Below, piece after piece: positions 1-64,000 of a stretch of DNA of 64,000 bases. Position 1 is the stretch's first letter, and each line of letters begins with the position of its first letter. The notes under the pieces were generated by a model that was not told the origin of the DNA, did no database searches, and saw only the letters and a list, made by a program, of their open reading frames with translations. The DNA lies in the NCBI GenBank assembly GCA_965222075.1, contig OZ244937.1, positions 3,904,001 through 3,968,000 on the forward strand, given 5' to 3'. The stretch is from Candidatus Latescibacterota bacterium (GTDB taxonomy: Bacteria; Latescibacterota; UBA2968; GCA-2709665). A program made the position numbers and the translations under genes.

Positions 1-515
1 GTGATCCACTCGTAGACCAACCCACCCATCACCAGCACCCCCTGACCCAGAAGCCAGAAAACCGCCGTGGTGAACACCGTCCCCAACCCGCCCGACACCA
101 CCCCGTAGATCACCAGTCCGGTCGCGATATAGGAGGCGCACACCACCGCGCCGGTCCCCGCGTTCTGGTCCCGTATTATTTCATCCCGGATCGAAAACCC
201 GTGCAGGATCAACCGGTCGTTGATCAGCCGCGACAGGTTCATCAACACAATCGACAGCGGGCCGAAAATCATCACATCGATCAGATCCTCCTCCAGCCCG
301 TGCGACGGCCCTGAGATCACCCCCCCGATCGCCAGCACCAGGCCCAGATAGTAGCCCACCATCGCCACTGCCAGGGCGGCGTTGTCCTTCTCCACCAACT
401 CCTCGCGCATCCGGTAACTTGGTGTGGTCCAGTCGTACACCAGTTTCCCGATCCAGAACAGCACAAAAGCACAGACGAGATAAATCCCCGAGGCCATCAA
501 ATTATTTAATATCAT
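1..515 (-). CDS. DUF350 family membrane protein (3' end runs off the window)
   Basis: Manual translation from ATG 515: MILNNLMASGIYLVCAFVLFWIGKLVYDW...REELVEKDNAALAVAMVGYYLG...RDEIIRDQNAGTG, i.e. repeated E-L/I-x-x-x-N-x-A helix units typical of DUF350. The ATG overlaps the upstream TGA (ATGA). Not in the ORF track. Confidence 0.8.
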   Translation of the reverse strand, partial: MILNNLMASGIYLVCAFVLFWIGKLVYDWTTPSYRMREELVEKDNAALAVAMVGYYLGLVLAIGGVISGPSHGLEEDLIDVMIFGPLSIVLMNLSRLINDRLILHGFSIRDEIIRDQNAGTGAVVCASYIATGLVIYGVVSGGLGTVFTTAVFWLLGQGVLVMGGLVYEWI

Positions 516-1210
516 TTTCCGAACCCCCCTCTGCTGCGGCTGCCAAAACCGGACCGGCTCCGGCCCGTCCGGCTTCGGACCTTCTGGGAAAACGAGCTCT
601 TGCGCCGCGCAGTCGCCTGCTTGCGGCGCTCGTAAAACGTCGGCTTCTGCTTTTTGGTCACCGACCCCTGTGTCCCCCACTCCCGGTTGCGCCCATAGTA
701 GGGCCGCCCCCGGTCCCGGTAGGTCCGGTAATCGTTGTAATCGGCCCGCTGGATCGACCGTCCGCCCCCCCCCATCAGATCCCGCATCAGCGCGTACTGC
801 CCGTAAAACACCCAGAAACTGGACCCGCCCCGATTGTCCCAGCGCCCGTAGTGCGGGTTGCCCACATAGTGGTAGCCCGCCGGGTGGGGCGTATTGTTCA
901 CGCCCTTATCCGACTTGGCCGCCAGCGCCATGCCCAGAAAGGCCTCGTACCTCCGATAAACCGACTCGGGCACCTCGATCCAGCCCGTCACGCGCTGCCG
1001 GCCGCCCTGAACCACCTTGTACTTATGGTAGTAGTCCGGGAAAAAACTCCCCTTCTCCTGCATATCCTCAAGCGTAATCGTATACTCCGGAGCGCGCGCC
1101 AGGCTCTTCTGCATCTCCTCCACCGGGTTCCGGGGCCCACCGCAGCCCCACGCCCACAGCAGGAACCCCACAAGCACCACCGGCGATCTGATCCTGCGAA
1201 CACTTTCCAT
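512..1210 (-). CDS. Hypothetical lipoprotein with Arg/Ser/Gly-rich C-terminal tail
   Basis: Hydrophobic N-terminus ending in lipobox-like AWGC; YVGNPHYGRW and FWVFYGQY motifs; basic tail; coupled to the DUF350 gene. Confidence 0.75.
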   Translation of the reverse strand: MESVRRIRSPVVLVGFLLWAWGCGGPRNPVEEMQKSLARAPEYTITLEDMQEKGSFFPDYYHKYKVVQGGRQRVTGWIEVPESVYRRYEAFLGMALAAKSDKGVNNTPHPAGYHYVGNPHYGRWDNRGGSSFWVFYGQYALMRDLMGGGGRSIQRADYNDYRTYRDRGRPYYGRNREWGTQGSVTKKQKPTFYERRKQATARRKSSFSQKVRSRTGRSRSGFGSRSRGGFGK

Positions 1211-1288
1211 ACACACCCCCAGTTTCAGCGTTCGACCTCTCCTACCCGATGCTGTTGCCTTTACTGACCCCTGATTTCCATCCCCTCA

Positions 1289-1317
1289 AAGATATATCCT
1301 CTTTCCCGGCAGGTCAA
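1289..1317 (-). promoter_or_regulatory. Putative sigma70 promoter for the lipoprotein-DUF350 genes
   Basis: TTGACC-17 nt-TATCTT on the minus strand. Confidence 0.45.
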
Positions 1318-1435
1318 GGCGCTTGCCTATCCCCGCCTGACATACCAGCTGGATCCCAGCAGAATACCTTCCATAAGGACTAAATTCATATTTATAAAAA
1401 CTTATTTTGATAAAACTGGCGCAGGCGTTGCTGTT

Positions 1436-2779
1436 TCAGACCTGTTGTAACGCTGTTCTCACTGAGGATACGAGTTGGTCAATGTGGGTATCCTCCATAG
1501 GGAGCGAGACGTTTCCGCCCTGTTTCCAGTAGATCCCCTGGTTGAGGAGAGAGAAGGTGAGCCATTTGTGCATGGCCGCGTCGTCCTGGACGGCTGCGCG
1601 GTAGTTGCGCGGTTTTTCGGGGAGGAAGTGGACGCGGAAGAGGGAGCCTGCGACGGTGACCTGGGCCTGGATGTCGGCCTCTTTGAATACGGCGTCCAGT
1701 TTTGATCCCAGCCGCACGGTCAATGAATTCAGTTTGGCGTAGGCCCCGGGTGTGAGGATGCGAAGCGTGGCGAGGCCGGCGACCATGGCGATGGGATTGG
1801 CGTTGTAGGTGCCGGAATGCGGAATCTGGGGTGCGCCGGAGGTGGGGTCGTAGAGGGCCATGACATCGGCCCGGCCGCCGAAGACGCTGCCGGGGGTTCC
1901 GCCCGCGACGACTTTGCCCATGCAGGTGAGGTCCGGCCGGACGTTGTAGCGTTCCTGGGCGCCGCCCCGGGAGACCCTGAAGCTGATGATTTCGTCGAAG
2001 ATGAGGAGGACGCCTGCGCCTTCGGTGATTTCTCTGAGGCGGGTGAGAAAACCGTTGGCAGGGAGGGTCATTCCCGCGGCCGTGGAGAGGGGGTCCACAA
2101 TGACGGCGGCCAGATCGTTCGCATTTTCGGTGATGATTTCACCGCAGGCTTCGGGGTTGTTGAAGGGGAGGACGATGACGTTTTCCACGGCCTCGGGCGT
2201 GAGGCCCGCCGAGGTGGGAAACGAATGGGGACGGTAGGCGGGACCCAGGTCCGGACCGGGCGGGGGCAGGTAACTGACCATGACGTACTCGTCCATGCCG
2301 TGATACGCGCCCTCGAATTTGGCAATTTTATGCTTGCCTGTAAAGGCCCTGGACGCCCTGATGGCGTTCAATACGGCTTCGGTGCCCGAGCTGCAGAAAC
2401 GCACGCGCTCTAAGGAGGGTATCCGCTCGCGCAGGCACTCGGCCATTTCGACTTCAAGGGCCAGGGGACGGGAGAAGCCGGTGCCTTTTGCCACCCGGTC
2501 CTGGAGCGCACCGACGACGACGGGGTGGGCGTGGCCCAGGATGAGGGCGGTGTTGTTGTTGACGAAGTCGAGCAGGCGGTGGCCGTCTAAGTCGATTAAG
2601 TAGACGCCTTCGCCTCGGTCGGCGTAGATCGGAAAGGGGTCGAAATAGACGCCGGTGCGGGTGTTGCCGCCCGGCAGCGATGTTTTGGCCCGTTCGAACA
2701 TCTGCCGGGAGCGTGGGTTCCTGTCCATGTATTCGGCGATGAGGGCGTCCAGGGAGGCTTGTGTTTTTCGGTTTGCCAT
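1436..2779 (-). CDS. Class III PLP aminotransferase, glutamate-1-semialdehyde aminomutase-like
   Basis: LPGGNTR, LILGHAHP, FCSSGTEA, KFEGAYHG, FDEIISFR, MGKVVAGG, HSGTYNANP. Start set at MANRK after GAGG. Confidence 0.9.
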   Translation of the reverse strand: MANRKTQASLDALIAEYMDRNPRSRQMFERAKTSLPGGNTRTGVYFDPFPIYADRGEGVYLIDLDGHRLLDFVNNNTALILGHAHPVVVGALQDRVAKGTGFSRPLALEVEMAECLRERIPSLERVRFCSSGTEAVLNAIRASRAFTGKHKIAKFEGAYHGMDEYVMVSYLPPPGPDLGPAYRPHSFPTSAGLTPEAVENVIVLPFNNPEACGEIITENANDLAAVIVDPLSTAAGMTLPANGFLTRLREITEGAGVLLIFDEIISFRVSRGGAQERYNVRPDLTCMGKVVAGGTPGSVFGGRADVMALYDPTSGAPQIPHSGTYNANPIAMVAGLATLRILTPGAYAKLNSLTVRLGSKLDAVFKEADIQAQVTVAGSLFRVHFLPEKPRNYRAAVQDDAAMHKWLTFSLLNQGIYWKQGGNVSLPMEDTHIDQLVSSVRTALQQV

Positions 2780-3381
2780 TTTGCACCTCTTTTGGCTTTG
2801 CACCGGCTTGGGGGAATACAACCACAGTCGATAGACTGTCTTTCGTGCCGGATATTTCAAAAGGGCATCACACTTCGAGGTCTTTTCCCAATATAGGGAA
2901 CAAGGGCATGATATCAAGTCTTCTTTCAGATGCGCACCTTCCCTGGCGATGAGCCCGATGCGGTACAAAGCCTGTACTTCTACGCTTTACCTCTTCAAAT
3001 AAGAGGCTTCCAACCTTGTCACCTCAAGCGGCTCAGAGAATTCGTTTGACTGCGATCGCTATAGGGATTATCTTAATCTCAAGGGGGGATATGCAAAACT
3101 GTATGGTATCCGAAAAGGACAGACCGAGGTACAGAAATGGCGGCTCAACAGCCTGAGGCGCTGAACGGCTCGCTTTGATCGGCAACATCGCCCTGTGATC
3201 CTCGACGTTAGTACGCGATTTCTGAACTATAGATCCCCGTCAGTCGTGCTATCTGGCGGGGATTCTCTACACGGGTTCAGAGGTCCACGGACGTTCCGAG
3301 TTCCACCCTTCCCTAACTTGGAACTGAAAGAATCAAACCTATGGACATACCTACGCGCGAAGTGTTCGGCAACATCACGCC

Positions 3382-3747
3382 GAAGGGCCGATCACGCTGC
3401 ACGACCCCTGTTACCTGGCGCGGGTAAATGGAGAGGTCGACGCCCAGCGAAAAGTGATCGGTGGGGTTGCTCAGCGTTCCTTCCGCGAAATGCCCCGTCA
3501 CGGCGAGAAGACCTTCTGCTGCGGCGCCGGCGGCGGACGCATGTGGTTCGAGGAGGACCCCAAACAGCGGGTATCGCACCTGCGCGCCCGGGAAGCAGTG
3601 GCCACCGGCGCCGAAACGCTCTGCACCGCCTGCCCGTTCTGCCTCAACATGATAAGCGACGGAATGGCCGCTGTCGAAGGTGGCCAGAATGTGGAAGTGC
3701 TCGATATTTCGGAGGTATTGGTCAATAGCCGAAAAGGAGAATGCTGA
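3382..3747 (+). pseudogene. C-terminal CCG-domain remnant of an Fe-S oxidoreductase (FadF/HdrD-like)
   Basis: In-frame ITLHDPCYLAR...FCCGAGGGRMW...CTACPFCLNM. The same frame has a stop at about 3325 and there is no N-terminal Fe-S or membrane part. Confidence 0.8.
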
Positions 3748-6254
3748 TGCATCTGAATGCCGAAGTTGTGGTAATCGGTGCGGGCATCGTGGGAAACTGC
3801 GTGGCTTACCACCTCGCCAAAAACGGTTGGAAGGACATCCTGTTGCTCGACAAGGGCCCGCTTCCCAACCCGGGCGGTTCGACCGGGCACGCCTCGAACT
3901 TCATTTTTCCCCTCGACCACTCCAAAGAGATGACCCTGCTCACCCTGGACAGCATGAGACAGTACAAGGAACTGGGGGTCTTCACGGAGAGCGGCGGCAT
4001 CGAAGTTGCCCGCACAGAAGAACGTATGGAAGAACTCCGGCGCAGGATGGCTTCGGCAAAAGCCTGGGGCGTAGAAGCGGAACTCATTACAACCGGCGAA
4101 GTCAAGAAGCTGGTGCCGTTTATCAACTCCGACCTCCTCCTTGGCGGCTTCTGGTCTCCCACGGTGGGTGTGGTCGATTCCCTGCGCGCGGGAACGCTCA
4201 TGCGCGAAGAGAGCCAGGCCCTGGGTGCGCTCAAGATTCTGCCAACTACCGAAATCGTGGATATTGAGGTCGAGCATGGGCGCGTAAAGGGAATAAAGAC
4301 CAACAAAGGCGACATCCGTACCGAATACGTGGTCATCGCCTGCGGCGTCTGGAGTCCCCGCATCGCCCGCATGGCCGGCGCCACCATCCCGCTTACCCCG
4401 GCGGTGCACCAGATGATCAGCGTCGGCCCCATCCCGCTCTTCGAGAAGACCGTGGGGGAGATCGAGTACCCCATTGTGCGCGACATGGATACTTTCATGT
4501 ACGAGCGTCAAAACGGCAGCGACATTGAGATCGGCTCCTACGCCCACCGGCCCATTCTCCACGATCCCGACGACATTCCCTCGATCGAAGAAGCGGCCCT
4601 CTCTCCCACCGAGCTGCCCTTCACCCAGGATGACTTCGATCCTCAAATGGAACAGGCCCTGGACCTCATGCCGGATATCCTGGACGACGAACGGGTCGGC
4701 ATCCGTCACGCTGTCAACGGGCTGCTCTCGTTGACCCCGGACGGGGCGCCCATCCTCGGCGAGACGGCCGAGGTCAAAGGCCTCTGGTCCGCTGCCGCAG
4801 TGTGGATCAAGGAAGGCCCCGGGGTAGGACGGGTTGTTGCCGAGTGGATGACCACAGGAGCGCCGGAAATCGACCCGCACACCTCGGATGTCGCCCGCTT
4901 CTACGACTACGCCCGATCCAGAGCGCATATCCACGGCCGCACCTCCGAGGCGTTCAACAAGACCTACGGAATCATCCACCCGGCGGAACAATGGGCGTCG
5001 AACCGAAACGTCCGGGTCAGCCCCTTCTACACGCGTGAGGAGGCGCTTGGCGCGGTGTTCTTCGAAACGGCCGGCTGGGAACGCCCGCACTGGTACGCCT
5101 TCAACAAGAACCTGCTGGAGACGTACGCCAACCGTGTCCAGGACCGTCCCGCAGAGTGGGATTCACGGTGGTGGTCGCCCATCGTCAACGCCGAGCACCT
5201 GGCCATGCGTGACCGGGTCGCGATCATCGACCTGACGGCCCTTGCCGTCTTCGACGTAATCGGTCCCGGTGCCCTCGACTATATCCAGCGCATGGCCGTA
5301 AACCAGATGGATGTCAAGGTCGGGCGGGCGGTCTACACCCCACTGCTGAACGCACACGGCGGTTTCAAGGCCGATTTGACCATCACGCGTCGTGGCGAAA
5401 ATGAATTCCGAATCGTCACCGGCGGTGCCGATGGCCCCAGGGACAAGAAGTGGTTTCGTGACCACCTTCCGGAGGACGGCGCCGTGCAGCTCCACGACCT
5501 CACCTCGGCCCTGTGCACGGTCGGTGTCTGGGGCCCCCATGCACGCGACCTCCTCCAAACGGTCACCGAAGACGACGTCTCTGATGCCGGCTTCTCCTAC
5601 GGCACAGCTGTGGACATCACCATCGGCACCGTGAGGGTATGGGCGTTGCGCATCTCCTATGTGGGTGAACTCGGTTGGGAGCTTTACGTGCCCATGGAGC
5701 AGGGACTGCTGGTCTGGGACACCCTCTGGGAGGCCGGCCAGAAATATGGGATCGTACCGGCCGGCATTGGCGTATACGGTACCACTGCCCGTCTGGAGAA
5801 GGGCTACCGGCTCTTCGGAAGCGAACTTGAGTCCGACTACAACCCGGTCGAAGCCGGCCTTGCCCGTCCGAAGGTCAAACGCCATGATTTCATCGGCAAA
5901 GCAGCCTACCTGCAGGCTCGCGCCGAGCCGCCGGCCGCGCACCTGTGCACTCTGACGGTGGAAGATCACACTTCCTCGTCGGGCGTGCGCCGCTGCATGC
6001 TCGGCCGCGAGCCGATCTTAACGTCAGACGGCGACGCCATTGTAGACAGCAAGGGCAGGCGCTCGTACGTAACCAGCGCGGGGGCGGGGCCGTCGGTGGG
6101 CAAGCACCTTTTGCTCGCCTACCTGCCGCCAGGGTATGCCAGGGTCGGTACCTACCTGACCGTCGAGTACATGGCCGAGCGCTACCCGGTAACCGTCGCC
6201 GTCGTGGGCAGCACGCCCTTTTTCGATCCCTACAACGCACGCATGAAAAATTGA
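3741..6254 (+). CDS. GcvT-family FAD-dependent N-methylamine oxidoreductase (dimethylglycine/sarcosine dehydrogenase-like)
   Basis: [11 protein letters not shown] motif, [31 protein letters not shown]; 837 aa DAO plus GcvT architecture. Confidence 0.92.
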
Positions 6255-6258
6255 ACGC

Positions 6259-6543
6259 GGAGCCTCGCGTGCGGTCACAACACACGGCTGGCGGCCTCAC
6301 TCCGATCAGGTTGGACAGACCGGGGCGCGGATTGCGCCCGATCTGTACATCGCCTGCGGAATCAGCGGAGCGATTCAGCATCTGGTCGGCTGCAAGGCAT
6401 CCAAGCACATCCTGGCGATCAACACCGACCCGGAGGCACCGATCGTGACCAAAGCCGACTACGCAGTGATCGGCGACCTCCACGAGGTCGTTCCGGCCCT
6501 GTGTGAGGAAATCAGGAAAGTCAAGAAAGTCGCACCATCATAA
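6259..6543 (+). pseudogene. etfA: C-terminal remnant of electron transfer flavoprotein alpha subunit
   Basis: Manual translation [44 protein letters not shown]...[10 protein letters not shown]...GDLHEVVP*. No start codon; begins 4 nt after the gcvT-like stop. Confidence 0.88.
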
Positions 6544-6600
6544 TCCAGGGCGAATCAACGCGACTCCTTCTGGTGAGCGGCCAGGACGGCCGCCGCAGAC

Positions 6601-7755
6601 TCAAACGCCGTCCTGTCGCTTCCACGTAAGCGGCAGCGGGTACCAGGATTCGAGGGGTGCCGCCACCTCCGGCAGGGGCATCACCAGCGATGGCGGCAGC
6701 GGGCCGAACAGGAGGCGCATTGCCGTCGGCGCATCGCAGGACACGTCGGGGTCCTCATCCGCTGCCGCACAACCCGCTTCGTCCCTATCCGCCTGCAGCC
6801 GGATGGCGCCATAATCCTTGATGCCGACCACCACAGCCCCATCCGCCATCGGACCGCTGAGCCGCCGCATCTTCATCAGCGCATCGGTTACGGCAGCCCA
6901 GTCGATCACCTGCCAATTGCCCGAGGATTTCACGCTGGTTGATTCGCAGATGCGTCCGAGCCTGTGGATCAGATTGCAGGCGATGGGAGCGATGTCGATC
7001 GTTGCACTCTGCTCACTGTGATGGGCCACCCACGCTTGAAGCATCTCCAATACGATATCATCACCCTCGGCGCCCAGTTCGGCCACGTAATCCGATTTCT
7101 CGTTGGCCGCAAGATAGCCCACCATGCGGCCGCTGCCATCCAGCGCGGCGAACAACCCGAAGGACCGGCTTGTACAGTATATGTGGAAGTCTTCCAGCAA
7201 CCGCTGGCAATACATGGGCTGCGCGTCGTGCAACGCTTTGGCCCTGGCAATACGCTCCCGGTCTTCGGGTCCGATTGCCTCAAAGCGGATATCCAAATCG
7301 CCCTCAAAACAGTGTTTCAGATTCCTCTTGTTCACCGTGAACACGCTCGTATTCCCGCACCGTTCGTACCCGAAGTACAGGTAGCGCTGGCGCTGGCCTC
7401 CGAGCCAGGAAAGCGGATACTTCTGTGCTTTCATCAGCTTCACGCAGTGTTCCATCAGCGCTGTCATCAGGCCCGAGCCGCGCAGGTCCGGATGGGCGGA
7501 CACACCGCCGATGCCCCCGACCCGAAGCGCCGCGTCGCCCACATGCCAGGTGGTGGGAAACAGACCCACGACGGCGCAGATGCGCCCATCCCTTTTGATC
7601 GCGTAGTTGTTGGCCATGTGCCTGTCGGTTGGCCGGTAAATGGATGGAAGCATTTCTGCAAAATCGATCGGACCGTGTTCGCTGAAGGCGAGGTTGAGAA
7701 AATCTATCGCCTCCTCGAAATCGTCTGCAGTAAGCTGGGTAATATCATCGGCCAT
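6601..7755 (-). CDS. GNAT acetyltransferase, Eis-like
   Basis: GGIGGVSAHPDLRGSGLM acetyl-CoA motif, YLYFGYE, sterol-carrier-like C-terminus; about 384 aa. Confidence 0.8.
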   Translation of the reverse strand: MADDITQLTADDFEEAIDFLNLAFSEHGPIDFAEMLPSIYRPTDRHMANNYAIKRDGRICAVVGLFPTTWHVGDAALRVGGIGGVSAHPDLRGSGLMTALMEHCVKLMKAQKYPLSWLGGQRQRYLYFGYERCGNTSVFTVNKRNLKHCFEGDLDIRFEAIGPEDRERIARAKALHDAQPMYCQRLLEDFHIYCTSRSFGLFAALDGSGRMVGYLAANEKSDYVAELGAEGDDIVLEMLQAWVAHHSEQSATIDIAPIACNLIHRLGRICESTSVKSSGNWQVIDWAAVTDALMKMRRLSGPMADGAVVVGIKDYGAIRLQADRDEAGCAAADEDPDVSCDAPTAMRLLFGPLPPSLVMPLPEVAAPLESWYPLPLTWKRQDGV

Positions 7756-7820
7756 GTGAATCGGCTCCCCTGTGTTTTTTTGCACCGGAACACTGTCTTA
7801 TGTTCACAGAAAACCTCCGA

Positions 7821-7853
7821 GGAAGCCCACGGATTTATCCGTGGGTGACTGAC
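7821..7853. mobile_element. Solo IS200/IS605-type end (palindromic hairpin plus TGAC-like terminus)
   Basis: GGAAGCCCACGGA-TTTA-TCCGTGGG-TGACTGAC, a perfect 8-bp stem resembling IS605-family subterminal hairpins; no tnpA/tnpB nearby. Confidence 0.55.
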
Positions 7854-7881
7854 GTGCTCGCGGCCCCTGTCCGCCCCCGGG

Positions 7882-10521
7882 TCAGTCTGCTCCAACTACG
7901 GTCGTGGCCAGCGGGATCAAGAAAGAATTCCGCCCTTCGATCTCCCGGAGCGGGAAATAGACCTCCCATGTCGTATCCTCATCGATCCGAAGCCCGTGGT
8001 CGTGCGTCAACACAACCATCTTCTTCCCATCGCGCGTCTCGACCCGGTCGATCTCATAGCCGTGCGTGAAGCCGTTGCCGTGGGTGACAATCATCCACAC
8101 CCCGCGCAGGCTCTCACCTTCAGGAACGTCGGCATCCACAACAAAGGCATCCTGTTCCGAACCGTCGCTCTTGCGTGTTGCGCCCACAACCCCTCCCTCG
8201 TACCGATTCCTTTGAGCCTCCAGCCGCCGGCCACCGGCCGCCAGCTCCTCGCCCTCGAACAGCCACGCGTCGGTCGTCTCTCCCGCTGCCTGTCGTACCA
8301 CCCCCAGGCGTCCTTTCAAGCCGACCCCGTTCGACGTGACCCGTTCCGGATACGGCGGCGCGTCGAGCGTACTGATAATCGTATCCACACCTCCGGCGTG
8401 TGTAACCTGAAGCGCAACAGCCTGGCTGTCGGCAGGAGTCACCGTCAACAGCTCGACACCCTCAACAAACGGATGCCCCGAGAACGGCTCCTCGACCGCG
8501 ACAAAAGTACTCATCAGAGGCGCTTCACCACGCCGTCGAACCACCAGCTGAGGCATCCAGAAGTCATAGACCTTTCTCATATCCCCTTGCGTGCCCTTTC
8601 CCATCCGGCGAACCGAGGGCGCCCGGCCCAGCCACACTTCCGCATCCTCGCCCTGACCCTTAGAACACGCAACCATGTGCACGCGCATCCCCTTCTCCAG
8701 CTCCCCGGCGTAAGCGAAGTCGATCCTGGCGTTCCCGTTCGACTCCCCCCTCTGCACATCGCGGACCATGCCGTACGGATTGAACTTAGCGCCCTGCATC
8801 GTGGGCTCGTCCCACGCCTCGCCAGGTTCCAGCATCCATTTCCGGGGTTCGTCTAAAGGAAGACTGCACGTGGCCATCGTATCCTCATCGGCGTCCCCGT
8901 GAAGCGCCCAGTCGTGAACCCCTCCCCCGCGAACCCGGAAAACGTCCACCACGTAGGCGTCCGAATCGGACACCGGGACCATCGCCAGCATCCGCCGGTA
9001 CAGGTCCAGCCCCTCGATCTCGCCATACCCGCGTCTGCCGTCCGCCTCAACCACACCCACCCCGCCGGTATCGGGGAAAAACCAGAGCAGATCACCGTCC
9101 GACTCGCGGCTGCTCTGATCCGTGCGGTCCACCACAACCGTATTGTGTCCCAGCGTGGTGAGCGTCCAGTGGCGCATCTGCGTCCATGTGTACCCGAGGT
9201 CCGGCAGCATTTCACTGCCTTTGGCAAACAGCGTCAGGTTCAGATTGTCAAGATGACTGTGTCCGTACGCCCCTGAGAAATGCAGTTGAGCCTGCATCTG
9301 GTTCCCGTCCATCCCTCGCCCGAGGGACGCGTGCCCGTAGCCCGGAGCGATCGTGGATGTTGTTCTGTTTCGCGGTTTCGAGCGCCGCTCACCAGCCCAC
9401 GTGTCATGGACCGGTGTCGAACAGCCGTTGGGAAAATCGAGCGCTTGCGGTGCCCGCTGTATATTTACCCAGAACGGAACCTCCCTGTGGGGATCGAGAT
9501 CGTCAAACCGCGTCCCGTCGATCGCATCCACATAGCCCGGCGGATCCGAGTAGCCCCTGACCGTATCGAGCGCGCTTTTCAGCCCGCCCACTGTCATGTA
9601 ATGATACGAGGGCGCCTCCTTCCACATCCCGTCGTAGAAAAAGCCTTCGTCAATGTTCTGCACCATCCACCCGAACGCCCGGTGAACGTAGCCTGGTTCG
9701 TGGATCACCTGACCCAGAATAGCCACGCCGGTCACGTCATACCCCACTATGTTGCCCACATGATAGGTACTCAACGCCGCGACCTCGTAAGTCTCTCGGA
9801 GAAAGTCGTTCTCCAGCTTCTCCCGGATGTTGTATCCCCGCTCTTGAGACAATCGGACAAATTCCTGGCTCTCGTAGACCATATCGTAGGCCGCAATCAC
9901 GTCTTTGGGTATCTCACTGTGGAAATAACCCCATCGCCCCGCGTCCCAGTTGAAAGGCGGCTCTTGAGACTCGCAGAATCTGACGTTGCGACAGGACCGA
10001 TTGTGCAGTGCAGGGTAGTGGGGATAAACCTGCGCGCATCTGTCAAGCACAAGCACCACACGTCGTGCGTACTGTTCCTTGCCTGTCACCTGGTATGCCT
10101 TGCCCAGCGCCAGGCACTGCTCTAAGAGCCACCGCCGTTTGTACAACAGCAAGTGCATACTGAAGAAATGAGGGATCTCACGGGCTTCATTGAGGTAGTA
10201 CGGCAGACGAACCTCTTCGCCAGGCCTGTTCTTACCGGACAAGATCCGGTCCTCCCGATACTTTTCGCTGGGATAGGGCACCTCGCCGCAGTAGCGGCAT
10301 TTCAGCTCGTCCGGCCGGTCAACCGTCCACGTGAACACTCCGTTGCCCTGGACGCCACCGTAGCAGTTGGGACATTCGCAGCAAGATATGTATCCGTATT
10401 CCGGCACAAAAGAAACCACCCCCTCCTCGCCCATCGCCATCACGCGCACCACCGCATTCTCGTACTCAGCCGCTCTGGCCTTGTCGATCTGATAATCTCG
10501 AACCGAATGTTTGACATCCAT
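7882..10521 (-). CDS. Heparinase II/III family protein
   Basis: DGMWKEAPSYH, GHSHLDNLNL, PDLGY and GHNTVVVD motifs. Confidence 0.8.
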   Translation of the reverse strand: MDVKHSVRDYQIDKARAAEYENAVVRVMAMGEEGVVSFVPEYGYISCCECPNCYGGVQGNGVFTWTVDRPDELKCRYCGEVPYPSEKYREDRILSGKNRPGEEVRLPYYLNEAREIPHFFSMHLLLYKRRWLLEQCLALGKAYQVTGKEQYARRVVLVLDRCAQVYPHYPALHNRSCRNVRFCESQEPPFNWDAGRWGYFHSEIPKDVIAAYDMVYESQEFVRLSQERGYNIREKLENDFLRETYEVAALSTYHVGNIVGYDVTGVAILGQVIHEPGYVHRAFGWMVQNIDEGFFYDGMWKEAPSYHYMTVGGLKSALDTVRGYSDPPGYVDAIDGTRFDDLDPHREVPFWVNIQRAPQALDFPNGCSTPVHDTWAGERRSKPRNRTTSTIAPGYGHASLGRGMDGNQMQAQLHFSGAYGHSHLDNLNLTLFAKGSEMLPDLGYTWTQMRHWTLTTLGHNTVVVDRTDQSSRESDGDLLWFFPDTGGVGVVEADGRRGYGEIEGLDLYRRMLAMVPVSDSDAYVVDVFRVRGGGVHDWALHGDADEDTMATCSLPLDEPRKWMLEPGEAWDEPTMQGAKFNPYGMVRDVQRGESNGNARIDFAYAGELEKGMRVHMVACSKGQGEDAEVWLGRAPSVRRMGKGTQGDMRKVYDFWMPQLVVRRRGEAPLMSTFVAVEEPFSGHPFVEGVELLTVTPADSQAVALQVTHAGGVDTIISTLDAPPYPERVTSNGVGLKGRLGVVRQAAGETTDAWLFEGEELAAGGRRLEAQRNRYEGGVVGATRKSDGSEQDAFVVDADVPEGESLRGVWMIVTHGNGFTHGYEIDRVETRDGKKMVVLTHDHGLRIDEDTTWEVYFPLREIEGRNSFLIPLATTVVGAD

Positions 10522-10551
10522 CGCCGTTCCTCCCGCGTCTCAGTCTACGGA

Positions 10552-12105
10552 TCAAGGCCGTACGGCCTTTGATTCTATCGTCCCCCGCAGCGGACCGAAC
10601 ATCCCGTAAGCCCACTCAATCTGCGCCTCTTTAACGCGGGCCGCGAGGGCTTCGGTGATCGGCGCCGAAGCGAGGGCCCGCTCGTCCTGTTCGATTGAAA
10701 TACGCTCTCCGGTAACCGTGAACCGCAGGGTCGTCGGCTTTCCGGTCCATGCAATCGCGCCCACGGCGCAACCCGGCTTGCGCATCCGGTAAACGGCGCG
10801 ATACTGATTCCACACCTCGTCGTCGTGCAGGAACTCAAGCCGCATATCGCGCTCGTTGCAGCCTTTGGCACTCAAAGAAATGTACAGCGCATCGCCCATC
10901 GGGTTCAGTCCCGTGACGCGCTGGCCCCATAAATTCCCCACAATCTGATCCTCGTGGTTGTTGTTATGGTCGGCAACTTTGTCGTCCCAGGGATGTACCA
11001 TCTCATTCGTAATCTCCGGCGTCTCAAACATGCGTTTCACAAAGTGCCACCTGTCCTCGTGCGCGTCATACCGCCACAGCTCGGCCCACGGCCACACGCC
11101 CACGTACAGGTCCCCGCCGTAGATGCACGTCGTCTGCGCCTCCCGCGCCCGGTCCGACACGCCCGGCATCACCGGAGGCGCGCCCTCCAGGTGGCGGAGC
11201 GCTTTGCCGTCATATTCGAACAGATTCCCCGTCGGGTACTGCCCGATCAGCATCCTGTCGTACCAGTTGAGCATCGAATAAAGCTGAAAGCTGACCCCTG
11301 TCTTCGACGGGCGCACCACCTTCCACTGCGAGCCGTCGAACGCATACACGCCGCCCATATTGGACGAATCCAGGATCTGGTCGCCCACCTGGCCGATGGC
11401 GAACGGCGTCTCCCCGGGGTATTTCACGTCCAGGGTAACGGCTCTGCTCAGATCAACAGAACCGCTTCCGGGCACCCACGGAACGGCATAGAGCCGGCTA
11501 TAAGCCGGATCGCTCTCCTGGCTGTCGTGGAAAAAGACCAGGTGGCCCAGCGCGTAGTAGAAGTGGTGGTAGCGGCCGACCTCCGGCTTCGTAAGGACTT
11601 GAGTGCCGTCGAACCAGGCTTCACCCCCTTTGAACTGCAGCACCCTGCCGGCAACGCGCATCTTGCCCTCACCGGTGTTCGTTACACGATGGCCGAAGCT
11701 GTCGTCCACCTGCCAGGCGCCGGCCCCGTCGTCCCACCAGCGCACGACACGATCCTCGTAGTGGCTGAACTGGTGAACCCGGCCGTCCAGATCGAACAGG
11801 TAGGTCCCCCCGTCGTCCGACGGCGGAGGCAACTCTTCAAACGTGGGGGCGCTGTCCTCGTCCCGCACGAAAAACTGAAGCGTGTACCGGTCCATGCGAA
11901 AATGGGTATTGTACAGGCCCGCAAATCCAGCGCCGAAAACCACGCGGCCTTCCGCGTCTTTCGCTTCAAACAGCGAACCCAAGTTCTGCCCGATATCCTC
12001 GCCAAAATCGACGGTCGTGGTAATCTCCATAATCGGTTCCTCCCGAACCTGCGTCCCGGTACACGCGGACAGCAGCAGCAAAGCAGTAAGTGTGATACGG
12101 ATCAT
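10552..12105 (-). CDS. Hypothetical lipoprotein, probable beta-propeller
   Basis: Lipobox LSAC; repeated YxFDG-W blade-like motifs; strong coding bias. Confidence 0.7.
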   Translation of the reverse strand: MIRITLTALLLLSACTGTQVREEPIMEITTTVDFGEDIGQNLGSLFEAKDAEGRVVFGAGFAGLYNTHFRMDRYTLQFFVRDEDSAPTFEELPPPSDDGGTYLFDLDGRVHQFSHYEDRVVRWWDDGAGAWQVDDSFGHRVTNTGEGKMRVAGRVLQFKGGEAWFDGTQVLTKPEVGRYHHFYYALGHLVFFHDSQESDPAYSRLYAVPWVPGSGSVDLSRAVTLDVKYPGETPFAIGQVGDQILDSSNMGGVYAFDGSQWKVVRPSKTGVSFQLYSMLNWYDRMLIGQYPTGNLFEYDGKALRHLEGAPPVMPGVSDRAREAQTTCIYGGDLYVGVWPWAELWRYDAHEDRWHFVKRMFETPEITNEMVHPWDDKVADHNNNHEDQIVGNLWGQRVTGLNPMGDALYISLSAKGCNERDMRLEFLHDDEVWNQYRAVYRMRKPGCAVGAIAWTGKPTTLRFTVTGERISIEQDERALASAPITEALAARVKEAQIEWAYGMFGPLRGTIESKAVRP

Positions 12106-12143
12106 AGTCCACCAACACATATCGACTAACGGCCAAGCCCTCC

Positions 12144-12281
12144 TCAGGCAAGCCCGCTGATAAGGGTATCTAAGTGCATCACAAACTCAAGCGTCAGCTC
12201 GATCCGGGACCCCAGCGTCCGATACCCCTCCCAGTGCCAGCATCCCTCCGACCTCTGTGTCTCGATATACCAGTCGCCCAT
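12144..12281 (-). pseudogene. Possible C-terminal gene remnant (45 codons)
   Basis: MGDWYIETQRSEGCWHWEGYRTLGSRIELTLEFVMHLDTLISGLA*, protein-like with a QxxxGxW motif. Confidence 0.35.
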
Positions 12282-12361
12282 CCGACAGGACCTGTTATTA
12301 CCATAAGCAAGCCCCATTCATCCTCTTTTTCTCCGGTGAGCCCGCCGGGCGCGCGGCAGGC

Positions 12362-12910
12362 TTACAGATCCTTTATCATCCACACCAGGTCGGAGACCCC
12401 GCCCGGAGCGAGATCCGAACGTATCCAATCCGGAAACCGCCCCATTTCCCGGTAGCCCATGCTGGTGTAAAGGTGGTAACCGCGGCCGTTGGCGCTCCAG
12501 ACCGTCAGGTCAATACGCCCTTTCCCAAGCCGCCGCGCCTCCTCCCCTAAAGCGACCATCAGCCGGCGGCCCAGCCCCATGTCACGAAACTGCTTGAGAA
12601 TCAGCAGCCCCAGAGTGATGGAACCGTCGCCGCCGGAGGCGATCAGCGTCCCCTCTCCCACGATGCGGCCGTGCGTTTCCACAACCAGCAGCACGCCCAC
12701 GCCGCAGGCCATGTCCGTAAGCCGCTTGCCCAGCAGTTCTCCTGCGACCCGGGTGTTGGCGTTCCGGGGGCTCGCCATCACCCGCTCCTGATACAACTCA
12801 CGGTGCATGGCGCCGTAGGGCTCCAGATCCCGCCACCGCGCCGTACGCATCACAAAATTCCTGCCGGCGGCGCTCCATTCCTCGATAAAACGCCCCTGGT
12901 CCGTACTCAC
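12362..12910 (-). CDS. GNAT N-acetyltransferase
   Basis: FRDMGLGRRL and VWSANGRGYHLYTSMGY motifs. Confidence 0.85.
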   Translation of the reverse strand: MSTDQGRFIEEWSAAGRNFVMRTARWRDLEPYGAMHRELYQERVMASPRNANTRVAGELLGKRLTDMACGVGVLLVVETHGRIVGEGTLIASGGDGSITLGLLILKQFRDMGLGRRLMVALGEEARRLGKGRIDLTVWSANGRGYHLYTSMGYREMGRFPDWIRSDLAPGGVSDLVWMIKDL

Positions 12911-13115
12911 TGGCAGCCTCCTCGATCCACGGTTTGACGCTCCGGAGGTGACGGCTTTCTACGGGTCACGACGAGCCTGTCGAGCCGGTGACAAGGTCGG
13001 TCGGTTTCCGTGGGTGTTGAAGATCACTTGAGAAAGTACTATGATTTCGGCAAAGTTCAAGATATTTTAGTCTGAAATACTGACACAACCTGGTCCCAGA
13101 TGGAGGAAGCTACCC

Positions 13116-13940
13116 ATGCAGATGACCTCTGACAGCGTTATTGTAAACGATGCCCGGCCCTTCGGCGAAAAAGAGACCGAACAGATCGTCGAACAATTTC
13201 ATCGGGATGGGTACTATTTTCTGGAAAATGTCCTCACCCTGGAGGAAATGGAGGCGCTCAGGAACGGCATGGAGCGGAAGTACCAGGACCCCCGCATGCA
13301 CGAAGACGAGGCGGGCGACCACATTCGCGGCACCAGCATGATGCGGATGTATGAATACGACCGCAACTTCCGAGACCTGATCATCCGCGAACCCCTCGTC
13401 AGCCTGGCCGAGACCATCCTGGGCGAGGACTGTCACATGATGTCCCAGAACGCCCTGCGCTACGACCCCGGCAAGGGCGGGGGGTGGCACATAGACGACC
13501 GGCTCCATTTCCCACTGCCGGACGACCTGCCCCGGCACGACCCCAGGGTTCGGCTGCCCTGCTTTGTGCTCAACGTACTCATCCCCCTGAGTAAAGCAGA
13601 CTCGACCGACTACGGCGTCACACAGGTGGTCCCGGGCAGCCACTATTCCGGCCGGCAGCCCAACAGCAAGGAAAATCCCTCTTTTGAAGGCCGGGGGCCG
13701 GTCTCGCTGGTTGCCAAACCGGGAGACCTCTACATGTTTCACAACCAGGTCTGGCACCGGGGCTCCCCCAACAACTCCGACCAGGTACGCTACGTCGGCT
13801 CGGTCGTCTACAGCCAGCGCATGATCGCCCAGCGGCTCTACCCCTTCATCAATTACCGGATGCCGGACCACGTATGGGAGGATGCAAGCCCGCGCCTGCA
13901 GCGGCTGCTGGGCAGACACAAGAAGGGGGCGTATGGGTAA
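13116..13940 (+). CDS. Phytanoyl-CoA dioxygenase (PhyH) family Fe/2OG enzyme
   Basis: FHRDGY, WHID, VPGSH, PGDLYMFH..WHRG..N; GGAGG RBS. Confidence 0.9.
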   Translation: MQMTSDSVIVNDARPFGEKETEQIVEQFHRDGYYFLENVLTLEEMEALRNGMERKYQDPRMHEDEAGDHIRGTSMMRMYEYDRNFRDLIIREPLVSLAETILGEDCHMMSQNALRYDPGKGGGWHIDDRLHFPLPDDLPRHDPRVRLPCFVLNVLIPLSKADSTDYGVTQVVPGSHYSGRQPNSKENPSFEGRGPVSLVAKPGDLYMFHNQVWHRGSPNNSDQVRYVGSVVYSQRMIAQRLYPFINYRMPDHVWEDASPRLQRLLGRHKKGAYG

Positions 13941-14065
13941 ACTTCAGATAAAATTTGGCCTTGTGGAAGTCCTGTACTTCATGCTCCGGGTACACAGGGG
14001 ACTTCGAGTTGGCCGCATCCGATTAAACCAAACCTCAGATTTTCAAAATTTTTAAAAAGAACCCC

Positions 14066-15271
14066 ATGACCTTTGAAGACCCAAAAAACAGCATCCTCAT
14101 CGACAGCGACTTCCCCTGCAGTAGCGCCGGCCCGATCCGTGTTCCGGATGCGGGTGTCTACGAAGTCGATTACCAGCGAGAGGAACTGCCGCAGTGGTTC
14201 CAGGCCGTCCTCGACGAACGCTTTGAAGGACGCGGGGTGCCCAAAGAGTACATGGCCCACGTCCGCGTCCGGAACACGGGCGATGAGCCCAGGCGCATCA
14301 CCCTCCGGTTTCTGCTCAGCGAAAGGGGCGCAAGCTACATGTACCCGCCCTGGTGGGTCCGTCGGGACGGCGGCTGGTCCTGGATACCGCCTGAAGACAC
14401 CGCTTATGACTATGCGAACCTCACCAACGACACGACCGTGGAAGTCAACCCCGGCGAATCGATCCGCATCGCCTCCGCGCCCTACGAGGAGCCGGACGCG
14501 GTCTGCGAAAAGGCGCGCCGACTCGCCCAGCGGTCTCCCGTGTGGACCTACCGGGAGATCGGCCCCACCGCGCAGGGGCGCCCCATTCCCGTCCTCGAAA
14601 CCGGGCCGCGCCCGCTCAAGGTGCTCGTTGAGGCCACCATGCAGTCCTGCGAGCCGGTCTCCTGGGGGATTATGCACGTCGCACACTGGCTCACAATCCC
14701 CACCATGCGCGCCCGCCGTCTCCTGGATCGGGTGCAGTTCTGCCTTCTCCCCATAACCAACCCCGACGGAGTATTTGAGGGACACAGCGTGACCAACGCG
14801 GCAGGTGAGGTGCCTAAATTCGGAATCAACGACCTGGTTGAGGGGAACCGCCCGGCCCCGCGTGAGACCGAAGCGGTCTGGAACTACCTGCTCGAACTCA
14901 GACCCGACGCAGAGATCGAGGTGCACGCCCATTTCACGCGGGAAGGATTTACGCGCAGCATCGGCATGCAGGACAGGAGCTCGATGCCCGAAGCGCTGCA
15001 GGCAAAAGCTGCAGTTATCGAGGATGCGATCTTCGCAAACTTCCACGCCGACCCCCTGGACAATCGAAAGGTCTTGATCGACCCCGGAAAGCCCGAACAC
15101 AACGTCTACGGCGACCGCCACGTCAGCGAGAAAGCCGGGGTCATCCGGACCTTTCTCCAGGCCGTCCCGGACAGCCTGGAGTCCCACGCCGCGGATGTGC
15201 GGGAGATCGTCGAAACAGTATCCGAAGCCTTGATTCAGTGGAAGTCAGATAAGAAGAAGGAAGACCCTTAA
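14066..15271 (+). CDS. M14-family zinc carboxypeptidase-like protein
   Basis: IGPTAQGRPI, QSCEP (HxxE variant), NPDG, ETEA, EVHAH. Confidence 0.7.
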   Translation: MTFEDPKNSILIDSDFPCSSAGPIRVPDAGVYEVDYQREELPQWFQAVLDERFEGRGVPKEYMAHVRVRNTGDEPRRITLRFLLSERGASYMYPPWWVRRDGGWSWIPPEDTAYDYANLTNDTTVEVNPGESIRIASAPYEEPDAVCEKARRLAQRSPVWTYREIGPTAQGRPIPVLETGPRPLKVLVEATMQSCEPVSWGIMHVAHWLTIPTMRARRLLDRVQFCLLPITNPDGVFEGHSVTNAAGEVPKFGINDLVEGNRPAPRETEAVWNYLLELRPDAEIEVHAHFTREGFTRSIGMQDRSSMPEALQAKAAVIEDAIFANFHADPLDNRKVLIDPGKPEHNVYGDRHVSEKAGVIRTFLQAVPDSLESHAADVREIVETVSEALIQWKSDKKKEDP

Positions 15272-15277
15272 CCTTTG

Positions 15278-15299
15278 GGGGTTTTAAGACAGCTTCTAA
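15278..15299. repeat. Dispersed 22-bp repeat A, copy 1 (IS terminal-repeat-like)
   Basis: GGGGTTTTAAGACAGCTTCTAA, identical to 20020-20041; partial copies at 54422-54437 and 59007-59017. Confidence 0.8.
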
Positions 15300-16030
15300 G
15301 GACGCTTTCTTCGGTACTGCCTGGCCGCAGCACCCGGTTCGAACGACGCAGGGTGAAAGTTTCCGATGCCGGCGTCCCACCGCACCTGGCTCATCGGCAT
15401 AACGCCGCCGTCCTCGAACTGAACCGCCGGCTGTCCGTCCGGCAATCCTGTTTCCGAAACCACCGCGCGGGCTCTGGAAAGCCAGTCTAAGAGGTGCTCC
15501 GCGTGGGGTGGCGGGGGCAGCCAGGCCTGGTACTGCTTTCGCAGCGTCTCGATCAAGCACCCTCCGCCCTCCTCCTCAACCAGCCACGGTCGGCTGCCCT
15601 TTATCTTCATAAACTCATCGTGCAGCCTCAGTGCCTGGTCCTTGTACTGGCGCAGCGTTCGCTCCTGTTCACTCGCAACCGACCGGATGGCTTCGGCAGC
15701 CCTGTCGACCTCCTCGGCTTGGGCCTCCTCAAAAGCCTGCGGTGATTGGATACGCTGCCAGATGGCGCGCTCGGCCTCTTTGGCCTTCTCCCTGCCGACC
15801 TCTTCAACCGTCTCCATTGAGGCAAGGATCTCGCGCACCCTCTCACGTAAGGTCCTGTACTCCTCCAACCTTTGACTCATGCGTCCGACCATATACACCG
15901 CGTCGTCCACCAGCCCGGCAAGCATTCCATCCGGATCGGATGCGACCCGGTCGTAGTCCTCGTACAGGCGCTTCTTCAGCTCGTCCGTAGTCCCACATAC
16001 ATCGCTGAACAATGTCTGTCGAAATGCCAT
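15296..16030 (-). CDS. Hypothetical protein (coiled-coil N-terminal part)
   Basis: 244-aa ORF with GAGG RBS and typical codon usage; no family recognised. Confidence 0.7.
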   Translation of the reverse strand: MAFRQTLFSDVCGTTDELKKRLYEDYDRVASDPDGMLAGLVDDAVYMVGRMSQRLEEYRTLRERVREILASMETVEEVGREKAKEAERAIWQRIQSPQAFEEAQAEEVDRAAEAIRSVASEQERTLRQYKDQALRLHDEFMKIKGSRPWLVEEEGGGCLIETLRKQYQAWLPPPPHAEHLLDWLSRARAVVSETGLPDGQPAVQFEDGGVMPMSQVRWDAGIGNFHPASFEPGAAARQYRRKRP

Positions 16031-16154
16031 CCTCAGCTCCTTTCACCTCGCGTTGTCCTGATATGCCTCCCCCAAAAAAGGTGACAGCCTATTCGACAAA
16101 TCCTTTATATTTTCTTTGACTTCTATGCCGCTCCAAAGGCATCATAATCATATT

Positions 16155-16238
16155 GGGCACCCTTGTGCCAGTACTTTCTGACCAGGCCAGTGACGAGACG
16201 GTCCACTTGCGGACAAATCAAACCGAAAGGACGGACGT
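16155..16238 (+). ncRNA. Candidate structured ncRNA, resembling the Acido-Lenti-1 motif
   Basis: CATAAT -10 at 16143-16148; hairpins GGCAC/GTGCC, GTCC/GGAC and CC-GAAA-GG; core CTGACCAGGCCAGTGACGA...AATCAAACCGAAAGGACGGACG. Family match is from memory only. Confidence 0.45.
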
Positions 16239-16330
16239 AAGGTAAGATAAATTACGGGGGGCTGCCGGAGAGGAATAGTCCGGAGGATGTGGCTGCACCA
16301 TGCGATGGAACAGCGACAGGAGGACAAACG

Positions 16331-17545
16331 ATGAAAATAAACCGGGACCAATTCCTCAAAGACGGATATCTTGTCCTGCGCAGCGTCGTCCCGCCCGATG
16401 AGCTGGATATTCTGCGCGCCGAATACGAAATCCTGGTCGAACGCCAGAAAGCGATCTGGGCGCGTGACCGCAGCCCGGACGATCCCGGCGTGTGGGAAAC
16501 CTCGCCCCAGCCGCGTCTGCACCTGAACCGGAGTCCCCTGGCCGATCTGATCGACGAGCAGACCGCCAACACCGTGGAAATCTGGCTGCACGAAAACATA
16601 CAGGGCGTCAGCAGCCAGCTCCTTGGCGTCCAGGACGCAGCGGCCACAGAGATGATGCTGATGTGCAATCCCGTGCGCGACCACGGTCCGGCCGCCTGGC
16701 ACCGCGACCTCCACCCCATCGACACCGCTCCTCTCCAGGGCTACATCGAAGACATCATCGAGGCCGGACCCCGATACGTGCAGTGGAACCTCTCGCTCTA
16801 CGATGACGACGTGCTGCAGGTCATCCCCGGCAGCCACCTTCGCTTCAACACCCCCGAAGAGAACGAACAGCTGCTAACCGATCCTCGAGCCCCACTCCCT
16901 GGCAGCGTCCAGACGCACCTGAAGGCCGGCGACGGCGTCGTCTACATCCTGCCCATCCTCCACTGGGGCAGCAACTACAGCACGAAGATGCGACGCACCG
17001 TTCATGGCGGTTTTTCAACCTTCACCCAGTACAATAATCCGAATTATACAAACCATCTGTCTGCCCGCGCCCGGTCAGTATTTGAACGCTGGGCACAGCA
17101 CAGTGCGCAGATACAAAACATCACCGAGTCCGTGCTTAGAGCCGCAATTGAAAAAGACGCCGCCGCCTACTGTGCCGGCCTGGAAAAGCTCCACCCGGAA
17201 AGGGGGGATAAAGGGGGGGTGCTCTCAACCGTATTCCTCTGCAAAGCGGCCTATGCCATCACCCTCAAACATCACCCCGACCTGGAAGGGGCGCCCGATG
17301 ACCTCCGCAGACGGGTGGCAAGCCCGCACCCGATCACCCTCAACTGGGGCCCGGCGTTTGCCGATCGCTTCTCAATGGAAGAGGCAGACCTTCTGTGGCA
17401 GCGGTTCAAGCCCCTCGATGCCCTCCTCCAGACGGACGGCGAGCACTTCGTCCCCGGCTTCCAGTCCGGTCCTATGCGGTATTTCTTCAACGAAATGCCG
17501 GCCAATTTCGGCCTCCAGGACTTCATCGCCGGCTGGGATGGGTGA
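16331..17545 (+). CDS. PhyH-family dioxygenase with C-terminal extension
   Basis: QFLKDGY, WHRD, IPGSH, LKAGDG..Y..ILHWG; AGGAGG RBS before ATG 16331. Confidence 0.88.
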   Translation: MKINRDQFLKDGYLVLRSVVPPDELDILRAEYEILVERQKAIWARDRSPDDPGVWETSPQPRLHLNRSPLADLIDEQTANTVEIWLHENIQGVSSQLLGVQDAAATEMMLMCNPVRDHGPAAWHRDLHPIDTAPLQGYIEDIIEAGPRYVQWNLSLYDDDVLQVIPGSHLRFNTPEENEQLLTDPRAPLPGSVQTHLKAGDGVVYILPILHWGSNYSTKMRRTVHGGFSTFTQYNNPNYTNHLSARARSVFERWAQHSAQIQNITESVLRAAIEKDAAAYCAGLEKLHPERGDKGGVLSTVFLCKAAYAITLKHHPDLEGAPDDLRRRVASPHPITLNWGPAFADRFSMEEADLLWQRFKPLDALLQTDGEHFVPGFQSGPMRYFFNEMPANFGLQDFIAGWDG

Positions 17546-17566
17546 TTGTTCGCGGTGGTGGTTTGA
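17545..17566. repeat. Dispersed 22-bp repeat B, copy 1
   Basis: ATTGTTCGCGGTGGTGGTTTGA, identical to 36141-36162. Confidence 0.8.
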
Positions 17567-17582
17567 CTCCAAAAAAACGAAG

Positions 17583-18794
17583 TCATCCTCCTGGGTTCTG
17601 TCCAATATCTCGCTCCGGACCCGGTCGAAAATCGGGCACCGTCTTCACCATCCCCCCGTCTTCTGCCGACGCGGCGGCCACAATCACCGGTGCGGCGGTC
17701 TCCACTGCATCGTACACGTCGATATCCGGCTCTGTGCCGTTCAGAATACACTGCACAAAGTCTGAAAGCGGAAAATAATCCATCCCGCCGTGACCGGTTG
17801 CAGACGCACGATCCGGAACACGATCGCGCTCGAATTCCCACGTCGCATCCATCCGCTCAACCGAAAATTCATTCCCCCGGATAACCGGCGCTTCGCAGAA
17901 ATACGTTTTTCCGGACTCATTCTTCCCTCTACCGGTCTCAACATCCCCTTTGGTGCCCATAAGGTGGTACCAGTGCGCCCCGCTGCTTGGCGCGTTGAAC
18001 CCGGCTGCGAAACGCATAATCGTGTCTTTTTCCGTATGCATCATCGCCACTTCTAAATCGGGCGACGTAAACGGCTCCGTCATGCCAGGGAAAGGAACCT
18101 CCTCAAAACGATAACTCTCCGTCCGGGTCGAAAAACAGGAAACCTTGACAACCCGGTCGTCCAGGACCTTGAGCAAAGGACTCAGCTCATGCGGTCCGTA
18201 AAGAATTGGATGCTGCATGCTCCACAGGCGGGACTTAACCGCGTTGGAATTGCCGGCTTTCTCTGCCCACGTGATCCCCTTGCCCGTTTGAGTATCCACC
18301 CAGAACCGGTCTCCCCCCATCGCATGTAAATAATGACCCTCCACAAACAATATCTTCCCCAGTTTTCCTTCCCTGACCATCTTCTGCCAGGAAAGCGTCA
18401 TCGGACTGTGCCGCTGTTGTTCGGCCAGATAGTACACCCTTCCCGTGCGCTCAACCGTCAAAACCAGATCCCAGCAGTCCCTCATACCGTAGCCTACCGG
18501 CACTTCACTGATCACATCCTTCCCCGCCTCCATCGCCTCCACCGAAAGGGAGGCCTGGTACTCCGGCTCGGTAACCACGGCCACAGCCTCACAGTCCACC
18601 TCCTCCAGCATCCTCCGGTGATCACCGTACAGCGCGACCCGCTTCTCTCCGAGCAGCCTTGCCCGATCTTTTACCCGTGTCGGCATCTTATCGCACAAAG
18701 CCACAATCTCCAACTCCGGTACGGCGCTTATGGTCCTGAACCAGGAAGGCGCACGCCTCCCGCACCCGATCACCGCCATCCGAATTTCACCCAT
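17583..18794 (-). CDS. Gfo/Idh/MocA family oxidoreductase
   Basis: AVIGCG Rossmann start, AGKDVISEVP, GHGGMD, VPDFR. Confidence 0.88.
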   Translation of the reverse strand: MGEIRMAVIGCGRRAPSWFRTISAVPELEIVALCDKMPTRVKDRARLLGEKRVALYGDHRRMLEEVDCEAVAVVTEPEYQASLSVEAMEAGKDVISEVPVGYGMRDCWDLVLTVERTGRVYYLAEQQRHSPMTLSWQKMVREGKLGKILFVEGHYLHAMGGDRFWVDTQTGKGITWAEKAGNSNAVKSRLWSMQHPILYGPHELSPLLKVLDDRVVKVSCFSTRTESYRFEEVPFPGMTEPFTSPDLEVAMMHTEKDTIMRFAAGFNAPSSGAHWYHLMGTKGDVETGRGKNESGKTYFCEAPVIRGNEFSVERMDATWEFERDRVPDRASATGHGGMDYFPLSDFVQCILNGTEPDIDVYDAVETAAPVIVAAASAEDGGMVKTVPDFRPGPERDIGQNPGG

Positions 18795-18969
18795 CCTCAC
18801 CTCCCCTTGCGTTGATTTCCAGAACGGCATCGAAAATATCCGAGTTGTTGCTCCCAATGCCCAGAAAAACCAGCCTCTGCATGCGGGATCTCCTTTATTC
18901 CATAGGGGCTCTCCAGCGACAGAAGCGCATAGAGGGGATGGACTTTGCCTTTACGCTTTGCGCTATGTC

Positions 18970-19950
18970 TTATCTCAGGATTTTTCGGATGTTGTATTTT
19001 TCATTGGGCCGAGCGCTCCGTGCGACCATGTCGGCCAGGAGACCGGTGCAGACGATCTGTACGCCAAGCACGGTGAAGAGAACACCGAGAAAGAGGAGCG
19101 GGTAGCGGTGTTGGATCGTCTTGGTTTGGAGCCAGAGAGAGACAATGTAGGTGTTGATGCCCATCCCCAGGATGCCCAGGATGACGCCCAAGGTGCCGAA
19201 GAGGTGGAGGGGGCGTGCCATATATTTTCCCAGGAACATCACGGTCAGCAGGTCGAGAAAGCCTTTTAGCAGCCGCCCCGAGCCGTATTTGGTGGTGCCA
19301 AACTGGCGGGCGTGGTGTTGTACGGAGATTTCACCGATCCGGTAGCCTTCCAGGTGGGCCAGGACGGGGATATAGCGGTGGAGTTCGCCGTAGATCTTGA
19401 CATCATCCACCACTTCCCGCCGGTAGGCCTTCAGGCCGCAGTTGAAGTCGTGGATGGAGATACCCGAGACGCGTCCGGTCACCCAGTTAAAGAATTTGGA
19501 GGGAATGGTCTTCCCGAAGGGATCCAGGCGCACCTTCTTCCAGCCGGAGACGAGGTCATAGCCTTCATCAAGCCTGGCGATGAGGTTGGGGATCTCGGCC
19601 GGGTCGTCCTGGAGATCGGCATCCATGGTGATGATGATTCGACCGGCCGCCTGCGGAAAGCCAGCGGAGTAGGCGGCGGCCTTGCCGAAGTTGCGGCGGA
19701 ACTGGATGATCACCACCTCGGGCTGCGTTGCGTGGAGTTCTTCCAGCACACGCACCGAGCCGTCTGTGCTTCCGTCATCGATGAAGATCACTTCATAGGA
19801 GCGACCGTAGGCGGCCATGGTTTCCTGGATCTTGTCCATCAAGGGGCGAAGGCTCTCTTCTTCGTTTAAGAGGGGAATCACGATCGAGATTTCGACCGGA
19901 TCGACCGCGTCGGGTGTGGGGTGCGCCGCAGGTGCTGAGTGTTCATTCAT
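18970..19950 (-). CDS. Glycosyltransferase family 2 (ArnC/GtrB-like, membrane anchored)
   Basis: SIVIPLLNEE, DDGSTD, RRNFGK, MDADLQDDP, HDFNCGLK; two C-terminal TM helices. Confidence 0.92.
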   Translation of the reverse strand: MNEHSAPAAHPTPDAVDPVEISIVIPLLNEEESLRPLMDKIQETMAAYGRSYEVIFIDDGSTDGSVRVLEELHATQPEVVIIQFRRNFGKAAAYSAGFPQAAGRIIITMDADLQDDPAEIPNLIARLDEGYDLVSGWKKVRLDPFGKTIPSKFFNWVTGRVSGISIHDFNCGLKAYRREVVDDVKIYGELHRYIPVLAHLEGYRIGEISVQHHARQFGTTKYGSGRLLKGFLDLLTVMFLGKYMARPLHLFGTLGVILGILGMGINTYIVSLWLQTKTIQHRYPLLFLGVLFTVLGVQIVCTGLLADMVARSARPNEKYNIRKILR

Positions 19951-20019
19951 AGCGTTCTCCGCAGGTGTGCAGAACGCAGCATGTTGCGCCCTTACGCGAT
20001 TTACTGAATTTACGAATTC

Positions 20020-20041
20020 GGGGTTTTAAGACAGCTTCTAA
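20020..20041. repeat. Dispersed 22-bp repeat A, copy 2
   Basis: Identical to 15278-15299; contains the TAG stop of the GT9 gene. Confidence 0.8.
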
Positions 20042-21120
20042 TCCAGAGAAGCGATGAAGTTTTTAATCCGGGGCCAAACAGAATCCGTTTCCATCTGGGT
20101 GAGGCAGCGTATGTCACCGAACTGACAGGGCGGGTTGTTTCCGACGGTTTTGATCGTCCAGCAGGGGGTGCAGGACAGGTCCTGACGGCGCAGGATGAGG
20201 TGGAGGGGCTGGCCGTTGACCGATTTCCAGTAGCGGTAGGGGCCGCTGCGCTTTTCGTCGGTGGGGCCCCAGAAAGCGATGCACCGCACCTCCAGGGCTG
20301 CGGAAATATGCATAAGACCCGAGTCGTTGCCCAAAAAAAAACGGGCATGGACCACCTGACCCGCCAGCTCCGAAAGGCTGCGGGAGGGGACGTTCAAGAG
20401 GGTTTCGGGGGAGACCAGGGTTTGGATTTGATCCCGCAGGTCTTTTTCCTCGGGGCCGCCGATGAGCAGGCACTTGAGGCCGAATTCTCGATGAATCTTT
20501 CTGATGAAGGCAGCAAAAGACTCCGGGGGGAGGCGTTTGTATATCATCTCCCGTTCTGCGCTGGACCCGGGGTGGCATACGTAGTAATTTTCCGTTTTCA
20601 GGACCTCTTTCTGAGAATAGCCGGGCGGAATGGGAAAATTCAGGCGGATGGAGGAGGGAGGGGGCTGGCCTGTGATTTTTGCGGCGAGTCTGAGGTTCTG
20701 ATCGGTGTCGTGGGCATCGAGGTCGAGGGGGAGGGATTCCTGCTGGATCAGGGAGGGGAGCCTGCTGTGGGGGTAGGCGAACCCGATTCGATTTTTGGCT
20801 CCTACAAACCGAGAAAACAGGCTGCCCTTCCAGTTGGGTGAGGGGAAAAGAGAGACCAGATTCCGGTACTGCTCCTGTCGAAACCGGCGCAATACCGCAA
20901 GGCCTCGGCTGAGGGATTCTTTGTCGGGGTCCCAGTGGAATACCTTATTGAAATATCCGGTGGCTTCGGCCATCTGCCGGATGCCCGGTTTTAAGGCGAG
21001 CATGTGGAGGTGCGCTTTCCCAAGGTGTTGAGACAGGTGTTGCAGGGCCGGGGTCATCATCATAAAATTGCCCAGCCCGATAGGGCAGATGACGAGCGTT
21101 TTTGCATTTCGGTCGGACAT
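20038..21120 (-). CDS. Glycosyltransferase family 9 (LPS heptosyltransferase-like)
   Basis: GLGNFMM.TP, HPGS, GNDSGLMHISAAL, FWGPT, CTPC...C...C. Confidence 0.9.
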   Translation of the reverse strand: MSDRNAKTLVICPIGLGNFMMMTPALQHLSQHLGKAHLHMLALKPGIRQMAEATGYFNKVFHWDPDKESLSRGLAVLRRFRQEQYRNLVSLFPSPNWKGSLFSRFVGAKNRIGFAYPHSRLPSLIQQESLPLDLDAHDTDQNLRLAAKITGQPPPSSIRLNFPIPPGYSQKEVLKTENYYVCHPGSSAEREMIYKRLPPESFAAFIRKIHREFGLKCLLIGGPEEKDLRDQIQTLVSPETLLNVPSRSLSELAGQVVHARFFLGNDSGLMHISAALEVRCIAFWGPTDEKRSGPYRYWKSVNGQPLHLILRRQDLSCTPCWTIKTVGNNPPCQFGDIRCLTQMETDSVWPRIKNFIASLD

Positions 21121-21217
21121 AAGCCGGATACCGCCTCAATCCAAAGGGGGAAGGATCGGCCTTGCAAGATGCCTTTCTCGGATATCAGGTGTTAATCGGA
21201 ATTTGCTGAGGGAGTTC

Positions 21218-22687
21218 TCACCCCACGGTGAAGGCAGACCAGAGCCTTTGCAGTTCATCGGACAGCTCACGTCCTTCAAGGATCAGGAGAACGATGCCGT
21301 AGGTTAAGCAGAGAAGGGCCGATCCGACAATCAGGGACGCGAGTGTAGAAAGGTCTCCGATGGGATCGGCAAACGCCAGGCGCACCGCAAGCGCCGCTCC
21401 CCCGGCAAGCAGGGGAGGCACGATGGCGCGTCCCCAGGGGACATCAACATGCCTGGTAGCAGCCCGCAAGGCCAGTACGATACCCACAAAGGCCATCAGG
21501 TCTATGCTCAGGGCCGTGCCCCTGGGGCCGAAACGCCCGGTGAGGATGGGTGCAAGCACCAGGAGGAGCCCTGCCTGGATAGCGGTGAATCGGGCGAATG
21601 TGCGGGGCTTTCCCACCCCGAGGAAGAGGTTGTACACATCTTCCAGGATCGGCCGGCACAGGGAATATACGACAAGCCATCGAAGAATGGGGACCAGGGG
21701 TAGCCACCGCTCTTTTGCCAGGAGTTTTACCAGAGCCGGGGCTTCGACAGCAAGCACAAGTGTGATCAGGATCGTGGCCCGAAAGATGAGCCGCATGGTG
21801 CGGCGGAAGGCTGCCGAAAGTCGTATCCGGTCGTTCTGATAGCGTGCATAAACCGCGCCCGTTATATTGAGGAGCGCGTGTGTGAACGCTCCGGTCGGTA
21901 TCTGGGCAAACATATGGGCTTGCGCGTAGAATCCGAGAACGCCTGCGCCCAACAGTGTTCCAACGATAAACCTGTCATACTGGAGGGTCAGGGTCTGCAT
22001 CATGCCGCCAATCCAGTACCAGAGTCCGTAACGAAAAAAGTTCCGCGCACCTGCGAAGTTGAAATCGCGCAGCCGGGTTATTGAGGGCGGCTGGTGGATC
22101 CATATCAGCGCACAGTAGACAACAATATAACTCACGCTATTGACGAAGAAACCCAGGATAAGGGCCCAGACACCCCCACCGGCATAGGCTATTGCGATTG
22201 CGACAAAAGAGGCCGCGATGGATGCCGTTGCCTGGGATACGGCCAGGCGGCCGAACTGGAGACTACGTCTGAGCTGGGTTTCGGAAGTGAGTGCGGCATT
22301 CCGTACAAGATCCAAAACGGCAAAGATGATCAGGGCAGTGGCCACGATTTCACCGTACTGTTGGCCAACAAAGAGAAACGCCAGGCCAACGGCTACGGAG
22401 GTGCTCAGGACTCCCAAGCCGGTATTCAGGAGAAAGTGGGTGGGAAGGAGTTCGTCTACACGATCGTGTTGATGGAGCAGAGCGATATGAAGGCCGAATC
22501 TCCGCAGTGCGGCGACGATGGTCAGGAGTGAGATGGCGAGCGTCACATAACCAAAGTCCTCCTCAACGAGCTTCCGCATGAGGAGGATGTTCACGGTCCA
22601 GTTGACCAGACGGGCGAAATAGCTACTGCTCAACGTCTGGACGGCACCGCGCACAATCCGCTGGACGGGCGAGCGATCTTCAGGCAA
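21218..22687 (-). CDS. Oligosaccharide flippase (Wzx/PST family)
   Basis: About 12 TM segments; EEDFG, GVWAL, DRFIVG...LGFY. TTG start chosen after GAGGAG. Confidence 0.88.
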   Translation of the reverse strand: MPEDRSPVQRIVRGAVQTLSSSYFARLVNWTVNILLMRKLVEEDFGYVTLAISLLTIVAALRRFGLHIALLHQHDRVDELLPTHFLLNTGLGVLSTSVAVGLAFLFVGQQYGEIVATALIIFAVLDLVRNAALTSETQLRRSLQFGRLAVSQATASIAASFVAIAIAYAGGGVWALILGFFVNSVSYIVVYCALIWIHQPPSITRLRDFNFAGARNFFRYGLWYWIGGMMQTLTLQYDRFIVGTLLGAGVLGFYAQAHMFAQIPTGAFTHALLNITGAVYARYQNDRIRLSAAFRRTMRLIFRATILITLVLAVEAPALVKLLAKERWLPLVPILRWLVVYSLCRPILEDVYNLFLGVGKPRTFARFTAIQAGLLLVLAPILTGRFGPRGTALSIDLMAFVGIVLALRAATRHVDVPWGRAIVPPLLAGGAALAVRLAFADPIGDLSTLASLIVGSALLCLTYGIVLLILEGRELSDELQRLWSAFTVG

Positions 22688-22926
22688 CGGACCTCTCCTC
22701 GCTACGGGTACGGTCCCACTCGCTGGAAACGATGGACAAAACGTCCTGAATACCCAGGAGGTATGTAAAAATTGCAGATAATATATGGGTTTTGTGTACA
22801 AAGGTCAAACTGAGCTTCAGGGTAGAGAATCGATAACCCATACGCGAAGGCCGGTTCGGTGGGAAATGCATTTTACGGGTTGGTTGAACAATAATGGTAG
22901 CTGCCAGAAAGGGGTGTCATTCTCGG

Positions 22927-23826
22927 CTAAGCCCGTTTTCCGATCCCACTGCCTGCCTTCACGTGGACCTCTAAAACCTCTGCCGAGTCCCTGACCAGGT
23001 CCTCGTCAAACACAATCGCTCCCGGCTTGAACAGCAGCGCAAGCGTGGACCCTCCGTACTGGAAGTAGCCCTTTTCCCGGCCCCTGTCCACCTGGCCGGG
23101 AGTGTACGTCTGGGCGATACTTCCAACTGCAAACCCACCGATCTCCACGTAAGCAATCCGGCCGAAATAGGCGGAGACAAACTCCGTCACCGCCCGTTTG
23201 TTTCTGCAGAACGCGTCCGTCACCCTGGCCAGTCCAACCGGATTTACCACGTAATACTTCCCCGGAATGGTTCTGGCAGGCCCGGCCTCTCCCGCATCCG
23301 GAAAGTGGAACCGGTGGTAGTCGCAGGGTGCCAGACGGATGACCAGCGCCGATCCCCCACGGTAGGGCCGGGCGGCGGACTCGGAATCCAGCAGCGACGC
23401 CAGCGCAACGGACGCCCCCTTCACCGGAATCCGGGTGCCTTCTTCCAGGTGGGGATAAACCAGGACCTTACCGTCAGCAGGGGCGCAGAAAACTTCCGGC
23501 TCCGGAACAAAAGGCCGGGCCCCGATCTTGAGCCGACGTGTGAAAAACGCGTTGAAGCTCCGGTAATTGTCCAGCGGAAGTTCAACCTCTCCGATATCGA
23601 TCCCATATCGATCGACAAATTCGGGAATCTTCCTGCGGCTCCAGGACAAATCCTGCCACCTGCCGTACAGCCGACAGAACATCCGGTTGTTCAGCACACC
23701 GTCAAAAACCCTGAGACCGGCCGAATGTGAATAAATCCAGCGCTGCGCAGCTTCGTAAAGCAGAGGTTCGGTAACAATCTCACCGATCTCACGATTCCGA
23801 TAACTTACCACGATTTCGCAGGACAT
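22927..23826 (-). CDS. psd: Phosphatidylserine decarboxylase proenzyme
   Basis: FNAFFTRRLK, PADG, RLAPCDYHRFHFP, GYFQYGGST autocleavage motif. Confidence 0.92.
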   Translation of the reverse strand: MSCEIVVSYRNREIGEIVTEPLLYEAAQRWIYSHSAGLRVFDGVLNNRMFCRLYGRWQDLSWSRRKIPEFVDRYGIDIGEVELPLDNYRSFNAFFTRRLKIGARPFVPEPEVFCAPADGKVLVYPHLEEGTRIPVKGASVALASLLDSESAARPYRGGSALVIRLAPCDYHRFHFPDAGEAGPARTIPGKYYVVNPVGLARVTDAFCRNKRAVTEFVSAYFGRIAYVEIGGFAVGSIAQTYTPGQVDRGREKGYFQYGGSTLALLFKPGAIVFDEDLVRDSAEVLEVHVKAGSGIGKRA

Positions 23827-23893
23827 GGCGCTGTATACGGGTTCTGGAAAATGGAAAAAAAACGACCGGACAGCGACATTAAAAAATCGTCAC

Positions 23894-25696
23894 TCAGGCC
23901 GGAATAACCGGCAGCACAATATGCGACGGCCGGTCCGGGTCGTGGTAGACCGCCTGCTCTGCCAGCGCAAACCGGCGGTCCCGTCCAAGCGGGCCTCCCG
24001 TGTTGGGATTGATGTCGAACCGGGGAAAGTTGCTGCTGGACACATCCAAGCGGATGCGATGTCCCTTTGCAAACACATTCGACGTCGGGTACATCACGAT
24101 CTCAAACGCGAACACCTCCCCCGGCTCCATCAGCTCCGCCCTCTCCCGCGAGTTCCTGTACCGCCCCCGAATAATACTATCCGAAATATTCTGCGCAAAC
24201 CCGTCCGGGTAGTCCACATTGTGCGGGTGAACATCGATCAGCTTCACCGTAAAATCCGTATCCACGGCCGACGACGATGCCCACAGCTTCACCGTCAGCG
24301 GCCCCGTCACCTCTACGTCTGCTTCCAGCTCCTCCGTCTGAAACACCAGCACATCGCTCCGCGCAGACAGGGGCAGCGTATCCTTACACCCGTAAAACCG
24401 CCGGTTTCCCCGCTGGTCGAAAGCCCCTGCACCCATCACCTCGTTCGCCGCCGAAATCCCACCCCCGATCGTGGGCACCGGATCCCTTGGATCGAACGTA
24501 AACCGGCTCGGCTCCGAAGCCTCCGGTGCCTCCGGACTCAGCGTGCCGTCCGCGTGGAGGTAATGAGGCGTATACGTCGTATTGGACAGCGGCCAGTCCT
24601 CCACATCCCGCCATGTCCCTAAGTGAGAGAGCCGGCCGCTTCGGTCCTTCTCGCTGCTCCCGTCTCCCATCACAAAAATCCGCACCGGCTTCTCCTGGTC
24701 CACCCCGTTGTCGATCCCCTTCAACCACCTATCGAACCACCGCAGCCGGTACCCGTTGTAATCGTCTAACACCGCATCCGGCCCGAAATCCACGTCCCCC
24801 GCAAACGAATTCCCCCATCCCCCGTGGGTCCACGGCCCCATCAGCAGGTGCTGGGGGGTCTTCTTCATCTTCGACAGCGCCACGTAGTTATCCGTCGTCC
24901 CCCGGGCATACGAATCGTACCATCCCCCCAGGTAAACCGTGGGCACGTCTGCGTGCTCCTCGTAATACTGCTCGATCGCGTACCCCCGCTGCTTCCAGTA
25001 CGCGTTGTAATCCCCTTCGCCGAGAATATCCAGCAGCCACTGCTCGTAAGACGGCAGGAACCGCAGCGCCGACGACCCTCGCTTGTACGGCGTCCGGGTC
25101 AGCCACTCGCCCACCCGTTCATAATCCTCCACAAGTGCCGCCTTGAGCGCCGGGTCCGCCAGCGCCTCGCGGCTCGTTGTGGCCATGCGAAACGCGTACA
25201 CCATAAATCGCAGCTCCAGCGCCCCGTTCTGCCGCAGCGAACTCTTGTGGTAATTCGACGTCCCCACCGCCACCACCATCGCCTTCAAGTGGGGCGGGTT
25301 CAGCGTTGCCAGTGCGCTCTGATCGCTCCCGCAGTACGATCCCCCCATCGTGCCCACGTTCCCATCGCACCAGGGCTGCGCTCCTGCCCACTCCACGCTG
25401 TCATACCCGTCCGGCCCCTCCTTCGCAAAGGGGTACCACTCCCCGTCCGACTGGAACCGCCCCCGCACATCCTGCATCACCGCCACATACCCTCGCCGCG
25501 CGAAATACCGCCCCTCGTTCACCCGCCCCTCCTTATCGTATGGCGTCCGCTCCATCACCGCCGGAAACCGCCCCTCCACCACCTTTCCGTTCCGGGCGGG
25601 CAGGTACAGGTCCGCGGCCAGCGCCACCCCATCCCGCATCGGCACCGGCACATTCTTCTGCGCAACCACATCGTACTCCATCCAGGATCCCTGCAT
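23894..25696 (-). CDS. CocE/NonD family hydrolase
   Basis: MRDGVALAADLY, RTPY, DVRGRF.SDG, GGSYCG, GWYD, GPWTH, SSSNFPRFD. Confidence 0.92.
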   Translation of the reverse strand: MQGSWMEYDVVAQKNVPVPMRDGVALAADLYLPARNGKVVEGRFPAVMERTPYDKEGRVNEGRYFARRGYVAVMQDVRGRFQSDGEWYPFAKEGPDGYDSVEWAGAQPWCDGNVGTMGGSYCGSDQSALATLNPPHLKAMVVAVGTSNYHKSSLRQNGALELRFMVYAFRMATTSREALADPALKAALVEDYERVGEWLTRTPYKRGSSALRFLPSYEQWLLDILGEGDYNAYWKQRGYAIEQYYEEHADVPTVYLGGWYDSYARGTTDNYVALSKMKKTPQHLLMGPWTHGGWGNSFAGDVDFGPDAVLDDYNGYRLRWFDRWLKGIDNGVDQEKPVRIFVMGDGSSEKDRSGRLSHLGTWRDVEDWPLSNTTYTPHYLHADGTLSPEAPEASEPSRFTFDPRDPVPTIGGGISAANEVMGAGAFDQRGNRRFYGCKDTLPLSARSDVLVFQTEELEADVEVTGPLTVKLWASSSAVDTDFTVKLIDVHPHNVDYPDGFAQNISDSIIRGRYRNSRERAELMEPGEVFAFEIVMYPTSNVFAKGHRIRLDVSSSNFPRFDINPNTGGPLGRDRRFALAEQAVYHDPDRPSHIVLPVIPA

Positions 25697-25718
25697 CTTG
25701 AACTCCTTTTTCTCTCCA

Positions 25719-26828
25719 TTACCCTGCATCGGGCCGCTGCTTGAACTGACCCGCCTGCCGCAGCGCTTCAACCCCCGACCCCCTCTCGGCCAGCGGAAAA
25801 TGCGCCGGCCGGTTGCCTGCAAGCTGAGACTGGTAAACGGCCATCACCATCTCCAGCGAGCGGCGCCCCGCCCGCCCGTCGCTGCGCAGTTCCCCGCTTC
25901 CTTCCAGGGCATTCACCAACTCGTTCAGCGCCAGGACATAAGTTGACGCGGGCGGTGGATGATCGATCGGTGTCAATTTCAAAGAGTTCCACTGGAACCC
26001 GCTGTCCGGTTCGTACTCGTCCTCTACCGCCCGGTAGAGATTTACCTGTTCTCCCAAAAAACGGATCACTCCCTCCGTCCCCCGCAGCTCAAACGCATTA
26101 TCCGTATAAGCTGTCAGTTCCGCGCCATGTACCAATCCTGTCGTCCCATTCTTGAACTTCATAAATGCCGCGCTGAAGTCCTCCACGGCCCATGGCCGCA
26201 TCCGCTGCTCGGCCATTCCGCAGAGCCATGCCACCTCGCCGGCGAACATGTCCATCAGATCGAAGTAGTGGGTAAAATCGTGAAGCAGCGGCCCTTCGTT
26301 CTCGCTGCGCCACCAGGGCGCGGGTTTGCCCCCGTCCATATAGCAGTAGATGTGATTGAGGTCTCCGAGCGCACCCTCCTGCAGCAGCTGGAGGCCCAGG
26401 TTCCACTCCGGACTCCATCGGCGGTTGTGATTAATCTGCAGCGGAATCCCGACATGGTCGCAGGCCGCAACCATGCGGTCGCATTCCTCTAACGACAGCG
26501 CCATCGGTTTCTCACAGATAATCGCCCTCGTAGAGGAAGCCGCCGCGCACGCCTCCACCATCTCGCAGTGGAGTTCCGGGTGGGTGGCGACAATACAGAT
26601 ATCCGGTTTCACCTCCTCCAGCATCTGTCTGTAATCGTGGAAAAGGGCGTCAACCCCGTAGCGCTCCCCAAACGCCTCCAGCTTCTCACGCCCGCGGTTC
26701 ACACCCGCCACAAGCTCGCAATCTCCGCTTTGTTGAATGGTATCCGCGTGATTGTCCGGCAAATCGCCGAAGCTGAACTGGTATCCCACGCGCCCGGTGC
26801 CGATCAGCGCGATCCGGTACTTAGCCAT
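25719..26828 (-). CDS. Gfo/Idh/MocA family oxidoreductase
   Basis: IALIGTG, CEKPMA, NHNRR, THYFD. Confidence 0.9.
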   Translation of the reverse strand: MAKYRIALIGTGRVGYQFSFGDLPDNHADTIQQSGDCELVAGVNRGREKLEAFGERYGVDALFHDYRQMLEEVKPDICIVATHPELHCEMVEACAAASSTRAIICEKPMALSLEECDRMVAACDHVGIPLQINHNRRWSPEWNLGLQLLQEGALGDLNHIYCYMDGGKPAPWWRSENEGPLLHDFTHYFDLMDMFAGEVAWLCGMAEQRMRPWAVEDFSAAFMKFKNGTTGLVHGAELTAYTDNAFELRGTEGVIRFLGEQVNLYRAVEDEYEPDSGFQWNSLKLTPIDHPPPASTYVLALNELVNALEGSGELRSDGRAGRRSLEMVMAVYQSQLAGNRPAHFPLAERGSGVEALRQAGQFKQRPDAG

Positions 26829-26949
26829 GATATCCTCCTCGAATAAAAGTAGCCGACCTCTGTGTCCCCAGCCAGACAGCAACTTCTGACACACCAAAAT
26901 AATCAATCATTTGTTCCCAGCGGCACCAAGGCGCTGTTCTATCCGTCAT

Positions 26950-26978
26950 AAAAAAACCGCGATAGCTTGGTATTGCGG
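26950..26978 (-). terminator. Putative intrinsic terminator of the MTase-kinase-REC-MBL operon
   Basis: Minus strand CCGCAATA-ccaagc-TATCGCGG (one mismatch) followed by T7. Confidence 0.6.
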
Positions 26979-27024
26979 CACAAAAATGGGTAAATAGCCA
27001 ATCCGGACCTGAACGGTCAATAGC

Positions 27025-28011
27025 TTATCGACATAGGGCCGTTGGAGCAACCTCTGTGATAAATGACTGGTGATCAGAATAATGTGGCAAAATCGTATTG
27101 AAATCATCAAGATCGATTAAGATCGTTCCTGCACAGCACTTACGACATTCACGGCCTTGGGCGAATACATCGTTCAAGTGCTTTGGAGACGAGCCTGGAA
27201 GCGATGACGCGCAGTGCTCCGAAAGCTGAGTACAAGCGATCCGGACATCAGACACCTGTTCTCGGACAGCGGTCACAATCTCTGGCCGAGGTGCTCCATG
27301 TCGCCCCCGTCCGATCGAAAAAATGACCATAGCCGGTGATACGATCTCACAAAGAGTTCGGGCAAACACGGCCATATCCATGGAACCCGTCCTGCCACCA
27401 TGATGGGGAAATATAACAACCGGGGCAGTCGCATCCACTCCGGAATTGCGAAGGTCGTCCAGGCCAATGCTGTCCAGGTCTCCTGGAAGAAGTGCTATTG
27501 GGTTCCCGTCTTTTAACAAACGCGCTACTACACTGACTGAGTGTCTGGTAAGTTTTCTTCCTCGCTTATCCCTGCTACCCGGCCCCTTAGCAGCCAGATA
27601 CTTGCTGGGACCAAGAATTTCAATCTGCACCTCACTTCTATCAAATCCTCCTCTACTGTCTCTGGTCAACGACGTGTCAAAATCAAGTTTACCTGCAATG
27701 TCCGCACGGTCAAGTTCGTAAAGAAGATCACCCCAAAGTCTCGATCCCTTTTCTGAGTCAGTGTTCAACCGTACAGACCTAACTCGAAACTTGCTGGAAG
27801 ACAATAACTGGACCAGTCCCCCGATATGGTCTTCATCCGCATGAGAGATCAGTACAGCGTCGATTGTAGTAACTCCACTCTCTTCCAGGTACTCAAGTAA
27901 GGAACTCCCCAGACCTGTGTCGATGACTACCACACCTTCAGAATCGATAAGAATCGCGCTGTTTCCATGTCCTACATCAAGAATCGCCAGATTATGCTTT
28001 GGTACAGACAT
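27025..28011 (-). CDS. ComEC/Rec2-like metallo-beta-lactamase-fold hydrolase (putative nuclease effector)
   Basis: LDVGHGNS, VIDTG, ISHADEDHIGG, LPGD, FPHHGG; Cys-rich tail; no TM segments. Start set at MSVPK (28011), 10 nt after the REC stop. Confidence 0.85.
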   Translation of the reverse strand: MSVPKHNLAILDVGHGNSAILIDSEGVVVIDTGLGSSLLEYLEESGVTTIDAVLISHADEDHIGGLVQLLSSSKFRVRSVRLNTDSEKGSRLWGDLLYELDRADIAGKLDFDTSLTRDSRGGFDRSEVQIEILGPSKYLAAKGPGSRDKRGRKLTRHSVSVVARLLKDGNPIALLPGDLDSIGLDDLRNSGVDATAPVVIFPHHGGRTGSMDMAVFARTLCEIVSPAMVIFSIGRGRHGAPRPEIVTAVREQVSDVRIACTQLSEHCASSLPGSSPKHLNDVFAQGRECRKCCAGTILIDLDDFNTILPHYSDHQSFITEVAPTALCR

Positions 28012-28021
28012 TGACAAGCCC

Positions 28022-28684
28022 TTAGTCAGCTTCCCAGCTATCGAAGTAGAGGTCTTCATGATTCTCGGCTCCAACATTAACCTGAGCATGAAACCGTTTT
28101 TCCAGCTTAACAAGAGATCGGATATCATTAGGCAAATCATCAAAAGAAACGCGGATCTTTTTTCTTGGATTCCAACCTGAAATGATAACGTAGAAATAAT
28201 CTTCACCAGGTTCCACTTCCTCGACCCGAACAAGCGTTCTCCAAGGCTTTCGACTCGGCTGGTACTGGCCATCGAACTCTTGGATGCAACGCTCAAATCC
28301 TCTTGCGATATTGTCCGGGTCAAGTTCGTCAGGCTTCAAAAGCGCTGGAATAAAACGTCTGCGGCTCCTCATAAGGCTAATGTCCACATCGGTGTAGGTT
28401 GTACATAGTACTGCTGGGATAATCTTATAACACTCAGCGACTATTTCATCACCATTGAACCTCGCATAATGTCCTTTCTTCCGCAGATGATAGTCGCAAA
28501 GTACAGCATCCACTTGAGTTGGTAATTGTTGTAAAAATCGCTGCAGGTTGTTCAGAGGGCCAGCCTCTTGTACAGGAAACAGCCCTAGTTCCTCTAAGGA
28601 GTATTCATAGCTTTCTCTGGCTCTTTCATCATCGTCAACAATTGACACCCGTTCGATTCTTGTGCTTTCAATCTGAAGTGGCAT
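28022..28684 (-). CDS. Receiver (REC) domain protein with uncharacterised beta-rich C-terminal domain
   Basis: IVDDD acidic pocket, LCD64 phospho-acceptor, NG loop, T95 and K117-P; about 80-aa non-HTH tail. Confidence 0.8.
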   Translation of the reverse strand: MPLQIESTRIERVSIVDDDERARESYEYSLEELGLFPVQEAGPLNNLQRFLQQLPTQVDAVLCDYHLRKKGHYARFNGDEIVAECYKIIPAVLCTTYTDVDISLMRSRRRFIPALLKPDELDPDNIARGFERCIQEFDGQYQPSRKPWRTLVRVEEVEPGEDYFYVIISGWNPRKKIRVSFDDLPNDIRSLVKLEKRFHAQVNVGAENHEDLYFDSWEAD

Positions 28685-28687
28685 AAT

Positions 28688-30754
28688 TCATACTCCGAGG
28701 ATAGGTAACTCAATAACAATTTCAGCGCCACCAAATTCACTGTGCTCAACCGCATCAACTTCCCCTCCGAGATCATTCACCGCATCCCGAACAATTGTAA
28801 GACCAAGTCCTGTTCCGTTCTTTTTGGTTGTGTGACCAGGCAACCAGATATCTTTCTTACTTATCCCCTCAATGCCAGGACCGTTGTCAAGAACTCGAAG
28901 CGTAAAAACATTGCTCTCAACCTCGGTACGGATCAGAATCTTTCTCTTATCCGTGGTCGAACGTTCAAAAGCTGTCAGGCTGTTATTAATCAAATTTGTG
29001 AGGATCGACTCCACGGACGCCTCACTTCCACGCAAATAAGGTGCACCCTTACACAGATGGATATCAACATCGACATCTCGCCCATCAAGAAACGGATTGA
29101 ATGTTTCAATCACACTATCAATAACAGCATGAAGGTCGACACGAGATATTCTGCGCTTTTCATGGTCGACGAGTTTAAGCGTCGCTGCCCCAAGCACTGC
29201 AAGGCTTCCAATAGCTCGAACGATCCCTTTAACTGGTTTCATAAGCAACTTGTCGTATGCATTGCCGAGTTCCTTCTTCGCCCGTCTCTCAATCGCCTTA
29301 ATCGACAATGTGATTATCTTTATTGGGTTGGCATTCGATTCATGTGCAAAGGTTGCAGCCGTAATTCCAGCAGTGCTGAGCGTCCTGTAAAGTTGCACCT
29401 CTTTGTGTAGCTGCTGCACCTCTCGATCCCGCGAACGGTCATAAGCATCCACAGCTTGCTTTAACTCCTCTTGCAAATCCTCAGGTACTTTACTGATAAC
29501 ATCATCGAGATTTATTTTCGATCTGCTTGTTTTCTTAGGAGCAGTGGTACGTTTTTTCGTTCTTCGCTTCTCGGCGACCTCCAACCTTCTTTTAGCCATC
29601 CATTCCATTGTATCTTGAGCAAACGACTTCATCTCGAGAAAAGCATCCGCTTCTATAAATCCGGAGCGGTCCGTCTTCTGAATAAGAAGCTCTTCTATAT
29701 CAAAGACTTTAACACGTCCAATAGCAGTATTGGTACCTGGCCGTTCCTCCGGACTCTGAACCCGACGTAGATTCATATCGAGCCAATCATTTCCAGGGTT
29801 TCCGTAGGGTATCACTCGTAGCCCATTATGATAAAGATGCACTCCACCAAATTCCTGCAGCCATGTCCGTACCTCTCCAAGCGTGGACGACCGAGTCAAG
29901 AAAGTGGACCTGTTTAAGATAAAAACCCAGAGGTCGAACTTGACAGCAGAACATCTATACGGATGTTTTTCACGCGGTACGGTTAGTTCGTCGTGATCCG
30001 CTGAGAACAGTTTCTCCCCTCGCCAGTCCACTACGGATGCTTTAGCTATACCATTTTTATCTACGGAAGCGATTAAGTGATACTCTGCGTCATCAAAGTA
30101 TCGTTTTTGAACTATCTCTTCGAGGTCTGAAAACTCCGGAGCTTTAAGAAGTGGCTTGAAGCCCTCGGGGTCATCCCCAAATGGATCGGCCAATAATATG
30201 AGCTCACGAGCCAATCGTTTAAGGTCCATCCGTCCAATTCGTATTTTCAAATCCTCTAAGTGGATCTCTGTCCCCGATGTACTTCCTTTAGAGCGTCTGC
30301 TCTTCTCAATCCTAAGCTCTACTTCGTCGACATGCTCAACGTTTTCAAAATCCTTCCAGTCAATAAGAAGGTCGTACCGGGTGGTTTTCTCCGCTCCTGG
30401 ATGTGTTGTAAGCAAAGCGGCTGATCCCATACGCAACGCCGCCAGACGACCGAGTCCCTTACTACCTGCTGGAACTCTGCCAAGCCGTGTGCGCTGTCTG
30501 GAGGATTTCTCGGATCGTCCGATAACAAGCCATCCATTTTTAATTTCATCAGCGTCCATTCCGTCGCCGTCGTCGACGACTTGGACAGATCCTCCAGGCT
30601 GGTCAGTATGGATCAATTCTATAGTGCAGGTACGTGCATCCGCATCGTAGGCATTCTTAACGAGCTCTATGATCCCTTTGTCAGGACTTGGATTTAATTC
30701 CTCGCCGAGCCGACGAAGGATATCTGTTACGAATCGTATTTGTACATTGCTCAT
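28688..30754 (-). CDS. MORC/GHKL ATPase fused to a C-terminal histidine kinase (cytoplasmic)
   Basis: N-terminal ELVKNAYDAD, DDGDGM, GSKGLGR, GTEI. C-terminal H-box FAH471E, N-box NLINNS, DNGPGI, GTGLGL. No TM segment. Confidence 0.88.
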   Translation of the reverse strand: MSNVQIRFVTDILRRLGEELNPSPDKGIIELVKNAYDADARTCTIELIHTDQPGGSVQVVDDGDGMDADEIKNGWLVIGRSEKSSRQRTRLGRVPAGSKGLGRLAALRMGSAALLTTHPGAEKTTRYDLLIDWKDFENVEHVDEVELRIEKSRRSKGSTSGTEIHLEDLKIRIGRMDLKRLARELILLADPFGDDPEGFKPLLKAPEFSDLEEIVQKRYFDDAEYHLIASVDKNGIAKASVVDWRGEKLFSADHDELTVPREKHPYRCSAVKFDLWVFILNRSTFLTRSSTLGEVRTWLQEFGGVHLYHNGLRVIPYGNPGNDWLDMNLRRVQSPEERPGTNTAIGRVKVFDIEELLIQKTDRSGFIEADAFLEMKSFAQDTMEWMAKRRLEVAEKRRTKKRTTAPKKTSRSKINLDDVISKVPEDLQEELKQAVDAYDRSRDREVQQLHKEVQLYRTLSTAGITAATFAHESNANPIKIITLSIKAIERRAKKELGNAYDKLLMKPVKGIVRAIGSLAVLGAATLKLVDHEKRRISRVDLHAVIDSVIETFNPFLDGRDVDVDIHLCKGAPYLRGSEASVESILTNLINNSLTAFERSTTDKRKILIRTEVESNVFTLRVLDNGPGIEGISKKDIWLPGHTTKKNGTGLGLTIVRDAVNDLGGEVDAVEHSEFGGAEIVIELPILGV

Positions 30755-32061
30755 TCTTCATCGCTCCACCAGGGTAGATCAGCAAGAGCCGACACAGTCA
30801 AGTGCCGACAACGAATGTATTGATCTAACCATTGGGTTGTCTGTGGCTTCCGAAGAACGCGGAGTAGTTCCCGACAAGCCTTAACGGTTCCGTCTTTTGG
30901 AAGCAAAACAAGCAGATGATTTTCAACCGCCACGGGCCTAGCGTTATTAATAATCGTTCCAAGTGCTCGATGCTTGTCTCCTGGTCTTGAAGTCCGGCGA
31001 ACCACAACGAATGGCGGTGAAAAAACTCGACCCTCAAACCTTCGATTATTTGAAACTTCACGGACCATCTGCCACGGTGGTAGATTACGGGCATGTATGA
31101 ATGGATACCAAGAACCCTGGTGCGGATCTCGATAATCAACTACTGAACCAACACAAACATCAAACCGCTCACCCACGCACTCAGGGGTCACCCTTGTTGG
31201 TTGATTCCACCGAAATCCGCCCGAAACTATTGATTTCTTCTGAATTTCAATATCTAGAACAAATACGTCAACGTCCGCCCACCGATCAAACTGACCGTGA
31301 AGTTGGAGCCGATGTATATATGACCGTGATTCTATGAACTTTCGCCATCTCAAATATCGTGATCCACTTCTGAGTACATCAGGCAATATAGCTACGATCC
31401 GCGTGCCGACATTTGCGTGCAAAATACAGGCTTCCAAGAAGAGCGCCGCTGAGTTTACTTTTCCACTGGACCAGTAACAGCTTTTGGGGGCGTCTACCAA
31501 TCCGAACGGTGGATTTATGACAATGTGGGTTGCTGCTTTGATTGCATCGTGATCTGTCAGCCCACACCTGCTAACAATTTTAGGAAACGTTCTGTGGATT
31601 TGGGGAATAGTACATCCATCAAGTGGAATGTTGTTACGAAAGGCAGCAAGTATGAGTCTTGCCTTAGCGGCCCGAATGAACTCTGGATGAAGGTCGCGCC
31701 CCATAATTTGGGCACCCCAACTTCTCAGAGTAGAAGTGAGATTCTGTTTTTTACTCAACCGCGCAGCGCAGGCAATGAGCAGATCACCCGTACCACATGC
31801 CGGGTCCAAAATGACTGATCGATCATCTAATGTACCTATAAGTGATGCCACGGCAACTTGTGACAATTTTGAGCCCGTGAAAAAAGCCCCTGCTGTCCGC
31901 ATATCTGACAATGAAACAAGCCTGCGAAGTTCATGCGCAGGCTGACCATCCAGTGCGTCATCAATACGCGCAATTATATCTCTATTGTCTAAAGGCTGCA
32001 CCATCTCGGCAATTAAGGTATCGAGATCGTCGAGGTATGGGATGAAATTCTTCACGGACAC
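30751..32061 (-). CDS. Amino (N6-adenine) DNA methyltransferase, gamma-class motif order
   Basis: GAFFT (motif X), ILDPACGTG (motif I), VINPPF (motif IV), C-terminal TRD-like region. GTG start 7 nt after GGAG; the stop overlaps the kinase ATG. Confidence 0.88.
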   Translation of the reverse strand: MSVKNFIPYLDDLDTLIAEMVQPLDNRDIIARIDDALDGQPAHELRRLVSLSDMRTAGAFFTGSKLSQVAVASLIGTLDDRSVILDPACGTGDLLIACAARLSKKQNLTSTLRSWGAQIMGRDLHPEFIRAAKARLILAAFRNNIPLDGCTIPQIHRTFPKIVSRCGLTDHDAIKAATHIVINPPFGLVDAPKSCYWSSGKVNSAALFLEACILHANVGTRIVAILPDVLRSGSRYLRWRKFIESRSYIHRLQLHGQFDRWADVDVFVLDIEIQKKSIVSGGFRWNQPTRVTPECVGERFDVCVGSVVDYRDPHQGSWYPFIHARNLPPWQMVREVSNNRRFEGRVFSPPFVVVRRTSRPGDKHRALGTIINNARPVAVENHLLVLLPKDGTVKACRELLRVLRKPQTTQWLDQYIRCRHLTVSALADLPWWSDEE

Positions 32062-32107
32062 TACATCTCTCCAACTTGCTCTTAGACCGTCTATTTGAAA
32101 CAACCAA

Positions 32108-32156
32108 TACAATATAACTTATTGTAAAATATAGGACAAATAGCAAGTATCGTCAA
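32108..32156 (-). promoter_or_regulatory. Sigma70 promoter plus palindromic operator candidate for the four-gene operon
   Basis: TTGACG (32156-32151)-17 nt-TATATT (32133-32128); perfect inverted repeat TACAATA-taact-TATTGTA at 32108-32126 over the predicted TSS. Confidence 0.65.
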
Positions 32157-32398
32157 GCGGTGATCAATCGAGGCCGGACAAGAACCGACAGAACGATTCT
32201 CCCAATTATAATATACACCAAGGAGATCAGCACCATTAAAATGAATATGGTGCGAGGAAGCCTCCGCAACCCATACATGGGTTTTCCAGGGGGGGCAAGT
32301 AGACAGCGGTCCAGCTCAGCAAGAGCAGAAGTGGCCGTCACGTAAACACTTCCAGCCGAACAACGATCGAACAAACGTCCCGATAAAATGACAGGAAA

Positions 32399-33058
32399 CT
32401 AACCATCCAGCTCAACCGCCCGCCAGAGGTACCAGCTTGCTACGGAGCAATAGGGCCGCCACCGCTGGCCGTAGTCCTGAACTTCAAGCGGGCTGGGCAT
32501 GTCCTCCATATCGTACGTCAGCATAAATCCCTTCCGGACCCCCAGATCGTTCACCGGCAGCACATCGGGGCGGCCGAGTTGAAAGATAAGCATCATCTGC
32601 ACCGTCCATTCACCCACGCCCCGTACCTGGATCAGTTGCGAGATAATCTCATCGTCGTCCATCGGGTTCAGCTTCCGCCGGGGTGGCACAACACCCTCAA
32701 GCGTCTTCAAAGCCAGATCCTTAACCGCAGCCACCTTCGCCCGCGACATCCCCGCCGCGCGCATCGCATCGTCCGGCGTCTTCAGAACCTGCTCGGGCCG
32801 GGGAAATCGCCCCCCGGGAAACAGCGCCAGCACCCGGCTGTAAATCGTCCCTGCCGCCTTCCCGGAAAGCTGCTGGTAGATGATAGCCCGCACCAGCGCC
32901 TGAAACGGGCTCACCCCTGCCCTCATCTTAAGTGTGAATGGTCCCACACGCTCAATAAGCCGCCCCAGGCGTCTATCCGCCCTGGAAAGCGCATCAACCG
33001 CCACGTCAGGGTCGTAGTCAAGCCCCAAAGATCTCCCCCATTTCCGGCACTCGACCAT
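32399..33058 (-). CDS. alkA: DNA-3-methyladenine glycosylase II (AlkA/HhH-GPD family)
   Basis: IIYQQLSGKAA, RGVGEWTVQM, PDVLPVNDLG, WRPY.SVASWYLW. Confidence 0.9.
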   Translation of the reverse strand: MVECRKWGRSLGLDYDPDVAVDALSRADRRLGRLIERVGPFTLKMRAGVSPFQALVRAIIYQQLSGKAAGTIYSRVLALFPGGRFPRPEQVLKTPDDAMRAAGMSRAKVAAVKDLALKTLEGVVPPRRKLNPMDDDEIISQLIQVRGVGEWTVQMMLIFQLGRPDVLPVNDLGVRKGFMLTYDMEDMPSPLEVQDYGQRWRPYCSVASWYLWRAVELDG

Positions 33059-33825
33059 CAGGCCAGCCCGCTCGGCGCCAGCACCAGCCGCTCCGCATTT
33101 TTATAGGCTACCTGCTCCCGCTCCTCCTCCGTAATCTCCGCCGCCGCCAGCAACGCAGGGAACGCCATCGGCTCGTACAGAGGCGAATCCGTACCAAACA
33201 ACACCCGGTCCGCACCCACCTCGCGCACCACCAAACTGATCATACCCGTCCGAATCGCCCGTGCCGTGCCCATATCCGTATAGAGGTTGCCTGTCTTGCA
33301 ATCCTGCAGCGCATCAATCGCCTCATATGTCTGCCCCGGCTGCCCCGCACCGAAATGCGCTGTAATAATCGTAAGCGTCGGAAACCCTTCGGCCAGCCGC
33401 CGCAGACGGCCGGGCGCTGCGTAAGACTCGTTCTCCCCGTGAGACAGAACCGGCAGCCCGAGAGGCTCCAACTTCTCAAACAACCGGAATGAAGATTTGA
33501 TATCCGCCGGATACTTGTGCTGCACCGGATGGATTTTGAACCCCGCAACTTTCGGATGGTCCTTGAACCGCTCCAACAGCTCCAGCGACTCACGCATCTT
33601 CAACGGATTCAACACCAGCCACACGAGCAGATGATCCAGCTTCTCCGCCTGCTGGATGGTCCACCCATTTCCGTACGTCAACTCCGTAAACAGGGCGGAC
33701 CCGGACGTCACCACCGTCCGCTCGATGCCCGCCCGTTCCTGCAACGCCACAAACCCTTCAGCCGTAAACGTCGTAATCTCATCAAACCACGGCCCCAGGT
33801 GGGCATGAGTATCAATATAACGCAT
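33058..33825 (-). CDS. Amidohydrolase_2 family metallo-hydrolase
   Basis: IDTHAH, KIHP, AHFG, LFGTDSP. Confidence 0.88.
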   Translation of the reverse strand: MRYIDTHAHLGPWFDEITTFTAEGFVALQERAGIERTVVTSGSALFTELTYGNGWTIQQAEKLDHLLVWLVLNPLKMRESLELLERFKDHPKVAGFKIHPVQHKYPADIKSSFRLFEKLEPLGLPVLSHGENESYAAPGRLRRLAEGFPTLTIITAHFGAGQPGQTYEAIDALQDCKTGNLYTDMGTARAIRTGMISLVVREVGADRVLFGTDSPLYEPMAFPALLAAAEITEEEREQVAYKNAERLVLAPSGLA

Positions 33826-33852
33826 GGAATTCATCCTCCTGTCGATTAGAAT

Positions 33853-35220
33853 TCAGGGAAGGGTGTGGCCGGGCCAATCTTCAATTCCCACTTGCTCCAC
33901 AGCCTTCCCCACCGCATCGACCAACCCGTCCACGTGGCTGTTCTCCATCGGCAGCGACAGCGCGCTCATAAACAGGTCGTTGCTCGGGAAATACCCCTGC
34001 TCCAGCAGCGCCAAGAACACCCGGTGCGTCATCTCCTTGTCTGCGTGGGCAAGGCTGCGGTAGTTCACCAGCGCTTCGCCAGTAAAGTGAACGCTGAACA
34101 GCGACCCCGTGCCCACCGCCTGCGCGGCGATTCCTTTTCCGGCAAACAGATCGTTCAACCCCTCGCGCAGCCGGTCGCCCAGTCTGTTCAAATGCGCGAA
34201 CGCCTCAGGCGTCAACTGCTTCAACGTCGCAAACCCCGCGGCCATCGCAACGGGATGCCCGCTGAACGTGCCGCTCTGGAAGAACCCTGTGCTTTCCTGC
34301 GACGTGTCCAGCAAATCCATAATATCCGCCCGTCCCCCGAACGCCCCCACCGGGAACCCCCCGCCGATCACCTTGCCGTACGTCGTCAGATCAGGCACGA
34401 TCCCGTAATACTCCTGCAGCCCGCCCATCCCCACCCGGAAGCCCACGATCTCATCGAAAATGAGCAGCACATCGTTCCTCCGGGTCATCTCTCTGACGGC
34501 CCGGACAAACATCTCCTGCGGCGGCAGAATGCCTGCCTTGGGGTCGAAAATCACACAGGCCAGCTCATCCCGGTGCCGGGTCACAAGCCGCCCCACAGAA
34601 TCCTCATCGTTATAGGGCAGAACGATCACTTCCCCGGCCGCGTGTGGCGACATCCCCCCCGCCGTAGGCACGGAATGCGGCTCGGTCTCTGGCCCCGCCA
34701 CCTCTACAGGCGGCTCCACGCTCACCTCAACCACATCGTGGCTGCCGTGATACCCGCCCTCGAACTTGGCAATCTTGGGCCGGCCGCTGACCCCTCGCGC
34801 CAGCCGAATGGCGTGCAGCGTTGCCTCCGTACCCGAGTTACAAAACCGGATCCGATCCAGCGACGCCACCCGGCGGCACATCTCCTCGGCCAGTTCCACC
34901 TCGTTGCCTGCCGGCGCGCTCAGCGCAACCCCCCGCGCCATCTGCGCTTCAACCGCCGCCATCACCGCCGGATGCCGGTGGCCCAGAACCAGCGCCGTGT
35001 GGTGGGTGTTGAAGTCCACAAACCGCCGCCCGTCCACATCGTACAGATAACACCCCTCCCCCCGTTCCATCGTCAGCGGATACGGCCTGTAAAAATAGGC
35101 CCCCTTCACCCCACCTGGCATCACCCTCCCCACCCGCTCGAAAGCCGCTTCAGAACGCGGGCTTCCTGCCCGATACAGGTCCTCCAGCGAGACCTCAGGT
35201 TCTGCCGCCGTCTTTTCCAT
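33853..35220 (-). CDS. Class III PLP aminotransferase, GSA-aminomutase-like (second paralog)
   Basis: FCNSGTEA, KFEGGYHG, FDEIVGFR, YGKVIGGG, QSGTFSGHP. Confidence 0.9.
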   Translation of the reverse strand: MEKTAAEPEVSLEDLYRAGSPRSEAAFERVGRVMPGGVKGAYFYRPYPLTMERGEGCYLYDVDGRRFVDFNTHHTALVLGHRHPAVMAAVEAQMARGVALSAPAGNEVELAEEMCRRVASLDRIRFCNSGTEATLHAIRLARGVSGRPKIAKFEGGYHGSHDVVEVSVEPPVEVAGPETEPHSVPTAGGMSPHAAGEVIVLPYNDEDSVGRLVTRHRDELACVIFDPKAGILPPQEMFVRAVREMTRRNDVLLIFDEIVGFRVGMGGLQEYYGIVPDLTTYGKVIGGGFPVGAFGGRADIMDLLDTSQESTGFFQSGTFSGHPVAMAAGFATLKQLTPEAFAHLNRLGDRLREGLNDLFAGKGIAAQAVGTGSLFSVHFTGEALVNYRSLAHADKEMTHRVFLALLEQGYFPSNDLFMSALSLPMENSHVDGLVDAVGKAVEQVGIEDWPGHTLP

Positions 35221-35310
35221 AGGAATTTCCTCAATTCATTGAGAACCGCTCAAAAACAAGGTGCTCGTACAGAGATGCCGATCCCGCTTCATAGTGGTTC
35301 CGTAGCGTTC

Positions 35311-36123
35311 TTAATGCTGGTCCCGCCGGTCCATAACCTCCGTCGCCCGCAATTCGCGGATCAACTCAATCAGCCCCTCGATGGCCGCCTCTAAGAACTT
35401 CTCCCCTTTCTCTCTGCTGGCCTTCGTCGCATCCCCCATCACCCCGCTTGCCGTCTTCGTGCTCCAGTACGGGGTAAAACTCGCGCTTGACCCTTCCGGA
35501 TGCCCCCCCGCAAGCAGGTCGGACTGGAAGCTGTTCGAAAGGGGCGACCGTTCGTCCACCGCCTTGCTCATATCCACCAGATCCGGCTTCAAAGCCAGAT
35601 AGAGAGACGTCTCATACTCTCCCCCGTGCGATGTCCCCCCGTAATCCGACTCTCTCAGTTCCCTGCCCACCTCCTTCACCTTTCGAAGCCCCCAGTGGTT
35701 GACCGACCCACAAAGGATTTTTCCCTCATATTCGATAATCGATAACCGCGCCGCCAGGTCCAGCGGCGACGTATTGCTCCCGTGGCCGTTCACGACCAGA
35801 ATCCGCTTGAACCCGTGGTAGGCGAGGCTGCAGCAGACATCTTTGACGTATCTAATAAAGGTATCCCACGTAATCGTCAGCGTCCCGTGAAAATCCATGT
35901 GGTGCGGACTGTATCCGTGCGGCACCGGCGGGGCCAGAACCGCCTCGGATGGAATCCGCGCCACGGCCCGATCGCAGATCTCCGTACAGAGCACAACATC
36001 CGTATCCACCGGCAGGTGGGGCCCGTGGTCCTCGTAGGTCGCAACCGGAAGCACGGCGACCCGATCCTGCTCGGCCGCCTCCTTGATCTCGTACCAGATC
36101 ATCTCGGCGAAGCGGTGTTTCAT
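35311..36123 (-). CDS. Creatininase / creatinine amidohydrolase family protein
   Basis: EDHGPHLPVDTD, GYSPHH, NGHGSN, HGGEYETS. Confidence 0.92.
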   Translation of the reverse strand: MKHRFAEMIWYEIKEAAEQDRVAVLPVATYEDHGPHLPVDTDVVLCTEICDRAVARIPSEAVLAPPVPHGYSPHHMDFHGTLTITWDTFIRYVKDVCCSLAYHGFKRILVVNGHGSNTSPLDLAARLSIIEYEGKILCGSVNHWGLRKVKEVGRELRESDYGGTSHGGEYETSLYLALKPDLVDMSKAVDERSPLSNSFQSDLLAGGHPEGSSASFTPYWSTKTASGVMGDATKASREKGEKFLEAAIEGLIELIRELRATEVMDRRDQH

Positions 36124-36140
36124 TTCAATCTCCTTTTCTA

Positions 36141-36230
36141 ATTGTTCGCGGTGGTGGTTTGATCCGGACAAACCCCGCCTGCCTGTCCGACCTGCCGGCC
36201 GGCAAGGCAGGCCACCCGCTCTGCGGGTGG
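36141..36230. repeat. Repeat B copy 2 followed by nested palindromes (REP-like)
   Basis: 36141-36162 equals 17545-17566. GCCTGCCT/AGGCAGGC (36177-36212) encloses the palindrome TGCCGGCCGGCA, followed by hairpin CCACCCGC-tct-GCGGGTGG. Confidence 0.7.
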
Positions 36231-36298
36231 TCGTTGATTGGGCTTTTCGGCTCCTTTCCATCACCCTGCATTCTCGGTTCGCTGTCGACGCCTCCCTC

Positions 36299-37051
36299 CT
36301 ATTGTGTCGCCCCAGATGAAAAGATCGGCTTCAAGATATCCACCGTCGCCCCAATCACATCCTGCCCCTTCATCATCTGGCATTTTGCCTCACCAATTCG
36401 TCCGCCAATCACCTGCCCACGTGCGCGCAGCGCCTCATCCATCCTATCAAAAGCCACCGTACTCCCCATCATCGACGTAAGCAGCACCTCGATTTCCCCA
36501 TGCTCGGGATGGTTCAAAATCACCCGCTTGGGATTCTCCGGACTCCAGTGTTTATGCCGGTCCGGATCGCCTGCATAATCCTCTCCGATATGGATGGTGG
36601 AATTCGCCTGATGGTCCACGCCCAGCAACAAAACCCAGCCCCCCCGCTTAGCCAGCCGGTCTACTGCGCAGTCCTTGCCCAGAGCCCCCCGTTCCAGATC
36701 GTCACATACCAGCGCCTCGGCATCCGGCCCGATCACCGTCACCGCATGGGTAGGATGCAGGCTGCGCACCGCCCCGGGAAACCGCCTCGCGGCCTCCGTG
36801 ATCGCCCCGTTCTTGGAGGGCGACTCCAGCGGATCGAAATACTCCGTCCTGCTGTGCGTAAACGTAGGCACCATAAGCGTCCCCTCCAGCCCCAGCACCT
36901 CCAGAAAGGCCTCGACCACTGCCGAAGCCCCGCCCTCCACATATCCCATACTGGAGAGAGAACTGTGAACCATCACCCCGTCCCCCTCTTCCAGCCCCAT
37001 TGCCCTCAGCCCGGCAGCGATATCCTGCCGGGTAACCGTCTTGGATACCAT
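36299..37051 (-). CDS. AAC(3)-family N-acetyltransferase
   Basis: VMVHSSLSSMG.VEGG, GTLMVPTFT, RSLHPTH, LLLGV..NSTIH.GE. Confidence 0.88.
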   Translation of the reverse strand: MVSKTVTRQDIAAGLRAMGLEEGDGVMVHSSLSSMGYVEGGASAVVEAFLEVLGLEGTLMVPTFTHSRTEYFDPLESPSKNGAITEAARRFPGAVRSLHPTHAVTVIGPDAEALVCDDLERGALGKDCAVDRLAKRGGWVLLLGVDHQANSTIHIGEDYAGDPDRHKHWSPENPKRVILNHPEHGEIEVLLTSMMGSTVAFDRMDEALRARGQVIGGRIGEAKCQMMKGQDVIGATVDILKPIFSSGATQ

Positions 37052-37097
37052 ACCCGATCTCCAATCAACTCCAATCGCCCCAGCCGTGACTATTCTT

Positions 37098-38567
37098 TCA
37101 GATCTCTTCAAACGGATACAACGGCCGCCGCCGGTGCCGATACGTAAGACTTCGCATATCGGCCGTGGTAGACCCCGGCGAATTCACCCGGATCAACGCA
37201 TTGCACACAGGCCCATACGCCGCAACCGGCGCGTGTACCCCCTTGGCCACCAGAACCTGGAACGCCGCCGGGTCCAGATCACAACTGATCATCAGCCCCA
37301 GGCTCACCGGCACCACCCGGCGTGACGTCAGACTGAAACTCAGCCCGGAATCCGTCTCAACAACGGCGGTCGGCCCCATATCGAACGCCGTCATTCCTCC
37401 GTGCCGCACCTCCGGCTCCCGGAACCGCCCGTCGTGCAGGCTGCGCACCTTCACCATAGCCTCCAGGGGCGGACCGTGCAAATCGTCCGTCTTCCCACCC
37501 ATCCTGAGCGCAACCCGGGCGCCTACACCCGCGACCCTTGCCTGCTGAACCGACTCGGCATCGAGCAAACAGACAAACCCCCGAATCCCACTGCGCCGGT
37601 GCATTTCGTGGGCGATCAGGGTACCGTCCGCTGCCGATCCTCCGCCCACGTTGTCTCCCATATCCAGCAGACAAACCGGCCCCTCCACCCGAAGCGCCTG
37701 GTCGACCGCCTCGGCAATCCCTGTGAACTGCCCTACGAATTCCTCGCGGTGGTCGCACAAATACCCGGCCATCTCATCAACCATCTGCCTGGCCAGTTCC
37801 GGATCGTCGTCCGTCACCCCAATCAGCGCCGACCCCATCTCCCCAACATCGGCATAGGGAAACCCCAGCACAACGCTGTTGGACAGAACGCCTGGTCGCG
37901 ACAGCCATTCGTCTGCCAACTCGTACATCGGCAGACAGGGCGGAGCCGAGGTCAACTGCCGCTCGATATTAATCGCAATAGGGGGAAAGGCGGCCGCCTG
38001 CACGGGTTTGATCTCGCCCCGAAGCGTCCGGACCATAATCCGGGCGGCCTCGATCCCGCGCTGTTTCTGGTCTAAGTGCGGATTGGACCGGTACGCGATC
38101 GTCGCATCGCACGCCTCGATCATGCGGGGTGACAGGTTGGCATGCGGGTCAATCGTGCAGATAATCGGCACGTCGAATCCAACCGTCCGACGCAAACGTG
38201 TCAGCCAGTACCCGTCCAGATCTCGATAGTCACCCTCCCCCACGTTCGCCCCATGCGGAGCCACCAGCACACCGTCCAGCCTCCCGGCCTCTTCGAGATT
38301 TGAAAACATGATGCGCATCAACGCATCGCAGGCCGCGTCCGTAATCGTCCCTGACGGCGCGGTGGAGGCATAGAAGATCGGCACGGCCTCGACCCCGGCC
38401 TCGTCCAGCTCCTGGAAAAAGCCGCTCACCTCGTGGTGCCCCTCCGCAAAAGCCTCATAAACCTCCTGCCCGCTTAGCAGATAACTTGCCCGGAACATAT
38501 CCAGAACCGTCGGCGTGCTGATAAAGGTATTGGATTCATGGATCAGCGAGATAATCCCAACACGCAT
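37098..38567 (-). CDS. M81 family metallopeptidase (MlrC-like)
   Basis: HESNTF, PHGA, DPHAN, YRSNPHLD, GDNVGGG, RRPLYPF. Confidence 0.92.
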   Translation of the reverse strand: MRVGIISLIHESNTFISTPTVLDMFRASYLLSGQEVYEAFAEGHHEVSGFFQELDEAGVEAVPIFYASTAPSGTITDAACDALMRIMFSNLEEAGRLDGVLVAPHGANVGEGDYRDLDGYWLTRLRRTVGFDVPIICTIDPHANLSPRMIEACDATIAYRSNPHLDQKQRGIEAARIMVRTLRGEIKPVQAAAFPPIAINIERQLTSAPPCLPMYELADEWLSRPGVLSNSVVLGFPYADVGEMGSALIGVTDDDPELARQMVDEMAGYLCDHREEFVGQFTGIAEAVDQALRVEGPVCLLDMGDNVGGGSAADGTLIAHEMHRRSGIRGFVCLLDAESVQQARVAGVGARVALRMGGKTDDLHGPPLEAMVKVRSLHDGRFREPEVRHGGMTAFDMGPTAVVETDSGLSFSLTSRRVVPVSLGLMISCDLDPAAFQVLVAKGVHAPVAAYGPVCNALIRVNSPGSTTADMRSLTYRHRRRPLYPFEEI

Positions 38568-38611
38568 GGCTCAACTCCATTGCAGATATGACTTCCTGAC
38601 ATCACAGGATC

Positions 38612-38917
38612 TCATCCTTCAAGACGCTTGGTTAACACGGAACAAAACTCACCCATTTCTTCATACCCCATATCAAAATAAATCGAACTGGCCGGGACAT
38701 TTCGGAGCCCGACTGAAATCAGGCTCTCAACCGCCCCCATCTCTTTGACATCCTTATGCCCACAGATTTACCAGAACCTTTCCGATCCCTCTCTTCCGGT
38801 AGGCCGGATCAACGCCCGGGCTAAAACCGGTCCTTCCATTTTTTGTCACCGTAACATATCCAACAAATCCAACGACCCGCTCCTGATCTACATCTACCGC
38901 AAGGATGACCGGCCAGC
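38612..38917 (-). pseudogene. Truncated, frameshifted GNAT acetyltransferase remnant
   Basis: WPVILAVD...VVGFVG...PGVDPAYRKRGIGKVLVNLWA* (TAA at 38754-38756), continuing after a +1 shift as KDVKEMGA...NVPASSIYFDMGYE...EG*; no 5' part. Confidence 0.8.
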
Positions 38918-38923
38918 ATGAAA

Positions 38924-40192
38924 TCACTCAATATACCCCAGGCTCCTCAGCCGGTCCTCCAGAACTTCTTTCTCCCTGGCGGTAACCTCCTGAGCCTGAA
39001 GGTCCAGGTAGCCGGAATGGTTCACAATATCGTGGTAAATGGCCCTGAAGGGCCGGGGATCTTCACACCGCACATCCTCGCCGCTCATCACATCGCGCAG
39101 CACGAAATCCCCGGTCTTCTCATCCTCCCGGTATAACCTCTGCCCGTCTGTAATCGTCCACATCCGGACCCCTTCAGAATACCTCTTGATCTCCTCATGA
39201 TCCACCGATACCCTGGACGTGACGCGGTTGTGCTTGAGCTGGAGGTTCTCCTGCTTGAGAAAGCCGGTCCCGTACAGACTGTCCAACTCGGACAATACCC
39301 AGCGGCCTTCAAACGCCTCCGCACCCCCCAGCAGATCCCGCCCATACCCTCTGTAATCCACCTCAAGCCCGGCCAGGTTCACAATCGTTGGAAACAGGTC
39401 GATTATCGAAAAAGGGCCGTCGGGGAACACCAGGCCCTCACGCTCGGGAATGTGGGCCAGGAGCGGGACATGCAGCACATTCTGGTGCAGAAAATCCCCA
39501 TGCGCCATCACCTCATCACAAAACCCCTCACCATGGTCTCCAAAGACAAACACCGCCCACTCATCTAACCCAACCCGCTTCAAAATTTCTACCAGAAGAA
39601 ACTCCTGCACGTGAACCACGGCAGCGTAGTAAAACCGCAGCACCTCCTCAACGCGCCCCTCATCCACCATCCCCTTTAAACTGGGCGCAGACGGAATCCC
39701 GCGCATCCCGTAGCCGCCGTGCGGATACCAGAAGTGCAGAAAGCAGAACTGAGGCGTGTCTTCGGGTGGAAACACCGTCCCGATCAGCTTCTCGAGCGAC
39801 CCGAGGTGTTGGTCCCGAACATCCGGATCGATCGGTCCGATGAAAGGCTCAAAATCCAAAAACCGAAACACATCCGGCCGCTCCGACCTCCCGGTAACGC
39901 AATAGCCCGCCTCCAGGAAAAGTTGAAACAGGTTGGGAATACCCTCAAACATCTTGAGGTACGTCTGCCCGTAAAGACCGTGTTCAAACGGGTACAGTCC
40001 GGTGAAAAGCGACGTGTGGGTCGGCCGTGTCGCGGGCGCCGGCACAAAAAAACGTTCGGCAAACGAGAAATCTTTCGTCAGCAGATCGAACTTCGGCGTA
40101 TTGAACCTCGGATTCGTCCTGCTCAGCGCATCGTACCGCCAGGTATCGATAGAAAGCAGCAGAAATTTGGTAATCTGACGCCCCACGTTCAC
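38924..40192 (-). CDS. Sulfatase-like / alkaline phosphatase superfamily hydrolase
   Basis: SIDTWRYD, ATRPTHTSLFTG, FGDHGE, HVPL, C-terminal RLRSLGYI. Confidence 0.85.
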   Translation of the reverse strand: MNVGRQITKFLLLSIDTWRYDALSRTNPRFNTPKFDLLTKDFSFAERFFVPAPATRPTHTSLFTGLYPFEHGLYGQTYLKMFEGIPNLFQLFLEAGYCVTGRSERPDVFRFLDFEPFIGPIDPDVRDQHLGSLEKLIGTVFPPEDTPQFCFLHFWYPHGGYGMRGIPSAPSLKGMVDEGRVEEVLRFYYAAVVHVQEFLLVEILKRVGLDEWAVFVFGDHGEGFCDEVMAHGDFLHQNVLHVPLLAHIPEREGLVFPDGPFSIIDLFPTIVNLAGLEVDYRGYGRDLLGGAEAFEGRWVLSELDSLYGTGFLKQENLQLKHNRVTSRVSVDHEEIKRYSEGVRMWTITDGQRLYREDEKTGDFVLRDVMSGEDVRCEDPRPFRAIYHDIVNHSGYLDLQAQEVTAREKEVLEDRLRSLGYIE

Positions 40193-40224
40193 CCCCCACC
40201 GTTTGACACAGTCGCACCCACCTC

Positions 40225-42039
40225 TCAGAAAATCTTCGCCTCCAGCAGCCGGTGCCCGGAGGAAAAATAGATCTTCTCCCCCACAATCGGACCCGCCGCA
40301 GTGTGCCCCTTGAGTCGCTCACCAAATCGAACGACCTCCTCCACCGCCAGTGACTCCGGATGCAGCCGGTAGATGCAGAGAGGCGTAAGCCCGTAAATCT
40401 TCCCATCCGGTCCGTTCTGCAGCCCGCTGTCCACCGGCCCTCCTTCGGGAGCGGCTGTTCGATCCCCGAACTCGCGGGACCTGGGATCGAACACAAAAAT
40501 CTCGGGCGGATCATCTCCGCCCCGAACCGTTCCGTACAGCCGCCCGTCCGGACCGGTCAAAAGCGCGTTGAACACCAACACCGGACGGTCCAGCGTCCCT
40601 TCCCAGACCTTTTCTTCCCTCTCGTAATCAAACAAGAACAGCACCGCCTGCTCCACCTTCGGCTGCGTCCCGCTACCCCCGGCGATATTCGTCCCCACCG
40701 CGATCAATCCTTCCGCTTCCAGGTGCGCCAGCGTATAGCAGCTCCCGTCCCCGAAGATCCGGTAGTACGCCTTCTTCTCCTCCGTGCCGGGATCGTAATA
40801 AGAAAGCGGTCCTCCCCACATCCCGTAGTCCGGAATCGACGCCAGCCAGACCTTCCCTCCCGGGCCGGTCAGTGTGGACCGGGGCCGGTAGGAAATATCG
40901 TCTACCCGCCCGATATCGCGTGGATTTGAACCGGGCTCCTCGCCAAAATGGTAGGCCTGGGAAGGGTCGTAAATGGAAATCTTGGCACCGGGATACGAAC
41001 AGATATAGAGCTTCCCGTCTAAGTTGCCCATCGAATAGGCTTCGCCCGTAGAAGTGGAACAGATCCCCAGATCGATCAGTTCACCATCGTTCGGATTGTA
41101 GCGAAACAGGCGTTCGGGCAGCACGCTCGAACCGTACACACAACCATCCGGCCCCCTGTGCATACAAAAAATGTCCGTTCCGGCCGCTTCGTAGTCCAGC
41201 TCGAACGTCTGAACCGTTCCGTCCGGTTTGGTCACCTCAAGGATGCGGCAGATGTGCTCTTTGGCATCTGCAAAAGCGAACGTGCTCCCATCGGCAAGCG
41301 TCGGCGTCGTATCGTGCGCAGACACCGTCTCATCCACCGGCACCGCCTCGGTCCCTTCAATAAGAAAATTCCCCTGGCTTGAATCGATATACAGCTTACC
41401 GTCCCCTCCCCGGTGCAAACTCAGCGTCCCTTCGCCCCTGGTCACCACCGGCCCTACCGTCTGTTTTTCACCCGTATTGGGGTCCAGCACCACCACGTGC
41501 GGCCGGGTCTGCACAATCATACAGGCGACCGTATCGTCCGTGTTCACATAACAGTAAGCATACATATCTACGTCGTCCATCCGCCCGTAGCGTGTAAACT
41601 CTCCCGTCTCCGGATCGAAGCTCGTCAGATCCGCCGTCCCGTAACTGCTGATCCAGATTAGCCCCTTCGAGTCCTCGTCAATCCGGCAGGGAAAAACCGC
41701 GCCCCCGGAGTTGATTGTTCCGAAATTCACCAGATCGTCTGCGTCCGGATCAAAACAGTAGAGCTGTCCCGAATCGGCCGCCCCGATGTAGAGCCGCCCG
41801 TTTCGGGCCTGATACACGGCCGTCGTGTAGTTGGACTCCGGCACATCGGCCATAAACTGGCGGCATTCCCCGGTTTGCGGATCGATCTGCAAAACGAAAA
41901 AATTGTCCGCCTGCTGCGACATCGTCGCATACAAACACGGCTCGCCCGCACCGTTGCGCCCCGCATAAAGACTCGCCCGGTTCACCGCCCGCACCGGAAT
42001 CCCCACCTCCCGAATTCGAGCATCCTGTGTCTCTGCCAT
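40225..42039 (-). CDS. Hypothetical beta-propeller protein
   Basis: Repeated GPDGxxYG and FxYDP blade motifs; 604 aa. Confidence 0.75.
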   Translation of the reverse strand: MAETQDARIREVGIPVRAVNRASLYAGRNGAGEPCLYATMSQQADNFFVLQIDPQTGECRQFMADVPESNYTTAVYQARNGRLYIGAADSGQLYCFDPDADDLVNFGTINSGGAVFPCRIDEDSKGLIWISSYGTADLTSFDPETGEFTRYGRMDDVDMYAYCYVNTDDTVACMIVQTRPHVVVLDPNTGEKQTVGPVVTRGEGTLSLHRGGDGKLYIDSSQGNFLIEGTEAVPVDETVSAHDTTPTLADGSTFAFADAKEHICRILEVTKPDGTVQTFELDYEAAGTDIFCMHRGPDGCVYGSSVLPERLFRYNPNDGELIDLGICSTSTGEAYSMGNLDGKLYICSYPGAKISIYDPSQAYHFGEEPGSNPRDIGRVDDISYRPRSTLTGPGGKVWLASIPDYGMWGGPLSYYDPGTEEKKAYYRIFGDGSCYTLAHLEAEGLIAVGTNIAGGSGTQPKVEQAVLFLFDYEREEKVWEGTLDRPVLVFNALLTGPDGRLYGTVRGGDDPPEIFVFDPRSREFGDRTAAPEGGPVDSGLQNGPDGKIYGLTPLCIYRLHPESLAVEEVVRFGERLKGHTAAGPIVGEKIYFSSGHRLLEAKIF

Positions 42040-42107
42040 TGGTTCTCCCTCCTGTTCGGCTTTCTCTCATGCCCCGCTCCGTCCAATGCCAATGAAGGTC
42101 TCCACTT

Positions 42108-42782
42108 TCAGAGAATCCCGTACTTATTATACACCTCCCGCAGGGATTTCCCCTCCAGCAGTTCTTTGCGGGTCTTCGACTCCCCTTCCACCTTCTCACG
42201 CGCCGCCTCCAGCACCTCCTGTTCAACCTGCTTCGGAACAACCACCACGCCATCGTAGTCGGCCACAACCAAGTCGCCCGGCTCCACCCGCACGCCGCCG
42301 CACACCACCGGCCTGTCGCAGGCCTCCACCCGGGCGCGCCCCTTGGAATCTACCGGCCGAATCCCGGTATAGAAAACGGGGAACTCCTGCTCGGTAATCT
42401 TCAGCGTATCCCGGACATTGCTGTCGCACACACAGCCCACTGCCCCGCGCAGCCGCGCCACATGGGTCATCAATTCGCCCCAGGGCGCGCTACTGCCCGC
42501 GTGATCGGTCGAATGCACCACCACATCGCCGGGGCCCAGCGAATCCATAAACTCAATCTCCAGCCCGTACGGATCTTCCTCCACCACATAATGCGTCTCC
42601 ATCCAACACACCGTACGCGCCCTCCCCACAAAACCGCAGTTCTCACGATTCGGCAGCAGCGGCCGCAGCCGGCTGTGCATCGCCTGCTCTGGATAACCCG
42701 CCGCATCCAGCGCATCACAAACCACAGCCGTATACAGGTGTCGCTTAACGTAATCGAACATTTCCTGATCCGTCTCGAACAT
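42108..42782 (-). CDS. RraA/HMG aldolase family protein
   Basis: VCDALD, APWGELM, VRD, PGDLVVADYDGVVVVP. Confidence 0.9.
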   Translation of the reverse strand: MFETDQEMFDYVKRHLYTAVVCDALDAAGYPEQAMHSRLRPLLPNRENCGFVGRARTVCWMETHYVVEEDPYGLEIEFMDSLGPGDVVVHSTDHAGSSAPWGELMTHVARLRGAVGCVCDSNVRDTLKITEQEFPVFYTGIRPVDSKGRARVEACDRPVVCGGVRVEPGDLVVADYDGVVVVPKQVEQEVLEAAREKVEGESKTRKELLEGKSLREVYNKYGIL

Positions 42783-42827
42783 ACGCCCCAGCCCTTCCTA
42801 TTTGTGCTTATACCTGTTCATCTGTGG

Positions 42828-44465
42828 TTAAATCGGACATGCAATATCCCCCAGCCGCTCCGTCAAAAGCGCGTTCTCCCGGTAATCGATCGGAATCACC
42901 ACCAGGCTCGGCCCCACTTCCTCAAATGCGCCCTTCAGCACGCCGGCCAGATCCCGGCTGTTTTCAACCCGGTGTCCGTTCCATCCGAATGCCTGCGCCA
43001 GCTGTACCCAATCCGGATCCGTGTGGCGCCCGAACTCGTTCGTCTGTTTCCACGCAATCAACCCGTACGAATGGTCCTCCCACACCATCACCACGATATC
43101 CGTATTCAACCGGCGGGCGGTCTCCATCTCCTGCACATTCATCATAAAGCCCGCGTCTCCGCAAATCGCCAGAATCCGCCTGTCGGGGTGGACCAGGTGA
43201 GCGGCGATCGCACCGGGCAGCGCGAACCCCATCGAACAGAACCCGTTCGGAATCAGGCAGGTATTCGGTTCGTGACACTGGTAGTGTCGTGCGATCCACA
43301 TCTTGTGCGCGCCCACATCGGACAGCAGGATATCATCGGGTTCCATCACCTCCCGCACGTCCCACAACGCCTTCTGCGGCCGGATGCTGCCTTCGGTATC
43401 GTCCTCCCTGTGCTCGGCCAGTTCCTCCGCCATCTCGCGCCTCACGGCCGCCTGCTGCGACGTATCGAACCTCAACCCGCTTGCAGCGTCCACTCGTTCG
43501 TTCAGCATCCACAGCGTATGCGCCAGATCGCCCACAACCTCCTTTTCGGGATGGTAGTGCGCGTCGATCTCGGTCGGAAGAAAATCGGCATGGATAATGG
43601 TCTTCCCCCCATCCGCGTTCCACAGGCGGGGATGATACTCCACCATATCGTAGCCCAGCGTAATCACCAGATCGGATGCGTCAATCGCACAGGCCACCAC
43701 ATCCTTGGCCTGGAGGCCGATCGTGTAGAGGCAGTAATCGGCGTCCCTGTCCACGCACCCTTTGGCCATAAACGTACTGATCACCCCGATGCCCGTCTTT
43801 TCGCAAAAGATGCGTAGCTGCTTGCTCGCCCGCTTCCGGATGCACCCGTTCCCCGCAAGAATAACCGGCCGCCTGGCCTGTTTGATCAGTTCAAAGGCCT
43901 GGTCCACGATCTTGTCGTCCGGCACCGGCCGCCGAAAGCGGCGCGGCTCCAGAGGCGCCATCCCGGTATCCAGCTTGGCAATGTCTTCGGGCAGCTCCAC
44001 GTGGCAGGCGCCTGGCTTTTCGGTGCGGGCGAGGCGCACGGCCTTCCGGACAATCTCCGGAATATTGTCCGGATGCAGAACCGTCATCGCCCACTTGGTC
44101 ACAGGGGCGAACATCGCCACCACATCCATCACCTGGTGGGATTCTTTGTGCAGGCGGGTGGACGCGCCCTGGCCGGTGATCACCAGCATCGGCGCCCGGT
44201 CCATATTCGCGTCGGCCACGCCCGTAATCAGGTTCGCCGCACCCGGACCGAGCGTGCCCAAGCATCCGGCCGGGTTCCCGGTCAGCCGCCCGTAAACCTC
44301 TGCCATAAACGCTGCGCCCTGCTCGTGGCGCGTCAGGATGAATTTGATCTGCTCTGACCGCTCCAGCGACATCATAAAGTCGGCATTCTCCTCACCCGGC
44401 ACCCCAAAGATGTACTCGGTGCCCTCGACTTCAAGACATTTGACGAACAGGTCGGAAGCCTTCAT
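42828..44465 (-). CDS. Acetolactate synthase large subunit-like ThDP enzyme
   Basis: FGVPGEEN, RHEQGAAFMA, TLGPGA, GFCSMGFALPGA, GDAGFMMN. Confidence 0.92.
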   Translation of the reverse strand: MKASDLFVKCLEVEGTEYIFGVPGEENADFMMSLERSEQIKFILTRHEQGAAFMAEVYGRLTGNPAGCLGTLGPGAANLITGVADANMDRAPMLVITGQGASTRLHKESHQVMDVVAMFAPVTKWAMTVLHPDNIPEIVRKAVRLARTEKPGACHVELPEDIAKLDTGMAPLEPRRFRRPVPDDKIVDQAFELIKQARRPVILAGNGCIRKRASKQLRIFCEKTGIGVISTFMAKGCVDRDADYCLYTIGLQAKDVVACAIDASDLVITLGYDMVEYHPRLWNADGGKTIIHADFLPTEIDAHYHPEKEVVGDLAHTLWMLNERVDAASGLRFDTSQQAAVRREMAEELAEHREDDTEGSIRPQKALWDVREVMEPDDILLSDVGAHKMWIARHYQCHEPNTCLIPNGFCSMGFALPGAIAAHLVHPDRRILAICGDAGFMMNVQEMETARRLNTDIVVMVWEDHSYGLIAWKQTNEFGRHTDPDWVQLAQAFGWNGHRVENSRDLAGVLKGAFEEVGPSLVVIPIDYRENALLTERLGDIACPI

Positions 44466-44478
44466 ACGGCACACCTCC

Positions 44479-44883
44479 TTACGCGTCCTTCTCATCGTCT
44501 AATTTCAGCGCAGCCGAATTCATACAGTACCGAAGCCCCGTCGGCTGCGGTCCGTCGTCAAACACATGTCCAAGGTGCGCATCGCACCGGGCGCACCTGA
44601 CTTCGGTCCTGACCATACCGTAACTCGCATCGGTGGCCGTCTCAACACTTTCCTCCGAAATCGGCTCCCAGAAACTCGGCCACCCGGTGCCCGAATCGTA
44701 CTTTGTATCTGAACCGAACAATTCATTTCCGCAGCACACGCACAGATAAATTCCTTCCTCCTTGGAGTTGTAGTACCGACCCGTGAACGCCCGTTCGGTT
44801 CCGCCCCTCCGCGTCACCTCATACTGCTCCGGCGTCAACTGTTCACGCCACGCTTCATCGGTCTTTTTGATCTTTTCAGCCAT
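44479..44883 (-). CDS. msrB: Peptide-methionine (R)-S-oxide reductase
   Basis: [34 protein letters not shown]. Confidence 0.97.
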
Positions 44884-44924
44884 GGCTGTCCCTTTTGGTT
44901 TAGAACCTGACCGTCTGGCTCTTC

Positions 44925-45587
44925 CTATTGACCCTCCTGCAATTTCTTGACGTCCACAGACTCAACCAGCAGATAGTGCCCGGGCAGCGCCTTGGCCTTT
45001 ACCACCACATCCTTAAAATGGTAGCCCTTGCCCAGAAAGACATCTCTGGCGTTTCCGAACTGGAGATAATGGTAGATCTTGCCGTCGGATGCCTCAAGGT
45101 GATGCAGGTGCCCCAGCTTGCAGCTGTGCGGCAGGGAGGCCACGTTTAAACCGCATTGGCACTTATTCTTGCCGGTCAGGCTGACGGGCTGCCCCTGCTC
45201 CTTCTGATACCCTTCCAGATCGACATCGGGCGCTTCTTTCAACCGCTCTAACTTATCGATATGCAGCAGCGACCCGGAAACCAGCAGTCTGCCCGTCAAT
45301 TTGACCCCACTGCCTGGAACAATCCCTTTCAGGTGGGCCGCATTCTCCGGCGTCTCTAAGAAAGCGTACACCCCTGATAAAGTAACCAGTGCGCGCCCGG
45401 ATGTCTCGTCTTTTGGGTCGCGAAAATCCTCGGAAGCGGTCTTCTGCGCAGCCTCAAAAAAGGCGTGAATATCAACCACAATACCTTCTTCCTCAAAGGA
45501 CGTCACGCCCTCTTCCGACTTCGACATCGACAGGCCGGTCAGACAGACCAGAACCAGAACACTCATGCCATATGTGCGAATACCCAT
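44925..45587 (-). CDS. Hypothetical exported protein with Cys/His cluster
   Basis: Signal-peptide-like N-terminus; KCQCGL...[11 protein letters not shown]; AGGAGG RBS. Confidence 0.7.
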
Positions 45588-45663
45588 CTTATATCCTCCT
45601 TGAATTCGTGTGGACTGCCATCTACCCTCCGTGTAACTCCATTGGGACACACAGAACCTCTTT

Positions 45664-46977
45664 TCATATAATCCCCTTGGCTTTGAACGCCTCCAGCGTC
45701 CGTTTTACGATCTCCTCCATCCCCGGGGCCAGTCGGGAAGGGGAGCCGTACTCCGGATAGGCCGTCACCTCGTATCCCCCTTCCGGAAGCTGGCGGGTAA
45801 CGGGCAGGTACATTGCCTCGCCGTTGGCATACCCCAGCGGGAACGTTACCCCCCCGTCGTAGAAATCCAGAATATTCAGCCCGTGTTCGGCAACCGGTTC
45901 GCCTTCGATCGCCACCATGCGCTGCCCCTCGCCCAGTTGAATCCCCTGCATAATCACCGGCGCGGCCGTGCGCAGTGTCTGGCCCCGCTTGAGCAACTCC
46001 AGTTGCCGGGCGCCCCACAACTCGTAGACCCCCTGCTCGGAAGGCGGCGCACCCGGCGTCAGACGTTCGGCCAGCGCCTCGAATTCGCGCCGGTCGGCCG
46101 GCTCCAGCGGCCAGTGCGTCTCTACCAGCGCCGTACAAAGCCGCGGCTCGAACGTCCGGAGTCCATTCTCAAGCAACCGGATCACCTCATCCCCCAGCAT
46201 CGCGCCCACCTTTGCCACCACGTCCCAGTCGTTGCTCAACCAGGCATCGCGGCCCTCGCCGGCCACGCTGGTCTTTCCGTCTCCACCGCACCCCTGCAGA
46301 AACATGCTGCACTCCGCCTTTAGGTACGCATCCACCCGGTCGGTCGCCACGCCCGGATACTCGGCCGAAATCGCAGTACCGCTCACGATTGAAGGATGGG
46401 CCGAAATCGAAAACAGACACGCAACCGGCTGGTCGTCTTCACCTTTCAGCAGACAGACGGGCAGCGCGTCGCATACGATCCCGTCCGGGTTAGGCCGGTT
46501 CTCAATCTTTCCGTTCTCCACCCGCCGCCGCCGGTTCATCGGCACCTTCGAGCGCCCCATACCGGCCCACAGGCTCACCTTGCGGGCGTCCTCCACCGCC
46601 GACGTCACCGCCTGCACCACCGCTGCCTCCAGCTCTCTCAGATAGAGATGTTGCGGCGGCAGATAATCTCCGTACGCCCAGTACCCCGACGCAGGCCCCA
46701 CATGGCTGTGAGACGCGGCGAGCATCACCTGCCGGGGTGTCAGGTCCAGCAGCCGGCCGATAACCCCCTTGTACCGGTCGGAATCCTCCCGGCCGATAAA
46801 GCACATATCGAAAGTCATAATCACGGCCTGCTCGCCACCGTGCGACAGATACAGCGCCCGCACGAAAATATCGTCCCGCACCGACTCACACCCCACCCCG
46901 CGGTCCCGGCTCCCGAACCCCATCATCCGCGTCCCCGGAGGCGGCGTCATGCAAACCTTTGAAAACCCGGCATCCAT
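45664..46977 (-). CDS. Neutral/alkaline ceramidase-like N-terminal domain protein
   Basis: MTPP.G..MMGF..R, VRAL, SHSHVGP, ISAEYPG, QGCGGD, GYAN, EGGYE. Confidence 0.8.
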   Translation of the reverse strand: MDAGFSKVCMTPPPGTRMMGFGSRDRGVGCESVRDDIFVRALYLSHGGEQAVIMTFDMCFIGREDSDRYKGVIGRLLDLTPRQVMLAASHSHVGPASGYWAYGDYLPPQHLYLRELEAAVVQAVTSAVEDARKVSLWAGMGRSKVPMNRRRRVENGKIENRPNPDGIVCDALPVCLLKGEDDQPVACLFSISAHPSIVSGTAISAEYPGVATDRVDAYLKAECSMFLQGCGGDGKTSVAGEGRDAWLSNDWDVVAKVGAMLGDEVIRLLENGLRTFEPRLCTALVETHWPLEPADRREFEALAERLTPGAPPSEQGVYELWGARQLELLKRGQTLRTAAPVIMQGIQLGEGQRMVAIEGEPVAEHGLNILDFYDGGVTFPLGYANGEAMYLPVTRQLPEGGYEVTAYPEYGSPSRLAPGMEEIVKRTLEAFKAKGII

Positions 46978-47000
46978 AGTGGCGCGTCCTTTGTGATAGA

Positions 47001-47064
47001 AGCCTCAGCGCACCTCCAGCAATTCCACCTCAAAAATCAGCCTCAGCGCACCTCCAGCAATTCC
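47001..47064. repeat. 26-bp direct repeat, two copies
   Basis: AGCCTCAGCGCACCTCCAGCAATTCC at 47001-47026 and 47039-47064. Confidence 0.9.
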
Positions 47065-47089
47065 CCTTTTGTGTGACTACGTGTCCTCT

Positions 47090-48457
47090 TCACCTGATAC
47101 GGTTAAGCCCATTCAAAGCGGCAACCCGATAAGCCTCCGCCATCGTTGGATAATTGAACGTCGTATTGATAAAATACATCAATGAGTTGGCCTTGCCTTT
47201 TTGCGCCATAATCGCCTGGCCGATGTGAATAATCTCCGATGCTTCAGAACCGAAGCAGTGGATGCCGAGGAGTTCCAGCGTTCTACGGTGGAAAAGGAGC
47301 TTCAGCATCCCGGTCGTGCGCCCGGTAATCTGCGCCCGCGCCAGGTGCCGGAAGAACGCATGGCCGACTTCATAGGGCACCTTCTTCGTCGTAAGCTCCT
47401 GTTCCGTAAGCCCGACCGAGCTGATCTCGGGTATGGTATAAATACCGGTCGGGATATTTTCAACAAGGCGGTACTCGCATTTCCCAAAAACCAAGTGCGT
47501 GGCTGCAAACCGCCCCTGATCGTATGCGGCGCTGGCCAGGTTGGGGTACCCCACAACATCGCCCACCGCATAGATATGGCTCCGGGCCGTCTGATAGTCA
47601 CCGTTGATAACAATAGACCCCCGCTCGTCGGTCTTGATGCCGATGGTCTCCAGCCCCATGCGATCCGAATTCCCCGTCCTGCCCTGCGCCCACAGGAGGG
47701 TATCGGTGTGAATCTGTTTGTTGGACTTCAGGTAAAGCCGGACCCCGCGATCGTCCGCCTCGACCCTCTTGTACTCTTCGTCGTGTCGGATTATCACTCC
47801 ATGCTCGCGCAAGTGGTAACTTAAGGCATCGATGATCTCATCGTCTAAAAAGGTCAACAGCCGATCCCGGCTGTTGATCAGGTTGACCTTGATACGCAGC
47901 CCCCGGAAAATAGAAGCGTACTCGCAGCCCACCACCCCGGCCCCGTAGATCGTAATCGACCGCGGGTTTTCTGTGAGGCTCAAACCCGAATCGCTGTCCA
48001 CAATGCGCGGATGCGAAAAATCCACATCCGGGGGGTGGTACGGCCTGGAACCGGTTGCAATAATAAACCCGGAGGCGCTATATTGCTCTTTCGTACCCCC
48101 GGCCAGCTCGACTTCAACCGTATGCTCATCCAAAAAAACTGCGCGGCCGTGGATAACATCCACCAGATTGCGTTCGTAAAACCCCTGGCGCAAATCCACC
48201 TGTTTCCGGATAACGGACTCGGCCGATTGCAGCAGATCCTGATATTTGGCATCTCGATACCTGCCGGTATCCGCAAGCTGCTGGATGGCGTGTCTCAGGG
48301 CCTTGCTGGGAATCGTCCCCCGGTGCGTACAGTTACCGCCAACAGTGGGAAGATCGTCGATCACCGCAACCTGTCTCCCTTCCTTGGCCGCCTTCATCGC
48401 CGCTCCTTCCCCGCCAGGCCCACTCCCGATCACCATCACATCGTAATCGTGCTCCAT
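47090..48457 (-). CDS. sthA: Soluble pyridine nucleotide transhydrogenase
   Basis: [56 protein letters not shown]. Confidence 0.95.
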
Positions 48458-48663
48458 AAGATTGATGATACCCTCGTCAACGTCCGTGTCTTTCCGCCTG
48501 CGCCTTCTGTTTGAGGATCAAAATATCTCTTGAAGACGCACCTGTCAAATTCTTTGTGGTAGCCTACTACGTAAAACCGAGTCAGCACAAAAAAAACAGG
48601 TGCCGACCCTACCTTCAGATCGGCACCCATAACAAGCCGAGAAAGTCTTCACAAAGAGAAAGA

Positions 48664-48876
48664 CTATACCTGTGCCTGCTGCTTGACGACATTGGCCGCC
48701 TGCAGCCCCTTGGGACCCTGCACGATGTCAAACTCGACATCTTCCCCTTCGGACAACGACTTAAATCCATCGCCCTGGATCGCGGAAAAGTGCACAAACA
48801 CATCTTCGCCGCCATCCTGCTCGATAAAGCCGTAGCCTTTCGCGTCGTTAAACCACTTCACTCTACCTACCGCCAA
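48664..48876 (-). CDS. Cold-shock protein (CspA family)
   Basis: [34 protein letters not shown]; TTG start. Confidence 0.95.
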
Positions 48877-49014
48877 CTGAATTCACCACCTTTCTGCCTT
48901 AAAATGGAGCGTTTAATAAAAATGGCAAGAACCGGAACCTCTGATCCTTGCCACATCGCCATTTTCGAGTTCGACTGCAAAGGAAACAGAAACCATATCC
49001 CTCTATTCACAGAA

Positions 49015-49043
49015 AAGATACTTTATTCTTTTTCAAAAGTCAA
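49015..49043 (-). promoter_or_regulatory. Sigma70 promoter of csp, implying a 5' UTR of about 130 nt
   Basis: TTGACT-17 nt-TATCTT. Confidence 0.6.
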
Positions 49044-49329
49044 TCATTTTTATGGTTCATGGAAGATTTCGGCGGGAAATCAATTGCGGTACTGCCATAA
49101 AGGGTGGCGCTGTCTCCGTTCGCAGACGTTCCAATATAGATTGAAAAGTCCACAAGATCAAAATCTTTCTCAATCTGGGCAGGACGCGCATGAGATCCTT
49201 AACTGTGACGCCTGTCCAAATTTTAGTAATTTTAATATAATTATCATTTATAGTTTGACACCATAACTATCAAATAAACATCAATATATGACTCCCGCTC
49301 CTCAACCGGAGTTTCCGGACAGAATCGAC

Positions 49330-49358
49330 TTGCCAGTTTGAGCTAAATGCCTTATATT
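49330..49358 (+). promoter_or_regulatory. Putative sigma70 promoter of the CBS-korAB-CBS operon
   Basis: TTGCCA-17 nt-TATATT in an AT-rich divergent intergenic region. Confidence 0.5.
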
Positions 49359-49419
49359 TATTACCAATAGGGGAATATTCTAAGAATCGATAACCTACCT
49401 TGGTTGCAGAAAATTCACA

Positions 49420-49887
49420 ATGAGCCTCGAACAGGATCTCCAGGCCGAAATCGTCGGTCACCTGGATCTGTCCCTCTACCTCACCGTGGAGGACGGAACG
49501 CAGGTCAAAGATGTCTTGCAGCGCATGCGGGAACAGAGGCGCAACTGCGTGCTGGTCACAAATGGCGGACGCCTGGCCGGCATCTTCACCGAGCGCGACG
49601 TGCTGAGGAAGGTTGTCAATCACCCGGAGACCTGGGACGGTCCCGTGGTTATGGTGATGACCGCCATGCCCCATACCGTCCGGTCCGATGACCTGGTCGC
49701 CCAGGCAATCGACCTGATGAACTCGGGCCACTTCCGGAATATGCCGGTGGTGGACAGCGAAGGAAAGGTCACTGGTAACCTGACTCAGTACGCCATCATC
49801 CAATTTCTCTGCGACCACTTTCCGCAGGAAGTCTACAACCTGCCGCCCGATCCGGACCAGACGGCCAACGCCCGCGATGGGGCTTGA
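49420..49887 (+). CDS. CBS-pair domain protein
   Basis: LAGIFTERDVL, GHFRNMPVVD, YNLPP tail. Confidence 0.88.
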   Translation: MSLEQDLQAEIVGHLDLSLYLTVEDGTQVKDVLQRMREQRRNCVLVTNGGRLAGIFTERDVLRKVVNHPETWDGPVVMVMTAMPHTVRSDDLVAQAIDLMNSGHFRNMPVVDSEGKVTGNLTQYAIIQFLCDHFPQEVYNLPPDPDQTANARDGA

Positions 49888-49961
49888 AGCGCAGGCAACC
49901 AGAAGCTGCGTCGGGCAAACATTTGAACAATTATGACCTCAAGACAGGAGGTTACGTAACA

Positions 49962-51845
49962 ATGGCCGAAGAAATGGTCGAAACAACGGTCGAAACAACG
50001 GTCGAAACAACGGTCCAGGAACTGGCGGAGCTGGAATCCGTAGCCGTCCGCTTTGCCGGAGATTCCGGCGATGGCAGTCAGCTGATCGGTGGTGAGTTCG
50101 CCAACACCTCTGCCATTGTCGGCAACGACATCAGCACCATGCCCGACTTTCCGGCGGAGATCCGCGCCCCTGCCGGCACCCTGCCCGGCGTCAGCGGGTT
50201 CCAGGTCCACATAGCCGGTGAAGACATCTACACCCCCGGCGACAACCCCCAGGTGCTGGTTGCCATGAATCCGGCCGCCCTGAAGGTCAACATAGACGAC
50301 ATGCCCCCCGGCGCCGTTATCGTTGTCAACAAAGACAACTTTACCAAGAACAACCTCCGCAAGGCCGGCTACACTACCAACCCCCTCGAAGACGGATCGC
50401 TGAAGGACTACCGGGTCTGTGAAGTCCCGCTGACAACCCTCCATAAAAACGCCATGGAGGGAGTTGAAGGTCTCACCAACCGCCAGATCGACATGATGAA
50501 AAACATGTTCGCCCTCGGGCTCAGCTACTGGATATTCGACCGGCCCCTGGAGCCTACGATCAGGATGCTGGAAAAGAAATTTATCAGCCGACCCGCCATC
50601 GTCGAGGGAAACGTTCGCACCCTGAAGGCCGGGTACCACTACGGGGAAACCACCGAAGAGTTTCAGCTTCGCTACCGGGTGCTCAAGGCCCCGGTCCTGC
50701 CCGGCACCTACCGGGCCGTAAACGGCGCCCAGGCAACGGCGATGGGCTTTGCCACTGCGGCCCATAAGGCAGGCAAGACCCTCTTCTACGGAAGCTACCC
50801 GATCACCCCGGCCAGCGCCATCTTAGAAGAACTGGCCGCCCTCAAAAACTTCGACGTGCGGACCTTTCAGGCGGAAGACGAGATCGCCGCGGTCGGCTCG
50901 GCAATCGGCGCAGCCTTCGGAGGCGCCTTTGCGGCAACCGGCACCAGCGGCCCGGGCGTGGCGCTTAAAAGCGAGGCAATCAACCTGGCCGTTGTGCTGG
51001 AACTGCCCCTGGTGATCGCCAACTACCAGCGGGGAGGCCCCAGCACCGGCCTGCCCACAAAGGTCGAGCAGTCCGACCTGCTCCAGTGCCTCTTCGGCCG
51101 CAACGGCGAAAGCCCCATCCCGATGGTCGCCGCTGCAACCCCGGCCGAATGCTTTGCCATGGCCATCGAGGCCTTCCGCATCGCCGTGGAGAGCATGACG
51201 CCGGTCTTCTTTATGGCCGACGGCTACTTGGTCACCAGTTCGGAGCCCTGGAAGATCCCGGACCCGGACGACATCCCACCGATTCAGGTTGAGTACCGCA
51301 CCGACCCGGAGGGCTTCCAGCCCTATCTCAGACATCCCGAAACCCTGTCACGGCCCTGGGCCCTGCCCGGCACCCCCGGCCTGGAGCACCGCATCGGCGG
51401 GCTGGGCAAACAGGACATCACCGGGAACGTCTCCTACGACCCTCAGGACCACGAGCACATCGTCAAATTGCGGGCGGACAAGATCGCCAGAATCGCCGAC
51501 CGCATCCCCCAACAGGAGGTGCTTGGGCCGCCCGACGGAGACCTGCTCGTCGTCGGCTGGGGCAGCACCTACGGCGCCATCCGCACGGCCGTGCGGATGG
51601 CCCAAGCCCGGGGCAGATCGGTCGCCAGCGCCCACCTGAGGTACCTCAACCCCTTCCCGAAGAACCTGGCTGATATCCTCTCGCGCTACAAGAAGATCCT
51701 GGTGCCCGAAATGAACATGGGCCAGCTTGCCCTGCTGCTTCAGGGCCGCTACCTGGTCCAGGTCACCTCCTATCCCAAAGTGCAGGGGCAGCCCTTTAAG
51801 ATCTCCGAGATCGCCCGTAAAATCGACGAGATGTTGGAAGCATAG
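49962..51845 (+). CDS. korA: 2-oxoacid:ferredoxin oxidoreductase alpha subunit
   Basis: RFAGDSGDG, FPAEIRAPAG, YPITPAS, QAEDEIAA, QRGGPSTGLPTK; GGAGG RBS before ATG 49962. Confidence 0.93.
   Translation: MAEEMVETTVETTVETTVQELAELESVAVRFAGDSGDGSQLIGGEFANTSAIVGNDISTMPDFPAEIRAPAGTLPGVSGFQVHIAGEDIYTPGDNPQVLVAMNPAALKVNIDDMPPGAVIVVNKDNFTKNNLRKAGYTTNPLEDGSLKDYRVCEVPLTTLHKNAMEGVEGLTNRQIDMMKNMFALGLSYWIFDRPLEPTIRMLEKKFISRPAIVEGNVRTLKAGYHYGETTEEFQLRYRVLKAPVLPGTYRAVNGAQATAMGFATAAHKAGKTLFYGSYPITPASAILEELAALKNFDVRTFQAEDEIAAVGSAIGAAFGGAFAATGTSGPGVALKSEAINLAVVLELPLVIANYQRGGPSTGLPTKVEQSDLLQCLFGRNGESPIPMVAAATPAECFAMAIEAFRIAVESMTPVFFMADGYLVTSSEPWKIPDPDDIPPIQVEYRTDPEGFQPYLRHPETLSRPWALPGTPGLEHRIGGLGKQDITGNVSYDPQDHEHIVKLRADKIARIADRIPQQEVLGPPDGDLLVVGWGSTYGAIRTAVRMAQARGRSVASAHLRYLNPFPKNLADILSRYKKILVPEMNMGQLALLLQGRYLVQVTSYPKVQGQPFKISEIARKIDEMLEA
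49976..50015 (+). repeat. In-frame 12-bp tandem repeat (VETT x3) in the korA N-terminus
   Basis: GGTCGAAACAAC x3 plus GGTC. Confidence 0.95.
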
Positions 51846-51882
51846 CCACCTATCCACCCGGATATGACCTGGAGAAAAACGA

Positions 51883-52917
51883 ATGGCCGAAGCCGCAGTG
51901 AAAACAGAAAATCTGACGCGAAAGAACTTTGTATCCGACCAGGCGGTTCGCTGGTGCCCCGGCTGTGGAGACTATGCAATTCTGGCCCAGATGCAGCGGA
52001 TGCTGCCGGAGTTGGGGATTCCAAAGGAAAAGCTCGTATTCGTCTCCGGCATCGGCTGTTCCAGCCGGTTCCCTTACTACATGAACACCTACGGCATCCA
52101 CTCCGTCCACGGGCGCGCGCCAACCCTGGCCACAGGGTTGAAAGTGGCCAATCCCGACCTGCACATCTGGGTCATCACCGGCGACGGCGACGGCCTGTCG
52201 ATCGGCGGCAACCACCTGCTCCATGCCATGCGCAGGAACGTGGACCTGAACATCATCCTCTTCAACAACCGCATCTACGGTCTCACAAAGGGGCAGTATT
52301 CACCTACCTCCCTGCCGGGGCACGTCACCTATTCCTCCCCGATGGGGTCCATCGAACAGTCGTTCAATCCGACCTCGGTCGCCATTGGCGCTGAAGCGAC
52401 CTTTGTGGCGCGCGCGGTGGACAGAAACACGAAACACCTGGCCGAAATACTCCGCCGTGCGGCCGAGCACAGAGGCACCTCCTTTGTGGAGATCTATCAG
52501 AACTGCAACATCTACAACGACGGCGCCTGGTTCTACATGACCGAAGGCGACAACAAAGAGGAGAATGTCCTCTACTTAGAGCACGGGAGTCCTATGGTTT
52601 TTGGGAAAGGTCGGAACAGGGGCATCTGTCTGGACGGCCTCCAGCCTGAAATCGTCACCCTGGACAACGGCATCGGCGAAGACGACCTGTTGGTCCACGA
52701 TGAACATGCGGAGCAGCCGGCCCTGGCCTATCTGTTAAGTCGGATGGACCACCCTCAATTTCCGGTCCCTCTGGGTGTCTTCAGGTCCGTTGAACGCCCG
52801 ACCTATGAAAACCAGCTCGTCGAGCAGGGGAAAACGGCCGTCGAGCAGAAGGGGCAGGGACACCTGGCGGACCTTTACAAGTCGGCCTACACCTGGACCG
52901 TCCCGGGCGACTCCTGA
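51883..52917 (+). CDS. korB: 2-oxoacid:ferredoxin oxidoreductase beta subunit
   Basis: WCPGCGD, SGIGCSSR, GDGDGLSIG, NNRIYGLTKGQYSPT. Confidence 0.95.
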   Translation: MAEAAVKTENLTRKNFVSDQAVRWCPGCGDYAILAQMQRMLPELGIPKEKLVFVSGIGCSSRFPYYMNTYGIHSVHGRAPTLATGLKVANPDLHIWVITGDGDGLSIGGNHLLHAMRRNVDLNIILFNNRIYGLTKGQYSPTSLPGHVTYSSPMGSIEQSFNPTSVAIGAEATFVARAVDRNTKHLAEILRRAAEHRGTSFVEIYQNCNIYNDGAWFYMTEGDNKEENVLYLEHGSPMVFGKGRNRGICLDGLQPEIVTLDNGIGEDDLLVHDEHAEQPALAYLLSRMDHPQFPVPLGVFRSVERPTYENQLVEQGKTAVEQKGQGHLADLYKSAYTWTVPGDS

Positions 52918-52929
52918 AAGAGGGACGTT

Positions 52930-53454
52930 ATGGAGTGTCCAGCCTGCGACTATGAAAACATCCCGGGCGCGGATGTCTGTAAGGCGTGCGGTGTGAGTCT
53001 CACTCACGAGGACCTGCTGGCTCCAGCGGAGGATGAACACCACAGCATCCTGACGGACCCGATCTCTGTGCTCAACCCGCCGGCCCCGGAGTGTGTCTCG
53101 TCGGATACGTCGGTCGCCGAGGCGGTCTCCCGGATGCAGGAGAAACGCGTGGGGTGTGTTCTCGTAACGGATAACGACGGAAGGCTGATCGGCGTCTTCA
53201 CCGAACGCGACGTGCTCTACAGGGTCGCCTGCCAGATCCGCGACCTCTCCTGTATTTCCGTCGGAAGCCTGATGGTGCCCCAGCCAACGGCCCTGAAGCT
53301 CTCCGCGCCCATTGCCTATGCCCTCCACCTGATGTCCATCCACGGATTCCGCCACATCCCCCTGGTCGACGACGGTGGAAAACCGATAGGGATCACCTCG
53401 TTTCGGGGTGTCGTCGATTTCATCGGAAAGCTTCGTTCAGCCCATTCCTCCTGA
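52930..53454 (+). CDS. Zinc-ribbon plus CBS-pair protein
   Basis: CPAC...CKAC N-terminus; GVFTERDVL, GFRHIPLVD. Confidence 0.88.
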   Translation: MECPACDYENIPGADVCKACGVSLTHEDLLAPAEDEHHSILTDPISVLNPPAPECVSSDTSVAEAVSRMQEKRVGCVLVTDNDGRLIGVFTERDVLYRVACQIRDLSCISVGSLMVPQPTALKLSAPIAYALHLMSIHGFRHIPLVDDGGKPIGITSFRGVVDFIGKLRSAHSS

Positions 53455-53478
53455 CGGGTTCCGGTCATCCCTCACATC

Positions 53479-53527
53479 CAGAAAACACAGGACCCACGAA
53501 ACGTAAGATCCGTGGGCTGTATTTCTG
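53479..53527. terminator. Hairpin between convergent genes
   Basis: CAGAAA.ACAG..CCCACG / CGTGGG.CTGT.TTTCTG imperfect inverted repeat. Confidence 0.45.
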
Positions 53528-53629
53528 TACTCGGGAAATGGGCATTCGTATTGGCAGATTGTCCTCCAGCGCGTATACTACTCCAGCAGACCACGAACAG
53601 GAGAGGAGACCGCCATGGACAAAAGTCGC

Positions 53630-54373
53630 TCACGTTCCGCTGAGAGAGACGCAGTGCGCCTCGATAATCGTCTCCAGAGCAATCAGATGCGCCTGCACGC
53701 GGCGCGCCATCGGCTCTCCGGTCGGCGTCTCGGACGTGATTAGATGGTCGGTATACTTCTGCTGAAACAGTGCAATCGGAATCCCCTCCCCCTTCCGCCG
53801 CCTCTCTACCGCCAGGTTCGGAAAAATCACCCCGTTTTGCGCCGCCTCATTTTCAATCGTCGTATTCATATTCAACGGACAAACCTCGGAAACCCGGCGG
53901 GTGACCTCCCGGCCGATCGACAGCCTGCCTCGAAATTGTTCGTACAAATAGTACCCCGGACTCTCCCAGTCCTCGTGCAGATCGACCACGGCCTCGAACT
54001 CCCGGTCTTTGACAAAATCTCGAATAATATCAATCTCGGGGACATCGTTCCGCAAAAATGCCCAGTTAATATCGGTTTCCTGACCGTTAAGCCGGGTTTC
54101 GTGGACATAGCCGTAGGAATTTAAGCAGGGAATCACCTCGAATTGAAGCTGCCCCAGCCACCGGCTCTGGTCCGCCTCCAAAAAGGCCAGCGCTCCTTCC
54201 ACACCGGCCGGCTCGTCTCCGTGGGTGCCGCCGTTAATAAAAAAAACCGGACGCGAAGCATCCTCAGAAAGCCTCACCCCGTAGATCGGATATCCCCCCG
54301 CCTCGCCCAGAACGCGGGAATCGGCATCTAATAGCGCCTCCACCCGGCGGACGATATTCCCGTAATCTCGCAT
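53630..54373 (-). CDS. M14-family metallocarboxypeptidase (AstE/AspA-like)
   Basis: GGTHGDEPAG, DINW.F, DLHED, TSETP. Confidence 0.88.
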   Translation of the reverse strand: MRDYGNIVRRVEALLDADSRVLGEAGGYPIYGVRLSEDASRPVFFINGGTHGDEPAGVEGALAFLEADQSRWLGQLQFEVIPCLNSYGYVHETRLNGQETDINWAFLRNDVPEIDIIRDFVKDREFEAVVDLHEDWESPGYYLYEQFRGRLSIGREVTRRVSEVCPLNMNTTIENEAAQNGVIFPNLAVERRRKGEGIPIALFQQKYTDHLITSETPTGEPMARRVQAHLIALETIIEAHCVSLSGT

Positions 54374-54498
54374 TCTCACCCCTTGTTATAAATGCGCTTG
54401 CGGTCGGGGACTCACCAGGAATTTTAAGACAGTTTCTTAGAAAAGGCCCCTGGATAAACAGCATCTCCAGAGGCCTGTCGCGTGTCACCCAACCGCCT

Positions 54499-55407
54499 CT
54501 ATCGGTCCGTCAGCCCGTCGACCTCTGCGCGATCCACCCAGCTCTCGAACCCGACCTGGCCGGACAGCCTCCAGGCCGTCAGATAGAGCGCAGCCGTAAA
54601 CCGCGTGGCCTCACGGGCCCGACCGGTTCCAAAATCGACCACCTCGGGCACGGGTTCCCATTCCCCTTGGCCGGCAGGCGGCAGGCGGTCTTCCATTTCA
54701 TAGACCCGGTCGATCAGAGAGCTGCTCGCTTCAATCTGAGCAAAAATACCGGCCATCAGATCGTCAATTGGTTCGATCTTCTGATCCCGGGCAAGGTCGT
54801 CCGGTTTGAGCCCCAACCTTCGGACCAGATCGTCGACCTTAAAATGGATCCCCGTGCGCTGGAACGTCCCATCCGGTTTTGGCCTGCCGTCATAGTGCAT
54901 CGTCACGTGCAGAGGCTGGCACAGATCCTGCGCGTAGTGGGCGATAAAACCGGCATAAACCAGGCACTTCTGTTGAATGTAGGGATTCTCGGGCCACTTC
55001 CGGTGCTCCGCAAAGGCCACGGCCAGGCGCTGTGTCCATTCGGCAACCGCATAGGGCAGAAACCCCACGTCTTCCGGCCTGACGCTCTGTTCGGCGCAAA
55101 ACTGGACGAACGAATACCGATCTTTGGGCAGATCGCGATCTCCTTCCTTCAAACGTTCTGGATTCAAATAGTGCTCCGGGTTTTCGGCCCTGCGCACCAG
55201 GGGCGTACCCCGGTTTTTCGCCAGATCCGGATCCCATACACAGTGGGCAATCGCGCCTCCTCCGGAACGGAAAAATTCCGGCACCTCTTCGGGTAGGGCC
55301 TTCGCCGCTGCCCGGCTCAGAATGCTGTGCCCCCGCGGCCACCAGCCCCAGGCCGGAGGCCCGCTCACCAGCAAAGCCAGGAGCAGAACTGTCAAAAAGC
55401 GTCCCAT
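54499..55407 (-). CDS. Secreted S1/P1 nuclease / zinc phospholipase C-like protein
   Basis: Signal peptide followed by W-W-P-R-G-H; PD, EHY, HYAQDLCQPLH, IH..VD zinc-ligand pattern. Confidence 0.8.
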   Translation of the reverse strand: MGRFLTVLLLALLVSGPPAWGWWPRGHSILSRAAAKALPEEVPEFFRSGGGAIAHCVWDPDLAKNRGTPLVRRAENPEHYLNPERLKEGDRDLPKDRYSFVQFCAEQSVRPEDVGFLPYAVAEWTQRLAVAFAEHRKWPENPYIQQKCLVYAGFIAHYAQDLCQPLHVTMHYDGRPKPDGTFQRTGIHFKVDDLVRRLGLKPDDLARDQKIEPIDDLMAGIFAQIEASSSLIDRVYEMEDRLPPAGQGEWEPVPEVVDFGTGRAREATRFTAALYLTAWRLSGQVGFESWVDRAEVDGLTDR

Positions 55408-55414
55408 TTTTCTG

Positions 55415-55443
55415 TTGACTCCTTCCGGGAAATGGCGTATTCT
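55415..55443 (+). promoter_or_regulatory. Sigma70 promoter driving a non-coding transcript
   Basis: TTGACT-17 nt-TATTCT. Confidence 0.65.
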
Positions 55444-55449
55444 TAAGTT

Positions 55450-55614
55450 GTCGAGCGGTTGTGAGAAAATAGACGTTCATCGGCCAACAGAACGGATGCG
55501 CGGGAGGCTTTTCTGAGGGGAGTGTAAGTCCTCGACGTGGATGTCCCTGTCGGCCGATGGCCTCTTTCCAGCACCTGCCCCCATTCTCTTGCAGGATGGG
55601 TCGGTGCTTTTTTT
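55450..55614 (+). ncRNA. Candidate ncRNA of about 165 nt, 6S RNA-like rod
   Basis: Bounded by a promoter and a terminator (AGCACC..GGTGCT-T run). Long helix CATCGGCC-A-ACAG / CTGT-C-GGCCGATG with a distal GAGGCTT/AAGTCCTC stem; no credible ORF. Confidence 0.55.
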
Positions 55615-55704
55615 ATGCCCCTGAGAATGGATCTCAGCCATCGAAAGGCTTCCGGAGTAAGGTATGCGATCTACATCACCGGGCTCTTTTTGGCAACGCC
55701 AACG

Positions 55705-55739
55705 AAAAAGGCGGGGGGCCAGTTGATGGCCCTCCGCCG
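55705..55739 (-). terminator. Intrinsic terminator after selC
   Basis: GGCGGAGGGCCA-tcaac-TGGCCCCCCGCC-TTTTT on the minus strand. Confidence 0.75.
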
Positions 55740-55744
55740 ATTCC

Positions 55745-55842
55745 TGGCGGGAATGTGTGGGAATCGAACCCACCCAGCGTGGGATTAGCACGCCGCAACG
55801 GGTTTGAAGCCCGCGAGGGCCACCAGTGCCCCATCCATTCCC
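55745..55842 (-). tRNA. selC: tRNA-Sec (anticodon UCA)
   Basis: GGGAATGG...CGGG-CTTCAAA-CCCG, long variable arm, GTGGG-TTCGATT-CCCAC, encoded CCA; directly downstream of selD. Confidence 0.97.
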
Positions 55843-55859
55843 GCGCAAATCGGTAAACA

Positions 55860-56909
55860 TCAGGGCAAAACCTCGATCTCCCCCGGATGTTCCGCCCCCG
55901 TCTCACCCACCAGTGCGGCCTCTAATCCCGCGGCCTTCAACTTTGAAAGCAGGGCCTCGGCTGGCTCCGCCGGCAGGGCGATCAACAGTCCGCCCGACGT
56001 CTGCGGATCAAAAAGCAGGCGCCGGAAAGCCTCCGGAATCTCCTCCGCCATCCGTACAAAGGGATCAAACGTGAGCCGGTTGCGCCGCAGCCCGCCCCCC
56101 TGCCGCTTTTTGGCAATCCGGTATGCTAAGTCAAAATACGGGATCTCCGAGGACCAAAACCGCAGCCCCACCCCGCTTCCTCGGGCCATCTCCCGGCCGT
56201 GGCCCAGCAGGCCGAACCCCGTAATATCCGTACAGGCGTGCGCCCCGTGCGCGGCCATTTGCGCGGAAGCCGCATCGTTCAGCCGGACCATAGACGCCGC
56301 AGCTGGCTGCATCTCCTCCTCGGAGATCTCGCCGCTCTTGTAGGCGTCGGAGACCAGCCCCGTTCCCAGCGGCTTGGTCAGAACCAGCCGGTCACCCGGC
56401 TGCGCTCCCGCATTCGTCACCACCCGGTCCGGGTGCACCATCCCTGTTACTGCAAGCCCGTACTTCGGCTCCACATCCTCCACCGTGTGCCCCCCCACCA
56501 GCACGGCCCCCGCCTCGGTCACCTTGTCCTGTCCCCCCCGCAGGATCTCCGCCACCACCTCGGAGTCGACCTCGTCGCTTGGGAATCCGCAGATGTTCAA
56601 GGCCGTAATCGGCCGCCCCCCCATCGCGTACACGTCGCTTAAGGAATTGGCGGCCGCCACCTGTCCGTACAGGTAGGGATCGTCCACGATCGGCGTGAAA
56701 AAATCGACCGTCTGGATCAGTGCCACATCCGCCGACACCCGGAACACTCCCGCGTCGTCGGCCGTGCTCAGCCCCACGAGCAGGTCGGGGTGGTTGATCC
56801 TGGGCAGATCTTTTAAAATCGCATCCAGCACCGCCGGATCCAGTTTGGACGCTCAACCGCCGCAGCTTACCATCTGTGTGAGCCGCTTCGCCTTCTTCCG
56901 CCACTTCAT
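55860..56909 (-). CDS. selD: Selenide, water dikinase (selenoprotein; UGA at codon 19)
   Basis: MKWRKKAKRLTQMVSCGG-TGA(56853-56855)-ASKLDP, in frame with DDAGV, QTVDFFTP, AANSLSDVYAMGG, DPQTSGGLL; GGAG RBS. Confidence 0.95.
56821..56852 (-). promoter_or_regulatory. Putative bacterial SECIS hairpin downstream of the selD UGA
   Basis: ATCCGGC-GGT-GCTGGAT stem-loop about 13 nt 3' of the UGA, with G in the apical loop. Confidence 0.6.
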
Positions 56910-56991
56910 CGGCTATCTCCCTTTCGCCAGTTCTGCATTTTCTTTCTCCAGTTACACCTTCTGCCAGCCGTAATCCACATCCCCCTCATAT

Positions 56992-57020
56992 AAAATACAT
57001 CACCTTTCCCTCACTGTCAA
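56992..57020 (-). promoter_or_regulatory. Internal sigma70 promoter for selD-selC
   Basis: TTGACA-17 nt-TATTTT. Confidence 0.55.
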
Positions 57021-57044
57021 CGCAGCAGAGAAGGCCTTCGAGGG

Positions 57045-58949
57045 TCAAATCGCCCCTTTAAGCACCCGCACATCCCCCTCCCGGACCGTCACGCCCCGAT
57101 TGTCAAAATAATTCAACAGCGGAACCGCGTATTTGCGCGTCGTCCCCACCAAGTCCCGGAACGCGGACACCTCAATCCTCCCGTGCGTCTTCAAATACCC
57201 CACAAGCTCCCGTTCGACCCCCGCCAGCACGTCCGGATCAAACAGGAGACTCTCCTCCAGCCGGACCAGGTCCCCCATCGTCTGCATCGCAGCCACAACG
57301 GCCCGGACCGCCTCCGGATCGCCCGCCGCCTTTGAGGAAAGCTCCTGAAGGTCGGGCGGCGCTGCCTTTCCCTCCTGGATCAGCCCCCGAATCGACGCCC
57401 GAAGACCGTCTTGCTCCGGCGTCAACCGGATGCGGTGATCGGCTGTGCTCAGTAGGGGGCCGTCCGCTTTTAACGCACCCGTCTGAAGCAGGTGCTCGAT
57501 CCCCTGCTCGTAAACCTCCGGAGGAGGCCCCCCATCCACCTGAAGGCGAAGCTCATCGCGCCGGATGCCCGCACGCAGTGGGTGGCCGCTGTGAAAGGCC
57601 GCCAAGGCATCCTGGATACGCTTAAGCAGGTCCTCCCAGGCGCTGGCATCCATGTAAAAATCCTGTCCCGTCTGGCGGTAGGTAACAGCATGCCCTCCAT
57701 CTAACAGTGCCTGCAGCCGTTTTTTTAGCTCTGCCGACGCCATCCCCATCTCCGAGGCCAGGGCCTGCATCGACCGGGGCCTGAAACCGGCCGTTTTCAG
57801 GCGCAGCGCCAGCACCCGCGTGGGGTCGTCCTGCTCCAGCCCCCGGAGGGTTTGCAGCACCTCTTCGCGAAACCTTCCATGCTTCGTCGGCTGGGGGTCC
57901 AGCACAATACCTCCCCCCAGCGTCTGCACCGGCGAATACCGGCGAATCACGAACCGGTCGCCCCGGGCGGCCACCCCGGGCGACTCTAAGCGGAACTGCA
58001 CGAGCTGAGCTTCGCCGGGCAGGAGCTCCTCCGCCTCCAGCAGGACCACCCGGGCCAGCACCTCCCTTGGTCCCAAATGGAGGTGCACCCGGGCACGATT
58101 CTTCAGGGAGACCGGCGCGTCTGAAAGCAGATGCAGCCGGGCATCGATCATATAGGTCGAACTGAAATACCCCGGCTGCGACAGGATATCTCCCCGCGCC
58201 ACCTCCTCCACCTCCACATCGGCTAAGTTAAGCGCCGCCCGGTCCCCCACCTCTGCCCCTTCCTCATCTCTGCCGTGAATCTGTACCCCGCGCACCCGCA
58301 GTGGCCTGTCCGCCGGTAGCAGCACCACCTTGTCCTTGAGCCCCACCTGCCCCGACAGCACCGTCCCCGTCACAACCGTACCGAACCCCCGAACCGAAAA
58401 CACCCGGTCCACGGACAGCCGGAAAATCCCCCGGTCGGGCCGCTCCTCTACCCGCGCGATCTCCGCCTCCAGCAACGACCGGAGCTCGTCAATTCCCTCC
58501 CCGGTTGTGGACGACACGGCAACCATCGGCGCCCCTTCCAGGAAGGTCCCCTCAAACAGATCCTCTAAGTCCTCCATCACCAGACAGACCCACTCCTCCT
58601 CCACCAGGTCGACCTTGGTCAGCGCCACAATCCCCCGGCGCACCCCCAGCAAGTTCAGGATCCCCAAATGTTCCCGGGTCTGCGGCATCGCCCCGTCGTC
58701 CGCCGCCACCACAAACAGGGCCAGGTCCACCGTGCAGACCCCCGTCACCATATTCTTCACAAAACGCTCGTGGCCCGGCACATCGATAATTGTCACGTTA
58801 TCTTTCCAGTACGCAAACCCAATATCGATCGTCACCCCCCGCGCCTGCTCTTCCGGCAGCGTATCGGTATCAATACCCGTAAGCGCCTTGATCAGGGCGG
58901 TCTTGCCGTGGTCGATATGTCCGGCCGTGCCAATGATCACATGCGACAT
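57045..58949 (-). CDS. selB: Selenocysteine-specific elongation factor
   Basis: GTAGHIDHGKT, DVPGHERF, TKVD; C-terminal winged helix TRKYAVPLLNYFD. Confidence 0.97.
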   Translation of the reverse strand: MSHVIIGTAGHIDHGKTALIKALTGIDTDTLPEEQARGVTIDIGFAYWKDNVTIIDVPGHERFVKNMVTGVCTVDLALFVVAADDGAMPQTREHLGILNLLGVRRGIVALTKVDLVEEEWVCLVMEDLEDLFEGTFLEGAPMVAVSSTTGEGIDELRSLLEAEIARVEERPDRGIFRLSVDRVFSVRGFGTVVTGTVLSGQVGLKDKVVLLPADRPLRVRGVQIHGRDEEGAEVGDRAALNLADVEVEEVARGDILSQPGYFSSTYMIDARLHLLSDAPVSLKNRARVHLHLGPREVLARVVLLEAEELLPGEAQLVQFRLESPGVAARGDRFVIRRYSPVQTLGGGIVLDPQPTKHGRFREEVLQTLRGLEQDDPTRVLALRLKTAGFRPRSMQALASEMGMASAELKKRLQALLDGGHAVTYRQTGQDFYMDASAWEDLLKRIQDALAAFHSGHPLRAGIRRDELRLQVDGGPPPEVYEQGIEHLLQTGALKADGPLLSTADHRIRLTPEQDGLRASIRGLIQEGKAAPPDLQELSSKAAGDPEAVRAVVAAMQTMGDLVRLEESLLFDPDVLAGVERELVGYLKTHGRIEVSAFRDLVGTTRKYAVPLLNYFDNRGVTVREGDVRVLKGAI

Positions 58950-59033
58950 AATCGCCCGCTCATCTCTCCCCAAATCTGAAGAACCTAAAAAACACCCTTG
59001 ACTTTCTTAGAAGCTGTTCATCTGTGGTTGCCT

Positions 59034-60332
59034 TTACGTAAACCGGATCCTCGGATTCAGGTACGTATAGGCCAGATCCCCGATCAACCGCGTCACAACA
59101 GCGATCGTCACCAGCAGCATCGCCGCTGCTTCCACCGCGTTAAAATCTCCAAATAGCGCAGAGTCATAAATGTAGAGACCCAGCCCTGGATATCCAAACA
59201 CCGCCTCTACCACCACCAGCCCCCCGATCAGCCAGTTCACGTGCAGCATAATCACCGTAATCGGCACGATCAACGCATTACGCAGCGCATGCCGCAGCAC
59301 CACGCGCCCCAGCGGCAATCCCTTGAGAATCGCCGTCCGGATGTACGGACTGTTCATCACCTCGATCATACTCGCCCGGGTCATCCGGATCACATAGCCC
59401 AGCTCGACCGCCGTCAGGGTGAGCACTGGAAGCACCAGCAGACTGGGATCTCCAAAAACCGCGTCCTTATTCAGGAAAACCGAAACCGCCGGCAGCGCCT
59501 TGAGCCAGATTCCGAAGATCAGAATCAGAAAAATACCGGTCACAAACTCCGGGGTGGCCGTCGCAATCAAACTCCCGATCGACAGCACGCGGTCGACCGG
59601 CCTGCCCGCACACACTCCGGCCACAATCCCCAGAAAAAGCGCCAAGGGCATAATCGACACAAATGCCAGGGCAGCTAAGACCGCCGTATTTCGCAGCCGG
59701 GGAAAAATCGTAGACGCAACCGGACGCCCCGTGCGCAGCGACTGCCCCGGATCGCCCCCCAGCAGCCCCTTCTGAAGCGGAATATACTGCTGCGGGCCAT
59801 CCCCCTTCTTCTGGAACCCCGCCGGCGTCAAAACCCAGACTTCGGTCCCGGCGCCCCGTACCCATTTGACCGCACGGTTCCCAGGATCCACTCCCCAGAA
59901 GAATTCAGACCCATCCCCGGCCGTCCGCCACAAATGGTCGGTCGGCTCGGCACGCGTGGACCCATCGGCCTGCCGGCGCAGGGCGATCAACCGGTCTCCA
60001 TCCATCTTCCAGCGGGTCAACTGTCCACCCTCTTCTGTCCACCACTCCCACTCACCCGTCTGGGAATTGGCCACCCTGCGCAGCGGAAAGCCGATGCGGT
60101 CATCCACCCACCAGTCATTCCCGGCCAGCCAGGTCACATACCGCAGCCACAAAGACTGATCGAGCCCGAGCTGCGCCCGGTACGACGCCCTCTGCTCAGG
60201 CGTTGCAAACGTCCCCAAAATCTTTACCGTCACATCCCCGCTGCCGGCCTCCAAAAGCACAAACAGCACGGCCGAAACCAGCAGCATCGTCACGATCATA
60301 GACAACAGACTTCGCAGTAGAAAACGCGCCAT
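59034..60332 (-). CDS. Peptide/opine ABC transporter permease (DppB-like) with a large extracytoplasmic insertion
   Basis: YIRTAILKGL, HALRNALIVP, VEAVFGYPGLG, LNPRIR. Confidence 0.9.
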   Translation of the reverse strand: MARFLLRSLLSMIVTMLLVSAVLFVLLEAGSGDVTVKILGTFATPEQRASYRAQLGLDQSLWLRYVTWLAGNDWWVDDRIGFPLRRVANSQTGEWEWWTEEGGQLTRWKMDGDRLIALRRQADGSTRAEPTDHLWRTAGDGSEFFWGVDPGNRAVKWVRGAGTEVWVLTPAGFQKKGDGPQQYIPLQKGLLGGDPGQSLRTGRPVASTIFPRLRNTAVLAALAFVSIMPLALFLGIVAGVCAGRPVDRVLSIGSLIATATPEFVTGIFLILIFGIWLKALPAVSVFLNKDAVFGDPSLLVLPVLTLTAVELGYVIRMTRASMIEVMNSPYIRTAILKGLPLGRVVLRHALRNALIVPITVIMLHVNWLIGGLVVVEAVFGYPGLGLYIYDSALFGDFNAVEAAAMLLVTIAVVTRLIGDLAYTYLNPRIRFT

Positions 60333-60405
60333 ACCTGCTCCTTACGTCAGTCACGGGTCATAAGTCTTTTTTTCTGACTTTAGACCCACGAGCTCACGAC
60401 GCTCT

Positions 60406-62055
60406 TCAAGCATCCTTCCACACATCGTAAAACAGATCGTAACTCGTCGGGTGCGCCCTCACATTCTTGAACTCGGAACGCGTGATATTCCAGACCTTGC
60501 GCCAGAACGAAATGCCGATGGGACCCCGGTCCTGCATAATCTCTTCGATCCGACACATAACCCCTCGCCGGGCCTCCACATCAAGCATACTCTCCGCCTC
60601 GCGCAGCAGGATGTTGAGTTCAGCGTCAATCCAGCGGGTTTCATTCCAGGGTACAGGGTTGCCGTCTTTGTCGGCCGTATAAGCCAATGCCAGAACCATG
60701 GTACCGAGCGGGCGATGGGTCCAGGTGGTAATGCCCAGATTCACCTCCGTCCAGCGCTCCCAGTAGTTGGACGGCTCTACAATATCCAGTTCGATCTCAA
60801 TCCCACCGGGTGCAGCCATCTCCTTCAAGGCCTGGGCAATCTCCGGTTCTGCCATATCGTTTTTTGTCGTAAGCGTAACCTTGAGACCGTCGACATAGCC
60901 GGCTTCCGCCAGTAACGCCCTGGCCTTTTCGGGGTTATATTCGGGAATCGGTTTTTCGCAATACGCGGGGTGAACCGGCGCCACGTGGGCATCCATGCCC
61001 AGATCGCCCTGTCCGAAATAAGCAAGTCGCAAGATCTCCCTGCGGTCCTGGCAGAGCTTGAGCGCCTGGCGCACGCGCGCATCGTTCCACGGCTCTAAGT
61101 CTACCCGCATGCGCAACACGAACGTCTGGGCGGTACTCACAGGACGGATCGTAAGCCCCGGCACATCTTTCAAGGCCAGCCAGTCGGGTGGGCGCGACTG
61201 AAACGTCGTATCAATCTGTCCGGATTGCATCGCCGCAACGCGCGTGTCTTGCCCCAGGTCCAGATAGACCAATTCGTCTAAGTACGGAAGCGGATTTCCG
61301 GCCTTGTCCGTGCGCCAATATCCCTCCCGCCGCCTCAGAATTACCCGCTCTGTCTCCGTGTATTCCACCAGCTTGAACGGGCCGGTGCCGACCGGCTGCT
61401 TGATAAAATCGCCCTCAAAACCACGGTGCATAATCAACGCCGGGTAATGGAACAGGTGCTCCGGCACCGCAATCTGCGACGCGTCTAAGTGCAGGCGAAC
61501 CGTATACGCATCCACTTTTTCAACATTGTTCCTGTTGAGGTAGGACATCAGCCCCAGCACCGAAGAGCCCACATCCGGATTGAGCCACTGGTTGAAATTA
61601 AAAATCACATCGTCGGCAGTCAATTCATCCCCATTGTTAAACCTGATCCCCTTACGCAGATAAAGCGTCCAGGTCTTGACCTCCTCATCCGCCTCCCACC
61701 GCTCCAACAGCCAGGGACGCGTGAGGTTATCCGGTCCCGTCTCGGTCAAATACTCCGCCACCTGCCGCAGCTGGTTGGCCCCCTCCACCCACGAAAGTCG
61801 GGCCGGGTGGTCGATCCGCTGGACCGCAGACCCAACCTTCAGCGTCCCCCCCCTCCGGATAGCACCCGGTGCCGCCTGCTTTTCAACCACCGGCGTCTCC
61901 TCCCCTCCGCATCCGATCAGAACCTGCGCCGCTGGAACCGATACCCCCAAAAGCGTCGCAAACCGCAGGAACTCCCTCCGGTTCATCTTCCCTTTATAAA
62001 AATCCCTCCGCGTGTCCATCACTGCTGGATGGATTTTCCCGGGTAATTTCACCAT
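60406..62055 (-). CDS. ABC transporter substrate-binding protein, family 5 (Tat lipoprotein)
   Basis: NRREFLRFA twin-arginine motif plus LIGC lipobox; LRKGIRF, TADDV, GTGPFKL. Confidence 0.92.
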   Translation of the reverse strand: MVKLPGKIHPAVMDTRRDFYKGKMNRREFLRFATLLGVSVPAAQVLIGCGGEETPVVEKQAAPGAIRRGGTLKVGSAVQRIDHPARLSWVEGANQLRQVAEYLTETGPDNLTRPWLLERWEADEEVKTWTLYLRKGIRFNNGDELTADDVIFNFNQWLNPDVGSSVLGLMSYLNRNNVEKVDAYTVRLHLDASQIAVPEHLFHYPALIMHRGFEGDFIKQPVGTGPFKLVEYTETERVILRRREGYWRTDKAGNPLPYLDELVYLDLGQDTRVAAMQSGQIDTTFQSRPPDWLALKDVPGLTIRPVSTAQTFVLRMRVDLEPWNDARVRQALKLCQDRREILRLAYFGQGDLGMDAHVAPVHPAYCEKPIPEYNPEKARALLAEAGYVDGLKVTLTTKNDMAEPEIAQALKEMAAPGGIEIELDIVEPSNYWERWTEVNLGITTWTHRPLGTMVLALAYTADKDGNPVPWNETRWIDAELNILLREAESMLDVEARRGVMCRIEEIMQDRGPIGISFWRKVWNITRSEFKNVRAHPTSYDLFYDVWKDA

Positions 62056-62073
62056 ATCTCCTTGCTTGTAGAG

Positions 62074-62117
62074 GCCCTCACCCCCGTCCTCCTCCCCCGT
62101 GTGCGGGAAAGAGGGGT
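62074..62117. repeat. REP-like CCCTCACCCC..CTCCC..GGGA.AGAGGG element
   Basis: Intergenic palindromic purine/pyrimidine-skewed motif of a widespread type. Confidence 0.45.
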
Positions 62118-62140
62118 GCCTCGCACAGCGTGAGGGCGGA

Positions 62141-63142
62141 TCACACCCAAACCTCTCCAAAAATCCGAAGCCAGTTTCCTCCCAGAATCTTCGCCACATC
62201 CGCCTCGCTGTACCCACGCCCGAGCAGTTCTCCTGCAATATTGACGAACTTATCGGGGGTTTCCATGCCTTTTGGATGGATCAGGGGATCCGGATATCCA
62301 AGCGACCGTTCCTGATACCTGGTTCCCTGCTGGGCAAAGAGCCAGTCGAAAAAGGATGCGGGTTGATCCTGCGTGTAGTCGGTTCCGATGCCCACATGGT
62401 CAATGCCCACCCGTTCCACCAGGTCCTCAATGGCGTCTACGTATTCTTGCAGGGTTGTGTCAAAGGTATTGGGGAAGAACGAGGGAAAGGCATTCGCGCC
62501 GATCATCCCCCCTTTTTCGGTGATAAGCTTCAGCGCCTCGTCGGTTTTGTTGCGCACGTGGTCGAAAAAGGCACGGGCGTTTGCATGGGTGCAGGCCACC
62601 GGCTTTTCCGACACTTCCGCAGCGTCCAGCGTGGTTCGGTCTCCCACGTGGGAAAGGTCGATGAGGATGCCCAGGCGGTTCATTTCCCGGATCGCATCCA
62701 CCCCGAAGTTGCTGAGGCCCTCATCCCTCCGGTCGTAGCAGCCGTTGCCGATCAGGTTGCGCTCGTTGTACGTAATCTGGATGATGCGCACGCCCAGCTC
62801 ATAGAACAGCGCCAGCCGGTCCAGATCATTCTCGATGGGAGAGGCATTCTGCCATCCGATGAGGATGCCCACCCTGCGGTCGGCTTTTGCCCGGTAAATG
62901 TCCTGCACCGTCTTGACCTGGGTCAGAATGTCGCCGTAGTCTTTGAACCGGCGCAGCCAGGCGGCGATGTTGTCCATTCCCTCCCTGTAGTTTTCCCAGA
63001 TTGCGCTTGTGGCATTGATGGCGGTAACCCCGCCCGCGTGCAGGCTTTTGAAGACAGCGGGGCTTTCCCAGTTGCTCACGTTCAGCGCGTCTACGACGAT
63101 GGCCTCATCATAAAGTCGTTTTACCGTGTTTTCTATGGACAT
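62141..63142 (-). CDS. Membrane dipeptidase (M19) family protein
   Basis: QITYN, GLSNFG, IDLSHVG, THAN, RNKTDE, HVGIGTD, KILGGNW. Confidence 0.9.
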   Translation of the reverse strand: MSIENTVKRLYDEAIVVDALNVSNWESPAVFKSLHAGGVTAINATSAIWENYREGMDNIAAWLRRFKDYGDILTQVKTVQDIYRAKADRRVGILIGWQNASPIENDLDRLALFYELGVRIIQITYNERNLIGNGCYDRRDEGLSNFGVDAIREMNRLGILIDLSHVGDRTTLDAAEVSEKPVACTHANARAFFDHVRNKTDEALKLITEKGGMIGANAFPSFFPNTFDTTLQEYVDAIEDLVERVGIDHVGIGTDYTQDQPASFFDWLFAQQGTRYQERSLGYPDPLIHPKGMETPDKFVNIAGELLGRGYSEADVAKILGGNWLRIFGEVWV

Positions 63143-63158
63143 TTTTCGCTCCTTACAC

Positions 63159-64000
63159 CTAAGCGCATCTGGAGAACCAGACGGTGACCCCAATAAGGGC
63201 CAGTGAAAATACCAGGCCCACGATGCTTACAGCCATGATGTCACCCCAGGCAAAGACAAAGCCTGTGCCCAGGCTTCCGGTTCCGGCCGCCAGGGCGATC
63301 ATCATTTCGTTGGCGCCCTGCGCCCGTCCCCGTTCGTCGGATGACAGGGCGCTGGAGAGCAATGACGAGCCGGCGATAAAACAGAAGTTCCAGCCCAATC
63401 CCAGCAGGAAAAGCGCAAAGGCAAGCGAAGCCATACCCGCAGAAACCGGCGTCAACAGGCTGGATACGGTCAGCATGATCGAGCCGATGATGATGATGGG
63501 GATCCGGCCCGCACGGTCGATGAGCCAACCGGTGAGGGTGGACAGGCCGTACATGCCCAGGGTATGCGACATAATCACCCAGGAGATGGCTTTCAGGCTG
63601 TGGCTGTGGTGGTCCATGTGCAGGGGTGTGATCACCATGATCAGGGTCATGACAAGCTGGCCGATGACCATTGTGGTAACGGCCAGCCGTACGGTCCCTC
63701 CGGCGAAGATGAGGCGCAGGGACCGGGCCGGGGAGTCGGCCTCACGGGCCTGCCGGTGGACCACCAGTCTGCGTCCGACCGCCATCGGGTCCGGGCGAAG
63801 CAGTATAAAGGTTAAGGCCGCGGACAGGGCAGCGAATACCGTGGCTGCGAGATAGGGGCCGGTATGGGCATGCAGACCATACTCCGCCGCAAGCCGGCCC
63901 GAAGGGTCAACCAGGAGAGGACCGCCAATTGCGCCAACCGCGCCGGCAAAAACAATCAGGCCGATGACTTTGGCCTGCCGGTGGGGCAGATAGACTTCGG
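63159..64000 (-). CDS. MFS transporter (5' part outside the window)
   Basis: Multiple TM helices; TGWLIDRAGR, LGLGWNF, ERGRAQG; the frame continues upstream to the window edge. Confidence 0.88.
   Translation of the reverse strand, partial: EVYLPHRQAKVIGLIVFAGAVGAIGGPLLVDPSGRLAAEYGLHAHTGPYLAATVFAALSAALTFILLRPDPMAVGRRLVVHRQAREADSPARSLRLIFAGGTVRLAVTTMVIGQLVMTLIMVITPLHMDHHSHSLKAISWVIMSHTLGMYGLSTLTGWLIDRAGRIPIIIIGSIMLTVSSLLTPVSAGMASLAFALFLLGLGWNFCFIAGSSLLSSALSSDERGRAQGANEMMIALAAGTGSLGTGFVFAWGDIMAVSIVGLVFSLALIGVTVWFSRCA

Follow-up and report, generated by a model that had tools for sequence, protein, structure and literature searches.

A conserved cassette of a DNA methyltransferase, a MORC-like histidine kinase, a receiver protein and a ComEC-type hydrolase: a probable phosphorylation-switched defence system

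A low-GC insert carrying four genes

The window, the whole stretch of 64,000 nucleotides analysed here from a Candidatus Latescibacterota bacterium (contig OZ244937.1), contains four tightly packed genes on its minus strand, encoding a DNA methyltransferase (MTase), a MORC-like GHKL ATPase fused to a histidine kinase (MORC-HK), a receiver (REC) protein and an MBL-fold hydrolase (Table 1). The MTase and MORC-HK genes overlap by ATGA (30751–30754), a gap of 3 nt (28685–28687) separates MORC-HK from REC and one of 10 nt (28012–28021) separates REC from MBL, in agreement with the initial annotation. Its observation that the genes are AT-richer than their flanks also holds, GC being 0.44–0.52 in 500-nt windows from 27000 to 32499 against 0.55–0.67 on either side. 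For the MTase, GTG at 32061 is a likelier start than TTG at 32112; relatives align only from query residue 17–20 or 56 onwards, and GGAGAG lies upstream of the GTG.

The corresponding site is empty in a same-genus genome (G001, locus L095), where positions 108–1243 of the locus correspond to window positions 25719–26856 (94.5%) and positions 1260–3424 align with 32391–34586 (92.3%). In sequencing runs X1–X3, contigs fuse left-flank-like sequence directly to window position 32350, an island-free junction, and island-free and island-bearing alleles are present together in these runs. The right edge of the insert lies between 32349 and 32390; inspection of its edges revealed neither a target-site duplication nor an integrase. 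Its neighbours in the window are housekeeping genes, a GFO/IDH/MocA oxidoreductase and an HhH-GPD glycosylase (outside the insert according to the empty-site alignment), with no defence island. The insert holds the four genes only and no XRE-type gene. Open reading frames of 73 and 61 residues in the upstream 280 bp were rejected as a fifth gene because they have no Pfam match and no relatives in the fetched loci.

The regulatory features proposed earlier fared less evenly. The promoter matches the consensus at 10 of 12 positions, but the region contains no excess of promoter-like sites (6 against 7.3 expected from shuffled sequence). The operator-like palindrome is an inverted repeat of 7 bp only, read by eye (TACAATA-N5-TATTGTA, 32108–32126), and a repeat search upstream of the operon returned none of 8 bp or more. 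The terminator hairpin with its U7 tract is seen in the fold, but the fold is not significant (z −0.34) and the terminator scan did not report it. Contigs of 177, 163 and 207 nt from an RNA-library run (X11) lie on the MBL, kinase and MTase genes with no differing letters; DNA may occur in such libraries and contigs are no proof of transcription, so these were not counted as expression, nor was any meaning attached to stretches lacking coverage.

Table 1. Features of the insert in window coordinates
Feature	Position	Strand	Remarks
Low-GC insert, ~5.5 kb	26857..32349	.	Cargo is the four-gene cassette only; from empty-site alignment, read-contig junctions and GC profile
Candidate intrinsic terminator, 5+3-bp hairpin then U7	26949..26979	-	46 nt past the MBL stop codon; from fold
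ComEC/Rec2-type MBL-fold hydrolase, putative DNase	27025..28011	-	328 aa
REC protein with OB/cold-shock-like C-terminal barrel	28022..28684	-	220 aa
MORC-like GHKL/histidine-kinase fusion (MORC-HK)	28688..30754	-	688 aa
N6-adenine DNA MTase (gamma class)	30751..32061	-	~436 aa from GTG at 32061; longest ORF from TTG at 32112
Sigma-70-like promoter TTGACG-17-TATATT, 5' of MTase	32128..32156	-	Consensus match only, 10/12 positions

The four proteins and a predicted REC–MBL contact

The MTase matches Pfam N6_Mtase (PF02384, 6.4e-8) and the PADLOC models MTase_II and MTase_I (about 1e-10); by itself it has no sequence match in the PDB. Among 26 relatives D86 and G90 of motif I do not vary, nor do N183-P184 of the NPPF motif, whose second proline, P185, is kept in at least 90% (numbering from the GTG start). 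A reading of the locus as MADS was rejected, the MTase matching mad2/MAD2 weakly (PADLOC 2.8e-8; in NCBIfam a score of 27 bits where the cut-off is 720) and the other MADS components having no match.

MORC-HK consists of a GHKL ATPase domain (residues ~1–180), a conserved middle domain (~180–390), a basic linker, a DHp H-box (H471) and a CA domain, and is recognized by Pfam HATPase_c_3 (3.3e-24) and HATPase_c (1.8e-19). In a PDB profile search residues 433–687 match ZraS (3.9e-21), FixL and HK853, and residues 24–153 match MORC3 (5.2e-6) and MORC2 (5.5e-6), the best solved matches, as well as MutL (1.7e-4). The N-terminal matches in the PDB end at residue 153, and the middle domain that follows the GHKL domain, where MORC/paraMORC ATPases have an S5-fold transducer, carries an invariant lysine, K360. 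NCBIfam NF050001, a model of the BbrUII/HgiDII restriction enzyme, covers the N terminus only (9.2e-20; profile positions 9–187 of 659). Besides K360, residues E30, N34, D37, D61, G63, G65, K99, H471, N587, N591, D623, G625 and G627 are invariant in 25 sequences, and with them the Bergerat-fold motifs (D61xGxG and GSKGLG) and the kinase boxes (H471, N587/N591, D623xGxG and GTGLGL). No sequence-reading domain that could tell methylated from unmethylated DNA was identified in the cassette, a target-recognition domain being seen nowhere outside the MTase. The phage collection yielded a single weak, partial match to the kinase, an unannotated record with 30% identity over residues 12–379.

The AlphaFold model of the REC protein (pLDDT 94.8) comprises a receiver domain at ~10–135 followed by a beta-barrel at ~141–220. 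Foldseek groups the receiver fold with 3jte, FixJ, RR468 and RssB (E about 4e-5). Pfam Response_reg reaches only 0.0038 in the window's protein and is matched by 16 of the 27 REC members, at best with E 4.3e-4; all these values fall under the Pfam cut-off. In the 27-sequence alignment D18, D64, R106, I112-P113, W171 and N203 are invariant and D17 and T95 conserved. The motifs named as intact in the initial annotation are indeed all present across the four proteins, most of them invariant in 25–27 relatives, but REC K117, present in the window's protein, is not conserved across the REC alignment.

Models of the REC output domain point to an OB/cold-shock-like barrel and not to a helix-turn-helix (HTH), with middling scores. 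Modelled alone the barrel has a pLDDT of 91.8 and most closely resembles EF-P (Z 7.0), IF5A (6.9) and the UNR cold-shock domain (6.7), where unrelated best hits typically score 7–8; Foldseek returned the YBX1 cold-shock domain and CspA at E 0.02. All top structural matches are nucleic-acid-binding OB or cold-shock domains, and a Pfam scan found no HTH family in the 27 REC members. Searching the ESM Atlas for the OB domain returned nothing usable. When sequences are clustered at 50% identity, a REC–OB profile recovers 386 cluster representatives with E<=1e-30, a number that rises to 737 if E<=1e-10 is allowed; the 150 best matches are 175–248 residues long.

The MBL protein matches Pfam Lactamase_B (3.4e-14), and its PDB profile search is headed by the MBL domains of ComEC/Rec2 (7e-20 to 1e-19). 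The NCBIfam ComEC/Rec2 model TIGR00361 matches at 8.1e-10 over profile positions 440–617 only, with a score of 37.5 against a cut-off of 190, and weak matches extend to the PADLOC MBL effectors LmuA (2.2e-8), RTasMBL (8.1e-8) and Avs1a (2.1e-4). Invariant among the aligned relatives are D12, H15, D31, H57, D59, D61, H62, D178, H203, H204 and C260, which include the HxDxDH motif (H57-x-D59-x-D61-H62) and the HH pair (H203-H204); in the Cys-rich C-terminal module C267, C293 and C327 are each at least 90% conserved. As the initial annotation had stated, none of the four proteins contains a PD-(D/E)xK, HNH or helicase domain (Pfam, PADLOC and NCBIfam profiles).

Complex prediction supports a placement of the REC OB domain on the MBL protein beside the HxDxDH motif. 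Three runs gave ipSAE values of 0.88, 0.88 and 0.89 against 0.34 for the best control; ipSAE is the model's own confidence, and the alignments were unpaired. In calibration, 116 of 157 solved complexes attained the ipSAE mark, as did 2 of 215 mismatched pairs. The runs share at least 98% of their contacts, with a pLDDT of at least 87 for the partners. The predicted interface joins REC residues 142–207, including the invariant W171 and N203, to MBL residues 34–40, 60–74, 91–99 and 283–289. Conservation in the OB domain is higher at the interface than in the remainder (0.58 versus 0.46; permutation p 0.02); the MBL side of the interface is no more conserved than the remainder of that protein (0.47 versus 0.54; p 0.90).

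Distribution and described relatives

Relatives of MORC-HK with 46–79% identity over residues 1–688 occur at 33 species-level genome loci from at least 10 phyla, judged by record titles. By tblastn the order MTase-HK-REC-MBL is kept at 27 of the 33 and HK-REC-MBL at 32, the sole exception to the latter (L025) being cut by a contig end. Four loci have no tblastn match to the MTase, and in each another MTase lies within two genes, so that a DNA MTase is found beside the cassette at 33 of 33 loci. The conserved synteny that the initial annotation proposed to look for is present, and chance co-location of the four genes was rejected because their synteny is kept across loci. No conserved fifth gene was found across the 33 loci. 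Fragmentary matches at L024, L029, L030 and L033 and in the MBL gene of L009 reflect gene decay or assembly frameshifts.

These comparisons of sequence support the view that the four genes form a conserved, horizontally moving unit. Mobility is further supported by the empty site in the same-genus genome, the island-free junction in runs X1–X3, the low GC of the insert and the presence of the REC protein at full length in only 2 of 40 relatives. All four are carried by a conjugative Burkholderia plasmid, where they adjoin a ParDE toxin-antitoxin pair. About 18 of the 33 loci have restriction-modification (R-M), defence or mobile genes within the 4 nearest ORFs (among them Z1 with DUF4420, Mrr, MmeI, PLD with SNF2, ResIII helicases, TrwC and transposases), but the window's own insert lies between housekeeping genes. 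A Type IIG-like enzyme adjoins the cassette in one genome (G009). Over the wider family the MTase class varies (C5, N6 gamma, Eco57I-like and N6_N4) while the kinase remains homologous. Locus L021 has a single MTase close by, which forms a pair with a BsuBI/PstI endonuclease, and the three-gene core may therefore act without a dedicated MTase.

Among the closest described systems is Ambrosia (AbrR and AbrA–D), posted in 2025 as a validated anti-phage system composed of XRE, N6 MTase, HATPase-HK, REC-wHTH and HNH proteins (bioRxiv 10.1101/2025.09.30.679545). The preprint reports that defence needs the REC aspartate, that methylation by the MTase gave phage no protection, the MTase being proposed as part of the effector arm, and that expression is induced by infection, with REC-wHTH as regulator and control proposed to be transcriptional; its hosts are Gammaproteobacteria, mostly Pseudomonadales. 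Ambrosia and the cassette share R-M and two-component parts: both combine an MTase of the N6-adenine type and a nuclease with a REC protein and a sensor histidine kinase whose HATPase is HSP90-like. Whereas Ambrosia is described with a REC-wHTH, a type IV HNH nuclease and a fifth gene for a HipB-like XRE regulator, the cassette has an OB-like REC output, a ComEC-type MBL effector as a separate protein to which REC is predicted to bind, and no fifth gene. Its spread over at least 10 phyla also differs from the gammaproteobacterial range reported for Ambrosia; these distinctions are drawn from the published description of Ambrosia.

A computational study of 2021 (Bellieny-Rabelo et al., PMC8011034) described, from R-M neighbourhoods, modules of an MTase, an HATPase_c_3/HK protein and a REC-like protein, and reads the 'TCS-like' elements HEF_HK (PF19191) and Response_reg_2 (PF19192) as paraMORC-derived. 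The elements so described resemble the cassette in combining HATPase_c_3, DHp and HATPase_c with an adjoining REC-like gene, an upstream MTase and R-M-rich surroundings. The window's MORC-HK aligns with HEF_HK proteins over the N-terminal GHKL domain (about 30–33% identity) and the middle domain. PF19191, which does match true members (L052–L054), has no match at E<=0.1 to the window's proteins and none in 27 relatives or the window's own genome; PF19192 matches 0 of the 27 REC members at E<=10 and nothing in that genome. The HEF_HK exemplars found in this analysis have a C5-MTase, a kinase of ~1000 residues and a REC-fusion protein of 555–617 residues, in contrast to the N6 MTase, 688-residue kinase and 220-residue REC protein of the cassette. 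An MBL partner is absent from the main text of PMC8011034; Lactamase_B occurs 5 times in its supplement, and in 2 of these passages it does not adjoin the RR-like gene.

MORC and paraMORC ATPases sit in R-M operons (Iyer, Abhiman & Aravind 2008, PMC2292703), and these operons share with the cassette an N-terminal GHKL ATPase linked to methylases and nucleases. In the cassette the C-terminal partner of the ATPase is a kinase core, in place of a nuclease, a TIR domain or a helicase context; 'receiver', 'two-component' and 'metallo' do not occur in that paper, and 'histidine kinase' only in spelling out GHKL.

In line with the initial annotation, no PADLOC v2 or NCBIfam system-level model covers the four genes, and the PADLOC search gave nothing pointing to Detocs. 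The kinase of Detocs is reportedly a TPR-type sensor, which works with a buffer REC protein and an ATP-depleting fusion of REC and PNP; an MTase is not known to belong to that system. Detocs resembles the cassette in having a phosphorelay for phage defence (in the cassette a predicted one) and a receiver domain acting on an effector post-translationally, and differs from the MORC-like sensor, single REC–OB protein and separate nuclease found here. The MBL protein shares its fold and H-x-D-x-D-H motif with ComEC/Rec2, LmuA, DRT RTasMBL and Avs1a. Unlike ComEC, it is a free-standing soluble polypeptide (328 residues) that ends in a conserved Cys-rich module, lacks the membrane and channel parts and scores far under the family cut-offs. 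Type II R-M differs in that no recognized REase fold is paired with the MTase here, only the GHKL N terminus of BbrUII/HgiDII-type enzymes being matched. Compared with a canonical two-component system, the kinase boxes and REC fold with D17/D18, D64 and T95 are kept, whereas the lysine is not conserved and Pfam scores fall under the cut-off.

The initial annotation had recognized no named system in this gene combination. That was too strong: MORC-HK and REC modules beside MTases have been known since 2021 (PMC8011034), and Ambrosia since 2025, so the combination is not categorically new. The four genes probably make up a phosphorylation-switched anti-phage system, a hitherto undescribed relative of the Ambrosia type. 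What is new is the OB/cold-shock-like REC output and the predicted REC contact on the MBL protein.

Proposed signalling and its alternatives

The sequences show intact and conserved catalytic centres in all four proteins. From what is known of its family, the MORC-like ATPase with its middle domain would be an ATP-driven, dimerising sensor of DNA or infection state. By way of the basic helical linker the sensed state would reach the DHp/CA core, where H471 would autophosphorylate and hand its phosphoryl group to REC D64. Since the OB-like domain is predicted to sit on the MBL hydrolase by its HxDxDH metal site, phosphorylation would switch the nuclease directly by contact, through release of inhibition or activation, and not via transcription; the nuclease would then degrade DNA of the invader or the infected cell. 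The MTase is obligatorily linked, and might provide a self mark as in R-M, act as a specificity or sensor subunit, or form part of an effector arm as proposed for Ambrosia. We consider it fairly probable that the cassette serves defence as a self-contained mobile system whose nuclease is controlled by His-to-Asp signalling through protein contact. The earlier proposal that a phosphorelay licenses the MBL effector is supported as regards the intact His-to-Asp residues and the REC–MBL link, which the controlled prediction backs. A bolder reading, which we hold less probable, is a restriction-like immunity with a phosphorylation decision step, in which the MORC clamp of MORC-HK would read DNA state (unmethylated or invading DNA, or loss of MTase activity) and signal by His-to-Asp transfer to a REC–OB adaptor seated on the nuclease, which the adaptor would switch directly.

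Overlapping with this favoured reading is the classical R-M arrangement of the initial annotation, in which methylation by the MTase would tell self from non-self: sites left unmethylated would be noticed by the MORC clamp, and the relay would then permit the MBL protein to cut unmodified DNA. It would account for the MTase beside every cassette (33 of 33 loci), for the coupling of MTase and kinase translation by the ATGA overlap, for the N-terminal match to the BbrUII/HgiDII restriction enzyme family (9.2e-20) and for the MORC/paraMORC ATPases reported from R-M operons (PMC2292703). However, the MTase is swapped between unrelated classes while the kinase remains homologous, which is hard to square with a reader matched to a single methylated motif, and a target-recognition domain is missing outside the MTase. 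Moreover, methylation did not protect phage in Ambrosia, and self-marking by the MTase is therefore less secure than the initial annotation assumed; we regard this arrangement as plausible but short of probable. Wiring of the Ambrosia type, with a kinase that senses infection and phosphorylates the REC protein, the REC OB domain then binding DNA or RNA to induce the operon and the MTase and MBL proteins acting once expressed, without direct REC–MBL control, appears unlikely. The nucleic-acid-binding OB and cold-shock domains that head the matches of the REC C terminus would suit it, as would a promoter-like site of the cassette's own and the infection-induced expression and REC-wHTH regulator of Ambrosia. 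Against this stand the 27 REC members without an HTH, an insert without an XRE-type gene and with small upstream ORFs that are not conserved, and OB–MBL binding predicted well above controls, with conserved OB residues within the interface.

A selfish addiction module, which would chiefly stabilise itself on plasmids and islands by post-segregational killing, the MBL nuclease turning on the host once the MTase or kinase/phosphatase signalling is lost, is an explanation we think quite unlikely. The compact, self-contained insert and the conjugative plasmid location beside ParDE speak for it, and R-M systems are known to act in this way (also cited in PMC8011034), but loss of the cassette is evidently tolerated, because alleles with and without the island occur side by side within single runs and the empty site of the same-genus genome is clean. 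Addiction and defence can both apply. A role outside defence (epigenetic regulation, DNA repair, or DNA uptake and processing by a ComEC-like nuclease under two-component control) has very little probability in our view. Its attraction lies in the ComEC competence nuclease domains, to which the MBL protein is nearest among solved structures, and in housekeeping neighbours that include a DNA glycosylase. That glycosylase, however, lies outside the insert, and the cassette is patchily distributed across phyla at 46–62% identity, carried on plasmids and frequently flanked by R-M or mobile genes; in its 328-residue protein the MBL domain alone matches, the ComEC membrane and channel parts being missing.

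The cassette is widespread, with 33 species-level loci in at least 10 phyla, occurrence on plasmids and at least 386 REC–OB cluster representatives, and is unnamed by PADLOC and NCBIfam defence models. It extends two-component signalling built into R-M-like immunity, as newly validated in Ambrosia, to a ComEC-type MBL effector, and its wiring probably differs from that described for Ambrosia, the receiver protein being predicted to bind the nuclease and not a promoter. Should the bolder reading hold, the cassette would be the first instance in defence of a nuclease gated by two-component signalling through protein contact. MORC-type ATPases also guard eukaryotic genomes, and their sensing mechanism is poorly understood. 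On the bolder reading, kinase activity would offer a simple biochemical read-out of what MORC ATPases sense. A MORC version with a putative phosphorylated-histidine output may make the signals detected by MORC modules accessible to a tractable assay.

Gene layout and conserved features of the four proteins

We found four packed minus-strand open reading frames at 27025-32112 in the arrangement given by the initial annotation, confirming the cassette it had described: a DNA methyltransferase (MTase), a fusion of a MORC-type GHKL ATPase with a histidine kinase, a receiver (REC) protein and an MBL-fold protein. GC content is 0.44-0.52 at 27000-32499 compared with 0.55-0.67 on both flanks (500-nt windows). 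The MTase probably starts at GTG 32061, not TTG 32112, since its relatives align from query residue 17-20 or 56, no earlier, and GGAGAG lies upstream of this GTG. Of the control signals that had been assigned, the promoter-like site and the terminator hairpin exist, both statistically unremarkable, and the 'operator' is a palindrome amounting to a 7-bp inverted repeat at most.

Features of the cassette, with the tRNA of the window (window coordinates)
Feature	Position	Strand	Basis	Detail
MTase	30751-32112	minus	ORF	stop overlaps next start (ATGA)
Kinase fusion, 688 aa	28688-30754	minus	ORF	3-nt gap after
REC protein, 220 aa	28022-28684	minus	ORF	10-nt gap after
MBL protein, 328 aa	27025-28011	minus	ORF	
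Promoter-like TTGACG-17-TATATT	32156..32128	minus	consensus site	
Hairpin then U7	46 nt past final stop codon	minus	fold	
tRNA-Sec (anticodon TCA)	55745-55842	minus		sole tRNA of the window

The kinase fusion matches Pfam HATPase_c_3 (3.3e-24) and HATPase_c (1.8e-19). The best solved matches of its profile are MORC3, MORC2 and then MutL for residues 24-153, and ZraS, FixL and HK853 for residues 433-687. Invariant in 25 sequences are the Bergerat motifs (E30, N34, D37, D61xGxG and GSKGLG), PYGNPGNDWLDMNL and QK360TDRSG of the middle domain, which a Lys/Arg-rich linker joins to the DHp, the H-box FAH471ES, and the N, G1 and G2 boxes of the CA domain. The match of the NCBIfam BbrUII/HgiDII restriction-enzyme model is limited to the N-terminal 185 residues. 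The listed protein P0013 is a 508-aa form, 100% identical to 74% of the 688-aa ORF, without the N-terminal GHKL part; its entry has no source label, the mark of proteins encoded by the window itself. The MTase matches N6_Mtase (6.4e-8), with motif I and NPP invariant in 26 sequences.

The REC protein matches Response_reg below threshold (0.0038). In its AlphaFold model (pLDDT 94.8) the first 135 residues superpose on the receiver domains of 3jte, FixJ, RR468 and RssB (E ~4e-5). Conserved residues are D17/D18, D64 and T95, with R106 and I112-P113 invariant; K117, which the initial annotation had counted among the receiver residues, is not conserved. Modelled alone, residues 141-220 form a five-stranded barrel (pLDDT 91.8) that most resembles OB or cold-shock domains, namely EF-P (Z 7.0, rmsd 2.7, 65 residues aligned), IF5A (Z 6.9), the cold-shock domain of UNR (Z 6.7) and, by Foldseek, YBX1 CSD/CspA (E 0.02). 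An OB/cold-shock-like fold class is likely for this modelled domain yet says little about function, because the scores are middling. An OB-like domain with 37% identity to REC residues 146-220 also ends a second protein, 208 aa long and without a Pfam match, whose N-terminal part is different and contains Cys (L048:1498-2124, minus strand, in genome G020; also G002:C5:545730-545942); the OB module thus moves between proteins.

The MBL protein matches Lactamase_B (3.4e-14); among solved structures it is closest to the MBL nuclease domains of ComEC/Rec2 (7e-20 to 1e-19). D12, H15, D31, H57-x-D59-x-D61-H62, D178 and H203-H204 are invariant, and four C-terminal cysteines are conserved.

Conservation of the cassette and its site of insertion

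Scanning one genome per species gave 33 loci with a relative of the fusion protein, mostly at 46-62% identity over residues 1-688, with one locus at 79%. Going by record title, these loci come from Acidobacteriota, Bacteroidota, Actinomycetota, Planctomycetota, Spirochaetia, Armatimonadetes, Verrucomicrobiia, Binatia, Myxococcota/'delta proteobacteria' and Gammaproteobacteria. A tblastn search with the four proteins (E<=1e-5) places REC and MBL after the kinase in 32 of the 33 loci (L025 ends at a contig end) and the orthologous MTase before it in 28; all four genes stand in order in 27, so the synteny on which the proposal depended is conserved. The L032 MTase is downstream and on the opposite strand. 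A REC-protein profile, searched against 1.84 billion sequences, matched 386 cluster representatives (50% identity) at E<=1e-30 and 737 at E<=1e-10, the best 150 being 175-248 aa long.

Each of the four loci without a tblastn MTase match has a different MTase within two genes: Eco57I-type and downstream in L017 and L024, N6_N4_Mtase with Mrr_cat downstream in L019, and an Eco57I/N6_Mtase gene upstream on the opposite strand in L021. A BsuBI/PstI endonuclease accompanies this last MTase, which may be part of a separate system. At L021:3105-5467, in a Kocuria genome, the HK-REC-MBL trio lacks an orthologous MTase and adjoins this complete BsuBI/PstI-type restriction-modification (R-M) pair; it either borrows the neighbouring MTase or functions without its own.

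Among 125 flanking ORFs (up to two per side, 33 loci) no fifth gene recurs. By descriptive count, R-M, defence or mobile neighbours occur in about 18 of the 33 loci, examples being Z1+DUF4420, HARE-HTH+Mrr, MmeI, PLD+SNF2, ResIII helicases, TrwC, TniQ, transposases and CHAT; in the others the neighbours are housekeeping genes. A conjugative Burkholderia plasmid carries the same four genes beside ParDE and a ResIII/DEAD helicase, under the PGAP names 'type I R-M subunit M', 'ATP-binding protein', 'response regulator' and 'MBL fold metallo-hydrolase'. In some loci, not most, a large ResIII/DEAD or PLD+SNF2 helicase gene is found one to two genes downstream of the cassette (L042:11087-14020 on a Burkholderia plasmid, L004:10893-13430 and L011:10681-13923); these genes may be accessory or belong to a separate system. 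Matches to cassette genes are fragmentary or split in L024 (where an ISAZ013-type transposase lies upstream), L029, L030 and L033, and the MBL gene is two ORFs in L009 (L009:8749-9728); these could be gene decay or assembly frameshifts.

In the same-genus genome G001 the site is empty and both flanks are joined: L095 108-1243 corresponds to window 25719-26856 (94.5%) and L095 1260-3424 to window 32391-34586 (92.3%), with 16 bp between the two matches. Contigs from three sequencing runs of three studies (X1-X3) likewise link left-flank-like sequence to window 32350; in X3 the 64-nt junction contig has a depth of 19 versus 5.6 for the island contig. Therefore, the four genes are the entire cargo of a ~5.5-kb insert, and the insert is polymorphic in natural populations. 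Within the same runs these junction contigs occur alongside island-bearing ones (26857/32350). No integrase or target duplication was seen at the insert edges, and the small ORFs within the 280 bp upstream match no Pfam family and have no counterparts in the loci compared. The REC protein, searched against 40 relatives, gave a full-length match in two; the single same-genus relative among them gave none.

G009, of another genus in the same family, carries the cassette at the same chromosomal place, cassette and flanks having diverged alike (~75% nucleotide identity). Here it adjoins a 949-aa Type IIG-like enzyme (HSDR_N + Eco57I + TaqI_C), encoded directly downstream of the MBL gene (L099:5493-8339, minus strand); such an enzyme is likewise directly downstream in L001 (L001:9954-10961). 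In these closest relatives the two form a two-system island, of which the window lacks the Type IIG-like enzyme.

Relation to described systems

PADLOC v2 returned only generic MTase models, two 'REase_II' models whose match is to the N-terminal GHKL part and, weakly, models of MBL effectors (LmuA, RTasMBL, PDC-M48B, Avs1a), with no match to the REC protein; NCBIfam gave no system-specific model above its own cut-off. As the initial annotation anticipated, neither resource has a system model that covers the cassette. Its further view that the four-gene combination was not a recognised one is too strong, the class being already in the literature. The passages of Iyer et al. 2008 (PMC2292703) that place MORC/paraMORC ATPases in R-M operons do not mention receivers or two-component parts. 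Bellieny-Rabelo et al. 2021 (PMC8011034), in the relevant sections, describe HATPase_c_3 + HEF_HK + HATPase_c proteins tied to Response_reg_2 genes in 91.6% of 644 regions. A C5 MTase usually precedes them, with HNH_2 or Vsr close by, and the authors propose a cytoplasmic two-component system tied to R-M systems. 'Lactamase' and 'metallo' are absent from their main text; in the supplement Lactamase_B occurs five times, and in two of those passages it does not adjoin the RR-like gene. Ambrosia, which a 2025 preprint (bioRxiv 10.1101/2025.09.30.679545) validated as an anti-phage system in Pseudomonas aeruginosa, comprises an XRE regulator, N6 MTase, HATPase histidine kinase, REC-wHTH and type IV HNH nuclease. 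Its defence depends on all five genes and on REC D60, infection induces expression, and AbrA-methylated phage is still restricted. Searches of the literature on MORC/GHKL with histidine kinase, response regulator and anti-phage defence found nothing closer.

PF19191 (HEF_HK) and PF19192 (Response_reg_2) do not match the cassette. True members, present in 3 of 400 sampled Gammaproteobacteria, consist of a C5 MTase, a ~1000-aa kinase and a 555-617-aa REC-fusion protein, and the HEF_HK members align with the kinase fusion over its GHKL and middle domains only. Of the same 400 genomes, 28 match residues 1-400 of the fusion. Ten distant loci were examined: nine have a 700-790-aa fusion of HATPase_c_3 with a C-terminal HATPase_c, and no C-terminal CA domain was seen in the tenth (L093, 702 aa). 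An MTase adjoins the kinase in seven (C5 in four, HsdM-like N6 in one, Eco57I-like in two), Vsr is present in two, and in three the gene after the kinase (219-383 aa) has a sub-cut-off Response_reg match. Campylobacter and Enterobacter plasmids carry a further branch, whose REC protein is 340-357 aa long. On conjugative Campylobacter plasmids (the Campylobacter jejuni plasmid NZ_CP092024.1, L044, and 40 further Campylobacter plasmid records) it comprises a distantly related MORC-HK (24% identity), a 340-aa protein with a REC domain, and dcm, located between vapD/recombinase genes and an AAA ATPase with HicAB. It is another, unnamed branch of the same superfamily. The cassette itself is thus one branch of a large modular superfamily with exchangeable MTase class and effector.

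Predicted REC-MBL contact and the role of the cassette

Complex prediction from REC and MBL alignments scored 0.88, 0.88 and 0.89 in three runs versus 0.34 for the best control; in calibration, 116 of 157 solved complexes and 2 of 215 mismatched pairs attained that mark. At least 98% of contacts were common to the runs, with partner pLDDT of at least 87. The predicted interface comprises OB residues 142-207, including the KPWRT strand and invariant W171 and N203, and MBL residues 34-40, 60-74 (D61 of the metal motif and the stretch directly after it), 91-99 and 283-289. OB interface residues are conserved above the rest of that domain (0.58 versus 0.46, permutation p 0.02); those of MBL are not more conserved than the rest of the protein (0.47 versus 0.54, p 0.90). 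The models support binding of REC to MBL.

The initial annotation read the cassette as a phosphorelay-gated restriction or abortive-infection system. This reading is partly supported: the four genes are a conserved unit, and a role in defence is likely whatever the wiring. Its weakest link is the claim that methylation marks self: MTases of different classes occur across the superfamily, and Ambrosia, the one tested relative, did not act as a classical R-M system would. The REC-MBL prediction and the intact state of the kinase and receiver together favour a circuit where phospho-D64 would alter how the OB domain holds the nuclease, by inhibition or activation; we lean towards such post-translational wiring, with REC-OB controlling the nuclease through protein contact.

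Within the reach of our searches, the branch with REC-OB and ComEC-type MBL is undescribed; its distance from Ambrosia is judged by the description of that system, and the Ambrosia sequences may bear on it. The cassette is not a categorically new system: the combination of REC-OB and ComEC-type MBL is new within a described class, and the four genes very probably make up a mobile cassette for defence or defence/addiction.
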